Part shown: one piece after another, positions 1 to 42,712 of the stretch
How the letters are laid out: the number at the start of each line of letters is the position of its first letter
Numbering within the stretch: the stretch's first letter is position 1
Sequence record: PQ850615.1
DNA length: 42,712 bases
Source of the DNA: Escherichia phage LotteLoewe_Bas71
Reading direction: 5' to 3' (one strand)
Translations under genes and position numbers: made by a program
Notes under the pieces: generated by a model
What the model was told of the DNA's origin: nothing
The model's database searches: none
Seen by the model: the letters and a program-made list of their open reading frames with translations, nothing else

Positions 1-39
1 GTGCGCTCTGATGGTCAGACGCATATGCAAGGGGATTCT

Positions 40-549
40 ATGAAGCTGAAACTTAAGCAGCCATCGCCAGAGGTGGTACAAGCTGCACATGAAGAAGCTG
101 TTAGCGCAAACCGTCGCCGTAAACGACCGCGCGGTAAACAGAGCCTTTATCAATCATCCCGTAATTCTGCGGCATTGTGGGACCCGGACTACTGTGACGC
201 GTTAATCGAGTTCTTCGACCGCACGTCGTGGGAGCTTGTGCCAACGTCTAAGGGTGACGAACGCCCGCTGATTCAGGATAAACCACCGTCACTGGCCCGC
301 TTCGCCTTACACATCGGAGTCACTATCCCGATTATTAAGCTTTGGCTGCGTGAGATTCCCGCATTTGCAGAAGCCTGGGAGACAGCACAGGCGCTGGAAG
401 AGGCATACTTCACTGAAACGGGGGCCGCGGGCATCTCTGCTACGTTTGCTGCCGCGAAACTGGGCCTGAATAAAACAGTTGTCGCCGAAGAAGTACGCGA
501 CGAGCCAATCAGCGAAGTAACAATTAAGGTGGTGTCCGGTGAACGTTAA
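40..549 (+). CDS. putative terminase small subunit
   Basis: Lies immediately upstream of and overlaps the terminase large subunit gene; basic N-terminal region. Frame is open to the window edge (GTG 1, ATG 25, ATG 40); ATG 40 has an AGGGGA SD. Confidence 0.45.
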   Translation: MKLKLKQPSPEVVQAAHEEAVSANRRRKRPRGKQSLYQSSRNSAALWDPDYCDALIEFFDRTSWELVPTSKGDERPLIQDKPPSLARFALHIGVTIPIIKLWLREIPAFAEAWETAQALEEAYFTETGAAGISATFAAAKLGLNKTVVAEEVRDEPISEVTIKVVSGER

Positions 550-1810
550 TATCACGGCAACGGAGCCGCAAGGCGCGTTTCTCGGTATGCATTGCAAGTT
601 TCCGGCATTCGTAGCTGGCTTCGGTACGGGTAAATCCGAAGTTATGTGCAACTCTGCACTACTCGACAGCATGGAAGGTGGTAGCGATTCTATCATCGCC
701 ATGTATGAGCCGACTTATGACCTGGTGCGCCTCATCCTTGCACCGCGTATGGAAGAAAAGCTCACCGACTGGGGTATCCGGTACAAATACAACAAGTCTG
801 ACAACATAATCTATACGTCTTCCGGACAATTTGGGGATTTTGTTCTGCGTACACTTGATAATCCAGCACGAATCGTTGGCTACGAATCGTTTCGTGCGAA
901 AATCGACGAGTTGGACACCCTTAACATGGAGCACGCCGAGCACGCGTGGAACAAAGTCATCGCCCGTAACCGCCAGTTGCCGCGGACATATAAACCTATT
1001 ACACCGAAACCTGCTAATACCGTTTCCGTGTTCACTACCCCGGAAGGATTCCGTTTCGTACATGACCGCTGGGTAGTCAAAAAGAATCCAGGCTACGAGA
1101 TGATTCAGGCGTCCACCCTGTCTAACCCGTTCCTGCCAGAAGATTATGTGCAGTCGTTACGCGACACATACCCAGGTCAGTTGATTGACGCCTACATCAA
1201 CGGCGAGTTCGTCAACCTGACGGCGGGGACTGTCTATTACGCCTATGACCGCAGGAAAAACAGCAGCCGCGAAACAATAAAACCAGGCGAGACTCTGTAT
1301 ATCGGGCAGGACTTTAACGTAGGCCACATGGCTAGTACAGTTTACGTGCAACGTGGCAAAGTCTGGCATGCAGTCGCCGAGTTGGTGGATATGTTCGATA
1401 CGCCCGATGTGGTGAGAGCCGTAACAGAGCGCTGGAAAAGTAAGGGCCACTATATCGTTATGTACCCCGACGCAAGCGGTAAAAACCGTAAAAGTAACAA
1501 CGCCAGCACATCTGATATTGCCCAGTTACAGCAGGCCGGCTTCGAAGTGCGCGCTAAATCGACAAACCCACCGGTTAAAGACCGCGTAGCGGCGATGAAT
1601 AAGGCGCTTGAATCTGGTATGGTCATGATTAATGAACAGGCTTGCCCTGTTACCGCACGATGCCTGGAGCAACAGGCTTACGACAAGAACGGCGAACCGG
1701 ATAAATCAGGCGGTGTGGACCACCAGAATGATGGAACCACATACCCTATCGCGTATGAAATGCCGATTCGCAAACCAGTTATTAACGTCCCGGTGACTTT
1801 CGCACTTTAA
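539..1810 (+). CDS. terminase large subunit
   Basis: 423 aa, GTG start with AAGGTGGTG SD; N-terminal P-loop-like GFGTGKS; position between small-subunit candidate and portal. Confidence 0.7.
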   Translation: MNVNITATEPQGAFLGMHCKFPAFVAGFGTGKSEVMCNSALLDSMEGGSDSIIAMYEPTYDLVRLILAPRMEEKLTDWGIRYKYNKSDNIIYTSSGQFGDFVLRTLDNPARIVGYESFRAKIDELDTLNMEHAEHAWNKVIARNRQLPRTYKPITPKPANTVSVFTTPEGFRFVHDRWVVKKNPGYEMIQASTLSNPFLPEDYVQSLRDTYPGQLIDAYINGEFVNLTAGTVYYAYDRRKNSSRETIKPGETLYIGQDFNVGHMASTVYVQRGKVWHAVAELVDMFDTPDVVRAVTERWKSKGHYIVMYPDASGKNRKSNNASTSDIAQLQQAGFEVRAKSTNPPVKDRVAAMNKALESGMVMINEQACPVTARCLEQQAYDKNGEPDKSGGVDHQNDGTTYPIAYEMPIRKPVINVPVTFAL

Positions 1811-1822
1811 GAGGATTATTCA

Positions 1823-3304
1823 ATGTTAACTATGAACGGTCAGAATCAGGGTGTTAAGACAAAACACCGGGAATGGCTGCATCACTTCGATAAATGGCAG
1901 AAGGTACGCCACGCTCTTGAAGGCGACCTTATCCGCTATCTGCGCAACGTCGGGAAGAACGAGCCTGACCAGACCTACGCAGCACAGCGACAGGAAGAAT
2001 ACGAGAACGGCGCTATCTGCTACAATTTCACCAAACGCACGCTGGCGGGGATGACGGGGTCAGTGATGCGCAAAGACCCTGAGCAGATTATCCCGCCTGA
2101 ACTTGAGTACCTGTTGCACAACGCTGACGGTTCAGGTGTCGGGCTGTGGCAGCACGCGCAGGATACGCTGATGGAGATTAACTCGATAGGCCGTGGCGGG
2201 TTGCTGGTGGACGCCCCGGAAACAGCCGCAGCAACGGCGGCAGAGCAGAACGCGGGATTATTAAACCCGGTAATCGCATTCTATACCGCGGAGAACATTA
2301 TCAACTGGAGACTCACCCGCATCGGTTCAGTGAACCGCGTGACGATGGTTGTATTGCGTGAGGCATGGGAATACTCGGAACCAGGCGCTGAGTTTGAAAC
2401 AAAATTCGGCGAGCAATACCGCGTCCTTGACCTGATTGACGGTCGCTACCGCCAGCGCATCTACCGCTTCGATGCCGAAGGTGGCGCACAGGATGAAGTA
2501 ATCGAAATCTTCCCGGAACTCGGCGAACAGTTGCGCGGTAAAATCCCGTTCACGTTCATTGGCGCAAGCAACAACGACGCCACTATAGACGATGCGCCTT
2601 TACTGCCGTTAGCTGAGCTAAATATAGGACACTTCAGAAATTCGGCCGATGTGGAAGAGGCCAGCTTTATAGTAGGTCAACCGACACTGTTCATTGCCCC
2701 CGGCGAGAACATGAGCATGGAGCAGTGGAAAGAAGCCAACCCACACGGCATACGCATGGGGTCGCGTTCAGGCCACAACATCGGCTCCGGCGGAAATGCG
2801 TTTCTGGTTCAGGCGGCGGAAACTAACCTCGCCAAACAGAATATGCTGGATAAAGAGAATCAGGCCATCCAGATTGGCGCGCAGCTTATCACCCCGACGC
2901 AGCAAATCACCGCGGAATCGGCCCGCCTGCAACGCGGCGCCGACACGTCAGTCATGGCAACAATAGCACGTAATGTAAGCATGGCGTATACCGATGCGTT
3001 GCGCTGGGTTGCGGGTATGCTTGGGCTTAGTGAAGATACTGAGATTGAGTTCAAGCTGAATATGGAATTCTTCCTGCAACCTATGACAGCTCAGGACCGC
3101 GCTCAGTGGATGGCGGATATTAACGCTGGCCTGCTACCCGCCACCGCTTACTATGCTGCGTTGCGCAAGGCAGGTGTGACTGACTGGACAGATGAGGACA
3201 TTCAGAACGCTATTGAAGACGCACCTCTGCCGTTGGGTTCTGTTGCTCAGGTAGCGGGAGAGATTCCGCAGTCGGCGCAGCAACAGGACACCACTCAGCA
3301 GTAA
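1823..3304 (+). CDS. portal protein
   Basis: 493 aa ORF directly after terminase large subunit with GAGGA SD; size and position typical of portal; acidic C-terminus. Confidence 0.65.
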   Translation: MLTMNGQNQGVKTKHREWLHHFDKWQKVRHALEGDLIRYLRNVGKNEPDQTYAAQRQEEYENGAICYNFTKRTLAGMTGSVMRKDPEQIIPPELEYLLHNADGSGVGLWQHAQDTLMEINSIGRGGLLVDAPETAAATAAEQNAGLLNPVIAFYTAENIINWRLTRIGSVNRVTMVVLREAWEYSEPGAEFETKFGEQYRVLDLIDGRYRQRIYRFDAEGGAQDEVIEIFPELGEQLRGKIPFTFIGASNNDATIDDAPLLPLAELNIGHFRNSADVEEASFIVGQPTLFIAPGENMSMEQWKEANPHGIRMGSRSGHNIGSGGNAFLVQAAETNLAKQNMLDKENQAIQIGAQLITPTQQITAESARLQRGADTSVMATIARNVSMAYTDALRWVAGMLGLSEDTEIEFKLNMEFFLQPMTAQDRAQWMADINAGLLPATAYYAALRKAGVTDWTDEDIQNAIEDAPLPLGSVAQVAGEIPQSAQQQDTTQQ

Positions 3305-3314
3305 GTTCACCTAT

Positions 3315-3336
3315 AGCCCCGAAAGGGGCTTTCTTA
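3315..3336 (+). terminator. intrinsic terminator after portal gene
   Basis: AGCCCC-GAAA-GGGGCT stem-loop followed by TTCTTAT. Confidence 0.5.
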
Positions 3337-3340
3337 TAGT

Positions 3341-4417
3341 ATGCTATTAACTTTAGCGCCACAGGGTTTATCTATGAGCTTACTTACATCCCTAATCAGC
3401 CATCAGATATGGCTGCAACGCACCGCATCCGGTGAGGTGAAAGACCTCACGCCGTTCATTCAGGAGATAAGGGATGAAATCAAACGGCAGGTGCTGTTAT
3501 TCGGTGACGACGGTCGCAGCACTGCGCGACTGAATAAACTGTTACGCGACCTGGAAGAAGCACTAACCGGTATTACGGGTGACTGGCAAACAAAGCTAAC
3601 AGACGACCTTAAGGAACTGGCGGCGTACGAGGCTGAGTGGAACGTAAAGACACTGACCGCCAACGTAGACGCGGAATTTGTTACGCCTACCGCTGAGCAG
3701 GTATGGGCCGCTGCCGAGTTTCAACCATTATCATTGAGCGACAAGCCCGTTGATTTCACCAAGCTGATGGACGGCTGGGGTGAAACGGAAGTAGCACGTC
3801 TTGTAACTGGAGTTAAGATGGGCTTTGTGCAAGGTCAAACCACACGGCAGATTGTTAAGAATGTTGTTGGCGCTGGTGGACTAGCCGACATCTCAGAACG
3901 TAACGCGACTACGGTAATCCGCACCGCGCTGTCCCACGTATCCAACGAGGCCCGTAACGAGACGTACCGCCAGAACGACGACATCATCGAGAAGTACGAG
4001 TGGGTGTCAACGCTTGACAGCCGCACCAGTACGATTTGCAGGGTCAGAGACGGGATGACGTGGGAAATTGGTAAGGGGCCGATGCCCCCAGCCCATCCGA
4101 ACTGCCGGTCGTGCACGGCTCCGGTAATCAGTTCCGAGTTCGACTTCCTCGATAAAGGCGCAAAACGCGCGGCTAAAGGCGCGGAAGGTGGCACTCAGGT
4201 AAGCGCAGACACCACTTACTACGAGTTCCTTAAACAACAACCGGCGTGGTTTCAGGACCAGGCGCTCGGCCCGGTGCGAGGTAAGATTTTCCGTAACAGC
4301 GGTATATCGCCGGAAGAGTTTCGCGTAATATCTGTAGATGGTTTCGGGAATCCGCTCACGCTTAAGCAGATGGCGGAACTCGATAAACGTGTTGCTGATT
4401 ATCTGAAAGGGGAATAA
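3341..4417 (+). CDS. head morphogenesis / minor capsid protein (SPP1 gp7 / Mu F-like)
   Basis: 358 aa ORF following portal, the conserved position of the gp7/F-like head morphogenesis gene. Confidence 0.5.
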   Translation: MLLTLAPQGLSMSLLTSLISHQIWLQRTASGEVKDLTPFIQEIRDEIKRQVLLFGDDGRSTARLNKLLRDLEEALTGITGDWQTKLTDDLKELAAYEAEWNVKTLTANVDAEFVTPTAEQVWAAAEFQPLSLSDKPVDFTKLMDGWGETEVARLVTGVKMGFVQGQTTRQIVKNVVGAGGLADISERNATTVIRTALSHVSNEARNETYRQNDDIIEKYEWVSTLDSRTSTICRVRDGMTWEIGKGPMPPAHPNCRSCTAPVISSEFDFLDKGAKRAAKGAEGGTQVSADTTYYEFLKQQPAWFQDQALGPVRGKIFRNSGISPEEFRVISVDGFGNPLTLKQMAELDKRVADYLKGE

Positions 4418-4878
4418 TGATGGGCTTTTTCAAAGTAACTGACGTACCGTCTCGTCGCGTAGTCCAGTACGCCCGCGTGTCTGGCTCTGGCGAGAACGTG
4501 GTATTTATTGAGGACGAAAGTGTACTCGGTACACTGGTAGATGATATGCCGTTTGCAGATAAAACCGGTATTGCGTTGCCCGCCGCCGGTATGCTTTATG
4601 AAATTCCGTATCTGGCGGACGCTGGCGACGTGTATTTCTCTGCGCAACCGCAGGACGCTGAACTGGCGGGCGGCAGCGCAACCATCACTGTCGAGGTTAA
4701 GGCAGGCAAAGCGCCGTATTCTCTGACCTGGTACAAAGACGGTAAGGAAGTGGTGAATGCGCCTGAGGAGGCTCTGTCTCTGACGGTTAATGCGGTCGGC
4801 GAATACTTCGTTAAAGTTACTGATGCCGATGGAGTAGAGGCGGTAAGCAAAGCGGCGAAGGTTACTAAGCCAGAATGA
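4417..4878 (+). CDS. Ig-like domain protein (possible capsid decoration)
   Basis: C-terminal Ig-like signature (ATITVEVKAGKAPYSLTWYKDGKEV...GEYFVKVTDADG); ATGA overlap with upstream gene. Confidence 0.5.
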   Translation: MMGFFKVTDVPSRRVVQYARVSGSGENVVFIEDESVLGTLVDDMPFADKTGIALPAAGMLYEIPYLADAGDVYFSAQPQDAELAGGSATITVEVKAGKAPYSLTWYKDGKEVVNAPEEALSLTVNAVGEYFVKVTDADGVEAVSKAAKVTKPE

Positions 4879-4881
4879 TAA

Positions 4882-4909
4882 AAGGCCCCATTATGGGGCC
4901 TTAGTTTTC
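4882..4909. terminator. bidirectional intrinsic terminator
   Basis: AAGGCCCC-ATTAT-GGGGCCTT hairpin flanked by A-run upstream and T-run downstream; between convergent genes. Confidence 0.6.
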
Positions 4910-5111
4910 AACGGAATCTTGTGTTTAAATCCTGCTCATGGACAACCCTCAGAACAGTGTCATAATCCCCGTATCTTCCAGGTTCAAATATATCTAATGC
5001 CTTGTAAGCAGACATTGCGTCAGGGAAAACCTGCAGAACCTTTTTAACCCGGCACAAGTCACCGTCGAACTCTTCATCGAACTCTTGAACTACTTCGCAA
5101 ATTGCATACAT
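4908..5111 (-). CDS. hypothetical acidic 67-aa protein (opposite-strand accessory gene)
   Basis: Strong SD (AGGAGGTGA), own promoter at 5139..5167 and terminator at 4882..4909; antiparallel to flanking head genes. Confidence 0.55.
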   Translation of the reverse strand: MYAICEVVQEFDEEFDGDLCRVKKVLQVFPDAMSAYKALDIFEPGRYGDYDTVLRVVHEQDLNTRFR

Positions 5112-5138
5112 TTTTCACCTCCTGTTTAAGTTAACTGA

Positions 5139-5167
5139 ATAGTACCCTATTATATTGGGGTGTGCAA
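5139..5167 (-). promoter_or_regulatory. leftward class A promoter for accessory gene 4908..5111
   Basis: On the minus strand TTGCAC (5162..5167) - N17 - TACTAT (5139..5144); same palindromic core. Confidence 0.55.
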
Positions 5168-5208
5168 ACTATTTATTTACGTATTCCAGTTATTCCTCCG
5201 AATTGTAA

Positions 5209-5220
5209 ATGTTGGAATAA
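5209..5220 (+). promoter_or_regulatory. candidate late-promoter motif ATGTTGGAATAA (extended -10-like) upstream of spanins
   Basis: 12-mer identical to 5992..6003; contains TGgAATAA. Confidence 0.3.
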
Positions 5221-5221
5221 A

Positions 5222-5233
5222 CTATTCGAATAG
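5222..5233. repeat. perfect 12-bp palindrome CTATTCGAATAG
   Basis: Everted arrangement of the GAATAG/CTATTC half-sites found in the early promoter cores; adjacent to TTGACT (5234..5239). Confidence 0.5.
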
Positions 5234-5442
5234 TTGACTTTTCACTAAAAATATGATAAGCTCCACCTGAGCTTGTGAAGTATGAACAAGCGACCGCGGC
5301 GCGGGCAGGTAACGGAGCGGGACGTAAGTCCTGAGTGTAGTTACGCTGACGCGTTCGGAAGGGCCATACTCTATTGCTTGTGTAAAAAGTAACAGGTTTA
5401 CTGAGATTACGCCGTTTCTATGTTTAAATGATAAGGACTAGC

Positions 5443-5469
5443 GCCCTGCTTTAAGGCAGGGCTTTACTT
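5443..5469 (+). terminator. terminator/attenuator-like hairpin just upstream of the spanin RBS
   Basis: GCCCTGC-TTTAAG-GCAGGGC followed by TTTACTT; 17 nt before spanin ATG. Confidence 0.4.
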
Positions 5470-5486
5470 ATCGAGAAAGGAGAAAC

Positions 5487-5873
5487 ATGAATCTTAAAGC
5501 AACTGTCGTAGCAGGAGCATGTTTCATCATCCTGGTTTACGCACACGGCATCTACCAGTATCGCAGCGGATGGAACGAAGGCCGGGCTAATCTCGTTTCG
5601 CAGCAACAGCAGAAAGCACAGGCTGAGTTAGCGAAGAAAACACAACGGCAGCAGCAGGATGAATCGAAGGCCGCCGCCGCTGACAACGAAGGCAAGACGA
5701 AATCAGAGGTGATTACCCGTGAAGTCGTTAAGTACATTAAAACGCCTGGTCGCAGCGTGTGCACTTTTGACCCTGAGCGCGTGCAGCTCAAGTCCCGCGC
5801 CGTCGCCAACGCCAATTCCATCCCCGGATACGACGATGATGCAGCCGCCGTGCAAACTGGCGCAGCCAAGTAG
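5487..5873 (+). CDS. i-spanin (Rz-like)
   Basis: N-terminal TM helix (ATVVAGACFIILVYAHGIY), Q/A/K-rich predicted coiled coil; embeds a +1-frame lipoprotein ORF (classic Rz/Rz1 architecture). Confidence 0.65.
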   Translation: MNLKATVVAGACFIILVYAHGIYQYRSGWNEGRANLVSQQQQKAQAELAKKTQRQQQDESKAAAADNEGKTKSEVITREVVKYIKTPGRSVCTFDPERVQLKSRAVANANSIPGYDDDAAAVQTGAAK

Positions 5874-5982
5874 CGACGCTGATGAGGATTTGGCCGTCGA
5901 CGTTCAGAATGCTGAATGCGTACGGCAACTGAGGCTGAAAGTGTTTATGTTGCAGGATTACGTGAGGAATATTCTGGAATAG
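5719..5982 (+). CDS. o-spanin (Rz1-like outer-membrane lipoprotein)
   Basis: +1 frame overlapping the i-spanin; signal peptide with lipobox LTLSAC, proline-rich mature region. Confidence 0.65.
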   Translation: MKSLSTLKRLVAACALLTLSACSSSPAPSPTPIPSPDTTMMQPPCKLAQPSSDADEDLAVDVQNAECVRQLRLKVFMLQDYVRNILE

Positions 5983-5991
5983 TTGCCTTGC

Positions 5992-6003
5992 ATGTTGGAA
6001 TAA
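5992..6003 (+). promoter_or_regulatory. candidate late-promoter motif ATGTTGGAATAA upstream of scaffold/capsid genes
   Basis: Exact repeat of 5209..5220, about 60 nt upstream of scaffold ATG. Confidence 0.3.
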
Positions 6004-6064
6004 TTTATTCTTGACATGTAAATCCGGGTGGCCCGGATTCCAACGTCCAGGGGACATACTGACT

Positions 6065-6766
6065 ATGAATCGTTTTTTACGTTATCCGTTCCAGGAAGAA
6101 GCTGGAGCAGAAGATAAAGCTGGTGGCGGTGACGCTCCTAAAATGTTCACCGCTGAAGAAGTTCAGGCGCTGATTGAGAAAGAAGTTGCCGGGCTTAAGG
6201 CTAATCAGGAAGCATTGTTGGCGGAGAAGAAAGAAGCCGCTCGCAAAGCAAAAGAGGCCGAAGAAGAACGGCAGCGCGCGCACCAGGAGGCGTTAAAAGC
6301 CGCTGGTAAGATGGATGAGTTCGAAAAGACGATTCGTAGCCAGTACGACCCTGTGTTAGCCGAGAAAGACGGTCGCATCTCCAGAATGGCAGAGCGTATC
6401 CTCGGCAGCGAACGTAAAGCGGTGCTAGGCTCTTTCGCGGGTGACTTTATTACCCCAGAAGCAGTGGACATTCTTGCGCCGTTCGTTAAGACTGAGTTCG
6501 AAGGCGATGATGTGGTTACTAAGTTTGTTGGTGCAGACGGTAACGTAATCACGACTGACCCGGAACAGTTCCGCAAATACCTGCGCGAACACAAGGCGTT
6601 TTCGCATTTGATCAAAGCAAATGCAGCTTCCGGCGGCGGGGCTTCCGGTAGCAAAGGCGGCGGGGCCGCACCAGCGTTTAAAGACATGAGTGAAGCAGAG
6701 CGTTTAGCCCTGTATAAATCGAACCCTGCCGAATTTGAACGGCAACTTAAAGCCCTGAGGAAATAA
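6065..6766 (+). CDS. capsid scaffolding protein
   Basis: E/K/A-rich predicted coiled-coil protein immediately upstream of the major capsid gene; start refined to internal ATG 6065 with AGGGGA SD. Confidence 0.55.
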   Translation: MNRFLRYPFQEEAGAEDKAGGGDAPKMFTAEEVQALIEKEVAGLKANQEALLAEKKEAARKAKEAEEERQRAHQEALKAAGKMDEFEKTIRSQYDPVLAEKDGRISRMAERILGSERKAVLGSFAGDFITPEAVDILAPFVKTEFEGDDVVTKFVGADGNVITTDPEQFRKYLREHKAFSHLIKANAASGGGASGSKGGGAAPAFKDMSEAERLALYKSNPAEFERQLKALRK

Positions 6767-6768
6767 TA

Positions 6769-7818
6769 ATGGCAATTACCACTATCGGCGATATCGTAAC
6801 TGGCAACATCCCGGTCCTGGCGTCTTATATGACCGAGGACCCGGTAGAAAAAACCGCGTTCTTCCAGTCTGGTATTCTGACCCCGACCCCGTACGCTGCC
6901 GAGATTGCCCGCGGCCCGTCCAACGTCGCTAATATTCCTTTCTGGAAAGCGATTGATACCTCTATCGAGCCGAACTACTCGAACGACGTATACCAGGACA
7001 TCGCCACCCCGCGTAACGTGCAGACCGGCGAGATGATGGCGCGCGTTGCGTACCTGAACGAAGGTTTCGGTCAGGCGGATTTGACCGTTGAACTTACCAG
7101 CCAGAACCCGCTGCAATCCGTAGCGTCACGTCTGGATAACTTCTGGCAGCGTCAGGCACAACGCCGTCTGATTGCTACCGCGCTCGGGCTGTACAATGAC
7201 AACGTAGCCGCTACCGACGCATACCACGAGCAGAATGACATGGTAATCGACGTGTCTGCTACTCTGGGCTTCGATGCGGGCGCGTTCATCGACGCTACCC
7301 AGACTATGGGCGATGCTCTGATGGGCAACGGCGGTGAAGTGCTGGGGGCTATCGCGATGCATAGCTTCGTTTATGCGCAGGCACGTAAGCAGCAGCTTAT
7401 CGACTTCATCCGTGACGCGGACAGCAACACCATGTTCGCCACCTACCAGGGCTACCGCGTGATTGTTGACGACAGCATGACCGTAGTCGGCACTGGCCCG
7501 ACCCGTAAGTTCATCTCCATCATCTTCGGCAACGGCGCTATCGGTTACGGTGAAGGTTCTCCGTCCAACCCGCTGGAATACGAGCGCGAAGCGTCCCGCG
7601 GCAACGGCGGCGGCGTTGAAACCCTGTGGACCCGTAAGACCTGGTTGCTACATCCGTTTGGTTACAGCTTCACCAGCGCAGTAATCACCGGTAACGGCAC
7701 CGAGACTGTCGCACGTTCTGCTTCCTGGCAGGACCTGGCGAACGCCTCCAACTGGAACCGTGTGGTTGACCGCAAGCACGTACCGATTGCCTTCCTGGTA
7801 ACTGGTGTCGGTGCTTAA
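6769..7818 (+). CDS. major capsid protein
   Basis: 349 aa ORF after scaffold, followed by a strong intrinsic terminator; position and size typical. Confidence 0.7.
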   Translation: MAITTIGDIVTGNIPVLASYMTEDPVEKTAFFQSGILTPTPYAAEIARGPSNVANIPFWKAIDTSIEPNYSNDVYQDIATPRNVQTGEMMARVAYLNEGFGQADLTVELTSQNPLQSVASRLDNFWQRQAQRRLIATALGLYNDNVAATDAYHEQNDMVIDVSATLGFDAGAFIDATQTMGDALMGNGGEVLGAIAMHSFVYAQARKQQLIDFIRDADSNTMFATYQGYRVIVDDSMTVVGTGPTRKFISIIFGNGAIGYGEGSPSNPLEYEREASRGNGGGVETLWTRKTWLLHPFGYSFTSAVITGNGTETVARSASWQDLANASNWNRVVDRKHVPIAFLVTGVGA

Positions 7819-7833
7819 GGTTAAGCTATAATC

Positions 7834-7862
7834 GAGAGGGACTTCGGTCCCTCTTTTCATTT
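7834..7862 (+). terminator. intrinsic terminator after major capsid gene
   Basis: AGAGGGAC-TTCG-GTCCCTCT stem with UUCG tetraloop followed by TTTCATTT. Confidence 0.6.
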
Positions 7863-7868
7863 ACCGTA

Positions 7869-8057
7869 GTGGTAACTGGCGGTCTGGAGCCGTATTCCTA
7901 CCAGTGGTACAAAGATAACAACGCCATCGACGGAGCCACCGCAGCTACCTATGCGAAGGCGTCCACTACTACCGCAGATTCAGGCACGTATAAAGTGGTT
8001 GTTCACGATGTGTATGGTAATATTATCTCCAGCAGCACCGTAGCAACTGTGTCTTAA
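7869..8057 (+). CDS. Ig-like domain ORF lacking initiation signals (possible recoded C-terminal extension of the capsid protein)
   Basis: Ig-like signature (YSYQWYKDNNAIDGATAATY...GTYKVVVHDVYGN); GTG start without SD; frame is open from 7770, overlapping the capsid gene 3' end in the -1 frame. Confidence 0.4.
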   Translation: MVTGGLEPYSYQWYKDNNAIDGATAATYAKASTTTADSGTYKVVVHDVYGNIISSSTVATVS

Positions 8058-8093
8058 TACAACGGCCCTTCGGGGCCGTAATAAGGAAAGGTC

Positions 8094-8273
8094 ATGGCAG
8101 ATAATTACGTAATCCGCGAAAAGTATACCCACGTTGATATCGTTGACGGACAGGTGATGCCTGTTCGCGGTGTGGTAGAAGCGGATGAACTGGTTGCAAC
8201 CCAACCAGACAATGAAGAAGCGCACAACAACGGCGGTGGTACTAAGCGTCGTCGCCGTAAGTCAGAGGAATAA
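8094..8273 (+). CDS. hypothetical 59-aa protein
   Basis: ATG with AAGGAAAGG SD; basic C-terminus (KRRRRK); below the ORF-track length cutoff. Confidence 0.35.
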   Translation: MADNYVIREKYTHVDIVDGQVMPVRGVVEADELVATQPDNEEAHNNGGGTKRRRRKSEE

Positions 8274-8276
8274 TTT

Positions 8277-8789
8277 ATGCCGCTAATCGTGGAAACTGGG
8301 GTGATCGTCCCAAATGCCGACAGTTACATTAGTCTGGCTGACGCCCGCGCGTTAGCGGCTAATTATGGCCTTGAGCTGCCGGAAGACGATACCGCAGCAG
8401 AGGTGGCCTTACGCAACGGTGCTACTTATGTAGGGCTTGCAGAACCGCAGATGTGCGGTCGTCGAGTATCCGCCGAACAGTCTCTTGCATACCCCCGCAC
8501 CGGCGTTACGTTAAACGGGTTCCCGGTGGTCAACAACGCCATTCCGAAACAGGTGATTCTTGCGCAGGTAATCGCTGCCGCTACATATGGCGAGGGCACC
8601 GAAGTCCGGGCTAACTCAGACGGTCGCGCCGTGCAGACTGAGCGTGTCGAGGGTGCAGTAACAGTGACCTACTTCAACAATGGCAACAGTGGCGCTACGA
8701 CCGCGATTACCGCTGCTGACGACGCTTTACGCCCGTTATTGTGTGGCGGTCTTAACAATGGTTTCTCGTTTAATGTGTACCGGGGTTAA
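8277..8789 (+). CDS. head-tail connector / adaptor protein (gp6-like)
   Basis: N-terminal motif (ADSYISLADARALAA) typical of head-tail connector proteins; position after capsid genes. Confidence 0.5.
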   Translation: MPLIVETGVIVPNADSYISLADARALAANYGLELPEDDTAAEVALRNGATYVGLAEPQMCGRRVSAEQSLAYPRTGVTLNGFPVVNNAIPKQVILAQVIAAATYGEGTEVRANSDGRAVQTERVEGAVTVTYFNNGNSGATTAITAADDALRPLLCGGLNNGFSFNVYRG

Positions 8790-8791
8790 AA

Positions 8792-9406
8792 ATGGCGAAG
8801 ACTAAATCAGAGATATTCACGCTAATCGGTTCAGAGCTACCGGACAACACGACCGGACTTATTACGCCTGCGAAGTTGCGCGGGGTATTAACCCAGATGG
8901 CTGACTCACCTATTTACGCCACTCCGGGTGTTAAAGAGGTTGAAGTTCTCCGCGCTGCGTCGACAGTAGCGCAAGCGCCTACCGCGGTAGATACAGCATT
9001 GCAGTTAACTTTCGGCGCTGCGCAGGGTAGTGCATCCGACCCGGTAATGATTAATGCCGCTGGCCTGGTTACATTTAACACCGCTGGCAACTACGCCGTT
9101 CGCATCAAGTTACAGGCGGGGCGCACAGGGGCCAGCGGCACGTCCATCCTGTTATCGCGCATTCTTCTTAACGGAGCTCAATACGGCTCACCAGCTGCCA
9201 CGAAACTGGTAAGCGCCGATGTAACAATCCCGATTGAATCCCGCGTCGTTATTAACCCAGCCGCAGGCCAGACGTTTGCCGTTCAGATTATGCGGGATAG
9301 CGTCGGAACTAACTTCGGTGGTGTATACCCGCAAGTAGCTACCGTAACCGCATGGGGTACAGCACCATCCGCGCTACTGGTTATCTCGAGACTGGAGGCC
9401 GCGTAA
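8792..9406 (+). CDS. hypothetical structural protein
   Basis: 204 aa ORF within the head-tail joining gene block; coupled to neighbours. Confidence 0.4.
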   Translation: MAKTKSEIFTLIGSELPDNTTGLITPAKLRGVLTQMADSPIYATPGVKEVEVLRAASTVAQAPTAVDTALQLTFGAAQGSASDPVMINAAGLVTFNTAGNYAVRIKLQAGRTGASGTSILLSRILLNGAQYGSPAATKLVSADVTIPIESRVVINPAAGQTFAVQIMRDSVGTNFGGVYPQVATVTAWGTAPSALLVISRLEAA

Positions 9407-9515
9407 TGGAGGTTAAAAAACGCCTAGTAATAAAACGTAGTTACGGTTATAAGAAGCGGTTGTCTGATGCAAGTAAGGAATTAGCCAACATTCTTTCGAC
9501 CAAGAGAGGGTTAGA

Positions 9516-9875
9516 ATGAGCACCGCTTTCAGTAAACGTATGCAAGGCGTAGGCACACGCCTGCTAACCAAGTTCGGCAGCACGGTATCTCTGGTTCGCG
9601 CTGGCTCGAAAGTGTGGGATGAAGTTCTCGGTGAATACGTCTGGTCTGCGGATGAAGTGTTGCCGTTGAAGGCTGTTCCGGTTCCGGTAAACGCGGGACT
9701 GGTAAACGGTACGACGATTCAGGCTGGCGACATGATTGTTAAAGCGGATTGCAGCGTCGTTCCGAAGATGGAAGACAAAGTGCAATTCGGTGGCGAGCAG
9801 TGGTCTGTCGTAGCCATTGAGAAGAAGATGGTTAACGATGATGTCGTGGCATACTTTATTCAGGTGAGAAAATGA
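9516..9875 (+). CDS. hypothetical head-tail joining protein
   Basis: 119 aa, GAGAGGG SD; overlaps next gene (ATGA). Confidence 0.4.
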   Translation: MSTAFSKRMQGVGTRLLTKFGSTVSLVRAGSKVWDEVLGEYVWSADEVLPLKAVPVPVNAGLVNGTTIQAGDMIVKADCSVVPKMEDKVQFGGEQWSVVAIEKKMVNDDVVAYFIQVRK

Positions 9876-10372
9876 GTTTCGCGCTTGATGTCTCTAAGTT
9901 CGTGGAAAAGGCGAAGAAGAACCCTGAGAAGGTGATGCGTCAGGTGTCTATCAAGCTGTTTTCCGCTATTATAAAGGCGAGTCCGGTGGATACTGGCCGC
10001 TTTCGTATGAACTGGATGGCCTCTGGCGGTACTCCTGCTTCCGGTACGAGTCGCGGTACCGACCCTAGCGGGGCGAACGCGATAAGCGCTATGGTTTCTA
10101 CGGTGTCAGGTTTACCCGACTGGAGCGAGTTTACCCTGACAAATAACCTGCCGTATGCGGAAGTTATAGAGTTCGGGGGTTACGCTACCGGCTTCCATGG
10201 CCCTAAGCGTCCTTCTAACTTAGGCTCTAAATTTGTTGGCCCATTGAGGCCGAAAGCGCCCAGCAGAACAACCACAGACGGATATTCCCTTCAGGCTCCG
10301 CAAGGTGTTGTCCGGGTTAACGTTCAGCGATTCAATAAACTGCTCGAAGAAGAAGCGAGGAAGTATAAATAA
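9872..10372 (+). CDS. HK97 gp10-like neck / tail-completion protein
   Basis: N-terminal region (KLFSAIIKASPVDTGRFRMNW) resembles the HK97 gp10 family; position. Confidence 0.45.
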   Translation: MSFALDVSKFVEKAKKNPEKVMRQVSIKLFSAIIKASPVDTGRFRMNWMASGGTPASGTSRGTDPSGANAISAMVSTVSGLPDWSEFTLTNNLPYAEVIEFGGYATGFHGPKRPSNLGSKFVGPLRPKAPSRTTTDGYSLQAPQGVVRVNVQRFNKLLEEEARKYK

Positions 10373-10785
10373 TGGGCTACTTTGAGGACTTAACAAAAGC
10401 GTTCGATGTTCCGCTGGTAGCCTTCGGAACCGCCAACGGCATCAAGGTTGCGCTTGAAAACATCGACGCGCCGACGTCAACCGATACGCCGTATCTGGCG
10501 AGTTACATGCTACTGGCAGATACCGAGCAGGCGGATTTGTTCTTCACTGAGCAACGCTCTGGTATTTATCAGGTAGACATTAACTACGCATCGGTGAAAG
10601 GTAGCGCGCCAATCAATAAAATGGCAGACTTACTTAACACGGCGTTTAAAGCAGGTAAGTCATTTTCGCGTAACGACATCTGCGCCGAGGTTCAATCGGT
10701 TAGCCTGGGGCCGCTGATTGTAGAAAACGGATGGGCCAAACGACCATTGTCAATTAACTTTATTGCATTCACCAAGAGGCTGTGA
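10372..10785 (+). CDS. putative tail terminator / tail completion protein
   Basis: 137 aa ORF directly upstream of the major tail protein candidate. Confidence 0.35.
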   Translation: MGYFEDLTKAFDVPLVAFGTANGIKVALENIDAPTSTDTPYLASYMLLADTEQADLFFTEQRSGIYQVDINYASVKGSAPINKMADLLNTAFKAGKSFSRNDICAEVQSVSLGPLIVENGWAKRPLSINFIAFTKRL

Positions 10786-11954
10786 ATATGGCTACAACTC
10801 CTTTTAAGGGCGCGAATACCGCGCAATTCTATGTGGCGGAAACTACCCCTGGCGTAACACCGACTAACCCGGTATGGTCGCCGTTGCGTAACACGGGCGG
10901 CGTTCCCGCTGTAACCCGCGATGCACTGACTTCCAACGAACTGGACGGCAGCCGTGAAACTACATCCATCCGAACCGGTAACAAGCAGGTTAGCGGGGAG
11001 TATGCCATCGAACTTAGCTCTCGTAGCCAGGATGATTTCCTTGCGGGAGCGATGACTTCTACGTGGCAAGCTGGGGTAGAGATTACTGGCGCCGAAATTA
11101 CGGTCGCCCCAGCAGGTAAAACATTCACCCGCGCTGCCGGTAGCTTCATTACTGACGGTGTAGAAGTTGGCGACCTTATTGCGTTCACCGACTTAACCGG
11201 CGACAACGCAAAACCGTTTATCGTGACCGCGGTTTCCGCTCTGGTAGTTACGGGCGCAGGTATTCAGCACACGCTGACAGCAGAGACAGTAACCACTGAC
11301 GCAAAAACTGGCGACAAGCTGGAAACCGGTAACGCGTGTAAGACGTTCTCCATCCTGACGTGGTTCAAGGGCCAGTGTGGTAACCCGGACGCGTACATGC
11401 TGACCAAAGGTGTGGAAATCTCTGGCTTTACCGTAGAGCAGGCGGTTAACGCCATGGTCACCGGCAGCTTCCCGTTCATCGGCCTGAGTCAGGAGATTCT
11501 TACCGCGCCGCCGTCCGGCTCTGATTTCTCTCAGGTTACGTTCACCGATGAGCCGTTCTCGTCGGTAGATGTGTCGGTGTTCGATGGCTCCACGCCGTTG
11601 CGTTGCGATACTCTCACCATCACCAACGACAACGGAGCTTCCGCGCAGTTCGAACTCGGTAACAGTAGCGTGGCGTTCGTCGAACGTGGACGCGCAGCTA
11701 ACACATTCTCTATCTCTGGCAAGCTGTACGACATGGCGATGATTCAGAAGTTTATCAACGAGCAGCAGGTAGAGATTAACTCTATTCTGGCAGGGGTAAA
11801 CGGGGCTATGTCTTTCAGTTTGAAACGTGCAGAGCTTACGGCGGTTACACCTGAGATTGGTGGGCCTGAGTCAATCACTCAGTCCATTGAAGGCCAGGCT
11901 ACCGGCAATCAGTACCAGTCGTCTATCGTAATTCAACGTATCACCTACGCATAA
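10782..11954 (+). CDS. major tail protein
   Basis: 390 aa, T/G/S-rich; last structural ORF before the chaperone/tape-measure block; followed by a strong terminator. Confidence 0.5.
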   Translation: MNMATTPFKGANTAQFYVAETTPGVTPTNPVWSPLRNTGGVPAVTRDALTSNELDGSRETTSIRTGNKQVSGEYAIELSSRSQDDFLAGAMTSTWQAGVEITGAEITVAPAGKTFTRAAGSFITDGVEVGDLIAFTDLTGDNAKPFIVTAVSALVVTGAGIQHTLTAETVTTDAKTGDKLETGNACKTFSILTWFKGQCGNPDAYMLTKGVEISGFTVEQAVNAMVTGSFPFIGLSQEILTAPPSGSDFSQVTFTDEPFSSVDVSVFDGSTPLRCDTLTITNDNGASAQFELGNSSVAFVERGRAANTFSISGKLYDMAMIQKFINEQQVEINSILAGVNGAMSFSLKRAELTAVTPEIGGPESITQSIEGQATGNQYQSSIVIQRITYA

Positions 11955-11958
11955 AACT

Positions 11959-11984
11959 AAGGCCCCTTTCGGGGCCTTTTTCTC
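11959..11984. terminator. bidirectional intrinsic terminator
   Basis: AAGGCCCC-TTTC-GGGGCCTT hairpin followed by TTTTCT; between major tail gene and leftward cassette. Confidence 0.6.
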
Positions 11985-12213
11985 ACTCATCAATATTACT
12001 TCGATACTCCCGTAACTTCTCCAGACTTTCAATTGCTTCTGCTAAGTCGGTTCCGGTGTCCTTGTGTCCACGTAAACCCATGCACAATAGCTTCTTCAAT
12101 GCGTGCTGTAACGCCGGGTCGCGGATGTCGAAAGCGCGGAGCACATCATAAACGTCTACTGTCATAGTGCTGCCGTGAGTATTTGTCATTGTGCGGTTGT
12201 ATTTTGAAGTCAT
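11983..12213 (-). CDS. hypothetical 76-aa protein (last gene of leftward cassette)
   Basis: ATGA-coupled to the upstream metallophosphoesterase gene; followed by terminator 11959..11984. Confidence 0.45.
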   Translation of the reverse strand: MTSKYNRTMTNTHGSTMTVDVYDVLRAFDIRDPALQHALKKLLCMGLRGHKDTGTDLAEAIESLEKLREYRSNIDE

Positions 12214-13340
12214 CCCAGCATCTCCGGTGAAATAGTTAAACGTGCGACCTCGCCATATTCGGCGCTATAAGTAATTACGTTTGCGCTACGCCCAGACATC
12301 CATCCGCCGCGCGAGGCGTAGGCGTCTTTCGCCGCTAAGGTGCGGTGTTGCTCAACAATCATGTTACGGCTTTCTACAATCTTCTGGTGGTGCAGGTGGC
12401 CTACGTGGGCGTAGCTGTAAACACTCTCACCGAACGCTTTGCGGAACTTGGCAATCATAACCGGTTCGATAGCGTCGAATCGTGCTTTATGCCCGTGATG
12501 GAAGAACAGCGTCGTTTTGCCGTGTTGCACCATCTTGTAAACATCCGGCGACGTATCAACAATCACTCGGCTGTCGTTTGAGTATAAAACCGTGAACATT
12601 TCGGCAAGCCATACGGAGCCAACAGGGTCGTGGTTACCTTGAACGATTAAAAGTTTTACTGTGTGATGCTTAACCAGCGCCATATCAACAACACGGCGGA
12701 CCATACGAATCATGTAACGTACCAGTTTCTGATAGCGAGTATCCGCATCTAATACATGGCGCGACTCGGGGGTAACGGCATCAAGACTATCGAAGTGTGC
12801 GAAATCACCCAGCAGGTTAATAACTCCTGTTCCTGCATCCGGTGCTTTCTGAAACGCCGCGTCGAACCAACGAGAGAACAGGTCTTCTGCAATCTTCATG
12901 TCCCAGTCGTCGCCGCTCTCATCGGCCCATGCCAGCATACCGAGATGGAAATCAGATACAGTGTAAAGATTGAGTAGCTTGTCGTCACGTTTGGCGCGCG
13001 CCGCTTTAACAGGCGCAACGGGCGTAATCTCTGACTTCATGCCCTCTATTACGGCTTTCATCAATTCAACCTGACGTTCGGCGTCGGTATCAGTCTTAAC
13101 CCATTGCAACTTAGTGTTGCCGAACTCGTCCACAAGTGACGACGTTCCTTTAATCTTGTAGCCGTCTGGCACAAGGTGGCTAACGTCGCGCCCGTGGCCC
13201 ACGCCTTTCTTAGCCAGCTTCGCTTTACGGATACGAATAACTCGGTCTGAGATGCCGTATTTACGGGCGATGTCTACATTCTTCATCCCGGCGTTCAATT
13301 CTTCCTGTAACTGTTCGTCGGTTATTTTCTTCTGGGCCAT
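12210..13340 (-). CDS. HTH-domain + calcineurin-like metallophosphoesterase
   Basis: Complete metallophosphatase motif series DFHLG / GDFAHFD / GNHD / HHGH / GHLHH in order; N-terminal HTH-like segment (NVDIARKYGISDRVIRIRK); GAGGAAG SD. Confidence 0.65.
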   Translation of the reverse strand: MAQKKITDEQLQEELNAGMKNVDIARKYGISDRVIRIRKAKLAKKGVGHGRDVSHLVPDGYKIKGTSSLVDEFGNTKLQWVKTDTDAERQVELMKAVIEGMKSEITPVAPVKAARAKRDDKLLNLYTVSDFHLGMLAWADESGDDWDMKIAEDLFSRWFDAAFQKAPDAGTGVINLLGDFAHFDSLDAVTPESRHVLDADTRYQKLVRYMIRMVRRVVDMALVKHHTVKLLIVQGNHDPVGSVWLAEMFTVLYSNDSRVIVDTSPDVYKMVQHGKTTLFFHHGHKARFDAIEPVMIAKFRKAFGESVYSYAHVGHLHHQKIVESRNMIVEQHRTLAAKDAYASRGGWMSGRSANVITYSAEYGEVARLTISPEMLG

Positions 13341-13405
13341 GCTTACTTCCTCGTGTTTAGGATTTGTCCTATTTAACCACAGTGGATTCCTTTAAATAAA
13401 GGCGA

Positions 13406-13732
13406 CTATTTACTTTCTGCGCCTATCGCCCACCCTGTCATTACCATTTGCAGACGGGTGGCTGTCAGTAGGCTATAGAAAGCATCTCCGTTTTTCTCTA
13501 CCGAACGTATCACTGTGTAGGTTACGGCCTGCGGGGGTAGGCCCGATTTACCAACCTCCACGGCGGCCTCACACTCGCGAACTGTAGAGTCCTTGAACGC
13601 CTTTACAATAGTAGGGTCGGCTTTATCAAGCACACCAGAAGTCATAAGAACAGATTCACTAAATACCTGTTCGCACGGGGCTCCAAAAGTAGCAAAAGAC
13701 ATAAAACCCAGAGCTAGTACTAATTTACGCAT
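13406..13732 (-). CDS. secreted (periplasmic) 108-aa protein
   Basis: N-terminal signal peptide (MRKLVLALGFMSFATFGA), two cysteines; first gene after promoter 13761..13789. Confidence 0.5.
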   Translation of the reverse strand: MRKLVLALGFMSFATFGAPCEQVFSESVLMTSGVLDKADPTIVKAFKDSTVRECEAAVEVGKSGLPPQAVTYTVIRSVEKNGDAFYSLLTATRLQMVMTGWAIGAESK

Positions 13733-13749
13733 AATTATTTCCTCAGTAA

Positions 13750-13778
13750 GTTACATGTGAATAGTACCCTATTATATT
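13750..13778 (+). promoter_or_regulatory. candidate rightward promoter overlapping the leftward one (divergent pair)
   Basis: GTTACA (13750..13755) - N17 - TATATT (13773..13778) on the plus strand within the same palindromic element; upstream of tail chaperone operon. Confidence 0.35.
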
Positions 13779-13789
13779 GGGGTGTGCAA
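13761..13789 (-). promoter_or_regulatory. leftward class A promoter for cassette 13732..11983
   Basis: Minus strand TTGCAC (13784..13789) - N17 - TACTAT (13761..13766). Confidence 0.55.
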
Positions 13790-13795
13790 GTAGTG

Positions 13796-13806
13796 TGCTA
13801 GAATAA
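13796..13806 (+). promoter_or_regulatory. candidate late-promoter motif variant TGCTAGAATAA upstream of tail chaperone operon
   Basis: 9/11 match to TGTTGGAATAA; about 90 nt upstream of 13897. Confidence 0.2.
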
Positions 13807-13896
13807 GTTTGCGCCTAGTGTCGCACACGAAAAGCGGGTGGTTCCCGCCTGGCGCATTAACCATAACCAGTAACCTCTTAACCAAAGGACTAAAGA

Positions 13897-14313
13897 ATGA
13901 AACTTTCTGATTTCTATTTTGCCGACCGCCACGCCGCCGGTACTAAAATGCCTATCCTTCTGCCCAGTGGTAAAGATTCCGGTGAATGGTTGCAGGTCAT
14001 CGGCCCCGATTGTGACGCTGGTGTTCGTGCGGGCCGTGCCTACACAACGGCAATTCGACGCCTTACGGAAGAACTTGCGCCATTAGATAAAGAGTGCGAG
14101 GCGCTGAATAACTGGGCGCGCTATAATGATGAGAAGGGCTGGCGGGTGATGGACCTGAACAAGCAGCTTGCCGTGGAAATCGTCACCGGTTGGTCATTCG
14201 ACGAACCATTCAGCAAAGAGGCGCTTGCTAACCTGTTCGACCAGTACAGTGGGTTGGCAGAGGCCGTAGTTAAGCATCACACCGATAGCCGTGAGAAACT
14301 CTCGGAAAAGTAA
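13897..14313 (+). CDS. tail assembly chaperone (G-like)
   Basis: Located immediately upstream of the tape measure gene; followed by a -1 frame ORF reachable by frameshift. Confidence 0.55.
   Translation: MKLSDFYFADRHAAGTKMPILLPSGKDSGEWLQVIGPDCDAGVRAGRAYTTAIRRLTEELAPLDKECEALNNWARYNDEKGWRVMDLNKQLAVEIVTGWSFDEPFSKEALANLFDQYSGLAEAVVKHHTDSREKLSEK
14305..14313 (+). other. candidate programmed -1 ribosomal frameshift site (GAAAAGTAA)
   Basis: Lys codon AAG immediately before stop TAA, with AAA available in the -1 frame; -1 frame is open into the tape measure start. Confidence 0.45.
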
Positions 14314-14675
14314 AAGCGCTGTATGAATTTGCGCAATGGTGCTTTGTCGACCGCCACAAACGTAAGCAATTCGACGACATCGCGGCGGGCCACCAGGCGG
14401 CTTTGATTGCAATGGGCGTGATTAAAGAACCGCAGATGAAAGAAGCGACGGGGCCAGAATGCCCCGTTTCTCTTATCGACGTGTTCGAGAAATACCGTGC
14501 CATTAAATTCCTACAGCGCGAAACAGATGATACTATCGTTATAATCCCGCGCGATGCGCTCAAATGGCAAGATTTGGTAGCGTTTCGTGATGTCGCCGGT
14601 TACGGCATAAGTTTGTTCGAAGCCGAGGTTATCATGGGCTTAGACGGAATATTTGAGGGCAGAGAAGATGGCTGA
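14307..14675 (+). CDS. tail assembly chaperone -1 frameshift extension (GT-like product)
   Basis: -1 frame is open from 14295 to 14675 and overlaps the tape measure start; lysine codon AAG sits directly before stop TAA with A AAA AG context (14305..14313). Confidence 0.45.
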   Translation, partial: KVKALYEFAQWCFVDRHKRKQFDDIAAGHQAALIAMGVIKEPQMKEATGPECPVSLIDVFEKYRAIKFLQRETDDTIVIIPRDALKWQDLVAFRDVAGYGISLFEAEVIMGLDGIFEGREDG

Positions 14676-16980
14676 TACGGCTTCCCTAATCGCCAGAGTA
14701 AAAACAGAAGGTGCTGACGTAGCTGCCAAACAGCTTGACGCTATGGCGTCGTCTGCAGACCGCGCTGATACCGCGGTAAACAAGCTGACTCCGGACGTTA
14801 ATAAAGTAAACTCCGCTACGTCTAAAGCGGCTTCTGACGGTTTCGCTAAATTCCGTAACGCCGCCGGGCAGGTAGGCTTCCAGGTGCAGGACATGGTCGT
14901 CCAGTTGCAGTCCGGCACGTCTGCATTCGTAGCAATCGGGCAACAAGGCTCTCAGCTTGCGGGTGCTTTCGGCCCTGGTGGCGCGGTGCTTGGGGCCGTA
15001 ATTGCTCTTGCGTCAGCAATCGGTGGTGTCCTGTATAAATCGTTAACCGAAGCAGAAGGCAGTTCAAAAGACCTCGAAGCCGCGCAGAAACAGTTAAAAG
15101 ATACTTTCCAGCAAACGGCATCTGGCTCTCTCGAGCTGACAGACGGCCTTATCCAGCTTACCCAAATCAGCAGAGAGGCGGCAGAGACTCAGCTTGCTCT
15201 GGCTAAGGCCAACGCGGACCTTATCGCGCAGCAAACAGCTAAAGCCGTTCGTGAGGACGCAGAATCGTGGGAAACATGGAAAGCATCCACGGCATCGGCG
15301 ATTAGCCAGTACGATGCACTGACCTCTAAGGGTGCTGATGTAGGTGACACGTTAGAAAAACTCGGTGGTACTTACGAGGGTAACATCGTAGGCGTCAACA
15401 TGCTGGCGCAGAATATCGCGGAGCTTAGCAGTAAGTTCGGAGTTAACCGTGACCAGGCGCTGGAGATGATAGCGGCGCAGAGTGCGTTTAACAAAGAGCC
15501 AACCGCCGAGAATGCCCGTCGCATCGCCGATGTGTTTACCGACTGGCTCGGTAACACAAAACAGTTGAACCCGGAACTTATCCGCCTGACGGACAACGCC
15601 AACAAGAACGCCACGGCACTGGAGAACGCGGAGAAGTCAGCAAACGCGGCGGCAGAGGCCCAAAAGAATCTTGGTCGCAACGTCAACTCAACCACGCAGA
15701 GATTCCAGGAACAGAACGAAGCTATCGTCAAAGACCAGCAAATCGCCATCTTAAGCGACCGTGAGCGTATCCGGGCGCAAGCTGAACTTGATAAACAGGC
15801 GTTCGCTAAACGTGAAGCCGTCACCAAAGAACAGATAGCCGCGTATAATGCGGCCCGCGACGCGGAAGCGCAGCAAGACATCGCCCGCATTGACAAGACC
15901 GAGAAAGAGAAGGCCGACCGCGAGGCTAAATCGAACGAGGAACGTCTGGCGGCACAAGCCAAACGCGAAGAAACAGCGGCACAACGTCAGAAAAAAGCGG
16001 CGGAAGATTTCCTGGCTACTGTCGACCGCACAACCGGAGACGAAATTTCACGTATCACAGCGGCAGAAGAACAGAAACTGGCGAAACTTGAAGAGTTCAA
16101 CCGCGCCGGAACGATAAGCCAGCAGCAGTACGAAAACGCCAAAACTCAAATTATGCTCACCGCCGAGCAGGCCAGACAGGAAGAACTGGATAAGAAAAGA
16201 AAAGAGCAGCAGGAAAAGCAGCAGAAAGGCGACGACTTCATGGCCCAGATTATGGGTCAGAACGCCGCTGAGCTTGAGCTTCTCGACATCCAGGAACAGC
16301 AGAAACTGTCGGTAGCAGATAAGTACCGCGAGCAGGGTTTGATTAGTGAGAAGCAGTACCAGGCGGCGCTTAACGCCATCAATGAGCAGTATGCTACGAA
16401 GCGTGCCGACGCAACGGCAACGGCCTTCGGTAACATGGCTTCAAACATCGGTTCGGCTTTGGGCGAGGCTTCTGGCGCGTATAAGGCATTCGCTATCGTA
16501 CAGGCCACTATCGCCACGTACACCGCGGCTATCGAGGCGTACAAGTCCACAGCGGCTATCCCTGTAGTTGGTCCGTTCCTGGCTCCTGTAGCTGCCGCCG
16601 CTGCCGTTGGGGCGGGTATGGCGCAGATTTCCGCTATCAGGTCCGCACGTGAACAGGGCGGACAGTTATCAGCCGGGCAGGCTTCCACCATCGCTGAACG
16701 TGGTAAACCAGAAGTTATCATGCCCGCTGGTGCGTCACGTGTACGCACCGCACAGCAGATGAAAGAGATTATGGGACAAAACGGGTCTTCTTCCGGCCCA
16801 TCTAATGTTACCATTGTAAATAATACATCGAGTCAGATTGGCAACGTATCCACCGAGCAGGATGATGAAGGCCGTCTGCGTATCATCATAGAAGAGCAAG
16901 TTGCTGCATCTTTGCAGAACAGCAACAGTAAGATTAGCAAGGCCCGCAAGGCCACAAGAAATGCGCCGGGGTTTAAATAA
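14653..16980 (+). CDS. tail tape measure protein
   Basis: 775 aa, long A/Q/E/K-rich predicted coiled coil with a glycine/alanine-rich hydrophobic segment; position after chaperone. Confidence 0.75.
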   Translation: MRAEKMADTASLIARVKTEGADVAAKQLDAMASSADRADTAVNKLTPDVNKVNSATSKAASDGFAKFRNAAGQVGFQVQDMVVQLQSGTSAFVAIGQQGSQLAGAFGPGGAVLGAVIALASAIGGVLYKSLTEAEGSSKDLEAAQKQLKDTFQQTASGSLELTDGLIQLTQISREAAETQLALAKANADLIAQQTAKAVREDAESWETWKASTASAISQYDALTSKGADVGDTLEKLGGTYEGNIVGVNMLAQNIAELSSKFGVNRDQALEMIAAQSAFNKEPTAENARRIADVFTDWLGNTKQLNPELIRLTDNANKNATALENAEKSANAAAEAQKNLGRNVNSTTQRFQEQNEAIVKDQQIAILSDRERIRAQAELDKQAFAKREAVTKEQIAAYNAARDAEAQQDIARIDKTEKEKADREAKSNEERLAAQAKREETAAQRQKKAAEDFLATVDRTTGDEISRITAAEEQKLAKLEEFNRAGTISQQQYENAKTQIMLTAEQARQEELDKKRKEQQEKQQKGDDFMAQIMGQNAAELELLDIQEQQKLSVADKYREQGLISEKQYQAALNAINEQYATKRADATATAFGNMASNIGSALGEASGAYKAFAIVQATIATYTAAIEAYKSTAAIPVVGPFLAPVAAAAAVGAGMAQISAIRSAREQGGQLSAGQASTIAERGKPEVIMPAGASRVRTAQQMKEIMGQNGSSSGPSNVTIVNNTSSQIGNVSTEQDDEGRLRIIIEEQVAASLQNSNSKISKARKATRNAPGFK

Positions 16981-18380
16981 TGAGCGACTTATATTTCCCA
17001 CGTAGCCTTAAGCCGGTGGTATCGAAAGGCTACTCAATGACCAGACGCAACAACGTCTGGAGTGTAGATTTAGCCGGTGGCGGAGTGCGTCAAGGCCGTG
17101 ACACGTATTATGATGTGTTCCCGATAAGCGTAACTCTGATTACATCTGCACTAGGGCGACAGGCGTTCCTGTCGTTCCTTGAGAAAGTGGACGGCGGCGC
17201 GTCAAGTTTCTGGATGGCGCATGACTTCGGCATGGGTATTGAAGATTATCAGGTAACCATCACGTCCACCATCGCGGAGTCCACCGAAGACGGCATTAAC
17301 TGGACGATTACTTTCACGGCAACCGCCGAGAAATCCCCGTTCCAGGACCAAGAGAACCAGTGCCTGATTAACAATCTTCCAGATTTGTACGGTTGTTACG
17401 GGGATTGTCTGGGTAGTTTCCTGAAAATATACGCGAACTACGAGACGACGTTCCCTCGCATCTGGAGCAATGAAGGGCCTGCAGGATACCCGCCGATTAA
17501 CATGCTGGCATCTACGCTTGATAGCCGCATTGTTTACGATGGGCCACAGGTTTACTACATCAACCGCAACGGCAATCTTGTGCAGTCCGCCGCTAATGAA
17601 TGGCCTCTTACGTTTATTGATGGGGTTGCTGTCGGGCGTGTGCCGCCGGAAAAGGCGGCTATCAACGTGGTAGAACACTCTAACAACTTACTATCTACAT
17701 CATTTTCACGCACCAGAACAAAAACAACGGCGAGTTCTTTGACGTTATTCCAAGAAACTTACGCCGCTAAATTAACCGCAACGTCGGTATCAGGGAACCA
17801 TCATATAAACCAGGCAGAGTCCCCAGAACAAGAAACAAGATACTCTATTAGTGCTATTATAAAAGCAGATGAGTACCAGTCATCCGCGGTAGTCATCGGC
17901 AACCGAAACGCTTTAGATAATTTCCAGTATGCCTATGTTGACTTAGCCTCTGGCTATTTGATATCAGGCGACACCTCAAGGTCGTTCGTAAGCAATCTTG
18001 GTGGTGGGTGGTATCACGTTTCAATGTCCGCGGACACTAACGACTCCGGCGGATTGATTTATTCGCAGATAAACATGTTGTCGCCGTCTAACTCCCTCAC
18101 CTTCACAGGGGATGATGTCAGCGGGTTCAATGTGGCTCTAATTCAATTGGAGGCATCGCCATTTGCCACATCGCCAATAGTAACCGATGCGTCACCGGTA
18201 ACCAGACACACGGCATCGGCAAAAGTAGCAATGAACGGCGCGACAAGCATCGACATTACCTATTCCGACGGCTCTGTGGTAAACGTTCTGGCGGCAGATG
18301 ATTACGCAACCATCCCGCAGGCTGATTCCGCGTGGGGTAGCAAGTACATCACTCGTATTGATTTTAATGTGGACGGTTAA
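16980..18380 (+). CDS. minor tail / distal tail protein
   Basis: 466 aa ORF immediately after tape measure (ATGA overlap). Confidence 0.45.
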   Translation: MSDLYFPRSLKPVVSKGYSMTRRNNVWSVDLAGGGVRQGRDTYYDVFPISVTLITSALGRQAFLSFLEKVDGGASSFWMAHDFGMGIEDYQVTITSTIAESTEDGINWTITFTATAEKSPFQDQENQCLINNLPDLYGCYGDCLGSFLKIYANYETTFPRIWSNEGPAGYPPINMLASTLDSRIVYDGPQVYYINRNGNLVQSAANEWPLTFIDGVAVGRVPPEKAAINVVEHSNNLLSTSFSRTRTKTTASSLTLFQETYAAKLTATSVSGNHHINQAESPEQETRYSISAIIKADEYQSSAVVIGNRNALDNFQYAYVDLASGYLISGDTSRSFVSNLGGGWYHVSMSADTNDSGGLIYSQINMLSPSNSLTFTGDDVSGFNVALIQLEASPFATSPIVTDASPVTRHTASAKVAMNGATSIDITYSDGSVVNVLAADDYATIPQADSAWGSKYITRIDFNVDG

Positions 18381-18383
18381 TTT

Positions 18384-18899
18384 ATGAGCCAGGAATCTGT
18401 AGAAGCCGCCTATCGCCGTAAGCTGGCCTCAAATCCCGACGGCGAGATGGACTACATCACGTTGCAAATCAGCCACCCGTTGTTGTCAAAGACGTACTAT
18501 CTTGTTCGTGGGCTACAGGAACTCACGGCAACACTGGAGACAGGCGAAATTATCACGTTCGAGCCAACCCCGATGGAGGCGTCGGGGGCGGCTAACAACA
18601 GTGATATGGACCAGACGACTACGTTTACTTTACCGGATATTCTCAATCAACTTGACGATGAGATGGATAAAATCCCTATGAGTAACACCGAGTTGCCGAA
18701 GTTCGTCTTCCGTCGTTACGTCAGCACAGACCTGTCTTATCCGGCTGACGGTCCTGTCATGTATGAGTTGCAGGCCATCAACCAGGAGAAGGGCGAGTTC
18801 TCCGCGGATGTTGGTACACCTATGCTGAACCAGCGAAGCACTGGTATACTGATGACACCTAAAGAGATACCGTTATTACGCGGCCTGTTGACCACATGA
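18384..18899 (+). CDS. minor tail protein
   Basis: 171 aa ORF in the tail-tip gene block. Confidence 0.4.
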   Translation: MSQESVEAAYRRKLASNPDGEMDYITLQISHPLLSKTYYLVRGLQELTATLETGEIITFEPTPMEASGAANNSDMDQTTTFTLPDILNQLDDEMDKIPMSNTELPKFVFRRYVSTDLSYPADGPVMYELQAINQEKGEFSADVGTPMLNQRSTGILMTPKEIPLLRGLLTT

Positions 18900-19261
18900 A
18901 TATTAACGACTACACGGGCATACCTTACGACTTTCGCAAGCGCAATTGCTGGCATCACGTTCGCATTGTACGGGCCGATGCCGGGTTAGAAACCCCGGCG
19001 TTCGACGTTGCAAGCCCAACGGCGATTAACGAAGCGTTCGACGAAGGACATCGCAACACGAAGGGACTTACAAAAATTGATAAGCCTGAAAACTTCTGTG
19101 CGGTGCTTATGGGGTATCGCCGCGGCGGTCGTATCGTGTGGCACGCAGGAGTTTACTTCGACGGGATGGTGAGCCATTGCGAGCTTGCTTCCCGTCAGGT
19201 ACGGCTTGACAGGCTGGCGGATCTCAGAGACACGTACACGGAGATTGAATTTTGGCGATAA
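18896..19261 (+). CDS. tail assembly protein, NlpC/P60-like (lambda K-like)
   Basis: Conserved Cys/His (NCWHHV ... WHAGVY) and position between minor tail and tip protein genes. Confidence 0.45.
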   Translation: MNINDYTGIPYDFRKRNCWHHVRIVRADAGLETPAFDVASPTAINEAFDEGHRNTKGLTKIDKPENFCAVLMGYRRGGRIVWHAGVYFDGMVSHCELASRQVRLDRLADLRDTYTEIEFWR

Positions 19262-21819
19262 TCCTGCACTACACGCGAAACGCTGATGGCGCTTTCAACC
19301 GTACAAAACACGTCGGGATGCCGATGGAGTTTGTCGTTAACCGTATCCCGGACGGCGTTCCGGTACGCGTCTATCTTGGCGAGATTGGTGATGATACTGA
19401 TGTTACAGACGACTTCGACGCGCTCAAAGACGAGGACGCCGTGTACCACATTATTGAGGGCGCTGGCGGCGGCATTGGCGACGCCATCGGGAGTGTATTC
19501 AGTTTCATCCTTAAGCCAATCGCCAAATTGTTCGGGCTAAACACAGCGGCTAACGCTAATTATTCCGCTACCAACAATCAGGCTACGTCGCCTAACAACA
19601 GTCTCACCGACCGCTCAAACAAGCCACGACCTTATGAGCGTTCCTATGATATCTGCGGGACAGTGCAGACCATCCCCAATGACCTGATGCAGACATATAA
19701 GGTGTTTAATGCCGCGGGTGCGCTTATTGAATATGCGTACTATGACGCCGGTCGAGGGTATCTGCATATTGAGGAAGACGGTGTAACTGAGGCAGATACC
19801 CGAATCAGCGAGATAACTGGCTCGTCGGTGACGGTGTATTCTCCTTACACTTCGCCGAATAACACCAGCACACCACAATTGCATATCGGCGACCCTATAG
19901 ACCAGAAATTGTACGTTACATTTAAAAACGCCGATGCCGATGGCGCTGTTCTTCCCGCCCCTAATGATATCGCTATAGACGTGCAGGACTACACTGTCCA
20001 GCGGCAGGGAACAACCGGCGTTGTAGTAGGCGATGACGCTGGTTTCGATGAGTTTTTGGCGGTCGGGGACCTGGCATACTTCGATAACGTATATGCAGAT
20101 ACAACCCCAGGGTCTTTGGGTAATGAGGTTAACCTGGACGGGAGGTACACGGTTCTTTCGGTTAGTGAAACCACCCTTATTGTGGACGTCAGTACAAATC
20201 AATCAGTATGGAACCGGCTAGGGGCGTCTGTGTGGTTTATAGGTGAAGAGGGTAACCATCTTATAGGCCCGGCGGACACTTACGCGGCTTCTCTCTCTGA
20301 ATGGGCGTACATCACCCGCGGAACCGTCGACCGTGTTGTAGCCAATGTGGCTGCCAGCAACGGCATGTACAAATACAACGGCGACTATAACCGCGCTTCA
20401 GTGACAGTCGAACTGCAATACCAGATGGTAGATGAATTGAAACAGCCTGTAGGTGACATATTTACCGTACGAGGAACCGTAACAGGCCGGAACACGGATT
20501 ACACAGGGATTACTCTTTACGGAAGTTTACCAACTGCTTCCAGATTCCGCGCCCGTATGCGTCGTGTTTCGGACACCGATAAAGATTTTGAAGGTACTGT
20601 TAGCGACGAGGTTACTTTCACTAATCTGTATGGGCAGTCGCTGGACACAACCCCCCACTACGGCAACCGTACTACCGTACACTGCGCCCGTAAACAAACC
20701 CCACGTGCAGCCGAGGTGTCCGAACCGGAACTACGCATGATTGCAACCGAGATGTGCTACAAATACTTAGGTAACGGCGTATTCGATACGGTAATGACAC
20801 CGAACACTCAGGCCGTGCAGTCGCTAATCAGGCTGGCGCGCGACCCGGCGGTGGGTAATCTGGAGCTGACAACAGCAAACATGGACAAGTTACTTGCGGT
20901 GCAGGAAGAGATTGAGTCATATTTTGGCAGTGAATTAGCCGGGCAGTTCTGCTACACATTCGACGACTACGACACAACCATGCAAGACATCGTTCAGACC
21001 ATCGCGGAAGCCGTGTTTTGTACGGCATACCGTAAAGGTGCTGATATTATGCTGCGATTCGACCGTCCTGTTGCGGGGCCTGAGATGGTTTTCACCCACC
21101 GCAGCAAAACGACCGGTACGGAGAAATGGACGCGCACGTTCAACGATTCGACAACCTACGATAGCCTGTCGTTCTCGTACATTGACCCGGATACAAACGT
21201 ACAGGAGACGATTTATATCCCGGAAGAACTCGGCGCGAACACCGAGGAGTACGAATCGAAGGGTGTACGTAACTATCAGCAAGCGTACTGGCTGGCGTGG
21301 CGTCGCTACCAGCGCAACACGTTAAGTAAAGTTGTCGTAGAGTTCGAAGCTACCGAAGAAGGCGCTCTCGCTACCCCCGGCGGGGTAATCAGCGTGGTTA
21401 AAGGCTCTCGCATTGCGCCGCAAGATGGTTATGTTGTTGCCGTTAATGGGCTTACGCTGACGCTGTCGCAGCCGGTTATGTTCACCCCCGGCGACGACCA
21501 CTCCATCATCCTCAAGAAGCGCGATGGCTCGGTGCAGAGTATCTCCGTTATCAAAGGAAGCCACGACCGCGAAGTGATTATGCTCTCCGCACCTGAGGAG
21601 GCAATTTACACAGGGAATAGCGCGCTAAAAACTGAGTTTTCATTCGGCAACGAAGCAAGGCATAATGCTCAGAAGATAGTTGTTTCTTCAATCGACCCGG
21701 GCGACGACCGCACGGTAAAGATTACTGGATACAACTATGACGACGGATTCTATAAATACGACGGCGTCGCGCCATACGGCAGCGGTTTCTCCGACGGATT
21801 CAGCAATGGTTTTAATTAA
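19252..21819 (+). CDS. tail tip / central tail fiber protein (J-like)
   Basis: 855 aa ORF after the K-like gene; true start may be an internal ATG. Confidence 0.5.
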   Translation: MAIILHYTRNADGAFNRTKHVGMPMEFVVNRIPDGVPVRVYLGEIGDDTDVTDDFDALKDEDAVYHIIEGAGGGIGDAIGSVFSFILKPIAKLFGLNTAANANYSATNNQATSPNNSLTDRSNKPRPYERSYDICGTVQTIPNDLMQTYKVFNAAGALIEYAYYDAGRGYLHIEEDGVTEADTRISEITGSSVTVYSPYTSPNNTSTPQLHIGDPIDQKLYVTFKNADADGAVLPAPNDIAIDVQDYTVQRQGTTGVVVGDDAGFDEFLAVGDLAYFDNVYADTTPGSLGNEVNLDGRYTVLSVSETTLIVDVSTNQSVWNRLGASVWFIGEEGNHLIGPADTYAASLSEWAYITRGTVDRVVANVAASNGMYKYNGDYNRASVTVELQYQMVDELKQPVGDIFTVRGTVTGRNTDYTGITLYGSLPTASRFRARMRRVSDTDKDFEGTVSDEVTFTNLYGQSLDTTPHYGNRTTVHCARKQTPRAAEVSEPELRMIATEMCYKYLGNGVFDTVMTPNTQAVQSLIRLARDPAVGNLELTTANMDKLLAVQEEIESYFGSELAGQFCYTFDDYDTTMQDIVQTIAEAVFCTAYRKGADIMLRFDRPVAGPEMVFTHRSKTTGTEKWTRTFNDSTTYDSLSFSYIDPDTNVQETIYIPEELGANTEEYESKGVRNYQQAYWLAWRRYQRNTLSKVVVEFEATEEGALATPGGVISVVKGSRIAPQDGYVVAVNGLTLTLSQPVMFTPGDDHSIILKKRDGSVQSISVIKGSHDREVIMLSAPEEAIYTGNSALKTEFSFGNEARHNAQKIVVSSIDPGDDRTVKITGYNYDDGFYKYDGVAPYGSGFSDGFSNGFN

Positions 21820-21831
21820 AGAGGACTCTAT

Positions 21832-23763
21832 ATGTCAAGCGGATGCGGTGACGTTTTAAGCCTGGCGGATTTACAGACCGCCAAGAAGCACCAGATTTTT
21901 GAAGCCGAGGTTATCACAGGTAAATCCGGCGGAGTATCTACGGGTGCTGATATCGATTACGCGACAAATCAGGTTACAGGGCAGACTCAGAAGACGCTCC
22001 CGGCCGTGTTGCGTGACGCCGGGTTCAGACCTGCGCCATTCACATTCGAAACAGGTGGGACTTTGGGCGTTAACGACGCTGACCTGGCGGTGTTGTGGCC
22101 AGGGCCATCAGGCGACGGCAACTATTATGCATGGAAAGGTGCCCTGCCAAAAACCATCCCGGCATCTTCAACCCCGGCGTCTACGGGCGGAGTAGGCCAG
22201 ACCGCATGGGTTGCCGTTAGTGAAGCTGCATTGCGCCGTGATTTGGCCCTAAGCACTGGCGCAGGGCTAGTTGGTACGTCTTCGGGTCGCACAGTGCAAG
22301 GCGAGGTTGACCATTTCAAAATAGGGTATATGACACCCGATGATTTCGGCGCGGTGGGTGATGGTGCCACCGACGACACCACGCCTTTGCAACAGGCTAT
22401 TGACTATTGTTCAAGCAACGGTATCGCGTTAAGAATCCCCGCAAAATCTTATGTTTGGAATGGCGGTATTATAACTTCACCCATAACAATAATCGGTGAC
22501 AGACGTCCAGATTACAATTTTAGCTCCAATTCTATGTCTAACGGGTCTGTCATAATTGGCAATTTAAGATTTTCCGCAAGCCAGGTGATTATTAAGTCAC
22601 TTGGTGTGCGTAGGCCTACAGGCTCCCCCGGAGATTGTCTGGTGTTATCGACCGATAACTATGCTGGTGGGTCTTGTATTGTTCAAGATGTAGTTGCCGC
22701 GGGCCTTTCCGGTTCGGACACGTACCACAGCGTTCTTGTTGAAGGCTACGATTCCGCGCATGTATCTCAAATAACTGGCGGTTATAATCTTTTTGGCCTC
22801 GCGATTAAGTCAAGAAACGTTGTTGCCAGAGGCGTAATAACCGTAAGCTGTGATACTGGCGTTATCATTAAATCTGATAGTGAGTTCAGCACGGCAAAAA
22901 ATGTGGTGCTGGACGGGCACATTAATGTCGGTAATGGTGTTTCTAGTCAAGGTGTTTGGATTTACAGCACAACCGCACAACTTGAGCGTATTACCTGCGC
23001 AAACTTACAAAGCATCGATTCCGCTATACATATGCGGATTAAGTCCGAAAACGTAGCTAATGACGTGCAAATTGTTGGGGCAAATTATTCAGGATCTACT
23101 TATGCGGATGTTTTAGTCGAAGGCACTTCGGCGGGCACATTGTACAATGTTAGTTTAGATAGTATAACAGCAGTAGATAGCCAGAAATTTATGGCTGCAG
23201 GTTTCTGTGAACAACTGATGGTAACAGGATTCTATGGGTCCCTGAAACCTGGCGCTCCCGCCGATACTGCGTTTGAGGTTAGCGCCGCCGTAGGGCTTTT
23301 TAGCGGGTCAAATATCCAACTAGTCCGTCAACACGGCAGTGACCTAATGACAATGAATCTCGGTAACAGTTATCTTAATAATAGATTATCATCTGTTAAG
23401 GCGAAAGTAATAGGAGACGGCAAACCTAGACCGGGGTATAAAGAACAGAATCTTAGCGGCGCTGCGGCTTCAATGATTGTCGGCGACAGTTTGGGTCCCT
23501 CTGGGGTTGTGTCTGTCACCGCGTTATCCACCGGCAGTTCATTCAGCAGTATTTCTATTAATGACGACTATGGTCAGCCGGTTAAGCCAGGTTTTCTTCT
23601 AATAATCCGAAACGCATCCCCTATCCCGTTCGTTATGAACCATAATCCAGGGTCTGGTGGAATCGCAAATAACGGGGCGGTGGGTAAGACCATTGCGGGC
23701 GGAGACACTATAATGTACGTTTTTGACGGGGCGAATTGGCGTCAGACTCCATCAGTAACATAA
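21832..23763 (+). CDS. tailspike / receptor-binding protein with pectate-lyase-like beta-helix (putative polysaccharide depolymerase)
   Basis: Motif DFGAVGDGATDDTTPLQQAIDYC typical of the pectate lyase 3 fold; last gene of the tail operon, followed by a terminator. Confidence 0.6.
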   Translation: MSSGCGDVLSLADLQTAKKHQIFEAEVITGKSGGVSTGADIDYATNQVTGQTQKTLPAVLRDAGFRPAPFTFETGGTLGVNDADLAVLWPGPSGDGNYYAWKGALPKTIPASSTPASTGGVGQTAWVAVSEAALRRDLALSTGAGLVGTSSGRTVQGEVDHFKIGYMTPDDFGAVGDGATDDTTPLQQAIDYCSSNGIALRIPAKSYVWNGGIITSPITIIGDRRPDYNFSSNSMSNGSVIIGNLRFSASQVIIKSLGVRRPTGSPGDCLVLSTDNYAGGSCIVQDVVAAGLSGSDTYHSVLVEGYDSAHVSQITGGYNLFGLAIKSRNVVARGVITVSCDTGVIIKSDSEFSTAKNVVLDGHINVGNGVSSQGVWIYSTTAQLERITCANLQSIDSAIHMRIKSENVANDVQIVGANYSGSTYADVLVEGTSAGTLYNVSLDSITAVDSQKFMAAGFCEQLMVTGFYGSLKPGAPADTAFEVSAAVGLFSGSNIQLVRQHGSDLMTMNLGNSYLNNRLSSVKAKVIGDGKPRPGYKEQNLSGAAASMIVGDSLGPSGVVSVTALSTGSSFSSISINDDYGQPVKPGFLLIIRNASPIPFVMNHNPGSGGIANNGAVGKTIAGGDTIMYVFDGANWRQTPSVT

Positions 23764-23767
23764 AACT

Positions 23768-23792
23768 AAGGCCCCGTTTGGGGCCTTTTCTC
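23768..23792. terminator. bidirectional intrinsic terminator between tail and replication arms
   Basis: AAGGCCCC-GTTT-GGGGCCTT hairpin followed by TTCTC; flanked by convergent operons. Confidence 0.6.
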
Positions 23793-23929
23793 TACTCTTC
23801 CGATAACTTCTCCAGCACAAACGCCAGTTGCGCATTAGCGGCATCTCTCTGTTGCCGTAGGCGTAGAACCTCCTCTTCGAGTTCCTTGATACGTTTTTGC
23901 AATGCTGGAATCGGGGCTATGATGTTCAT
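23792..23929 (-). CDS. hypothetical 45-aa coiled-coil protein
   Basis: Small ORF ATGA-coupled to the upstream gene; terminal gene of the leftward arm before terminator 23768..23792. Confidence 0.3.
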   Translation of the reverse strand: MNIIAPIPALQKRIKELEEEVLRLRQQRDAANAQLAFVLEKLSEE

Positions 23930-24111
23930 TTCTCACCTTCGCTTTTCTTGAAGCTGCGCTTTATGTCCGGCAGCGTGTAACATCGTGACTTTTCATATTT
24001 ACCGTTCGAGCTTACTAAAACAAAGCTGTTGCCGTCTTTTGATATGTACTCGATGGTGAAAGTATTGAATGAGCGTATGCTGTATATTTCATCACCAACA
24101 TTAAGTTTCAT
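23926..24111 (-). CDS. hypothetical 61-aa protein
   Basis: ORF coupled (ATGA) to the SNF2 helicase gene. Confidence 0.4.
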   Translation of the reverse strand: MKLNVGDEIYSIRSFNTFTIEYISKDGNSFVLVSSNGKYEKSRCYTLPDIKRSFKKSEGEK

Positions 24112-25532
24112 TTCTTACCTCGTCTCTTCATGTAATTAAGCAACTCTTCCTGTACCGATTTTTTCTCGTCCGTACGCGTGGCAACAACCTCGTCCAGCGT
24201 GTCTTTAGCGACGATATGATAGAGGAACACCGGGCGCTCGTGTCCCGCCTGTTTCTGGCGGACCGGGCCTATGCGCTCAACAACCTGTAAATAGTGCTCA
24301 AGGTTCCACCCTTGCGAAATAAACGCCAGATGATGTCCGCCGTCCTGTAAATTCAAACCATGACCAGCTGACGCAGGATGCACGCATAAGATCTCAATTT
24401 CACCACGGTTCCACGCTTCCATCTGCTTATTCCCCTTAGCGCCTTTGGCAAACGCCTGCGCCTGCGGGAAACGTTTCAGGATGCGCTCCAGTTCGTGCTT
24501 GAACTGATAGGCCACCAGTAACGGTGCCCCCTGTAACTCCTCAACAATGGACTCGAGCGCATCAAGTTTCGTGTCGTGCACTTTCTCCCATTCTTTGGTT
24601 GCTTCGCCGTCTTCGCCCGTCACATACACGGCACCGGAAGCAATCTGCAAGCACTTAGCCGTTTTAGCGGCAGCGTTGGCAGCCTGCACCTCCCCACTCT
24701 CCAGTTCCGCGATTAACTTTTTCTCCATATCGATGTACGCCTGACGCGCTTTCTTCGGCAGGTCGATTTCAACCGGCACGATAACAGGCGCTTCACAACC
24801 GAACCACTCAGCAGGGTCGATAGTCAGGCTGATGTCTTTCATCTTCTGATGAATCTCATTATCCGCACCCGGTCGTGCATGATACTCGCGGGCCATAGCC
24901 GATTTACCTTTCTGTACCGAGTTAAACCAGCGGTCGGTGAATGCTGTGTACGAAGAGCCGAGGCGCTCGCCAGCGTCGATAAACCAGTTCTGACCCCACA
25001 AGTCTTTGAGGCCGTTTGGTGACGGTGTGCCTGTCAGGTTGATGAAACGCTTAACCTTTCCGAACGCAACCTTGCTGAGCGCCTTTGCCCGCTTGCTACC
25101 ACCCGAACGGCTGCGGAACGATTTAAGCTTCGTGCTTTCATCGGCAACGATAACCGTAAAAGGCCAGTCGTCTTTGCCGTAGTAGTCAATTAGCCACTCG
25201 ATAACTTCGTAGTTAGTGCACACCACGTTAGCATCTGACTCCAGCGCTGCGATGCGGCGCTTCTCCGAACCAGTTGCATCTACGACACGCAGACAAGGGA
25301 ATTGCCATTTCTCTTGTTCAGCGGGCCACGTACCGGACGCAACACGTAACGGGGCAAGGATTAACACGCGGTCCTCTTCCGTAAGCTGCCCGTTGCGGAA
25401 CAGGCGGTTGAGCACCCACATAGTGGAGGAGGTTTTACCTCCCCCCATTCCGCACCAGATATTACAGCGCGGGTGTTGCAGCATGAACGAAGTCATGAGC
25501 TTCTGGTACTCACGCCTTTGAAACTTACTCAT
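24108..25532 (-). CDS. SNF2-family ATP-dependent helicase
   Basis: Walker A GMGGGKT, DExx box (IVADESTKLKS), C-terminal helicase domain. Confidence 0.7.
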   Translation of the reverse strand: MSKFQRREYQKLMTSFMLQHPRCNIWCGMGGGKTSSTMWVLNRLFRNGQLTEEDRVLILAPLRVASGTWPAEQEKWQFPCLRVVDATGSEKRRIAALESDANVVCTNYEVIEWLIDYYGKDDWPFTVIVADESTKLKSFRSRSGGSKRAKALSKVAFGKVKRFINLTGTPSPNGLKDLWGQNWFIDAGERLGSSYTAFTDRWFNSVQKGKSAMAREYHARPGADNEIHQKMKDISLTIDPAEWFGCEAPVIVPVEIDLPKKARQAYIDMEKKLIAELESGEVQAANAAAKTAKCLQIASGAVYVTGEDGEATKEWEKVHDTKLDALESIVEELQGAPLLVAYQFKHELERILKRFPQAQAFAKGAKGNKQMEAWNRGEIEILCVHPASAGHGLNLQDGGHHLAFISQGWNLEHYLQVVERIGPVRQKQAGHERPVFLYHIVAKDTLDEVVATRTDEKKSVQEELLNYMKRRGKK

Positions 25533-26322
25533 TTACTGCCCCCATGAACGCCTTTATAAATTCAGCGGCTACTTGCGGGACGATGGCATTGCCATAACCG
25601 CGCAATCGTCCCACTCTTGCGGATACCCCATGAGTTGCCTCGCAAAATCCGCCTGGTATGACTCTAGTTTCCTTATCTGCTCCATGGTTGGGTTTCCATG
25701 AATCCCATAAACATGAAGCCACATCTGGCGATAAAGAGTATCGTTCCTGAATTTTCCGTCCTTTCTGTAAAATGTCTTGCTGAGATCCCCGTAATCCTTC
25801 CATCCTCGCGCCGTTGGTGTCGCCCATCCTCGCGCCAAAGATGATTCTTTTCCTTTCCTGTGGAGAGCCGACGCTGCAAGCTGGCAATACTGACGCCCCG
25901 CAGGCGTAGCCTTTGTCTTCCAGGTTAAGGAATACAAAATCGAGCCAGTGCTTCCCAATTGCTGCTGCAACCTGCTCTCCAAACAGCAATTCAGGCTTGC
26001 ACTCTCTGATGAGCCTGAGAAATGCTGGGGCAAGGTGTCGATCGTCGTCAAATCCGAGAGACTTACCGGCAACGCTAAACGGCTGGCAAGGTGGTGATCC
26101 TGTCCAGAGTCGAGTGCTTTCTGGTATTCCTGCCAGCTGGAGTGCAAGGGGCCACCCTCCGATTCCGGCAAAGAAGTGACACTGTGTAAATCCTTCCAGG
26201 TCTGAAGGGGTGACTTCGGTGATTGATCGTTCATCGACATATCCGTAAGGAATTAGTTTATTGTTAATTAATTCACGCAGCCACGCGGCTGCGCCTTTAT
26301 CCCATTCGTTGTAATAGTTCAT
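25525..26322 (-). CDS. DNA (cytosine-5) methyltransferase
   Basis: C5-MTase motifs I (FFAGIGGW), IV (SPPCQPFS), VI-like (LFGEQV), VIII (QERKRIIFGAR). Confidence 0.6.
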   Translation of the reverse strand: MNYYNEWDKGAAAWLRELINNKLIPYGYVDERSITEVTPSDLEGFTQCHFFAGIGGWPLALQLAGIPESTRLWTGSPPCQPFSVAGKSLGFDDDRHLAPAFLRLIRECKPELLFGEQVAAAIGKHWLDFVFLNLEDKGYACGASVLPACSVGSPQERKRIIFGARMGDTNGARMEGLRGSQQDILQKGRKIQERYSLSPDVASCLWDSWKPNHGADKETRVIPGGFCEATHGVSARVGRLRGYGNAIVPQVAAEFIKAFMGAVNE

Positions 26323-26510
26323 TTCGCCACCAGAACTAACTCTTTACGCCCGAACGCCGTAACGTTACCGGTTACGTCTTCAATAACCAGTTTACCGTTC
26401 GACTCGACGAACACCGTATCAACGGCAACAGGACGACGGGTCTTAACGTTGAAAATCATGTCGCCGGGTACGATGTCACGTGCTGGTTTGCGGTCATATT
26501 CGTGTTTCAT
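26319..26510 (-). CDS. hypothetical 63-aa protein
   Basis: ORF with AAGGAA SD, immediately downstream of promoter 26545..26573. Confidence 0.4.
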   Translation of the reverse strand: MKHEYDRKPARDIVPGDMIFNVKTRRPVAVDTVFVESNGKLVIEDVTGNVTAFGRKELVLVAK

Positions 26511-26826
26511 TTCTAAATTCCTTATATTGTTGGGGTATGTGCTTACTATAATAGTCTGCTATTAGGGTGTCAATCTGTTTTATCGAACCAACGACAAAAA
26601 CATTTGCGCCACGTTTACGTATACGCTCGTGTTCCCGTAGCTGGTGCGGGTCTGGCTTAGTGTTTTCGTCTTTCTTCACCTCGACGAACCAGACGATGCC
26701 GCCGGGTAGAATTGCCAGCAGGTCAGGAGCGCCTGAACGTCCTTCGTAGGAAAGTTTACGAACGAGGCCACCAATGGCCTCGAATCGCTCTTTTGCGTAT
26801 TTCTGGATGCGGCCCTCTTTAGTCAT
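26494..26826 (-). CDS. VRR-NUC domain nuclease
   Basis: PD-(D/E)XK-like core (GAPDLLAIL ... VWFVEVKKDEN) typical of VRR-NUC. Confidence 0.55.
   Translation of the reverse strand: MTKEGRIQKYAKERFEAIGGLVRKLSYEGRSGAPDLLAILPGGIVWFVEVKKDENTKPDPHQLREHERIRKRGANVFVVGSIKQIDTLIADYYSKHIPQQYKEFRNETRI
26545..26573 (-). promoter_or_regulatory. leftward class B promoter (TTGACA-N17-TATAGT)
   Basis: Minus strand TTGACA (26568..26573) - N17 - TATAGT (26545..26550); lies inside the 3' end of the VRR-NUC ORF. Confidence 0.5.
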
Positions 26827-26975
26827 GACCGCAGCATCCAGGTAAGGAAAACCCAGCCTAGAATGGCAACACCGGCAAACTGAAAGAACAGGCCGTAACA
26901 GAACATAGCAGCTATTCCCGCACCGAGTAACAGTGCGAGCATGGTTACTATGGTCCTAAATACAAACTTTGTCAT
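26823..26975 (-). CDS. small hydrophobic membrane protein (50 aa)
   Basis: GAGGGG SD; single predicted TM segment; below ORF-track cutoff. Confidence 0.3.
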   Translation of the reverse strand: MTKFVFRTIVTMLALLLGAGIAAMFCYGLFFQFAGVAILGWVFLTWMLRS

Positions 26976-27057
26976 AATACACACCCCTCACGTTTCGTAT
27001 GCTCAATCCCGCAGCGCGGACAGATTCGGCAGTCTTCTTCGTATAACCAGTAAATTT

Positions 27058-27189
27058 TCATTCCAGCACCCACAAATAAATTGCTACTAGCATACCCAAT
27101 ATGGCAACCATCATGCCGTATTGTCCCTCGTGACAGTAGACACCGGCGGCAAATCCCGCCAGTACCGCGATAATCAGTTTACTTGGCAT
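27058..27189 (-). CDS. small hydrophobic membrane protein (43 aa)
   Basis: Two hydrophobic segments; start overlaps DNA polymerase 3' end. Confidence 0.3.
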   Translation of the reverse strand: MPSKLIIAVLAGFAAGVYCHEGQYGMMVAILGMLVAIYLWVLE

Positions 27190-29359
27190 AACGCTTCATC
27201 TCCGCACCTTCCGCTACAAGAGGGAACCCCTCCGCCCACTCCGGTAATTCGCACATCAACCGCTCAAGCTCTGCAACATTGTATTCTGGCGTATCTGGTG
27301 TTTCGCAGATAATTTCGTCGTGTACGTGAAGCACAATAGGATAGCCGTTTGCTTCAACGTTCAGCAGTGCATTGGCCAGCAAATCACGGCACAGCGCCTG
27401 AGTACAGTTTTCCACGAGTTTACCAGAGTAGGTGTACTGGAAGCCCCACTGACGGGTTAACTGGTTCTCCCCCTGGTACTTGATGCGTACGTTAGTAGAC
27501 ACTTTTCCATCTTCGTCTGTTTCTTTCGACACGCTTAACCCGACGCCCGGATAAGACATAACGCGACCCGACGGCAACGTCATGCGCAACCACCAGCCGG
27601 CGACTTTGTTGCCGTTGTTGTCTGTCTCTACGTTGCGCGAAAACTTAACCCCCCTAGGCCCCGCGGTGAACTCTTTACCTGGATTGCGGATAGCGGCCAT
27701 AGCTGCGTCTTCAATATCTCGCCAGAAAGCTACTGTTTCAGGGTGTGACTCTCGCCACATACGCTTGATAGCGTCACAGGTACGCCACACTTTCTTATCA
27801 AGAATATACGATGGTCGGTCATCCTTCTCCCCGGGTCGCGGCGGTCGCTTGGCTTCCTGAATACGTGCCCATTCATAGCCGCGTGCAGTAGCCGCCCAGA
27901 TGTGGTCCGGGAAAGTACCGTCCATTGTTTTTGACATATCAACAAGGTCAAGTCCGAGGTTCTTAGCAAACTGAACGAAAGCGCCAACACCACCAGCGTA
28001 GCCGAGGCCAAGCTCGCAGGCTTTACCAATCTGGCGCAAGTCTTTGCGTTCCTTCTTAATGTAATCCGGCTCCATGCCGAACATCTTACCCGCGGTTACA
28101 CAGTAAATGTCCAGCCCGGCGCGGAACGTATCTAGCGCGGTTTCTTCGCCTGCCAGCCACGCAAGCCCCCGACCTTCAACGTTAGAGTAATCGGCGACGA
28201 CAAACTTTTTTCCAGCTTCCGGGATAATGCAGCTACGCACCGTCGATGCCGTTAGCTTAGCGACATCGAAACGGCGATGCGCGCGGCCCTTAAGTAACGC
28301 TGAAATACCTTTATCCAGTTCATCATCGTGATAGTACCCGCGCGCGAGGTTCTGCGGCTGAAATCCTTTACCGGCAAATCGTAATGTACGCTTGGCTCCG
28401 CCGTACTGAATGCAACCACGACGGCGGTCGTCCGACGAGCGCCCTAACAGCAGCGGGTTATATTTCGTTGACGCTGTGGACGCGGCCCCGAGGCGCATTT
28501 CGATAATCGTGCGTGCGTCGTCCGGTAAATCATCATCCGCCAACAGGTCGTTAAGCGTAGACTTCTGCGCGTTGTGGATGCGGTGCGCTGGTGCAAGTTC
28601 ACGCAGAATCGGCAGGAAGTCTTTACCAGTAAGCGAGCCGCCGTATTTGCGCTGTGCTTCTTCCTGTAGCTGGGCCTTGTGTTTTTCCACGGCTTCAATC
28701 GCGGCTTCCGCCAGCGTCACATCAACCTTAAACCCACGGTCGTTAATCAACTGGTCCAGTTCCAGTACACGGTCTTCGAACTCGGAGTTACCCCAACGCG
28801 GCAGCTTATGGAAGACTTCACGCATCGCAGTGATGTCGCTCACGGCGTACCTGATGAACATCGCCCACTCGTCAGGGTGAGTTTCTGCGGTGTAGCGGCG
28901 GATTTTGTAGTTCTTCGGCGTCGGTTTAGAGAAACGCTTAATCAGAGCCTTGCCGCGTTTATCTTTCGCGTTGTCTGCAGACACGCCCAGCACTTCGCAC
29001 AGCGCATCAAGTGAACCCGGCAGCGCGTGACGAAACGCCCAAATCATCGTATCAATGGTGTTGCTTACGGGAATATCAAAGCCCCAGCAGTGTTTCATGA
29101 TGAGCCTGTCGAACATTGAGCCGTTGTGCCACACCATCTTAATACGACTGTTCGGCTTAACCAGGCGGCGCAGTGCGCGGTGCAAATCACCCGGCATGTC
29201 GCTGCCGTCGGTGCAATCCCATACCCGCACAGGCTCGTCGTCAAAAGCATATGTGCAGATAAGCACTTCGGTAGTCGGGTGTTCGGCGTAAGCGTAGGAG
29301 CCGACTTTCTTTAAATCGGCTTCGGAGAATGTTTCAAAGTCCAGGTATAAGTAGCTCAT
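27179..29359 (-). CDS. DNA polymerase, family A, with 3'-5' exonuclease domain
   Basis: Exo motif (YLYLDFETFS), pol motif A (DYSNVEGRGLAWLAGE), motif B (RQIGKACELGLGYAGG), motif C (LHVHDEI); start refined to ATG 29359 with AAGGA SD. Confidence 0.85.
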   Translation of the reverse strand: MSYLYLDFETFSEADLKKVGSYAYAEHPTTEVLICTYAFDDEPVRVWDCTDGSDMPGDLHRALRRLVKPNSRIKMVWHNGSMFDRLIMKHCWGFDIPVSNTIDTMIWAFRHALPGSLDALCEVLGVSADNAKDKRGKALIKRFSKPTPKNYKIRRYTAETHPDEWAMFIRYAVSDITAMREVFHKLPRWGNSEFEDRVLELDQLINDRGFKVDVTLAEAAIEAVEKHKAQLQEEAQRKYGGSLTGKDFLPILRELAPAHRIHNAQKSTLNDLLADDDLPDDARTIIEMRLGAASTASTKYNPLLLGRSSDDRRRGCIQYGGAKRTLRFAGKGFQPQNLARGYYHDDELDKGISALLKGRAHRRFDVAKLTASTVRSCIIPEAGKKFVVADYSNVEGRGLAWLAGEETALDTFRAGLDIYCVTAGKMFGMEPDYIKKERKDLRQIGKACELGLGYAGGVGAFVQFAKNLGLDLVDMSKTMDGTFPDHIWAATARGYEWARIQEAKRPPRPGEKDDRPSYILDKKVWRTCDAIKRMWRESHPETVAFWRDIEDAAMAAIRNPGKEFTAGPRGVKFSRNVETDNNGNKVAGWWLRMTLPSGRVMSYPGVGLSVSKETDEDGKVSTNVRIKYQGENQLTRQWGFQYTYSGKLVENCTQALCRDLLANALLNVEANGYPIVLHVHDEIICETPDTPEYNVAELERLMCELPEWAEGFPLVAEGAEMKRYAK

Positions 29360-29511
29360 TTCTTTTTCCTTAAATCCAGTGCCTTCGTTTCGCTGAGTCT
29401 TATTTTCATACAATCACGGCAAATCCACACATGCCTGTACCCGGCGCGGTACTCATCCGCGTACCACGGAAGCGGTTTCATATATCGGTATACGTGCTTA
29501 CAGAAAAACAT
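29356..29511 (-). CDS. hypothetical 51-aa Cys/His-containing protein
   Basis: Small ORF whose stop overlaps the polymerase ATG (ATGA); C-x3-H ... C-x2-C pattern. Confidence 0.3.
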   Translation of the reverse strand: MFFCKHVYRYMKPLPWYADEYRAGYRHVWICRDCMKIRLSETKALDLRKKK

Positions 29512-29526
29512 GATTTTCGACCCTTA

Positions 29527-29551
29527 GTAAAAAGGCCCAATGAAGGGCCTT
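29527..29551 (-). terminator. intrinsic terminator after SSB-like gene
   Basis: On the minus strand AAGGCCC-TTCATT-GGGCCTT followed by TTTTTAC. Confidence 0.5.
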
Positions 29552-29570
29552 AGTTAAATTGATTCAGATA

Positions 29571-30197
29571 TTAACGGCGGCGACGTTCGCGGCGCGGTGC
29601 TTCATCTTCTTCGTCGTCTTCCAGGTCATTGACGCTCGCAGCGACTTTAGAACCGCCGAACGCTTTGCCTTCGCCAACGTATTTAATCGCCAGCAGGTTA
29701 ACGCCGAGGACTTTGTATTTCTGGCTGAACCAGATTTCAACGCTTACGTTAGCTAAGCATCCGCTGTAAACCTGTTCACCTTCAATCTGTTCACCGTCTA
29801 CATTGAAGTCCTGTTCTACCTGAGTCTCACCTTTTTTAGAGGTTACAATCAGCGGCTGCTTCTGTGCCTTCGCTTTGAAGTAGAAGCCTTCCGGGAAGTC
29901 TTCAAACGGATTGTCGCGCTCGGCGATGTCCTTAATCGCGCATTTATCCATGTGCTTGCCTTCGCCGTAGTTTGACTTCATCCATTTCTCTGCGGCGGCT
30001 GCACCCAACGCTTCTTCAACCACAGCGTAAACGGTGTCGTAGAGCGCGTCGATTTGCGCGTGGTCGGACGGCAGGATAATAGTCGCGCTGTACTGACCTT
30101 TAGTGATTGAACCATCATCATTTTCACGGTCTTTTTCGCGTTCGAATACGTTAACCCAGGCAGTGTTTACTTTACGCAGATTTAATTTCAGTCCCAT
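29571..30197 (-). CDS. ssDNA-binding protein (T7 gp2.5-like)
   Basis: Acidic C-terminal tail (DLEDDEEDE), AFGGSK motif and overall pattern reminiscent of gp2.5-type SSB; own promoter and terminator. Confidence 0.45.
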   Translation of the reverse strand: MGLKLNLRKVNTAWVNVFEREKDRENDDGSITKGQYSATIILPSDHAQIDALYDTVYAVVEEALGAAAAEKWMKSNYGEGKHMDKCAIKDIAERDNPFEDFPEGFYFKAKAQKQPLIVTSKKGETQVEQDFNVDGEQIEGEQVYSGCLANVSVEIWFSQKYKVLGVNLLAIKYVGEGKAFGGSKVAASVNDLEDDEEDEAPRRERRRR

Positions 30198-30255
30198 TTG
30201 ATTTCTCGCTTTTCAGTTTCAGTTTACTCCGGGATCTGCCCGGCCAGTGATTAGA

Positions 30256-30284
30256 ACTATAATAGCTAACTATTCATGTGTCAA
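30256..30284 (-). promoter_or_regulatory. leftward class B promoter (TTGACA-N17-TATAGT) for SSB-like gene
   Basis: Minus strand TTGACA (30279..30284) - N17 - TATAGT (30256..30261); core AATAGCTAACTATTCA. Confidence 0.55.
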
Positions 30285-30503
30285 ATAAAATTTTGCAATA
30301 GGGATTATGTTCTCGAAATTAAGCATATTGGCCGGTTCGAACTCATCCTCTACAGGGTCGTATCGCATCATGGTACCGTTCAAGAACGTGAACGATTCCG
30401 AGTGTAGATACCCATCCCAGCGCCATACCATCAAAAAATCTTTATCAGTCGGCATTTCATTTACTTGAATCATTCTAAATCCTCCTCTGTAACTTGATTC
30501 CAC
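30270..30503 (-). CDS. hypothetical 77-aa protein
   Basis: ORF in the replication arm; 3' end overlaps promoter 30256..30284. Confidence 0.4.
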   Translation of the reverse strand: MESSYRGGFRMIQVNEMPTDKDFLMVWRWDGYLHSESFTFLNGTMMRYDPVEDEFEPANMLNFENIIPIAKFYLTHE

Positions 30504-31711
30504 TCAGGACGTTTGTCATCCGCCGTTGCGACGCATGGCGCACCGGGCTTACGGGTAATGAAGTCTTTCAGTTCTTCTTCCGGTACAATTTTAACCGCTT
30601 CGGTCGGTGTCATAAGAACTACCTTTTGCAGCATAGTACCGTACTTCTCGAATACTGCGTCGGTATCTTTCCACGCACGATTACCGGGGCGACCTTCAAC
30701 CAGTTTGTATCCTGGCACTTTCTTACCTGAATGCAAAGCAGCAGCCATCGCTTTCTCAACCTTGTCAATGTGCTGGCGCAACAAAGGCAACTTCTCATAT
30801 TCAGCTACGAGTTGCTCCGGCGTAAGTTCCAGCGCAAAGTCGTCCTCCAGTTCTTCGGCAAGTACAGAATTAACAGTCTTTGTACGCGCTGCGCACTGTT
30901 CAGAGAACCGACACCACTGACAACCGTCGACAGACGGCTTAAAGTCCGACGCTTTCAGGTTCTTCTTGCCTCGGAAATACGCATCAAGGGCTAACAGTGC
31001 GCGTTTCTGTGCGAACTTAGCGAACAGTTCCAGACCTTCAACCGAGATGTCCCACTCCGACGCGCCCCCGGCGTACGGCTGGAAGATTACCAGGCGCACT
31101 ACTGAGATGTTATAACGTCTCTTGAGTCGGCGGTAAACACCGAGAGCGTAGAGCATAAGCTGCTTGTTTTCTTTCGCTTCGACATGATGCCGTCCTGTTT
31201 TCAGGTCGCCGATAATGAGCATATGCTCGTCAGTGTTCGCCAGTTCCTGAACGGCAACGAGGTCGGCGGTTCCGAATGTCTCTACGCCTTCATATCCCGG
31301 ATGCAGAACCTCAGTAAGATTTACGCGCATCTCCAGCTTCGCGTAAGTCGCCACGTCGATAATCGCTTTGCAGTAATCGGTGTACTTTGTACACTGGTCA
31401 ATCATGTCCGCCGTAATCAGTACCGCGCCTTTCATCGGACTGATTAGCGCCTTAATCGGGCCTTTACCTTCGTCCAGTACGTACGCGCCTACTTCACGTG
31501 CTAGCGGCAACGCAGTGCCTTTGATGTACTGATTCAGGTGAATCTCAGATATCGTGTGCATAGCCGTGCCTAATACAGCGGCTTTGCCTGACGTGTTCGG
31601 GATGTCTTTTTCACATGCCAGCGACGCACTGCACGCCAACCATTTCTTAGCACCTGACGGTGACAGTAAGGCGTGTACATCGTTATTGCCCCCGCGTTCT
31701 TTCAAAATCAT
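30470..31711 (-). CDS. PD-(D/E)XK nuclease, Cas4/RecB-like exonuclease
   Basis: RecB nuclease motifs (GTADLVAV, IGDLKTG, EAKENKQLMLYA) and C-terminal Cys cluster (CQWCRFSEQC); start refined to ATG 31711 with GGGAGG SD. Confidence 0.6.
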   Translation of the reverse strand: MILKERGGNNDVHALLSPSGAKKWLACSASLACEKDIPNTSGKAAVLGTAMHTISEIHLNQYIKGTALPLAREVGAYVLDEGKGPIKALISPMKGAVLITADMIDQCTKYTDYCKAIIDVATYAKLEMRVNLTEVLHPGYEGVETFGTADLVAVQELANTDEHMLIIGDLKTGRHHVEAKENKQLMLYALGVYRRLKRRYNISVVRLVIFQPYAGGASEWDISVEGLELFAKFAQKRALLALDAYFRGKKNLKASDFKPSVDGCQWCRFSEQCAARTKTVNSVLAEELEDDFALELTPEQLVAEYEKLPLLRQHIDKVEKAMAAALHSGKKVPGYKLVEGRPGNRAWKDTDAVFEKYGTMLQKVVLMTPTEAVKIVPEEELKDFITRKPGAPCVATADDKRPEWNQVTEEDLE

Positions 31712-31980
31712 ACCCTGACCTCCCACTGGTCAATTAAATGCCGAGTTTTGTGCTGGCAATGCATCGCCCAGCTATACATAGACTCGAAGACATAAAAGTC
31801 ACTTTTAACGAAAGTCGTACGCTTAATCTGCGACAGGTGACGGCCTATATCTTTAGGCCGTGGTACTTTTCCTAAGTACGCCATCTCTTCCATCTGGTGC
31901 GCGCCGGACGGCGCACGCAACAGCCACAACGCCTCTGTGTTATCCCGTCGGTCAATACCTCGGTAGAGTTGGTAAATCAT
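31708..31980 (-). CDS. hypothetical 90-aa protein
   Basis: ORF ATGA-coupled to the nuclease gene. Confidence 0.4.
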   Translation of the reverse strand: MIYQLYRGIDRRDNTEALWLLRAPSGAHQMEEMAYLGKVPRPKDIGRHLSQIKRTTFVKSDFYVFESMYSWAMHCQHKTRHLIDQWEVRV

Positions 31981-32023
31981 ATTACGACCCTCTGTTAAAG
32001 CGGCCCGGAGGCCGCCAGATAAA

Positions 32024-32524
32024 TTATTCTTCTTCGAAATACTTGTTCTTAATCGCCGTCAGGCGTTTCAGGTATTCAGCTAGGTCTTCGTCTTTAATCG
32101 CGGCAATCTTCATTTTCTTACCGGTGAACTCCTCCAGCAGTTCATCGGAATCGTCGCACGCAGCATCGCTAGGACCTTCGTTAATTGCATCGTCGATAGC
32201 CTGAATCTGGTCACGAAGAGACTGGTAATCGACCTCTTCTTTCTCTTCTTCTGGTTCTGGAGTCGGCTCCTCTACTTTAGCTTTACGCGGCTTGCGTTTC
32301 GGCTTCTCTTCTTCTGCTGGTTTAGCGTCAACGATGTCTTCACCTTCAACAGGGATTTCTTTTGTTGCTTCTTTTTCGCACTCAGCTACCGCTTCTTTGG
32401 TATACACTACCGTCTCTACTTCTAACGGCGCTGCAACTTGTGCTGACTGCTTCGCACTGTTCGCAGCAATCAGTTCATGTGCAACTACGAAACGTTCCAG
32501 TAATTTTAAGAATTGTTCTAACAT
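32024..32524 (-). CDS. highly acidic early protein (candidate DNA mimic / anti-restriction)
   Basis: 166 aa, very D/E-rich with one basic patch (KPKRKPRKAK); first gene after tandem leftward promoters; conserved leader CGAGAGGAGAGA. Confidence 0.5.
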   Translation of the reverse strand: MLEQFLKLLERFVVAHELIAANSAKQSAQVAAPLEVETVVYTKEAVAECEKEATKEIPVEGEDIVDAKPAEEEKPKRKPRKAKVEEPTPEPEEEKEEVDYQSLRDQIQAIDDAINEGPSDAACDDSDELLEEFTGKKMKIAAIKDEDLAEYLKRLTAIKNKYFEEE

Positions 32525-32555
32525 TTGTTTCTCTCCTCTCGTTTGGTATGGGCTA

Positions 32556-32584
32556 ACTATAATAGCGAACTATTCACATGTCAA
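32556..32584 (-). promoter_or_regulatory. leftward class B promoter (TTGACA-N17-TATAGT) for acidic early gene
   Basis: Minus strand TTGACA (32579..32584) - N17 - TATAGT (32556..32561); core AATAGCGAACTATTCA. Confidence 0.6.
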
Positions 32585-32599
32585 TGGGCTTTTCTAAAA

Positions 32600-32628
32600 T
32601 AATTAATATGGTACTATTCACATATCAA
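32600..32628 (-). promoter_or_regulatory. second, weaker tandem leftward promoter / operator half-site
   Basis: Minus strand TTGATA (32623..32628) - N17 - TAATTA; contains half-site GTACTATTCACAT. Confidence 0.35.
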
Positions 32629-32648
32629 CTGACTAAGGAGTAATTGAC

Positions 32649-32864
32649 ATGCAACCATCTGAACTAGGCATCCGTGTAGAACAACGCCGCAAAGAACTCG
32701 GCATCTCCCAGCGCCGTTTGGCGGCCCTGACCGGCGTTTCCCAGGGCGCGATTAACCAACTGGCACTTGGAGTAACTCAGGACGTCCGCCCGGCAACGCT
32801 GTTCAAACTGGCGGAAGTTCTGGAAGTAGACGCCAAGTGGCTGGCGTTAGGTGAAGGGGCTTAA
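32649..32864 (+). CDS. XRE-family helix-turn-helix transcriptional regulator (Cro/CI-like)
   Basis: HTH signature (ISQRRLAALTGVSQGAINQLALG); AAGGAG SD; own terminator; oriented against the surrounding leftward genes. Confidence 0.7.
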   Translation: MQPSELGIRVEQRRKELGISQRRLAALTGVSQGAINQLALGVTQDVRPATLFKLAEVLEVDAKWLALGEGA

Positions 32865-32879
32865 AGCCCCTTTCTTTTT
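32856..32879 (+). terminator. intrinsic terminator after XRE HTH gene
   Basis: GGGGC-TTAAA-GCCCC hairpin followed by TTTCTTTTT; stop codon lies within the hairpin. Confidence 0.6.
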
Positions 32880-32881
32880 AC

Positions 32882-35104
32882 CTATTCCAAATCCTCCTCT
32901 GTCACCACCAGCATCTCATTTGGTTCGTATAGTGTCTTCGGCCTTAATCTATCCCCTATTCTTTCGGGTATACGATATGTTCTCGGTACTACTTCGCCGT
33001 TAGCATCGCAACCAAGCATTAGTTCTCCATCTTTCAACATTTTATCAAGATGGGTGTTAGTCACAGAGAAGTCACCGGAACGAGCCACTATCTGCTGCTG
33101 AGTAAAACCGCGACCTGTGTCATCTGACTGTTGCAGGTCTTCCAGTGCCGAAAGTATTGACTCCTTCCTTACTTCATCCCTGCCGCGTTTAACTTCTTCC
33201 TTTACTTTTTGCTTACCTTCTTTCGTCAACCCTTCTTCCCGCTCTTTCTCCTCGTCAGTTTTGAACGGCTCGAAACCCCACGGCATCAACACAAGCGCCT
33301 TGTGTGGTTCAGGAAGGTCCAGGTTTACGATTGTGCCGTATTCTTCTGTGCCCCCCAGGAACTCAACCGCACGGTACTCTTTCGGCGGAGGAGCTTCGCG
33401 GAACTGCACAGACTCCAGCACCATGCCAACCGTTTTCTGTTGAGGACCGTGCTTAAATTTCGAGTGGTATACGTTTATTTGACGGTCGGTTGCACGTTCG
33501 ATTGTCAGTTCCACGTCAACACCCGCATACAGCGCCCCACTGCCGCGTGCTTTCTTTCCACCCTTCGGCGTATGGTGGACAACGCCTACTGCGGCTTTAG
33601 TTGCATCGCGTACTTCTTTCAGAATGGCGATAACTTTACCCATGCCGATTGCTGTTGATGAACTGTTCTCGTCGAACTTATCAATCGTCAGTGCCAGGGT
33701 CTGGTTAAGGGTGTCGAACGCAACCATGCCAATTGGCTCGTCGCCAGCAGTTTCGCGCATTAACTTAATCAGGCTTTTAAGTTTGCCGACTTCGCCCATA
33801 TCGATGACGTGTACATAATCTTTACCTTCCCCGCCATATTTAGCCGCTAGTGCATCAATACGGGTGCGTGTAGCTGCGCCACCCTCACCATCAATATAGA
33901 AATGGTGGCAACGCTGGGTATCCGCCCCCGCAAACCTGTACCCGGCGGCGCTGAGGTACATCATCCCCAGCGTATAGAACGATTTGTACGTGCCAGATTC
34001 CCCGACGATATCCCAGATACAATCCGACGGCATGTACCCCTCAACGACGAAATCAGCCTTTACCGGCTCCGGTAACTCGTCCTCCTCTGAGTCCTCGTCG
34101 TCTTCCAGGTCGTCGAGGCTGCAAGTTACTGGGTCCTCGTTCTCTGTGCGGTGTAGTTCTTCAATCTCTTCTTCCGGTAAATCAGGCAGAGCCGCACGAA
34201 TGCTGTTAATGCTGATAGGTTGCTTATCTATGTTAAGCTCGTCGGGTAGGCCACACATACGCAGGGCCAAATGCTGCCTACGGTTAAGCTCGGTGCAAGC
34301 GCCGTTGTTTGTATGCTGGCAGACAAAGCGCACTTCTTTACCGTCGAGCATTATGCTGGTGGAGCCCTTGCCTGTATGCAGATGTTCGTTAGGGCATGGC
34401 ACTTCGTACCCGCGCCCGGAAGATAAAGCGTCAAGGCCAAGCTCGGCTTCGCAGAAGTGTGCTATATCCGCGTTAAGCCCATGCTCATCAGCGGCAAGTG
34501 TTTTAGCCTCACGCTTACGCAACCCCATCTCTTCGGCTTTCTTGATGTACCGCTCAGCACGGATAACACGCCCTTCTGTAACCGTTATCTTCGACTCTTT
34601 ATGCGGCAGGTAGATAAGGCGGTTGCCGTCTTCTGTGCAGTGGTCGCGCAACGCTTCGTCTATTTCTAACTCTGCACAAATAGCACGTTGCACCATCCAC
34701 GCGTCGTTAGAGTTAAACGGCGTGCGAGCTGGAACCAGAACGCGGAAAGCGTAATCTCCGTTTTTACACACATGCTGATGCGATGCCGTTGTATGCAGAA
34801 TATTGAAGAACGGTGCGTTCTTGAATTTGCGGGTAAGGTCGCGGTACTGAGTACGGTTGAGATGGTCGAAATCGAACTTAACCACACTGTCTTCCAGGAT
34901 AGCGTTTTTACGGCGACCACCAACAGGCGCAATAGCTTTCTGTTTAATCTTGGCAGCGTCGTACTCTTCCTTAGTCCATGACGGGTCCACGGATAAACGC
35001 TTCGATGTATCGCAGACATACTCCACAAACTGCTCGAGCGGCATCTCACGCGCTACAGGGTTTTTATCGAATGTGTTACGCAGCGTTGCAAAAACAATAT
35101 TCAT
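32882..35104 (-). CDS. DNA primase-helicase (primase N-terminal region + RecA/DnaB-like ATPase)
   Basis: 740 aa; Walker A-like GESGTYKS; C-terminal helicase motifs (VVHHTPKGG ... GSGALYAGVD); N-terminal Cys/His cluster (CPNEHLHTG ... FVCQH). Confidence 0.65.
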   Translation of the reverse strand: MNIVFATLRNTFDKNPVAREMPLEQFVEYVCDTSKRLSVDPSWTKEEYDAAKIKQKAIAPVGGRRKNAILEDSVVKFDFDHLNRTQYRDLTRKFKNAPFFNILHTTASHQHVCKNGDYAFRVLVPARTPFNSNDAWMVQRAICAELEIDEALRDHCTEDGNRLIYLPHKESKITVTEGRVIRAERYIKKAEEMGLRKREAKTLAADEHGLNADIAHFCEAELGLDALSSGRGYEVPCPNEHLHTGKGSTSIMLDGKEVRFVCQHTNNGACTELNRRQHLALRMCGLPDELNIDKQPISINSIRAALPDLPEEEIEELHRTENEDPVTCSLDDLEDDEDSEEDELPEPVKADFVVEGYMPSDCIWDIVGESGTYKSFYTLGMMYLSAAGYRFAGADTQRCHHFYIDGEGGAATRTRIDALAAKYGGEGKDYVHVIDMGEVGKLKSLIKLMRETAGDEPIGMVAFDTLNQTLALTIDKFDENSSSTAIGMGKVIAILKEVRDATKAAVGVVHHTPKGGKKARGSGALYAGVDVELTIERATDRQINVYHSKFKHGPQQKTVGMVLESVQFREAPPPKEYRAVEFLGGTEEYGTIVNLDLPEPHKALVLMPWGFEPFKTDEEKEREEGLTKEGKQKVKEEVKRGRDEVRKESILSALEDLQQSDDTGRGFTQQQIVARSGDFSVTNTHLDKMLKDGELMLGCDANGEVVPRTYRIPERIGDRLRPKTLYEPNEMLVVTEEDLE

Positions 35105-35229
35105 TTCTTTTTCTCCGCACGTTCTAAGGCTTCCTGCATACGGCGCATTGCGCGGTTCATCTTTACCGGTGCGAAGAAGTCAGCGCCGTGTTTCTGGCGG
35201 CGTAGCTGTGGAACTATTAACTTTGTCAT
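35101..35229 (-). CDS. hypothetical 42-aa basic protein
   Basis: Small ORF whose stop overlaps the primase-helicase ATG (ATGA). Confidence 0.3.
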   Translation of the reverse strand: MTKLIVPQLRRQKHGADFFAPVKMNRAMRRMQEALERAEKKK

Positions 35230-35269
35230 TGTATAATCCTTATGCTTACTTTGATGATTTGTACTTTAG

Positions 35270-35300
35270 CCCCGACGTTCTGGCGTTGGGGTTTCTTTTT
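35270..35300 (+). terminator. plus-strand intrinsic terminator inside the leftward arm (orphan)
   Basis: CCCCGACG-TTCTGG-CGTTGGGG stem followed by TTTCTTTTT; no plus-strand gene upstream. Confidence 0.4.
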
Positions 35301-35589
35301 ACCGTTTAGCCAACCCTTCCAGCAAATTTTTATACTCTTCAAAATATTCCTCGACCAAATCATCGCCGAAATAGAAGTCGATATACTCGAGATTATCTCT
35401 TACGTTAAGCGATGCCGACATGGTGCTTAGTTGGCGTAAGCTAATTAGCTTCATTTCTGTTTCTACGCAGAAAGGCCGGTAGGTATCAAGATGGCAAGAG
35501 ATATTGAAGCATAAAGCGAACTCTCCGGCCACGGAGTGAACCATATACACTTCGTTTTCTGCTTTATTGTGGAAAATTACGCCTTTCAT
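35299..35589 (-). CDS. hypothetical 96-aa protein
   Basis: ORF ATGA-coupled to the upstream AlpA-like gene. Confidence 0.4.
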   Translation of the reverse strand: MKGVIFHNKAENEVYMVHSVAGEFALCFNISCHLDTYRPFCVETEMKLISLRQLSTMSASLNVRDNLEYIDFYFGDDLVEEYFEEYKNLLEGLAKR

Positions 35590-35768
35590 TTCACGTTCTC
35601 CTTAATCCATGCTTCGACTTTATTACGGTCAAATGTTCCCGGTAAACGGCGGCCCATAACCTTAATACAGCAGTCAGGGAATTTGCCGCTGCGCAACCAG
35701 TTATTAATGGTCTGACGTGTCACCCCGATACGCTCGGCTACCTCATTCTGTGTCATGTAATGTTGCAT
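35586..35768 (-). CDS. AlpA/Xis-like HTH DNA-binding protein
   Basis: Start refined to ATG 35768 (AGGGGA SD); HTH region MTQNEVAERIGVTRQTINNWLRSGKFP typical of the AlpA family; first gene of the leftward arm. Confidence 0.6.
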   Translation of the reverse strand: MQHYMTQNEVAERIGVTRQTINNWLRSGKFPDCCIKVMGRRLPGTFDRNKVEAWIKENVK

Positions 35769-35799
35769 TTTTATATCCCCTGTTTGTTTAGTGAAACCG

Positions 35800-35828
35800 A
35801 GTATAGGATAGCGGGAATGTAAAAGCAA
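35800..35828 (-). promoter_or_regulatory. leftward promoter of replication arm (TTGCTT-N17-TATACT)
   Basis: Minus strand -35 TTGCTT (35823..35828), 17-nt spacer, -10 TATACT (35800..35805); about 30 nt upstream of AlpA-like ATG. Confidence 0.5.
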
Positions 35829-35865
35829 CCAATCCCTGCAATATTTAATCTTTACAAAAAAGTTA

Positions 35866-35895
35866 TTGAAAGTTCTTGACACATGTTTGTATAAT
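35866..35895 (+). promoter_or_regulatory. rightward promoter in central control region (TTGAAA-N18-TATAAT)
   Basis: -35 TTGAAA 35866..35871, 18-nt spacer, consensus -10 TATAAT 35890..35895; divergent from promoter 35800..35828. Confidence 0.5.
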
Positions 35896-36094
35896 GGTTT
35901 TGGGACTTGTATATATTACGGAGTTGACGAACCCTCCCCGAGGGATTCGTCAACCCCTCCCAGACAGCTGAGATGCTTGCCTTGTGGTTTAAGGATAAGT
36001 GTATCTAAATCTCATTTAAAGAAGTAACCCGCTGAAATATCTACTGTTTCTTAATGTGCCGTAGATTCGCAACCGTAAAAATGTAACGATTATT

Positions 36095-36122
36095 GGGCAG
36101 GCTTAGGGCCTGCCCTTTAGTT
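36095..36122 (+). terminator. terminator-like hairpin ending the control-region transcript
   Basis: GGGCAGGC-TTAGG-GCCTGCCC followed by TTTAGTT. Confidence 0.4.
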
Positions 36123-36187
36123 ACCAAGTAATAAGAATAAAGGCACAACAGTTTCGAAAGAATCACAACGGCAACGTAACTATTCTC

Positions 36188-36216
36188 TTGCACACCCCAA
36201 CATAATAGGATACTAT
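36188..36216 (+). promoter_or_regulatory. early promoter, class A (TTGCAC-N17-TACTAT) with palindromic core
   Basis: -35 TTGCAC 36188..36193, 17-nt spacer, -10 TACTAT 36211..36216; core CATAATAGGATACTATTCA. Confidence 0.55.
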
Positions 36217-36241
36217 TCACTTATCGAAACGAGACAGAGGA

Positions 36242-36442
36242 GTGAGGGTTATGTTTAAGAAGGGTCAGTTGGTTAAAACTAAACGCGGAGGGCAATATGT
36301 ATTAGTGTTGCAGGACGAGAGCGAGTATGACGAGGATAATCTGGTTGACGTATGGGGTCTGGTAAGAAAGAAAACTGGGTTCGCCTCCCGCGATAATTTA
36401 GAACTCATCGGCAACAATTTTAAATTCAAAGGGGCGAAGTGA
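36242..36442 (+). CDS. hypothetical early protein (66 aa)
   Basis: First ORF after promoter 36188..36216 with conserved AACGAGA...GGAG leader. Confidence 0.45.
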   Translation: MRVMFKKGQLVKTKRGGQYVLVLQDESEYDEDNLVDVWGLVRKKTGFASRDNLELIGNNFKFKGAK

Positions 36443-36657
36443 TGGAAGAATTAATTTGTATTGAATCCCGCCAGGATGTGCAGGATTGGTTTGTGAAAGG
36501 TAACAAATATTCGTCAGGAGTATATTACAACGGCCGTCGATACGTTTTAGATGAAGACGGTGATGAATGGGATTTAGAGGACACTGTGGGCGAGACTTTA
36601 ACCGTTAGTTTTCTTCAATGTTGTTTCCGCATCATTCACAACGGCATCGAATCATGA
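36439..36657 (+). CDS. hypothetical early protein (72 aa)
   Basis: ATGA-coupled ORF. Confidence 0.4.
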   Translation: MMEELICIESRQDVQDWFVKGNKYSSGVYYNGRRYVLDEDGDEWDLEDTVGETLTVSFLQCCFRIIHNGIES

Positions 36658-36684
36658 GGCTCGTGCCGACGACTCTGAGGGAGG

Positions 36685-36885
36685 TTGCCGTTAATGAGAA
36701 TTCGTATAACTGATGTTGATTATGTGGACCCGCGCGATGGTGACGATTTGTCGCTTAGTTACTGGGGAGTTTCGGTAGGTGATGAGTTTGAGGTTTCCCT
36801 TGCTGGTTCCGATATGTTCATTATCGAATGTGACGCCGGATATGTGGTTGTGCACTCCTGTGAGTGTGAGGTTCTGGAGGACTAA
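36685..36885 (+). CDS. hypothetical early protein (66 aa)
   Basis: ORF with GAGGGAGG SD. Confidence 0.4.
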   Translation: MPLMRIRITDVDYVDPRDGDDLSLSYWGVSVGDEFEVSLAGSDMFIIECDAGYVVVHSCECEVLED

Positions 36886-36888
36886 GTT

Positions 36889-37032
36889 ATGAGAGAAGCA
36901 TTCGAACGGTGGGCCGTCGTCGAGGGTCTGCCGGTTAACAAGGGTTCAAAGAAAGAGTACCTGAACGTTAAGACGCGTCTTGCGTGGCGGGCGTGGAAAG
37001 CTGGTGCGCAAGCTGTGATGAATAAGGGGTGA
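36889..37032 (+). CDS. hypothetical early protein (47 aa)
   Basis: Short ORF tightly packed between neighbours; below ORF-track cutoff. Confidence 0.3.
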   Translation: MREAFERWAVVEGLPVNKGSKKEYLNVKTRLAWRAWKAGAQAVMNKG

Positions 37033-37035
37033 TTT

Positions 37036-37224
37036 ATGGGTAAGTGGATTAAGTGTAGTGAGCGGATGCCGGGTGACTTTGAAGATGTCCTGGTTTCGGA
37101 TGGTAGGTCTGTAGAAGTTATGTACCTCAGATTCGGCCTCTGGTACGTAACATCCCCGGATTCTGCTATTTGTGGGGATGAGGTTACACACTGGATGCCG
37201 CTACCAGAGCCGCCGGAAGTGTGA
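37036..37224 (+). CDS. hypothetical early protein (62 aa)
   Basis: ORF with AAGGGG SD; followed by terminator 37266..37296. Confidence 0.4.
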   Translation: MGKWIKCSERMPGDFEDVLVSDGRSVEVMYLRFGLWYVTSPDSAICGDEVTHWMPLPEPPEV

Positions 37225-37265
37225 TGTTATATTGTAACAATAGTTTGGGATTTTACTGAGTGACT

Positions 37266-37296
37266 TACGCTGCTACACAGCAGCGTATCATTTTTC
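37266..37296 (+). terminator. intrinsic terminator after first early operon
   Basis: TACGCTGCT-ACAC-AGCAGCGTA followed by TCATTTTTCTC. Confidence 0.55.
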
Positions 37297-37380
37297 TCAT
37301 TTTTGTTCTATTTCACCAAACGCAACAATCGAAGCGGCTATTGCAGGAGATGCAACAATACAAACACCAATAAAATTTAC

Positions 37381-37409
37381 TTGCACACTAATATAGAATA
37401 GGCTACTAT
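37381..37409 (+). promoter_or_regulatory. early promoter, class A (TTGCAC-N17-TACTAT)
   Basis: Same architecture and core (TAGAATAGGCTACTATTCA) as 36188; follows terminator 37266..37296. Confidence 0.55.
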
Positions 37410-37440
37410 TCATTTACACAAACGAGAGGAGAGACGGAAG

Positions 37441-37590
37441 ATGGTTACTTTGATGATTATGGAATTCGAAAACAGCGCCGCAACTTATCGCGAGATGACT
37501 ATGGCGCAGGCGTACCGCCTGGCCTCGAACGGCAACTTCTACAAGGCGCAAATCATCAATGAGTTCGGGGTAATTGACTATGAATTTTAG
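37441..37590 (+). CDS. hypothetical early protein (49 aa)
   Basis: First ORF after promoter 37381..37409; 22-bp leader CGAGAGGAGAGACGGAAGATGG. Confidence 0.4.
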   Translation: MVTLMIMEFENSAATYREMTMAQAYRLASNGNFYKAQIINEFGVIDYEF

Positions 37591-37852
37591 CAGCTACACC
37601 GTGACCGTTGATTTTGAGGGGCTGGAGTTGCCCCTCCCAAACAACTATCGGTATATAACTCGCGATAGTAATGGGTTTATTCAGGGGTGGCGGAACAAAC
37701 CGACAGACACTGAGTTCGGGATGTCGGGTGGGGAAGAGTTGCCAATCACGTTCGGACATCAGAGCAGCAATGAAGAGCTTAAAACGGTGATTCGTAAGTA
37801 TCGCCGACGCGGCAACACGGGGCTTATCGCAATAACAGGCGCTGTTGAATAG
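37580..37852 (+). CDS. hypothetical early protein (90 aa)
   Basis: ORF overlapping the upstream gene; ATG 37580 (alternative TTG 37574). Confidence 0.4.
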   Translation: MNFSSYTVTVDFEGLELPLPNNYRYITRDSNGFIQGWRNKPTDTEFGMSGGEELPITFGHQSSNEELKTVIRKYRRRGNTGLIAITGAVE

Positions 37853-37871
37853 GCGAGAGGAGAGACGGAAG

Positions 37872-38009
37872 ATGGGCGGGTACGGTAGCTGGACTTTAGG
37901 CGAACTGGTAGATGCTTACGAAATAATGGGCAGCACTTCGGTGTGCAACGGAGACACTAAATCGCTTCTAGTCGGGGCGGATGAGAAAAGGGGTGAAGCT
38001 GATGAGTAG
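37872..38009 (+). CDS. hypothetical early protein (45 aa)
   Basis: Preceded by an exact second copy of the 22-bp leader/start element (37854..37875). Confidence 0.35.
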   Translation: MGGYGSWTLGELVDAYEIMGSTSVCNGDTKSLLVGADEKRGEADE

Positions 38010-38700
38010 CAAAAACGAAGTATTCGAGTACCTGATTGACCAGTTACGGCAGCACGTAAATAACCACCCATACAAGCAACAGTGCGAAGACCTGGCACAT
38101 GAGGTGCTGTCACTTAAGAATCAGTTACGTGATGCGTCGGCGCTGGTGGCTGAGTTACAGGAAGACAACATTAAGAAATCTGAGCACATATCGCACCTGT
38201 CGGAACTGGTGGACGAGTTGATGGGGACTATAACGTTAATGAACGGGGACGTTGAGGCTCACAAAGTTCTACGCAAATGTGCGTGCGCCTATGGGCAATC
38301 CGGTTGTCGCGACGACGCCGCTCATATCGAGAAATCGTGGATTGAGCACGCTGGCGCCGCATGCCCTGTACCGGACGATACTGTTGTTGATATTAAATTC
38401 CGAAACAGCAAAATGGAAAGTAATACCAAAGCGCTATGGTGGAGTTGGGGCCTAAATGGCGGACCATACGAAATTGTTGCGTACCGTGTTGCCGCGCAAC
38501 AATGCAATAAGGACGATACTCGTGAGTGCGCGCATGATTGGGTGCTGGACGAAAAAGGGGACTACTTCATTTGCGCTAAATGCGGTAAGCAAGAAGCTGA
38601 ATTAATTGATTGCCGACACACTAATACCGTTGGTTTGCGTAAGGGTTTTGCGCCGGGGTTTACTAAAAAGTGTCTGGATTGCGGGGCTAAACTGAAATGA
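38002..38700 (+). CDS. hypothetical Cys-rich protein (232 aa)
   Basis: N-terminal predicted coiled coil, C-terminal CxxC pairs (CAKCGKQ ... CLDCGAK); start refined to ATG 38002. Confidence 0.45.
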   Translation: MSSKNEVFEYLIDQLRQHVNNHPYKQQCEDLAHEVLSLKNQLRDASALVAELQEDNIKKSEHISHLSELVDELMGTITLMNGDVEAHKVLRKCACAYGQSGCRDDAAHIEKSWIEHAGAACPVPDDTVVDIKFRNSKMESNTKALWWSWGLNGGPYEIVAYRVAAQQCNKDDTRECAHDWVLDEKGDYFICAKCGKQEAELIDCRHTNTVGLRKGFAPGFTKKCLDCGAKLK

Positions 38701-38900
38701 CCAGCATCTTATTTATTTGGGTATTGTCCGCTGGCCAGATGCAACTGGCGGCAGCAGAAACGTTTTATTCGATGGAGGCGTGCCAGTCAGCGGCACGCGC
38801 CGCAGAGAACGCGCACTTTCTGTTTCAGGGCGACAAGCCCAACGATTCAGAGGTACGCGCTATCTGCTCACCTAAGCGACTTGGTAAACAGGAGAGATAA
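38697..38900 (+). CDS. hypothetical small protein with hydrophobic N-terminus (67 aa)
   Basis: Signal-peptide-like N-terminus (ILFIWVLSAGQMQLAAA). Confidence 0.4.
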   Translation: MTSILFIWVLSAGQMQLAAAETFYSMEACQSAARAAENAHFLFQGDKPNDSEVRAICSPKRLGKQER

Positions 38901-38901
38901 C

Positions 38902-39087
38902 ATGGTACAGAGATACGATGTATGGTGCATAGAAGATATTTTTAAGAATAGCCACGACGGTAGCTATGTTAAATACGAAGACTACGCGAAACTCGAAGCC
39001 GAGTTGCAGAAATACAAGGACCAGTTCCCGGATTACGTCGAGTGCGCGAACTGTGGGTCAGTTACACATGTGGGAGGGGTGGAGTAA
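38902..39087 (+). CDS. hypothetical protein, paralog A (61 aa)
   Basis: Starts MVQRYDVW; GGAGAG SD; C-terminal CANCGS. Confidence 0.45.
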   Translation: MVQRYDVWCIEDIFKNSHDGSYVKYEDYAKLEAELQKYKDQFPDYVECANCGSVTHVGGVE

Positions 39088-39281
39088 TGGTACAGAGATA
39101 TGAGGTAAAAGCGTGGGGCCTGCCAGAGCCTGAGATGGCTGAGTACGCATACGGCGATTATGTAGAGTACGACGCTTATCTGAAACTTGAAGCAAAGTTA
39201 CGTGAATTCGCTAAGCAGGTGCTAGATAGCCCGTGTGACTGGAAGACAAATGAATTAGCGCGCGAGATTCTTGGAATATGA
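39087..39281 (+). CDS. hypothetical protein, paralog B (64 aa)
   Basis: Starts MVQRYEVK; shares N-terminus and YxxLEAxL core with paralog A; TAATG overlap. Confidence 0.45.
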   Translation: MVQRYEVKAWGLPEPEMAEYAYGDYVEYDAYLKLEAKLREFAKQVLDSPCDWKTNELAREILGI

Positions 39282-39571
39282 GCCTTGCAACTGACATCCT
39301 GAAACGAAGCGGCCTTGCGCCGCTGTCACCGAGAGCGAAGACACGAATATACAAGCGCCGCCGTAATGCGCTGTACCCTGAGATTCAGGCCAGACGCAAA
39401 GCAGTCCGCGCCTGCGGATTCCAGAACGGAAAGGCCGTGAATCTAGGAGAGTTTAAAACACAGGAACGCGCGGCAATCGCTAATCGGTTATTTAATTACT
39501 GGAAATCGCTCGGATACGATGATATTCCATCGAAACCGCAGAGACGACAATACATCTGGCGTCATAAATAA
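39278..39571 (+). CDS. hypothetical basic protein (97 aa)
   Basis: ATGA-coupled ORF; arginine/lysine-rich. Confidence 0.4.
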   Translation: MSLATDILKRSGLAPLSPRAKTRIYKRRRNALYPEIQARRKAVRACGFQNGKAVNLGEFKTQERAAIANRLFNYWKSLGYDDIPSKPQRRQYIWRHK

Positions 39572-39601
39572 ACCGTTATTAAGATAATTCCTAACCGTGC
39601 T

Positions 39602-39641
39602 ATCCTCCAGTTACTGCATACTTAATACGCACCTGGAGGAT
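39602..39641 (+). promoter_or_regulatory. stem-loop sequestering the holin Shine-Dalgarno
   Basis: ATCCTCCAG (39602..39610) pairs with CTGGAGGAT (39633..39641), which contains the GGAGGA SD for the TTG start at 39647. Confidence 0.45.
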
Positions 39642-39646
39642 TCATC

Positions 39647-39955
39647 TTGGATAAATTTACTGAAACAGTGACAGGCTGGCTTCTCGCTGCCGCACTAGCC
39701 GGAGGGGTAATCGGACTAAGGCAACATAAGTCCGCTATTTCCGGCCCTATCGACGGCTTCTGCTTTATTGCAACTGGCTTCACTTGCGCCGTATTTGGCG
39801 CACCTCTCGCAGCTCAATGGTTTGGAATCACGGGCGACCGTGAAATCGCAGGCCTGGGCTTCATTATCGCTATTCTCTGGATGCCTATCTATTCCCGTCT
39901 GTCCGGTATCGTCGCCGGAGAATACATCGCACGTCGAGGAGGCCCGGATGAATGA
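39647..39955 (+). CDS. holin
   Basis: 102 aa with predicted TM helices and charged C-terminus; TTG start with GGAGGA SD; adjacent to the endolysin. Confidence 0.55.
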   Translation: MDKFTETVTGWLLAAALAGGVIGLRQHKSAISGPIDGFCFIATGFTCAVFGAPLAAQWFGITGDREIAGLGFIIAILWMPIYSRLSGIVAGEYIARRGGPDE

Positions 39956-40214
39956 GTTATTCTGGTTCTGCGGTATGCTGGCAATCGGAGGCACATCGCT
40001 GTTTAATGTGTATCATCCCAGCGTTGACGACGGGCTATTTGGCCGGGTGCTCTATATCCTGACTGCTATTGTCTGCGCCGCAGGATGTATCCACCTGTTA
40101 CAGGGCAGCATGTCTCCGACGCTGCCTGAGACATTAATCACATTAGTTGCGCTGCGCCAGATTCGTCAGGCGTGGCTGTCATACGGAGGACATAAGCGTG
40201 TCTCGAAACATTAG
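39948..40214 (+). CDS. second small membrane protein of lysis cassette (holin/antiholin candidate)
   Basis: 88 aa with two hydrophobic segments; ATG 39948 with GAGGAGG SD; overlaps holin and endolysin. Confidence 0.45.
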   Translation: MNELFWFCGMLAIGGTSLFNVYHPSVDDGLFGRVLYILTAIVCAAGCIHLLQGSMSPTLPETLITLVALRQIRQAWLSYGGHKRVSKH

Positions 40215-40686
40215 CAACAATGGCATCAAATTCACCGCCGCGTTCGAGGGATTCCGCGGAACTGCGTATCGTGCTACGCCAAATGAGAAGTACCTGACTA
40301 TTGGGTACGGTCATTATGGGCCAGACGTAACGCCAGGCAAGACCATCACCCCGGGACAAGGCCTCCTGTTACTGAATCGTGATATGGCTAAGGCCGTAGC
40401 TGCGGTTGACGCAGCAGCACACCATTCATTGACACAGGCACAGTTCGATGCAGTGTGCGACCTGGTATACAACGCAGGTGCTGGTGTGATTGCAGCTACT
40501 ACCGGCACGGGTAAGGCACTGCGTTCTGGTGATATTGCAACGCTGCGGGCTAAGCTGGCGCTGTTCATCAACCAGAACGGCAAACCGATACTTGGACTGC
40601 GTCGTCGTACCGCCGGACGTCTGGCACTGTTCGACGGTAAACCGTGGCAAGAGGCAGAGGCTATTGGGCGCGCGGTGAAAGGTTGA
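40198..40686 (+). CDS. endolysin, phage lysozyme (GH24-like)
   Basis: Lysozyme-like region (IKFTAAFEGFRGTAYRATPNEKYLTIGYGH); GTG start with GGAGGA SD; followed by a terminator. Confidence 0.7.
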   Translation: MSRNISNNGIKFTAAFEGFRGTAYRATPNEKYLTIGYGHYGPDVTPGKTITPGQGLLLLNRDMAKAVAAVDAAAHHSLTQAQFDAVCDLVYNAGAGVIAATTGTGKALRSGDIATLRAKLALFINQNGKPILGLRRRTAGRLALFDGKPWQEAEAIGRAVKG

Positions 40687-40753
40687 CACCTGAGACTAAT
40701 CCGACGATACTTAAATCACCTCCTGTCCCATACCTCTGCTCTCCAGTTTTATC

Positions 40754-40782
40754 CCGGCCCTGACCCAGCCGGGATTTTTTTT
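40754..40782 (+). terminator. intrinsic terminator after lysis cassette
   Basis: CCCGGC-loop-GCCGGG followed by T8. Confidence 0.65.
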
Positions 40783-40804
40783 ATCTATTTTCTGCAATGA
40801 CTAG

Positions 40805-40833
40805 TTGACTATTACCTACGACCCTATTATATT
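40805..40833 (+). promoter_or_regulatory. rightward promoter (TTGACT-N17-TATATT)
   Basis: Canonical sigma70 spacing; sits right after terminator 40754..40782; spacer carries CCCTATTATAT, related to the shared core. Confidence 0.55.
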
Positions 40834-40866
40834 TACTCCATCGACAACGAGAACGGAGTAGAGAAG

Positions 40867-41115
40867 ATGAGTAACGTACAGACAATCGCAATAACCGAGG
40901 AACTTGAAGCCAAATGTATCGCATGGACTATGGGTAATGACCAGGTTGCTATGCGTAAATTTCCAATGAAAATCACAGACATCGAAGCATTCAAAGATGC
41001 ACAACTGATGGCACGTATTGCCGTTGGCAACCTGAGCAACAATATCCCGGCGGACGCGTTCTGGGCTGCGGCGATGCAGACACTTAAAGCAGCTTATGCA
41101 GGAGAGAAGAAATGA
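40867..41115 (+). CDS. hypothetical protein (82 aa)
   Basis: First ORF after promoter 40805..40833; leader ACGAGAACGGAG. Confidence 0.4.
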   Translation: MSNVQTIAITEELEAKCIAWTMGNDQVAMRKFPMKITDIEAFKDAQLMARIAVGNLSNNIPADAFWAAAMQTLKAAYAGEKK

Positions 41116-41264
41116 CAGTCTATGTCGTAGAAGGGCGTAACGAATATGAAGACCCCGAAGTATTGGGTGTGTTCGGCGCCGAGGAATCGGCGAAGCACTT
41201 TGTTGACATGGAACAGGGCACTTACGACTTTTTCTCAGTTACAGAATGGGAGGTACAACAATGA
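41112..41264 (+). CDS. hypothetical protein (50 aa)
   Basis: ATGA-coupled short ORF. Confidence 0.3.
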   Translation: MTVYVVEGRNEYEDPEVLGVFGAEESAKHFVDMEQGTYDFFSVTEWEVQQ

Positions 41265-41419
41265 GTGAACAAGGACCAGTAAGCCAACCATTACGGGTAG
41301 GCCGTAAAGTCAGTAACACCCCGTTCCCGTCACGCGAGGAACTGATGAAACGCAACAGTTTCCCCGGGCCGGACAAGAACAAGTATCTTAATCGCATGTG
41401 GGGAGAGCGTAAAGAATGA
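41261..41419 (+). CDS. hypothetical protein (52 aa)
   Basis: ATGA-coupled short ORF. Confidence 0.3.
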   Translation: MSEQGPVSQPLRVGRKVSNTPFPSREELMKRNSFPGPDKNKYLNRMWGERKE

Positions 41420-41601
41420 CTGACCGCGAATATGAAAAGATGATGGTTGAGGCCGTTAACAGCGGCGTAGACATCGGACACGTGATGCGCGTCCTGAATA
41501 CTAAAATCGCGGTAGCCGAGCAAATGGTGGAGTCGCTTTATGAGACGCGCCGCGAACTGATTAACCGCTTCAACCTGAACAAAGGTGACACCAATGCCTA
41601 A
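41416..41601 (+). CDS. hypothetical protein (61 aa)
   Basis: ATGA-coupled ORF. Confidence 0.35.
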   Translation: MTDREYEKMMVEAVNSGVDIGHVMRVLNTKIAVAEQMVESLYETRRELINRFNLNKGDTNA

Positions 41602-41872
41602 AATCACAATTGCATCGCTCGAGCGCCGTATTATGGTGCTTGAGTCGGAGAAACAGACGTTAGGCGGGCAACTGTCAATTAACGGTGAGTTTCAACTGGA
41701 GGCGTTTAAAGAGCTACAAGCCATCGCGTCTGACATAGAAAATATGATTGGATTGTTGCAATCCGGGGAGTGGGCCGAACACTGCACTAAATCGGCGTTA
41801 GGAAAACGGCTTGAGACGGAGATTACTGACATGCTGAGTTGTCTTGTTGAGGCGCCAGATGAGCACGCCTGA
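41594..41872 (+). CDS. hypothetical protein (92 aa)
   Basis: ORF with internal ATG start 41594. Confidence 0.35.
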   Translation: MPKITIASLERRIMVLESEKQTLGGQLSINGEFQLEAFKELQAIASDIENMIGLLQSGEWAEHCTKSALGKRLETEITDMLSCLVEAPDEHA

Positions 41873-42041
41873 GCCGGTAGTTATCGATGGCGTCCTGTGG
41901 AAACCTTACTCGGTTAACCACATCGACGCCGATGGGAAGAAGTTCAGTTTCTACATTTTTGCGATTAGCCGTGAGCACGCTGCGTGTGTAGTAGACGATA
42001 TACGAGAAACGGCGTGGCTTGGCGATGAGATAGTGGGGTGA
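41859..42041 (+). CDS. hypothetical protein (60 aa)
   Basis: ORF overlapping the upstream gene; ATG 41859. Confidence 0.3.
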   Translation: MSTPEPVVIDGVLWKPYSVNHIDADGKKFSFYIFAISREHAACVVDDIRETAWLGDEIVG

Positions 42042-42128
42042 GAGCATGAGTCTTGAGGTTGTTATAAGTCTGGTTGGTCTTAGTTACTTCATTGGGCTAT
42101 TGGTCGGTTTTCTGTGGGGTAGATACTA

Positions 42129-42299
42129 ATGTTCAGCGACATCAACGCAGCAATCGAAGAAGCAATCTGGCGCCGTTACAACGGCGAGCAACAGCGTCAC
42201 TTCTGCCTGGTGCAACGTGGTAACATGGTCGCCGTGGTGCAGGACCGCGATAACAAATATCCGAATGCGATGTGGACAACGAGGAATTTCTTAGGATGA
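42129..42299 (+). CDS. hypothetical protein (56 aa)
   Basis: Short ORF; preceded by a possible 27-aa hydrophobic peptide ORF at 42046..42129. Confidence 0.3.
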   Translation: MFSDINAAIEEAIWRRYNGEQQRHFCLVQRGNMVAVVQDRDNKYPNAMWTTRNFLG

Positions 42300-42532
42300 T
42301 TACCAGCATTCCTAACCTGATTAAAGAATATGGCACGATGGCCGAGACATGCCGACAAACCGGCATCAACGAAATGACTATTGCTAAGTACAGCAAAGAT
42401 GTTAACTGCGATCGCCACGTAATTTTTAACAACCGTCTGATGACGCACGTTAAGACAAGCCCGGTGTTATTCACGCGCCGGGGTATCACTAAAACAGAGC
42501 AACGCATTGCTAAAGAGGAGAGTGGGGAATGA
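42296..42532 (+). CDS. hypothetical protein (78 aa)
   Basis: ATGA-coupled ORF (start refined to ATG 42296). Confidence 0.35.
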   Translation: MITSIPNLIKEYGTMAETCRQTGINEMTIAKYSKDVNCDRHVIFNNRLMTHVKTSPVLFTRRGITKTEQRIAKEESGE

Positions 42533-42634
42533 GACTACTAGTCTTTCCGAATTCCTGGGCTATCGCCGTAGCTAACGACCATTACGGCGGCGACGGTAAA
42601 CGAGCGCCACGCCACGGCCTATATAACTGATACA

Positions 42635-42658
42635 AGCCCTCTACGGAGGGCTTTTCTG
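42635..42658 (+). terminator. intrinsic terminator-like hairpin near window end
   Basis: AGCCCTC-TACG-GAGGGCT followed by TTTCTG. Confidence 0.45.
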
Positions 42659-42712
42659 TACATCCCGCCCAATCCCCTTATATAATCCCTTTAGACGCGT
42701 AGGGCGCGTCTG

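Follow-up and report, generated by a model that had tools for sequence, protein, structure and literature searches.

The tandem MVQRY genes of Escherichia phage LotteLoewe_Bas71, probable anciently diverged members of a modular family of small acidic proteins

Introduction

Two small genes that follow each other directly in Escherichia phage LotteLoewe_Bas71, here called A and B, both encode proteins that start with the residues MVQRY, which raises the questions of how the pair arose, how old it is and what its products could do for the phage. An earlier note on this DNA had regarded the two genes as a recent tandem duplication in an early region, of the sort typical of fast-evolving host-interaction genes. 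Here the pair was analysed within the whole stretch of DNA at hand (42,712 nt, PQ850615.1), referred to as the window, and by comparison with related phage loci.

Results

Location and neighbourhood of the pair

A 1-kb region around the pair was matched by 255 phage records, of which the best was Escherichia phage Bas72 (95.8%), followed by other Kagunavirus (Guernseyvirinae) E. coli siphophages and by Salmonella Jerseyvirus phages. Both ORFs are annotated as 'hypothetical proteins' in Bas72 and Schulenburg, and in these two phages the plus-strand block of small genes that includes the pair sits directly upstream of two holin genes and the gene of a P22-type endolysin. The main elements of the locus are as follows, in positions of the window:

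37225-37440: highly conserved intergenic region with a terminator-like hairpin (37266-37287) and a T-run
38697..38900, plus strand: upstream neighbour and left anchor of the cassette; 67 aa, phrog_3766 (unknown function), conserved
38890-38895, plus strand: RBS AGGAGA preceding gene A, part of the conserved upstream context of position 1
38898-38900, plus strand: TAA stop of the conserved upstream gene, within the 38890..38901 context
38902..39087, plus strand: gene A, stop included; 61 aa, pI 4.65, net charge -6
39087..39281, plus strand: gene B, stop included; 64 aa, pI 4.55, net charge -5
39278..39571, plus strand: downstream neighbour and right anchor of the cassette; 97 aa, phrog_9632 (unknown function), conserved

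The genes are tightly packed. The TAA stop of A shares one base with the ATG of B (TAATG), and the stop of B is overlapped by the ATG of the downstream neighbour (ATGA), after which the holins and the endolysin come. The first family gene is preceded by the context TAAGCGACTTGGTAAACAGGAGA.. in the 27 related loci from which the start context was extracted, and the second by the conserved end of an A-type tail, inside which its RBS is located. Starts of family genes are called differently in some deposited genomes: Schulenburg_069 (L002 2845-3084) was called from an upstream GTG as a protein of 79 aa, not from the conserved MVQRY ATG.

The intergenic region at 37225-37440 probably starts the transcription unit that holds the MVQRY pair and the lysis cassette. 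From its hairpin to the end of the endolysin gene no terminator-like site was predicted, thus the pair appears to be co-transcribed with the holins and the endolysin. A weak promoter-like site (TTGCAC-17-TACTAT), judged by eye, was also noted in this intergenic region. In the annotation of vB_Eco_K1B4, which has the sole Kagunavirus transcriptome, no gene was called at 9000-9632, the presumed equivalent stretch (PMC12645636, Table S2), and therefore the MVQRY family is missing from that RNA-seq analysis.

Such an arrangement could mean that A and B are accessory regulators of lysis or late functions, which we regard as quite unlikely. An operon apparently shared with the lysis genes, in the same orientation, with tight coupling and free of terminator-like sites from 37.3 kb onwards, speaks for this role, as does a distant homologue (P0186) that takes the corresponding place ahead of the lysis genes in a different 43-kb phage. 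However, a second distant homologue (P0195, L046/L047 5001-5162), from a larger phage, lies far from any lysis genes, between primase/helicase and a 7-deazaguanine (QueC/QueD/QueE/FolE-like) DNA-modification cluster, and A and B have neither a transmembrane segment nor similarity to known lysis regulators. In addition, the second copy appears to be dispensable, as described below.

When compared with related loci, the 36.8-40.8 kb part of the window consists of conserved islands that alternate with variable cassettes. The pair lies in a mosaic accessory block of the phage genome, and its assignment to an early region in the earlier note is a supposition. One variable cassette (37440-37990), found in only 7 of 30 related loci, is opened by a small DUF7170 gene (37441-37590, plus strand; Pfam E=3e-18). 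In ON548432 (SCS92) and OK539620 (NTEC3) the region equivalent to 38700-39600 is about 650 bp longer and has an annotated homing endonuclease gene. Homing could promote local gene conversion and mosaicism of the kind observed at this locus.

Sequence relationship between A and B

The 14-mer ATGGTACAGAGATA was present exactly twice in the 42.7-kb window, both times at a gene start; with up to two mismatches, 0.06 matches would be expected there by chance. A single further match, with two mismatches, at 7904, was considered as a third family member but reads VVQR* and was dismissed as a chance occurrence.

At the protein level, A and B were aligned by BLASTP with 19 identities over 47 positions (40%, E=5e-8), and their Smith-Waterman score was 76, compared with 24.8 ± 4.8 for shuffled sequences, none of which reached 76 in 5000 trials. 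After removal of MVQRY the score was still 64 (24.1 ± 4.9 in shuffles, 0 of 5000 reaching it), and therefore the likeness extends beyond the first five codons. Among all six-frame ORFs of the window A and B were each other's only significant match (E about 1e-4), and no third copy was found. These results confirmed that the genes are tandem paralogues with identical starts, and that they have a similar YxxLEAxL core, as had been noticed before; this core reads YAKLEAEL in A and YLKLEAKL in B.

Age of the split and selection

Over the aligned codons A and B have 60.6% nucleotide identity, and 7 of their 19 identical residues are written with different codons. The Nei-Gojobori pS between both genes was 0.58 overall and reached 0.91, that is, saturation, in the shared core, which argues for an old split. 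Selection (dN/dS) was estimated as pN/pS. Among orthologues of B (n=9) the value was 0.20 overall, with 0.14 in the loop, 0.02 in the core (at a pS of 0.39) and 0.36 in the tail, and the tail of A gave 0.10 over 26 sequences. Such low values among orthologues indicate that A and B are real, constrained protein-coding genes, the split of which is, judged from these substitution patterns, ancient.

A mechanism of diversity by point mutation in the loops was also considered and rejected, as the loops are discrete conserved types with a pN/pS of 0.14. Since the loops are under purifying selection within each type, an arms-race reading would rest only on presence or absence of the genes and on swapping of their parts.

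Copy number and distribution

With a family profile, 42 IMG/VR loci were fetched and all their ORFs scanned; with the window counted in, 31 loci were Kagunavirus-like. Two family genes in the order and place seen in the window were found in 15 of the 31, and a single gene in the other 16. The phage database contained 100 records with an A-type gene (78 Escherichia, 14 Salmonella, 4 given just as Kagunavirus, 2 Raoultella, 1 Klebsiella and 1 Shigella), against 37 with a B-type gene. The A-type tail was conserved in 26 of 30 related loci, and the B-type tail in 11-13 of 30. Bas72 has both genes and encodes an identical B, and Bas75, which seems to have A but no B, encodes a 98% identical A. As B is missing in more than half of the relatives, with the region present in 255 records and A-type genes in 100, we infer that genes of both types are dispensable.

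The distribution of the pair also bears on its age. The tandem position, the identical 14-nt start, loops and tails that are very different between both genes and the mosaic nature of the block would all be in keeping with a tandem duplication of recent date, followed by rapid divergence of two host-interaction genes under positive selection. Such an origin is nonetheless very improbable: the low synonymous divergence of a recent duplicate was looked for and pS was 0.58, or 0.91 in the core, and the same arrangement of A and B is found in those 15 of 31 loci. Instead of fast evolution, every segment gave a pN/pS below 0.4 (0.02-0.36), as under purifying selection, and variety apparently comes from module exchange. 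Furthermore, orthologues of each copy are 83-100% identical in many phages, where the order is kept, and the differences between the genes are whole-module replacements that are found elsewhere in other combinations.

Modular build of the genes

Gene A consists of the MVQRY head, a loop of type N66 and an A-type tail (T50), and gene B of the same head, a loop of type N30 and a B-type tail (T68). Their parts are the following:

38902..38915, plus strand: 5' joint of A, ATGGTACAGAGATA (MVQRY), putative left breakpoint of module exchange
38917..38958, plus strand: variable loop of A, DVWCIEDIFKNSHD, with an unrelated loop in its place in Bas72
38959..39006, plus strand: conserved core of A, GSYVKYEDYAKLEAEL, putative middle recombination joint and start of the helix
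39007..39084, plus strand: A-type tail, QKYKDQFPDYVECANCGSVTHVGGVE, with a single CxxC knuckle
39067..39089, plus strand: 3' joint, CATGTGGGAGGGGTGGAGTAATG, comprising the end of A, the RBS of B and TAATG
39087..39100, plus strand: 5' joint of B, ATGGTACAGAGATA, the same 14-mer as at the start of A
39102..39152, plus strand: variable loop of B, EVKAWGLPEPEMAEYAY, the segment with pN/pS 0.14
39153..39200, plus strand: conserved core of B, GDYVEYDAYLKLEAKL, the segment with pN/pS 0.02
39201..39278, plus strand: B-type tail, REFAKQVLDSPCDWKTNELAREILGI, predicted to form a helix-turn-helix-like hairpin with the core helix

The core motif of the family appears as GSYVKYEDYAKLEA in A and as GDYVEYDAYLKLEA in B, in which an alanine takes the place of the aspartate of the motif. 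A has one CxxC and B a single Cys without any CxxC. The A-type tail weakly resembles the second knuckle in the Zn module of the upstream gene (E=0.036). A zinc site made by the CxxC of A and a Cys of the loop was considered but is speculative, being inconsistent across the family, given that many loops paired with an A-type tail have no Cys.

Module exchange at conserved joints

Recombination was inferred from combinations of modules and from breakpoints. Homologues are built from the MVQRY start, a variable loop, the G.YV.YEDYAKLEAE core and one of several alternative tails, some of them with coiled-coil inserts besides. Around gene A the window hardly differs from Bas72 apart from the loop, which has been replaced precisely: identity ends right after ATGGTACAGAGATA and resumes at GAAGCCGAGTT in the core. 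Two homologues (P0023 and P0049) have the loop of B, identical, joined to the tail of A, and a third (P0057) has a related WG..EMAKYAY loop joined to this same tail; conversely, another loop with the tail of B forms a single gene in position 1 in L039 and P0129. In L038 the genes of positions 1 and 2 are fused in frame, in L041 a foreign tail has been recombined onto the 3' joint (HVEGVE/RBS), and in L003 and P0001 the reading frame continues into a CxH..CxxC zinc module. Such chimeras and fusions, together with the loop swap of Bas72, place the breakpoints in the conserved joints.

Clustering of 267 parsed members yielded 85 loop clusters and 94 tail clusters, and in 151 cases all four combinations of two loops with two tails exist. 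The loop of A was found with six tail types (five besides its own) and that of B with seven. From these comparisons, we interpret the pair as two slots in a system of recombining cassettes that has three short conserved joints.

The coincidence of breakpoints with the conserved start and core might instead indicate that these stretches are signals at the nucleotide level, for recombination or translation, and that the ORFs do not encode functional proteins. In favour of such signals, the 14-nt start is identical in both genes despite saturation elsewhere and holds an AGA, a rare codon in E. coli. But the codons for MVQRY vary synonymously within the Kagunavirus set (GTA/GTG, AGA/AGG, TAC/TAT), the residues are kept by distant homologues in unrelated phages and the core has a pN/pS of 0.02, so this explanation is hardly credible.

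A wider family with the MVQRY head

The conserved head comprises around 40 residues, with M-V-Q/K-R-Y followed by a loop of about 10-22 residues and by [D/E]-G-x-[Y/W]-V-x-Y-x-D-Y-x-x-L-E-A. Across 44 diverse members R4 was invariant and Y5 conserved in at least 90%. Both A and B have the N-terminal MVQRY strand and, after the loop, the core motif followed by a predicted helix. The A1 profile scores A with 1.4e-34 and B with 3e-29, values that are not independent because both sequences are in the profile; independent evidence for the membership of B comes from its match to A (E=5e-8) and from the P0023/P0049 chimeras.

A profile search of 1.84 billion representatives returned 176 proteins at E<=1e-3, mostly matched over positions 1 to about 40, and a head-only profile found at least 735 clusters, which come from diverse phages, among 5.8 billion proteins, all unnamed or 'hypothetical'; the only name for the family in these clusters was 'hypothetical protein'. 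Behind the heads, tails included DUF551, an '..IIAYRVV' domain, Zn modules and long coiled coils, and some chains carry two heads. A matched phrog_29624 (unknown function) from end to end (E=1.2e-28), and distant members matched its N-terminal 40 positions or so, whereas B matched it weakly (E=0.057) and had a match to phrog_37174 (E=0.004); these matches show that PHROGs apparently splits one modular family.

Scans of A and B against Pfam, NCBIfam and PADLOC gave nothing significant, and the Pfam Ead/Ea22-like model was not matched by A, B or distant members at E<=1. No description of the MVQRY-head family was found in the literature on Kagunavirus/Guernseyvirinae, Lar-like restriction alleviation and BASEL.

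Two further genes of the window resemble parts of family proteins. A free-standing DUF551 gene lies at 37036-37224 (plus strand; Pfam E=4e-15), and in P0189, from another phage, a DUF551-like domain below the Pfam threshold follows an MVQRY head, a hint that heads and tails occur as genes of their own as well. The gene upstream at 37981-38700 (plus strand), encoding 239 aa, is organised in the same head and tail manner as the MVQRY proteins: roughly 50 residues at its N-terminus (38000-38140) are conserved in 25-30 of 30 related loci and the remainder (38150-38690) is almost unique to the window, with a tail that contains an '..IVAYRV' domain and a CxH..CxxC zinc module, both of which are fused to MVQRY heads elsewhere.

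Predicted structure and charge

The AF2 model of B, built from a 44-sequence alignment, had a mean pLDDT of 86 and contained strands at residues 5-9 and 16-19 and helices at 28-47 and 52-62. B is thus predicted to fold as a beta-hairpin plus two helices, with the head hairpin packed against the start of the helix. For A the alignment was shallow and the model poor (pLDDT 54), with just one helix (25-41) of low confidence. A sequence-profile search of the PDB gave a best E of 0.19, which is noise, and Foldseek of the B model against PDB and BFVD retrieved only B's own orthologue. Acidity is a property of the family as a whole, with a median pI of 4.48 and a median net charge of -7 over 265 members.

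Discussion

The above results make it probable that A and B are anciently diverged paralogues of a large modular family of small acidic proteins. The idea of a recently duplicated, fast-evolving early gene gives way, on the sequence evidence, to that of ancient paralogues in a recombining modular family. According to this explanation, one or two family genes would hold a fixed slot of Kagunavirus between two conserved genes, upstream of the lysis cassette. Homologous recombination would take place at three joints, namely the MVQRY start, the YEDYAKLEAE core and the HVEGVE/RBS/ATG junction, and would reassort loops and tails, make or remove the second copy and fuse copies. The architecture and the evolutionary steps are demonstrated by the comparison of sequences.

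Regarding function, we tentatively propose that the products could be dispensable acidic adaptors or inhibitors that bind other proteins. They would be dispensable cytoplasmic accessory proteins, whose expression is probably tied to the lysis-proximal operon through translational coupling. A scaffold for folding or oligomerisation would be provided by the conserved head and helix, and the host or phage protein to be bound or inhibited would be determined by the exchangeable loop and tail. Being acidic, the proteins would suit a role as decoys or inhibitors of a protein that binds nucleic acids, for instance in anti-defence or in host take-over. A more speculative extension, to which we give only a small probability, is that the MVQRY head is a widespread 'plug-and-play' scaffold, in which the hairpin-helix presents an exchangeable loop and the coiled coil carries exchangeable effector tails, such as Zn modules, DUF551 or the IIAYRVV domain; in-frame reshuffling and tandem homo- or heterodimers would then generate a combinatorial repertoire of inhibitors against targets in host defence or take-over.

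If the architecture holds, the family is a compact and well-sampled case of in-frame module shuffling in phage accessory proteins, with hundreds of natural chimeras of known breakpoints. Its head of around 40 residues, which is present in at least 735 clusters and for which Pfam has no entry, would deserve to be defined as a domain. With respect to annotation, the analysis merges a family split by PHROGs and puts right wrongly called starts and overlooked genes of Kagunavirus genomes in the databases, and for phage engineering the pair marks a dispensable, recombination-tolerant slot in Kagunavirus, a small chassis for synthetic biology. The biological pay-off hinges on the binding partner; otherwise the account is descriptive.

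Comparison with known systems

One comparison is with the Lar protein of the Rac prophage (phrog_3592/PF14354), which would make A and B Lar-like restriction-alleviation (anti-restriction) proteins. Proteins of the Lar family are expected to have two Cys knuckles. A and several distant members match the N-terminal part of phrog_3592 (E 1e-3 to 4e-6), A has one CxxC knuckle and the family is acidic, like many anti-restriction proteins. However, the shared part is the head and the coiled coil, and the zinc ribbon that defines Lar is absent from A and B, the former having one CxxC and the latter none. The Pfam model Lar_restr_allev (PF14354) scored A with 13.3 bits (E=0.1) against a cut-off of 28.6 and left B unmatched. 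Moreover, the Kagunavirus isolates reported to be highly sensitive to RM systems include Bas72, with its identical B, and Bas75, with its 98% identical A (PMC11990801). An anti-restriction role of this type is thus as unlikely as the regulation of lysis discussed above.

A second comparison is with gp5.9 of T7, the RecBCD inhibitor. If A and B were acidic coiled-coil DNA mimics of this kind, they would block RecBCD or another nuclease or defence sensor. With gp5.9 they have in common that they are small, acidic (pI around 4.5) and helix-rich accessory proteins, with a helix after a short N-terminal beta segment. In the 239-aa neighbour, head residues 38-61 are identical to the coiled coil of gp5.9 at 14 of 24 positions (pairwise E=1e-5), and this protein gave E=0.038 with phrog_9014, a likeness that suggests that the block may hold functions directed at host nucleases. 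Yet hhalign of the MVQRY family with gp5.9 gave a probability of 1.2%, so there is no detectable homology, and phrog_9014 was matched by neither A nor B, all of which makes the DNA-mimic explanation unlikely, though less so than the Lar-like one.

A further likeness was found with Pseudomonas aeruginosa prophage proteins (MSxVKRLNFTVSQFE..HGQYVRYADYAKLEAEAQALREE..), which have the G.YV.Y.DYAKLEAE core in common with the MVQRY family, with a coiled coil and variable tails behind it. They differ in their N-terminus, which has no MVQRY strand, and in their length of 160-230 aa, and the likeness is confined to about 30 residues, with E values of 1e-5 to 1e-7 obtained against the fetched loci only. 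In loci L027-L037 and L042-L044 (around 4001-4100) these are mosaic proteins with HGQYVRYADYAKLEAEAQALREE and many alternative C-terminal tails. They may represent a modular family of temperate Pseudomonas phages that is related to the MVQRY one.

Finally, phage accessory genes are known to be shuffled via short boundary sequences, such as the 'linker' sequences of lambdoid phages and the PeSL cassettes of T4-type phages. There, as in the MVQRY family, variable cassettes have short conserved flanks that hold the breakpoints. In contrast to those systems, two of the three joints of the MVQRY family lie inside coding sequence and encode structural residues, and therefore exchange produces in-frame protein chimeras instead of whole-gene swaps. 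The pair is an example of known phage mosaicism, not a new kind of system.

Follow-up and report, generated by a model that had tools for sequence, protein, structure and literature searches.

The lysis genes of Escherichia phage LotteLoewe_Bas71 (PQ850615.1) are led by a holin gene whose Shine-Dalgarno sequence (SD) is folded into a hairpin and whose start codon is TTG. The question raised by this leader is whether the hairpin acts on every messenger that carries the holin gene, or whether it sets apart messengers of different origin. Holin level sets the time of lysis, and hence burst size and fitness. Further, phages are known to use a weak TTG together with a hidden SD to suppress a lethal membrane protein, in part or fully, until its due time. 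The original prediction saw such a device here, and proposed that the occluded SD and the weak start codon together throttle holin translation and thereby time lysis. The window, meaning the whole stretch of 42,712 nt analysed here, is a complete Kagunavirus (Guernseyvirinae) genome with Escherichia phage vB-Eco-KMB35 as its closest relative. Phages of the genera Kagunavirus, Jerseyvirus and Dhillonvirus are widely isolated for therapy and biocontrol.

The lysis cassette and its leader

A long series of + strand genes has its first member at 36251, next to a divergent promoter region, and leads via small unknown genes to the lysis cassette and from there on to the terminase and structural genes. 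The hairpin is found in the 75-nt gap 5' of the first lysis gene (Table 1). The product of this gene contains hydrophobic segments and matches PHROG 2359 with E = 1e-29; as a small membrane protein encoded near an endolysin and with a family match, it has the features by which a holin would be predicted. The start of the second holin-like gene overlaps the stop of the first (ATGAATGA), and from this overlap we infer that the two are translationally coupled. The 3' end of the second gene in turn overlaps the endolysin gene by 17 nt. An AP2-like identity considered for the 97-aa protein encoded upstream was rejected, as it found no Pfam support even at E <= 10.

Table 1. Coordinates of the features of the lysis cassette and its leader in the window
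Feature	Position	Strand	Remarks
Left boundary of the conserved leader of the lysis module, with -35-like TTAAGA (39579-39584)	39577..39584	+	BLAST edge
Extended -10-like TGcTATCCT	39598..39606	+	TG 39598-39599, hexamer 39601-39606; extends over the initial five nt of the 5' arm
Hairpin 5' arm, anti-SD ATCCTCCAG	39602..39610	+	Exact reverse complement of the 3' arm
Hairpin loop, 22 nt, with inner 3-bp helix (39615-39617 with 39629-39631)	39611..39632	+	Fold
Hairpin 3' arm CTGGAGGAT with SD GGAGGA (39635-39640)	39633..39641	+	
First holin-like gene	39647..39955	+	102 aa, TTG start, PHROG 2359 'holin'
Second holin-like gene	39948..40214	+	88 aa, ATG start
Endolysin (phage lysozyme)	40198..40686	+	GTG start, SD GGAGGA, Pfam PF00959 E = 8e-27

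The SD ends six nt upstream of the TTG at 39647-39649, and an in-frame TAA at 39623 means that the holin cannot start any farther 5'. In the homologues the protein likewise begins at the aligned codon, as M/V-D-(D)-K from ATG, GTG or TTG, hence we regard the TTG as the true start, and the GenBank annotators have placed it at the same codon. The start proposed in the original prediction is thereby supported, and its description of the hairpin was correct in all coordinates: the two 9-nt arms pair perfectly and the 3' arm contains the GGAGGA. Among the 73 mapped starts of the genome TTG occurs three times, and the other two cases are tiny, doubtful ORFs.

Stability and conservation of the hairpin

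By itself, a 9-bp inverted repeat is no rarer here than expected by chance. Nine perfect 9-bp repeats with loops of 3-40 nt were counted in the window, against 7.0 +/- 3.5 in dinucleotide shuffles, and the 109-nt context of the hairpin folds with a z of only -0.99. These numbers are what an explanation by a chance repeat without function can draw on. The 44-nt hairpin itself reaches -14.7 kcal/mol (z = -4.06), a value attained by one of 200 shuffles. An Rfam scan of 39200-40100 at E <= 10 returned just a chance snoRNA match of 12.5 bits.

For each of the 73 mapped genes we calculated what it costs to open the SD, defined as the energy for unpairing positions -15 to -4. The holin SD costs 12.05 kcal/mol to open and ranks third of the 73 (genome mean 5.0, sd 2.6), so the occlusion claimed in the original prediction is genuine as well as unusual. 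The SD-anti-SD duplex of the holin is, at -9.3 kcal/mol, stronger than the median of -6.2. In structure the leader agrees with an SD-sequestering hairpin, its SD being held within a stable helix just 5' of the start. In the same ranking of occlusion the minor capsid gene stands second; there a terminator at 3315-3330 precedes the ATG at 3341.

Diversity was computed on 40 related loci from IMG/VR. Across these loci the stretch 39587-39666 varies less than any other part of the lysis region (pi 0.005-0.06), with zero variation in the 3' arm, and the codons of the holin show a pi of 0.35 at third and 0.03 at second positions. Stem, SD and TTG do not vary among the 41 Kagunavirus-type leaders that stand before an intact holin, the one exception being A39609G in the 5' arm of locus L039, which gives a G·U pair and so keeps the pairing. 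TTG is used in 42 of 42 Kagunavirus-type leaders and also in loci L079-L081, and an identical leader is found even before holins that are only 78% identical. The loop has a pi of 0.023 in the main Kagunavirus clade, and changes in it can extend the helix: T39611G (L025) adds a tenth base pair, and three loop changes in phage LSPA1 (L029) give a stem of 13 bp. The sole change in the 3' arm, T39641C, breaks the terminal pair and was seen only in Salmonella phage VT223, whose leader is followed by a holin remnant of 48 aa and then by a different, intact holin. The VT223 leader is also the only one to carry both this loss of the stem end and T39598C, by which the TG of the -10-like motif is lost.

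The pattern of variation confirms that the stem is kept by selection and that this selection acts at the RNA level. It also effectively refutes a chance repeat: the stem is invariant in 41 leaders against a pi of 0.35 at nearby third codon positions, its variants keep the pairing, and five other lineages place compensatory hairpins at the same position.

These other lineages carry the same holin family, marked by the N-terminus MDK or MDDK, and comprise Dhillonvirus, Jerseyvirus types A and B, KW1E and L079, the last being a Kaguna-like clade at 67% identity; a large protein search returned close relatives and one lineage at 67% identity and nothing else. All five have a hairpin directly 5' of the holin start codon (Table 2). 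Their 5' arms are anti-SD-like (GTCCC, TCTCC, TCCCC, TCCTCT) with differing inner stem sequences, and in all six lineages the sole SD-like element lies within the 3' arm. The 5' arm of L079, ATCCTCTGG, makes two G·U pairs and closes a 9-nt loop unrelated to that of the window.

Table 2. Holin leaders of the six lineages
Lineage	SD	Start	T-run	SD opening cost (kcal/mol)
Kagunavirus (window)	GGAGGA	TTG	no	12.05
L079		TTG	T-rich tail	7.1
Jerseyvirus type A	GGAGA	GTG	yes	13-17.5
Jerseyvirus type B	GGAG	ATG	no	11.6-14.8
Dhillonvirus	GGGAC	ATG	yes	13-17
KW1E			yes	12.3

A MAFFT alignment of the natural leaders, folded by RNAalifold, misplaced the 3' arms of the lineages relative to one another and gave a spurious structure of 4 bp, and we therefore aligned the arms on the structure. 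In this alignment, which was anchored at the SD core and fitted to each sequence's own fold and is thus biased towards structure, 86% of the cells are paired against 66% in shuffles, a level that none of 500 shuffles reached. Both sides have changed in a compensatory manner in 9 of the 12 stem pairs across the six lineages, and sliding the registers by 1-3 columns left just 28-50% pairing. Conservation and compensatory change both point to a helix that has been maintained. The design is not universal in the holin protein family, since a distant homologue in Pectobacterium phage Wc4-1 (Ounavirinae) lacks the SD hairpin and has an opening cost of 2.4 kcal/mol. Among the lineages compared, the hairpin appears to be family-wide and the weak start codon specific to the Kaguna-like clades, as the relatives combine the same kind of hairpin with GTG or ATG.

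Covarying arms might also be produced by a DNA palindrome, with the arms serving as operator half-sites for a dimeric regulator of phage or host that straddles the lysis promoter, and the repeat does flank the transcription start predicted below. Most stem positions without Watson-Crick pairing read G·T on the + strand, with four of them in the 12-bp extended stem of L079, and therefore an RNA helix is favoured over a DNA palindrome. These departures, present in L039, L079, both Jerseyvirus types and Dhillonvirus, fit an RNA helix and are mismatches in DNA. Further, the loop ranges from 6 to 22 nt, which would shift the phasing of the half-sites, and four lineages carry T-tracts after the stem. 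Hence we regard an operator as highly improbable.

Terminator-like relatives and a promoter-like motif

The T-tracts bring in another possible role of the hairpin. In Dhillonvirus, Jerseyvirus A and KW1E the stem has a short loop and is followed by 5-8 consecutive T up to the start codon, and the L079 hairpin has a T-rich tail; four of the five further lineages thus have a hairpin that resembles an intrinsic terminator. Those of Dhillonvirus, Jerseyvirus A and KW1E satisfy the usual definition of such a terminator, a stem rich in G+C that closes a loop of 3-8 nt and leads into a U-tract, and that of Dhillonvirus has been labelled a terminator by an independent annotator. The hairpin of the window does not qualify, having a 22-nt loop and the tail TTCATCTT, and the terminator scan called none there. 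The 'terminator' annotated in fBC-Eco01 was set aside as a different element, located inside the holin ORF (+84 to +127). The window shares with the Rho-independent terminators before the relatives' holins the position relative to the start, an anti-SD-like 5' arm and an SD-like 3' arm, and differs from them in its 22-nt loop, interrupted T-tract, stronger SD and TTG start. Judged by these shared traits, the window hairpin and the pre-holin terminators are probably the same ancestral element.

From this one could suppose that the hairpin is a residual or leaky terminator which ends or attenuates the upstream operon, that the SD has come to lie in the 3' arm through compactness of the genome, and that any effect on translation is incidental. 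The T-tracts in Dhillonvirus, Jerseyvirus A, KW1E and L079, together with the one annotated terminator, speak for it, as does the layout at the minor capsid gene, where an SD is likewise placed in a terminator stem before the start. On the other hand, the 9-bp stem of the window is invariant even though the hairpin fails as a terminator, and Jerseyvirus B, which has no T-tract, has retained a hairpin whose 3' arm contains GGAG. It would be an unlikely accident that the sole SD-like element is found in the 3' arm in six of six lineages, and we consider the leaky terminator improbable.

A further conserved feature is found at the left side of the leader. In BLAST comparisons with phages that have another gene upstream, the matches set in at 39577, two nt 5' of the -35-like hexamer, which reads TTAGGA in about half of the relatives. 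The extended -10-like motif follows, and its pattern TGnTAnnnT is common to Kagunavirus, L079, both Jerseyvirus types and Dhillonvirus with the flanking columns scrambled. It takes the form TGaTATAGT in Dhillonvirus and TG(t/c/a)TAA(T/C)CT in Jerseyvirus, and KW1E has a -10-like TACTAT without the TG. In the comparison with L079 the only surviving blocks are TATTAAGAT, which holds the -35-like TTAAGA, then TGnTATCCTC, and finally the 3' arm with SD and start; spacer and loop are replaced in L079, and the -35 block that it shares has the pattern TATTA(A/G)GAT. Three polymorphisms are common in Kagunavirus, and they fall at position 4 of the -35 (39582), in the spacer and at the 'n' of TGn. TG and TA are invariant in the Kagunavirus leaders with an intact holin, and the TG is lost only before the VT223 remnant.

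Extended -10 promoters are exemplified by galP1 of E. coli, which has TGnTATGGT. The motif of the window resembles promoters of this type in having a TG one base 5' of a hexamer with T1, A2 and T6, and a weak -35; for TGcTATCCT the assignment is made here from conservation and a rough PWM. With this sigma-70 PWM, whose frequencies and TG bonus are approximate and which was applied after the motif had already been noticed, the candidate site ranks 19th of 85,352 positions in the genome, and the motif ranks first in the Dhillonvirus locus and second to third in the Jerseyvirus loci. The -10 TATCCT matches the consensus in 4 of 6 positions and the -35 in 3-4 of 6. The site is absent from the list given by a standard consensus promoter scan of the window, and the promoter predictions of the fBC-Eco01 authors include none at this site. 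An alternative -10, GATAAT at 39583-39588, was rejected, since the matching -35 would have to lie in the upstream gene, which is not conserved, and 963 positions equal or exceed its score. With up to 3 mismatches allowed, the leader (TATTAAGATAATTCCTAACC) was found just once in the window, therefore it is not a repeated phage promoter.

From the candidate promoter, transcription is predicted to start at about A39613, seven nt after the hexamer and in the loop, and across all lineages the predicted starts are confined to the loop and the distal end of the 5' arm. RNAs from the predicted starts cannot form the hairpin, and the SD opening cost drops in silico: in the window it goes from 12.1 to 7.3 kcal/mol, which still exceeds the genome mean of 5.0, and in the relatives tested from 12-17 to 2-5.5 kcal/mol. 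In the model, transcripts from an internal promoter would thus have the more accessible SD that characterises the T4 gene e type of control. We infer from the conservation of the motif and its position that it may be a working promoter with its start in the loop.

Transcripts may also reach the cassette from upstream. The upstream genes are on the same strand, with the strongest + strand promoter at 35866-35895, and we found no terminator-like sites between 37287 and the hairpin (39602); read-through into the lysis cassette is hence plausible. Expression of a Kagunavirus has been described by RNA-seq at gene level, with the lysozyme placed in the 'middle' class, and RNA-seq reads of K1B4 are public (PMC12645636). 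In the literature on these genera we found neither a transcription start map nor a study of lysis regulation.

Insulation of the lysis genes as the preferred reading

The original prediction amounts to a constitutive throttle, in which there is no internal promoter and hairpin and TTG lower initiation by a fixed factor on every holin mRNA. Holin would then accumulate more slowly, and this would set the lysis time. Much of what we found agrees with it. The SD is strong yet occluded, the TTG is conserved and the stem is under selection; the lineages mix hairpin, SD strength and start codon (GGAGGA/TTG, GGAGA/GTG, GGAG or GGGAC/ATG) in a manner that resembles tuning for low output; consensus scans call no promoter at the site; and changes in the translation-start region of lambda S are known to shift lysis time (bioRxiv 10.1101/2025.05.14.654169). 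A throttle of this kind leaves unexplained the conservation of 39577-39601, the TGnTAnnnT shared across lineages and the -35/-10 footprint that remains in the comparison with L079. In some lineages strong terminators end 0-5 nt before the start, and without a promoter of its own the cassette would there rely on leakage alone. What stands of the original proposal is the occluded SD, the selected stem and the conserved TTG; the weak start is limited to the Kaguna-like clades, and the terminator likeness in sister genera and the -10-like motif had been missed. As a full account of the leader we consider the constitutive throttle less likely than insulation, but the main rival to it, ahead of the terminator and operator readings.

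We instead suggest that the hairpin insulates the lysis genes in a manner like that known from T4 gene e, with a candidate promoter of the cassette yielding RNA free of the hairpin, and we give this reading a probability of roughly 45%. On RNA that reads through from the upstream genes, the full hairpin would form and block the 30S subunit from the holin SD, and in relatives with a T-tract it would also terminate the transcript. The weak candidate promoter of the cassette, of the sigma-70 extended -10 type (TTAAGA-16-TGc-TATCCT), overlaps the 5' arm. RNA made from it would start near 39613 in the loop, lack the anti-SD and present a more accessible SD, and the TTG would then limit holin synthesis on these competent transcripts.

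A negative effect of the hairpin on holin translation is the natural reading, since the SD is occluded, the hairpin is under selection at the RNA level and the TTG is conserved. If the candidate promoter is real, the stem would be an insulator that silences read-through only, and not a rheostat on all holin mRNA. An ordinary constitutive sigma-70 promoter would not by itself give temporal control, and the near-invariant 22-nt loop of the main clade falls outside what insulation explains.

In T4, the early transcripts that read through into gene e fold into an inhibitory hairpin at the translation start region, and translatable RNA comes from late promoters located within the 5' strand of this hairpin (PMC3014915). 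The same holds for soc, 49 and I-TevI, where a hairpin hides the SD and/or the start codon on transcripts initiated upstream. The window is similar in the position of the motif, in the predicted start within the loop and in the computed drop of the SD opening cost. It differs in that the candidate motif is of the sigma-70 extended -10 type and not the gp55 late promoter of T4 (TATAAATA), in that a holin is guarded and not an endolysin, and in that the hairpins of four related lineages are also terminator-like. Whether the element can be counted as T4 e type depends on the inferred promoter.

More tentatively, we speculate that all of these features belong to one element, a sigma-70 extended -10 promoter nested in the 5' arm of a terminator/anti-SD hairpin, which has long been kept ahead of the lysis cassette in at least six enterobacterial siphovirus lineages. 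Such an element would exclude upstream transcription and translation while launching lysis transcripts free of the hairpin, and the main Kagunavirus clade may be a derived form in which termination was lost and a strong SD combined with TTG serves as compensation. The element would be of more interest if this nested design holds across the six lineages. The logic of T4 gene e would then recur in phages that use the host RNA polymerase and be applied to a holin, and for annotation a real nested promoter would mean that a terminator abutting a start codon need not imply dependence on read-through. The conserved and cleanly mutable leader of 70 nt offers a handle on lysis timing and its engineering in virulent siphoviruses without a lambda-style Q/pR' system, with the 5' arm, the TG motif and the TTG codon as separate targets.

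Occlusion of a lysis-gene SD by a hairpin is as such already known, from the sdi of lambda S as well as from T4 e, and in the literature on the genera compared here we found no description of the element in the window. In lambda S, a stem-loop at nt -21 to -7 governs the access of ribosomes to the SD, and mutations in the start region alter lysis time (bioRxiv 10.1101/2025.05.14.654169). The two leaders are alike in having a stem-loop upstream of a holin; the lambda stem apportions initiation to two AUG codons, one for antiholin S107 and one for holin S105, whereas the window has a single TTG, and the holins are unrelated. The window holin shows no dual start of the lambda type, its N-terminus being M(TTG)-D-K-F-T-E-T-V with no Met/Lys motif, and the only other in-frame start candidate, GTG at 39668, has no SD before it. 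In the window the antiholin function may be carried by a gene of its own.

Organisation of the lysis genes

All three lysis genes of the window are linked in a chain by overlaps, at 39948-39955 and 40198-40214. The stop codon of the first holin-like gene contains the start of the second (ATGAATGA), while the GTG start codon of the endolysin lies 17 nt upstream of the end of the second holin-like gene, and the endolysin has the Shine-Dalgarno (SD) sequence GGAGGA in common with the first holin. As the genes overlap in this way, translational coupling could carry any control exerted where the first gene starts on down the lysis cassette. In the metagenome-derived loci L079 and L080 (601-1413), which belong to a Kaguna-like lineage of 67% identity, the second holin-like gene is absent, and the first holin is followed directly by the endolysin with the same GGAGGACATAAGCGTG start region.

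Hairpin loop and a possible pseudoknot

Across the main Kagunavirus clade, the 22-nt loop (39611-39632) of the hairpin that holds the first holin SD hardly varies (pi 0.023), a constraint that is accounted for by none of the proposed models. The loop of the L079 lineage is 9 nt long and unrelated to it. Within the window we found a 7-bp inverted repeat between TATTAAG (39577-39583), upstream of the hairpin, and CTTAATA (39621-39627) in the loop, and on read-through RNA pairing of the two copies could add a pseudoknot to the main stem. At 39582/39622 the window has an A-T pair, many relatives have G·T and phage LSPA1 has G-C; at 39581/39623 both sides are altered in the related locus L025, giving a mismatch. 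The repeat may be there by chance.

Sequences upstream of the hairpin and promoters elsewhere

Kagunavirus and both Jerseyvirus types share a motif that lies 5' of the hairpin, its distance from the hairpin differing among them. The protein encoded upstream of the lysis cassette gave no match in a Pfam search at E <= 10. In many relatives its gene is replaced by one for an HslV-family peptidase, with the swap point at 39576/39577. The promoters listed for the remainder of the genome, three on the minus strand and one on the plus strand, are probably early promoters.

Features upstream of the hairpin and consensus-like promoters of the genome
Feature	Position	Strand	Remark
Motif GATAA(A/T)TCC(T/G)AA	39583-39595		about 70-80 nt ahead of the holin start in related loci L049 and L058
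Gene upstream of lysis cassette	39278-39571		basic 97-aa protein, PHROG 9632
Near-identical consensus promoters TTGACA-17-TATAGT	26545-26573, 30256-30284, 32556-32584	-	within replication gene block
Strongest plus-strand promoter, TTGAAA-18-TATAAT	35866-35895	+	upstream of rightward gene series

Similar arrangements at other genes

The layout with an SD inside a terminator is recurrent in the LotteLoewe_Bas71 genome. For the minor capsid gene (ATG 3341; region 3315-3343) the SD GGGG lies within a terminator-like hairpin, AGCCCCGAAAGGGGCT then TTCTTATAGT, and, at 12.3 kcal/mol, it ranks second for occlusion among the SDs of the genome.

The recombinant Jerseyvirus Salmonella phage VT223 (L042, 1501-1770) carries a Kagunavirus-type leader along with ~60 nt from the start of the Kagunavirus holin, which run on into a truncated ORF of 48 aa; after it come a terminator hairpin of Jerseyvirus type and a GTG-initiated holin. 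The changes T39598C and T39641C, at the TG of the -10-like motif and at the last stem nucleotide, were found only in this orphan leader.

Follow-up and report, generated by a model that had tools for sequence, protein, structure and literature searches.

A palindrome at the edge of a Kagunavirus genome record probably belongs to a conserved two-hairpin leader RNA that may act like put

The palindrome with which the sequence record of Escherichia phage LotteLoewe_Bas71 ends (PQ850615.1; all of its 42,712 nucleotides were analyzed and are referred to here as the window) would, in the reading that we come down slightly in favor of, be the first hairpin of a conserved two-hairpin RNA at the 5′ end of the terminase/structural mRNA, with a put-like action. 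This overall judgment is a compromise between two others of unequal strength: it is very likely that the element is a selected 5′-leader RNA structure, and it is only tentatively, and by analogy, that we propose put-like antitermination or antipausing as its mechanism. We infer that the element acts in cis on its own transcript. The palindrome had originally been noticed together with a heptamer, CAGACGC, shared by both ends of the window, and the region had been linked either to DNA packaging or to the terminase promoter. The outcome for that observation is mostly deflationary, in that the promoter was right, packaging is unsupported and the shared terminal motif is an artefact, with the conserved leader as a by-product of modest interest.

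The window is a complete, circularly permuted genome of a Kagunavirus (Guernseyvirinae), and its final 813 bases are 100% identical to phage KMB35. The records of KMB35 and BUCT825 are opened elsewhere, and in both of them the last base of the window directly abuts its first (...CGCGTCTG|GTGCGCTC...; in a longer form, ...TAGGGCGCGTCTG|GTGCGCTCTGATGG...), while the 75-nt leader that crosses this junction is uninterrupted in ~130 phage records. Four BASEL Kagunavirus records (Bas70, 72, 73 and 74) end at precisely the position where the window ends, and so does the SETP3 record. The BASEL methods give the terminase gene's first nucleotide as the opening point of circular contigs (PMC11990801), and in Bas74, a circular record, the 'terminase' is annotated at 1..549 (Bas74_0001); the same open reading frame, with GTG as its start codon, occupies 1..549 of the window. 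This opening rule, the Bas74 annotation and the common end of SETP3 indicate that the edges of the window are a linearization convention and not DNA ends, and any significance of these edges is unsupported, given also the continuity of KMB35 and BUCT825 across the junction. The GTG at position 1, which defines the start of the record, is probably an over-extended terS start, and because the record was opened at this GTG, inside the 5′ arm of hairpin 2, the boundary splits the two hairpins. CAGACGC does occur at both termini, at 16-22 on the plus strand and as its reverse complement at 42706-42712, but the two occurrences are the 3′ arms of hairpin 2 and hairpin 1, respectively, and their appearance as a shared terminal motif is a cutting artefact that arose because the circular map was cut within a structured leader.

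Taken alone, the palindrome and the heptamer are no more than chance expects. CAGACGC occurs 6 times on both strands of the whole window compared to 6.75 expected, and is thus not enriched, and its second copy is not conserved among relatives. A switch-like helix between the two copies was considered and rejected, since 2 of its 7 pairs are broken in 12 of 24 sequences. Perfect 7-bp stems with loops of 3-8 nt were observed 44 times, against ~17 ± 4 in dinucleotide shuffles of the window. Most of these 44 stems are terminators. The significance of the palindrome lies in its context and its conservation across genera, not in the sequence itself.

On the circle, the order of features is terminator, promoter, hairpin 1, G42712, hairpin 2, Shine-Dalgarno sequence and terS ATG. 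The terminator-like hairpin at 42635..42659 on the plus strand (AGCCCTC-TACG-GAGGGCT, then TTTCTGT) was found as a perfect 7-bp stem and also by folding, and it narrowly missed the T-run requirement of the terminator scan; in Jerseyvirus, SE1-like phages and Dhillonvirus, an equivalent GC hairpin with a T-run lies 5′ of the promoter, with different stem sequences. It closes the upstream lysis/small-gene/NinH transcription unit, which contains the holin, the endolysin, small ORFs and a NinH-like gene. The terS promoter, also on the plus strand, combines a -35-like hexamer, TGTACA, found by the promoter scan at 42657..42662, with a -10 hexamer, TATAAT, at 42681..42686 that is a perfect consensus; the latter forms the core of TATATAAT, which had been said to precede the palindrome and was found at 42679-42686. 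The hexamers have 10/12 consensus matches (in the scan, L001 2258-2287, corresponding to 42657-42686 of the window) and are 18 nt apart, within the 16-18 nt spacing of sigma-70 promoters. In other lineages TTGCCA, TTGCCT, TTGGTG or TTGCGC lies 16-17 nt 5′ of their TATAAT, and TAYAAT is present in 66/66 related loci with enough upstream sequence. The suggestion that the region could be the terminase promoter was therefore essentially right.

From the promoter geometry, transcription is predicted to start on the plus strand at A42693, 7 nt past the -10, which doubles as the first paired base of hairpin 1, such that six bases separate the -10 from the hairpin. Across lineages the spacing between TAYAAT and hairpin 1 is usually 6-7 nt (range 4-7), and the 'AGA' at the predicted start is kept even in locus L082 and in Pantoea phage AH01, where it is unpaired. 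A hairpin starting at +1 is accounted for equally well by 5′-end protection.

Hairpin 1 is the palindrome itself, AGACGCG-TAGGG-CGCGTCT, which is present as described at 42693..42711 of the plus strand and has, by folding and in the alignment presented below (A7), a 7-8 bp stem and the loop UAGGG. The final base of the window, G42712, follows on the same strand as a single-nucleotide linker in the fold across the junction; Guernseyvirinae have a linker of 1 nt, Dhillonvirus one of 3 nt. Hairpin 2 (1..24, plus strand; obtained by folding and by RNAalifold) has the form GUGCG(C)UCUGA-UGG-UCAGACGCAU, in which C6 is bulged, the UGG triloop occupies 12-14 and the 3′ arm at 15-24 contains the CAGACGC of 16-22. 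When folded alone, the 44-nt element forms exactly two hairpins at -22.4 kcal/mol (z -3.15), a stability reached by 1/200 shuffles, and the Kagunavirus and Jerseyvirus sequences adopt an identical fold. An intrinsic terminator was rejected, as the sequence after hairpin 1 is GGUGCGC and that after hairpin 2 is AUAUGCAAGG, with no U-run in either case. Against Rfam 15, the uncut junction gave at E ≤ 10 a sole, spurious match to nos_TCE on the opposite strand, and the whole window gave no match at the gathering score; with regard to put this silence is uninformative, as Rfam is without a put family and HK022 put itself goes unmatched.

To follow the element through evolution, terS loci were gathered by protein similarity and not by motif, and all 66 loci with enough upstream sequence, which include 39 distinct leader sequences, have TAYAAT followed by two hairpins. 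The lineages are Kagunavirus, Jerseyvirus, SE1/St162/PhiSTP2-like phages, AH01 and its relatives, Dhillonvirus and Edwardsiella phage eiAU (Eiauvirus); the module is thus kept in at least six lineages, with TerS identity to that of the window merely 30-50%. The stems vary yet continue to pair, with UCUGA/UCAGA replaced by UAUGA/UCAUA, GCCGA/UCGGC or UUGGA/UCCA. RNAalifold, given a plain, unfitted MAFFT alignment, yielded hairpin 2, in which compensatory changes affect 6 of 9 pairs. In A7, a model-aligned set of 24 distinct sequences with 17 pairs, 98.7% of the 391 cells are standard pairs and 7 of the 17 pairs (30 cells) are altered on both sides, counts that exceed the number of independent events because A7 was fitted to the structure and the phages are related. 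None of 500 shuffles matched the observed values, and slid controls were 18-62% paired.

Both hairpins contribute to this pattern. Hairpin 1 is 100% paired in A7, with 3 of 7 pairs altered on both sides and an invariant GGG in its loop; in hairpin 2, 4 of 10 pairs are altered on both sides, and there is little or no variation in the apex G-A-U-G-G-U-C, the invariant nucleotides being the UGG triloop and its closing pairs. In AH01 the apex reads GGUGGUC, an A-U to G·U change. The wobble pairs are asymmetric, with 31 G·U cells against 3 A·C cells, and therefore pairing has been selected on the sense strand. This excess of G·U over A·C points to a plus-strand RNA and not to a DNA palindrome or cruciform. 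A chance palindrome without function has a negligible probability: ~17 seven-bp palindromes are indeed expected per genome of such size and composition, but chance does not provide for covariation across genera or for a constant placement with respect to the promoter and terS in 66/66 loci.

It is also very unlikely that the element is the operator of a phage protein, either TerS or a small upstream protein, that would act through RNA autoregulation or through DNA repression at +1 to +19. The palindrome does span the start site, which is the classical position of an operator, and a NinH/Fis-like DNA-binding protein is encoded immediately upstream (the NinH-like gene matches Pfam PF06322 with E 3e-5, which falls short of the curated cut-off, and is so annotated in KMB35). 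However, a palindrome acting as DNA would not accept 31 G·T cells and at the same time avoid A·C, and the half-site sequences vary freely provided that pairing is kept. Moreover, the loops are invariant while the candidate phage proteins diverge to ~30% identity, which suggests that the partner of the element is probably a component conserved across Enterobacterales hosts and not a fast-evolving phage protein.

Stem-loops at the 5′ terminus, for example that of ompA, are an established mRNA-stabilizing device, and the two hairpins could similarly form a 5′-terminal stabilizer that shields the terminase/structural mRNA from RppH and RNase E and leaves the polymerase unaffected, a possibility that we regard as unlikely. 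As in the ompA 5′ UTR, the promoter geometry would place a hairpin at or within 1-2 bases of the 5′ end of the transcript: in nearly all lineages hairpin 1 begins at the predicted +1, the stem keeps a distance of 6-7 nt from the -10, and the stems are stable (-22.4 kcal/mol for the element). A stabilizer nevertheless needs a mere stem, and stabilizers of the ompA type have no loop sequence requirement, whereas the GGG of loop 1 and the UGG and closing pairs of hairpin 2 are invariant at 30% TerS identity. The second hairpin, equally conserved, and the fixed short linker would be superfluous in such a device, and the first three bases (AGA) are unpaired in L082 and AH01.

Downstream of hairpin 2 lies the Shine-Dalgarno sequence of terS, AAGGGG, read directly at 29..34 on the plus strand, and a purine-rich element is found at the same place before the ATG in all lineages. 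It is conceivable, although quite unlikely, that the element controls translation, with the hairpins keeping the Shine-Dalgarno sequence open in RNA started at the promoter or forming the core of a three-way junction. In RNA reading through from upstream, AAUCCCCUU of the promoter region would pair with AAGGGGAUU and bury the terS ribosome-binding site; in a variant of this proposal, the G-rich loops would serve as ribosome standby sites. Consistent with the former, 42671-42684 and 24-37 are 86% complementary over 14 nt, and a 131-nt read-through RNA folds into exactly such a junction (z -4.4). The duplex beats shuffles in Kagunavirus, Jerseyvirus, SE1 and L082, and one compensatory change was found (AAUCUCC with GGAGAUU in SE1). 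On the other hand, the complementarity is no better than shuffles in L076, PhiSTP2, L068, eiAU, L081 and AH01, the distance from hairpin 2 to the ATG ranges from 15 to ~21 nt, and in the promoter-initiated RNA the ribosome-binding site is left unpaired with or without the hairpins. Translation of the leader itself was also considered, and a leader peptide from AUG 11 (MVRRICKGIL, with a stop that overlaps the terS ATG) was rejected because neither its length nor its frame is conserved and L082 carries ACG.

The other proposal of the earlier note, that the region is part of a pac site at which headful packaging starts, or of a cos site, is highly improbable. The region does lie directly upstream of terS-terL (terL, the large terminase gene, at 539..1810 on the plus strand, matches Pfam Terminase_6N and Terminase_6C at E about 1e-11), and no pac site has been mapped so far in this phage group. 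For the relative Shashou, the PhageTerm prediction is pac-type packaging (PMC6776780); for Jerseyvirus K47, which also has a circular-like restriction map, it is P1-like headful packaging (PMC10783031). The DNA ends of Se_F1 are redundant, random and permuted (PMC9409062), fBC-Eco01 has no termini (PMC9825357), and the TerL proteins of K1G and K1H cluster with those of headful phages. Headful packaging with random ends in these relatives excludes cos for the phage group; in place of fixed, non-permuted ends we find a continuous junction, circular BASEL contigs and permuted relatives, and the ends of the window, being a convention, argue against either type of site.

The pac reading is further opposed by the lack of enrichment of the heptamer and of conservation of its second copy. 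In addition, selection acts on sense-strand pairing, which a double-stranded DNA recognition site does not need: where pac would call for a conserved recognition sequence, the stem sequences vary and pairing is kept. A search around the junction for direct repeats of the terminase-binding type returned short two-copy matches only. In classical headful phages, pac lies inside terS. Like the pac sites of P22, SPP1 and P1, the element adjoins the terminase genes of headful-packaging phages; unlike those sites, which are double-stranded DNA and usually inside terS, it is located in the untranslated leader upstream of terS and evolves as an RNA helix. A pac role for the region is unsupported, and the RNA-type conservation argues against it.

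We return to the put-like action of the leader, which we favor because of its two abutting 5′ stems, the lack of an annotated Q- or N-like protein and the internal GC hairpins of the operon. In this proposal, the terS promoter would start the RNA at A42693, such that the ~44-nt two-hairpin element would be its extreme 5′ end; the nascent element would bind the elongating host RNA polymerase, as the two-stem HK022 put RNAs do; and the polymerases modified in this way would read through the terminator-like hairpins of the ~24-kb structural operon (3315, 5443, 7834 and 14447). HK022 put itself counters termination and pausing in cis, independently of protein factors, via the beta′ zinc-binding domain, and rpoC mutations in this domain block it. 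On the plus strand, GC hairpins with T-runs were found in short intergenic gaps at 3315-3330, 5443-5462 and 7834-7855, and another lies between genes at 14447-14468; the gap hairpins are placed after the portal gene, before the spanin genes and, at 7834-7855, after the major head gene. There is no promoter after any of these four internal hairpins, and the short gaps are too small for one. These internal 'terminators' are consensus matches only and are not above shuffles (27 found compared to 21.8 expected), and the first of them lies 3.3 kb downstream, with none nearby that would make the leader obviously necessary. The annotation of the curated Bas72 genome lists no Q- or N-like protein. The leader is a candidate explanation for how phages without a known late regulator express a 24-kb operon that contains terminator-like hairpins.

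Put RNA consists of two adjacent stem-loops with 0-1 unpaired nucleotides between them, in the transcript past a promoter (PMC9378689), and in putL no spacer separates the stems. The element resembles HK022 put in having two stem-loops separated by G42712 alone, with TATAAT 6 nt upstream, and in a host that is E. coli or a close relative. It further resembles putL in its predicted start at +1 of a sigma-70 promoter, at the head of a long terminator-containing phage operon, and in Kagunavirus it begins, as putL does, with AGACG...(G)GCGCGUCU. By pairwise alignment, AGACG and GGCGCGUCU are the sole strings common to putL and the element; this identity is limited to Kagunavirus and Jerseyvirus and is missing from putR. 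The differences are considerable. Put is ~73 nt long with a long irregular stem II, whereas the element has 44 nt and simple hairpins of 7-8 and 10 bp, without the pseudoknot/triplex of put (A3-G7:C15-U19 plus C10-G14:C30-G34). The conserved nucleotides also differ, being the GGG and UGG loops in the element and G35-A9, U28 and A64 in put. HK022 put acts in the early operons of a lambdoid temperate phage and is present in two copies, while the element is found once, in the late/structural operon of virulent siphophages.

Covariance models likewise kept the two apart. Models R1 and R2, which describe the element, were run against the whole HK022 genome at E ≤ 5-10 and returned one noise match elsewhere and no match at put, and model R3, built from putL and putR, found both put sites (E 1e-19 to 1e-20) and 0/10 terS leaders. 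By sequence and structure, the element is not a recognizable member of the put family. Two specific likenesses to putL were rejected. A putL-like pairing, GGGCG/CGCUC, is possible in Kagunavirus only, clashes with the lower part of the hairpin 2 stem, which covaries, and has disappeared from Jerseyvirus. The GAUGGU at the apex of hairpin 2, viewed as a -10-like sigma-dependent pause of the putL type, reads GGUGGU in AH01 and GACGGU in L082, and because of these variants its 'A' behaves as a base pair (A-U to G·U) and not as an invariant -11 A.

Other antitermination systems offer partial parallels. As in the PR′-qut-6S region of lambda, a promoter and a short leader stand ahead of packaging/structural genes, with nin-type small genes, including the NinH-like gene, just upstream. 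The lambda system, however, needs Q bound to promoter DNA and a sigma-dependent pause, and no Q homologue is annotated here; moreover, the lysis genes are upstream of the terminator and promoter in these phages, whereas in lambda they are downstream of the promoter. In Kagunavirus, hairpin 2 has in its 5′ arm the sequence CGCUCU, which corresponds to the first six bases of lambda boxA (CGCUCUUA), and, as in lambda nut, a hairpin follows the boxA-like string; unlike in nut, the string is base-paired and no N-like protein is annotated. We rejected boxA because it is not conserved, the equivalent sequence being CGCUAU in Jerseyvirus, GCGUUAU in SE1 and UGUUGCC in Dhillonvirus. Likenesses to RfaH ops (GTAG in loop 1), to a CsrA GGA site and to the CUGAUGA core of the hammerhead were also set aside, as none is conserved across the lineages.

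Applied to the window, model R2 matched at its two ends only, which corresponds to one element per genome; the element is single-copy and always 5′ of terS, and R2 found no second copy elsewhere in the genome comparable to the putL/putR pair. R2 also detected sequences outside its seed (L068, 1.8e-7; PhiSTP2, 2.2e-14; AH01, 1.7e-9) and was marginal on the most distant members, L081 (0.013-0.03) and eiAU (0.04-0.08), at exactly the expected position. Combined with the covariance model, a motif-based scan over viral contigs gave the same phage groups only, among the matches listed. In Klebsiella phage NewHawk, with a TerS 28% identical, the element is absent; a Vibrio record that begins at terS, and thus carries no upstream leader, falls outside this comparison. 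The element is not mentioned in the literature searched and has no Rfam family, and the leader motif appears to be undescribed so far, while its kind, a cis-regulatory structured mRNA leader, is familiar.

A conserved, covarying RNA motif hence heads the packaging/structural operon of phages that are often isolated and are used in therapy and synthetic biology. A more speculative possibility than the put-like mechanism itself is that the element represents a 'mini-put', a minimal, protein-independent modifier of host RNA polymerase of ~44 nt at the extreme 5′ end of the late operon, with which virulent enterobacterial siphophages of several genera (Kagunavirus, Jerseyvirus, SE1/AH01-like Guernseyvirinae, Dhillonvirus and Eiauvirus) would take transcription from a single promoter past the terminators inside their structural gene cluster. 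If true, RNA-only processive antitermination would extend from a few lambdoid prophages to common lytic phages, and a much smaller RNA would become available for its study.

The comparison of loci also bears on the annotation of terS. The small terminase gene most likely runs from ATG 40 (40..549, plus strand): its product matches the phrog_3064 terminase at E 2e-75 over residues 1-166 counted from ATG 40, and all tblastn matches of terS start at the Met of ATG 40. In SE1-like phages an in-frame TGA comes after the upstream in-frame (A/G)TG, and in Dhillonvirus the upstream (A/G)TG is not in frame. Annotated starts differ among records, with ATG 40 in BUCT825, ATG 25 in KMB35 and GTG 1 in the BASEL genomes, and with ATG 40 as the likely start, the terS annotation would be 39 nt (13 codons) too long in many records.

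The start of terS is annotated differently among related genomes, at a GTG at position 1 in the BASEL records versus an ATG at position 25 in KMB35. The conserved start of the gene is the ATG at position 40, which has a Shine-Dalgarno sequence ahead of it. Because bases 1-39 of the window are occupied by the structured leader, terS is over-annotated by 13 codons in many records. Within this leader there is also a 10-codon mini-ORF (MVRRICKGIL; 11-43), whose AUG lies in the loop of hairpin 2 and whose TGA overlaps the terS ATG. SE1-like phages carry a 12-codon counterpart that likewise overlaps the terS ATG. However, the Jerseyvirus counterpart reaches a stop after five codons, and at L082, another of the compared terS loci, ACG stands in place of the AUG; the mini-ORF is therefore probably not translated.

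The Shine-Dalgarno region of terS, TATGCAAGGGGATT (24-37), is complementary to the spacer, −10 element and discriminator of the terS promoter, through AATCCCCTTATATA and a second time through AATCCCTTT (42671-42692). In the predicted fold of an RNA that crosses the upstream terminator, a three-way junction forms around both leader hairpins and the ribosome-binding site is buried (z -4.4). The anti-Shine-Dalgarno segment would be absent from RNA initiated at the promoter. The duplex was stronger than in shuffled sequences in Kagunavirus, Jerseyvirus, SE1 and L082, and no stronger than in shuffles in the six other lineages compared.

Among these phages, the position at which a record starts is an inherited convention, and such start points cluster around the terS leader. 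Several Dhillonvirus records (L132 1-48, L065-L067 and L070; for example, EP23) have as their first bases precisely the TATAAT of the corresponding promoter, which lies 76 nt upstream of terS. The window's cut point recurs in SETP3 and in several records from Jerseyvirus.

GC-rich hairpins with T-rich tails are found on the plus strand within the structural block, in short intergenic gaps 3′ of the portal gene (3315-3330), ahead of the spanin genes (5443-5462) and 3′ of the major head gene (7834-7855), and in a short gap close to the tail chaperone genes (14447-14468). No promoter-like site was found downstream of any of these four hairpins, all of which a polymerase from the terS promoter would have to pass. 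A small hairpin family with near-identical members, AAGGCCCC-N3/4-GGGGCCTT, scored as minus-strand terminators (4882-4902, 11959-11978 and 23768-23787), adjoins short minus-strand ORF runs inside or at the end of the same block, and a variant of this hairpin is present at 29532. Three promoter-like sites on the minus strand (32584-32556, 30284-30256 and 26573-26545) are identical in form, TTGACA-17-TATAGT with 11/12 matches, and are directed at the leftward replication-gene cluster.

Neither tRNA genes nor Rfam families at gathering score were found in the whole window, and no record in the phage collection is identical to this genome. Its TerS is 100% identical to that of Bas74, but in the part encoding the tail spike and helicase, identity does not exceed 97.5% with Bas76 or 95% with Bas72.
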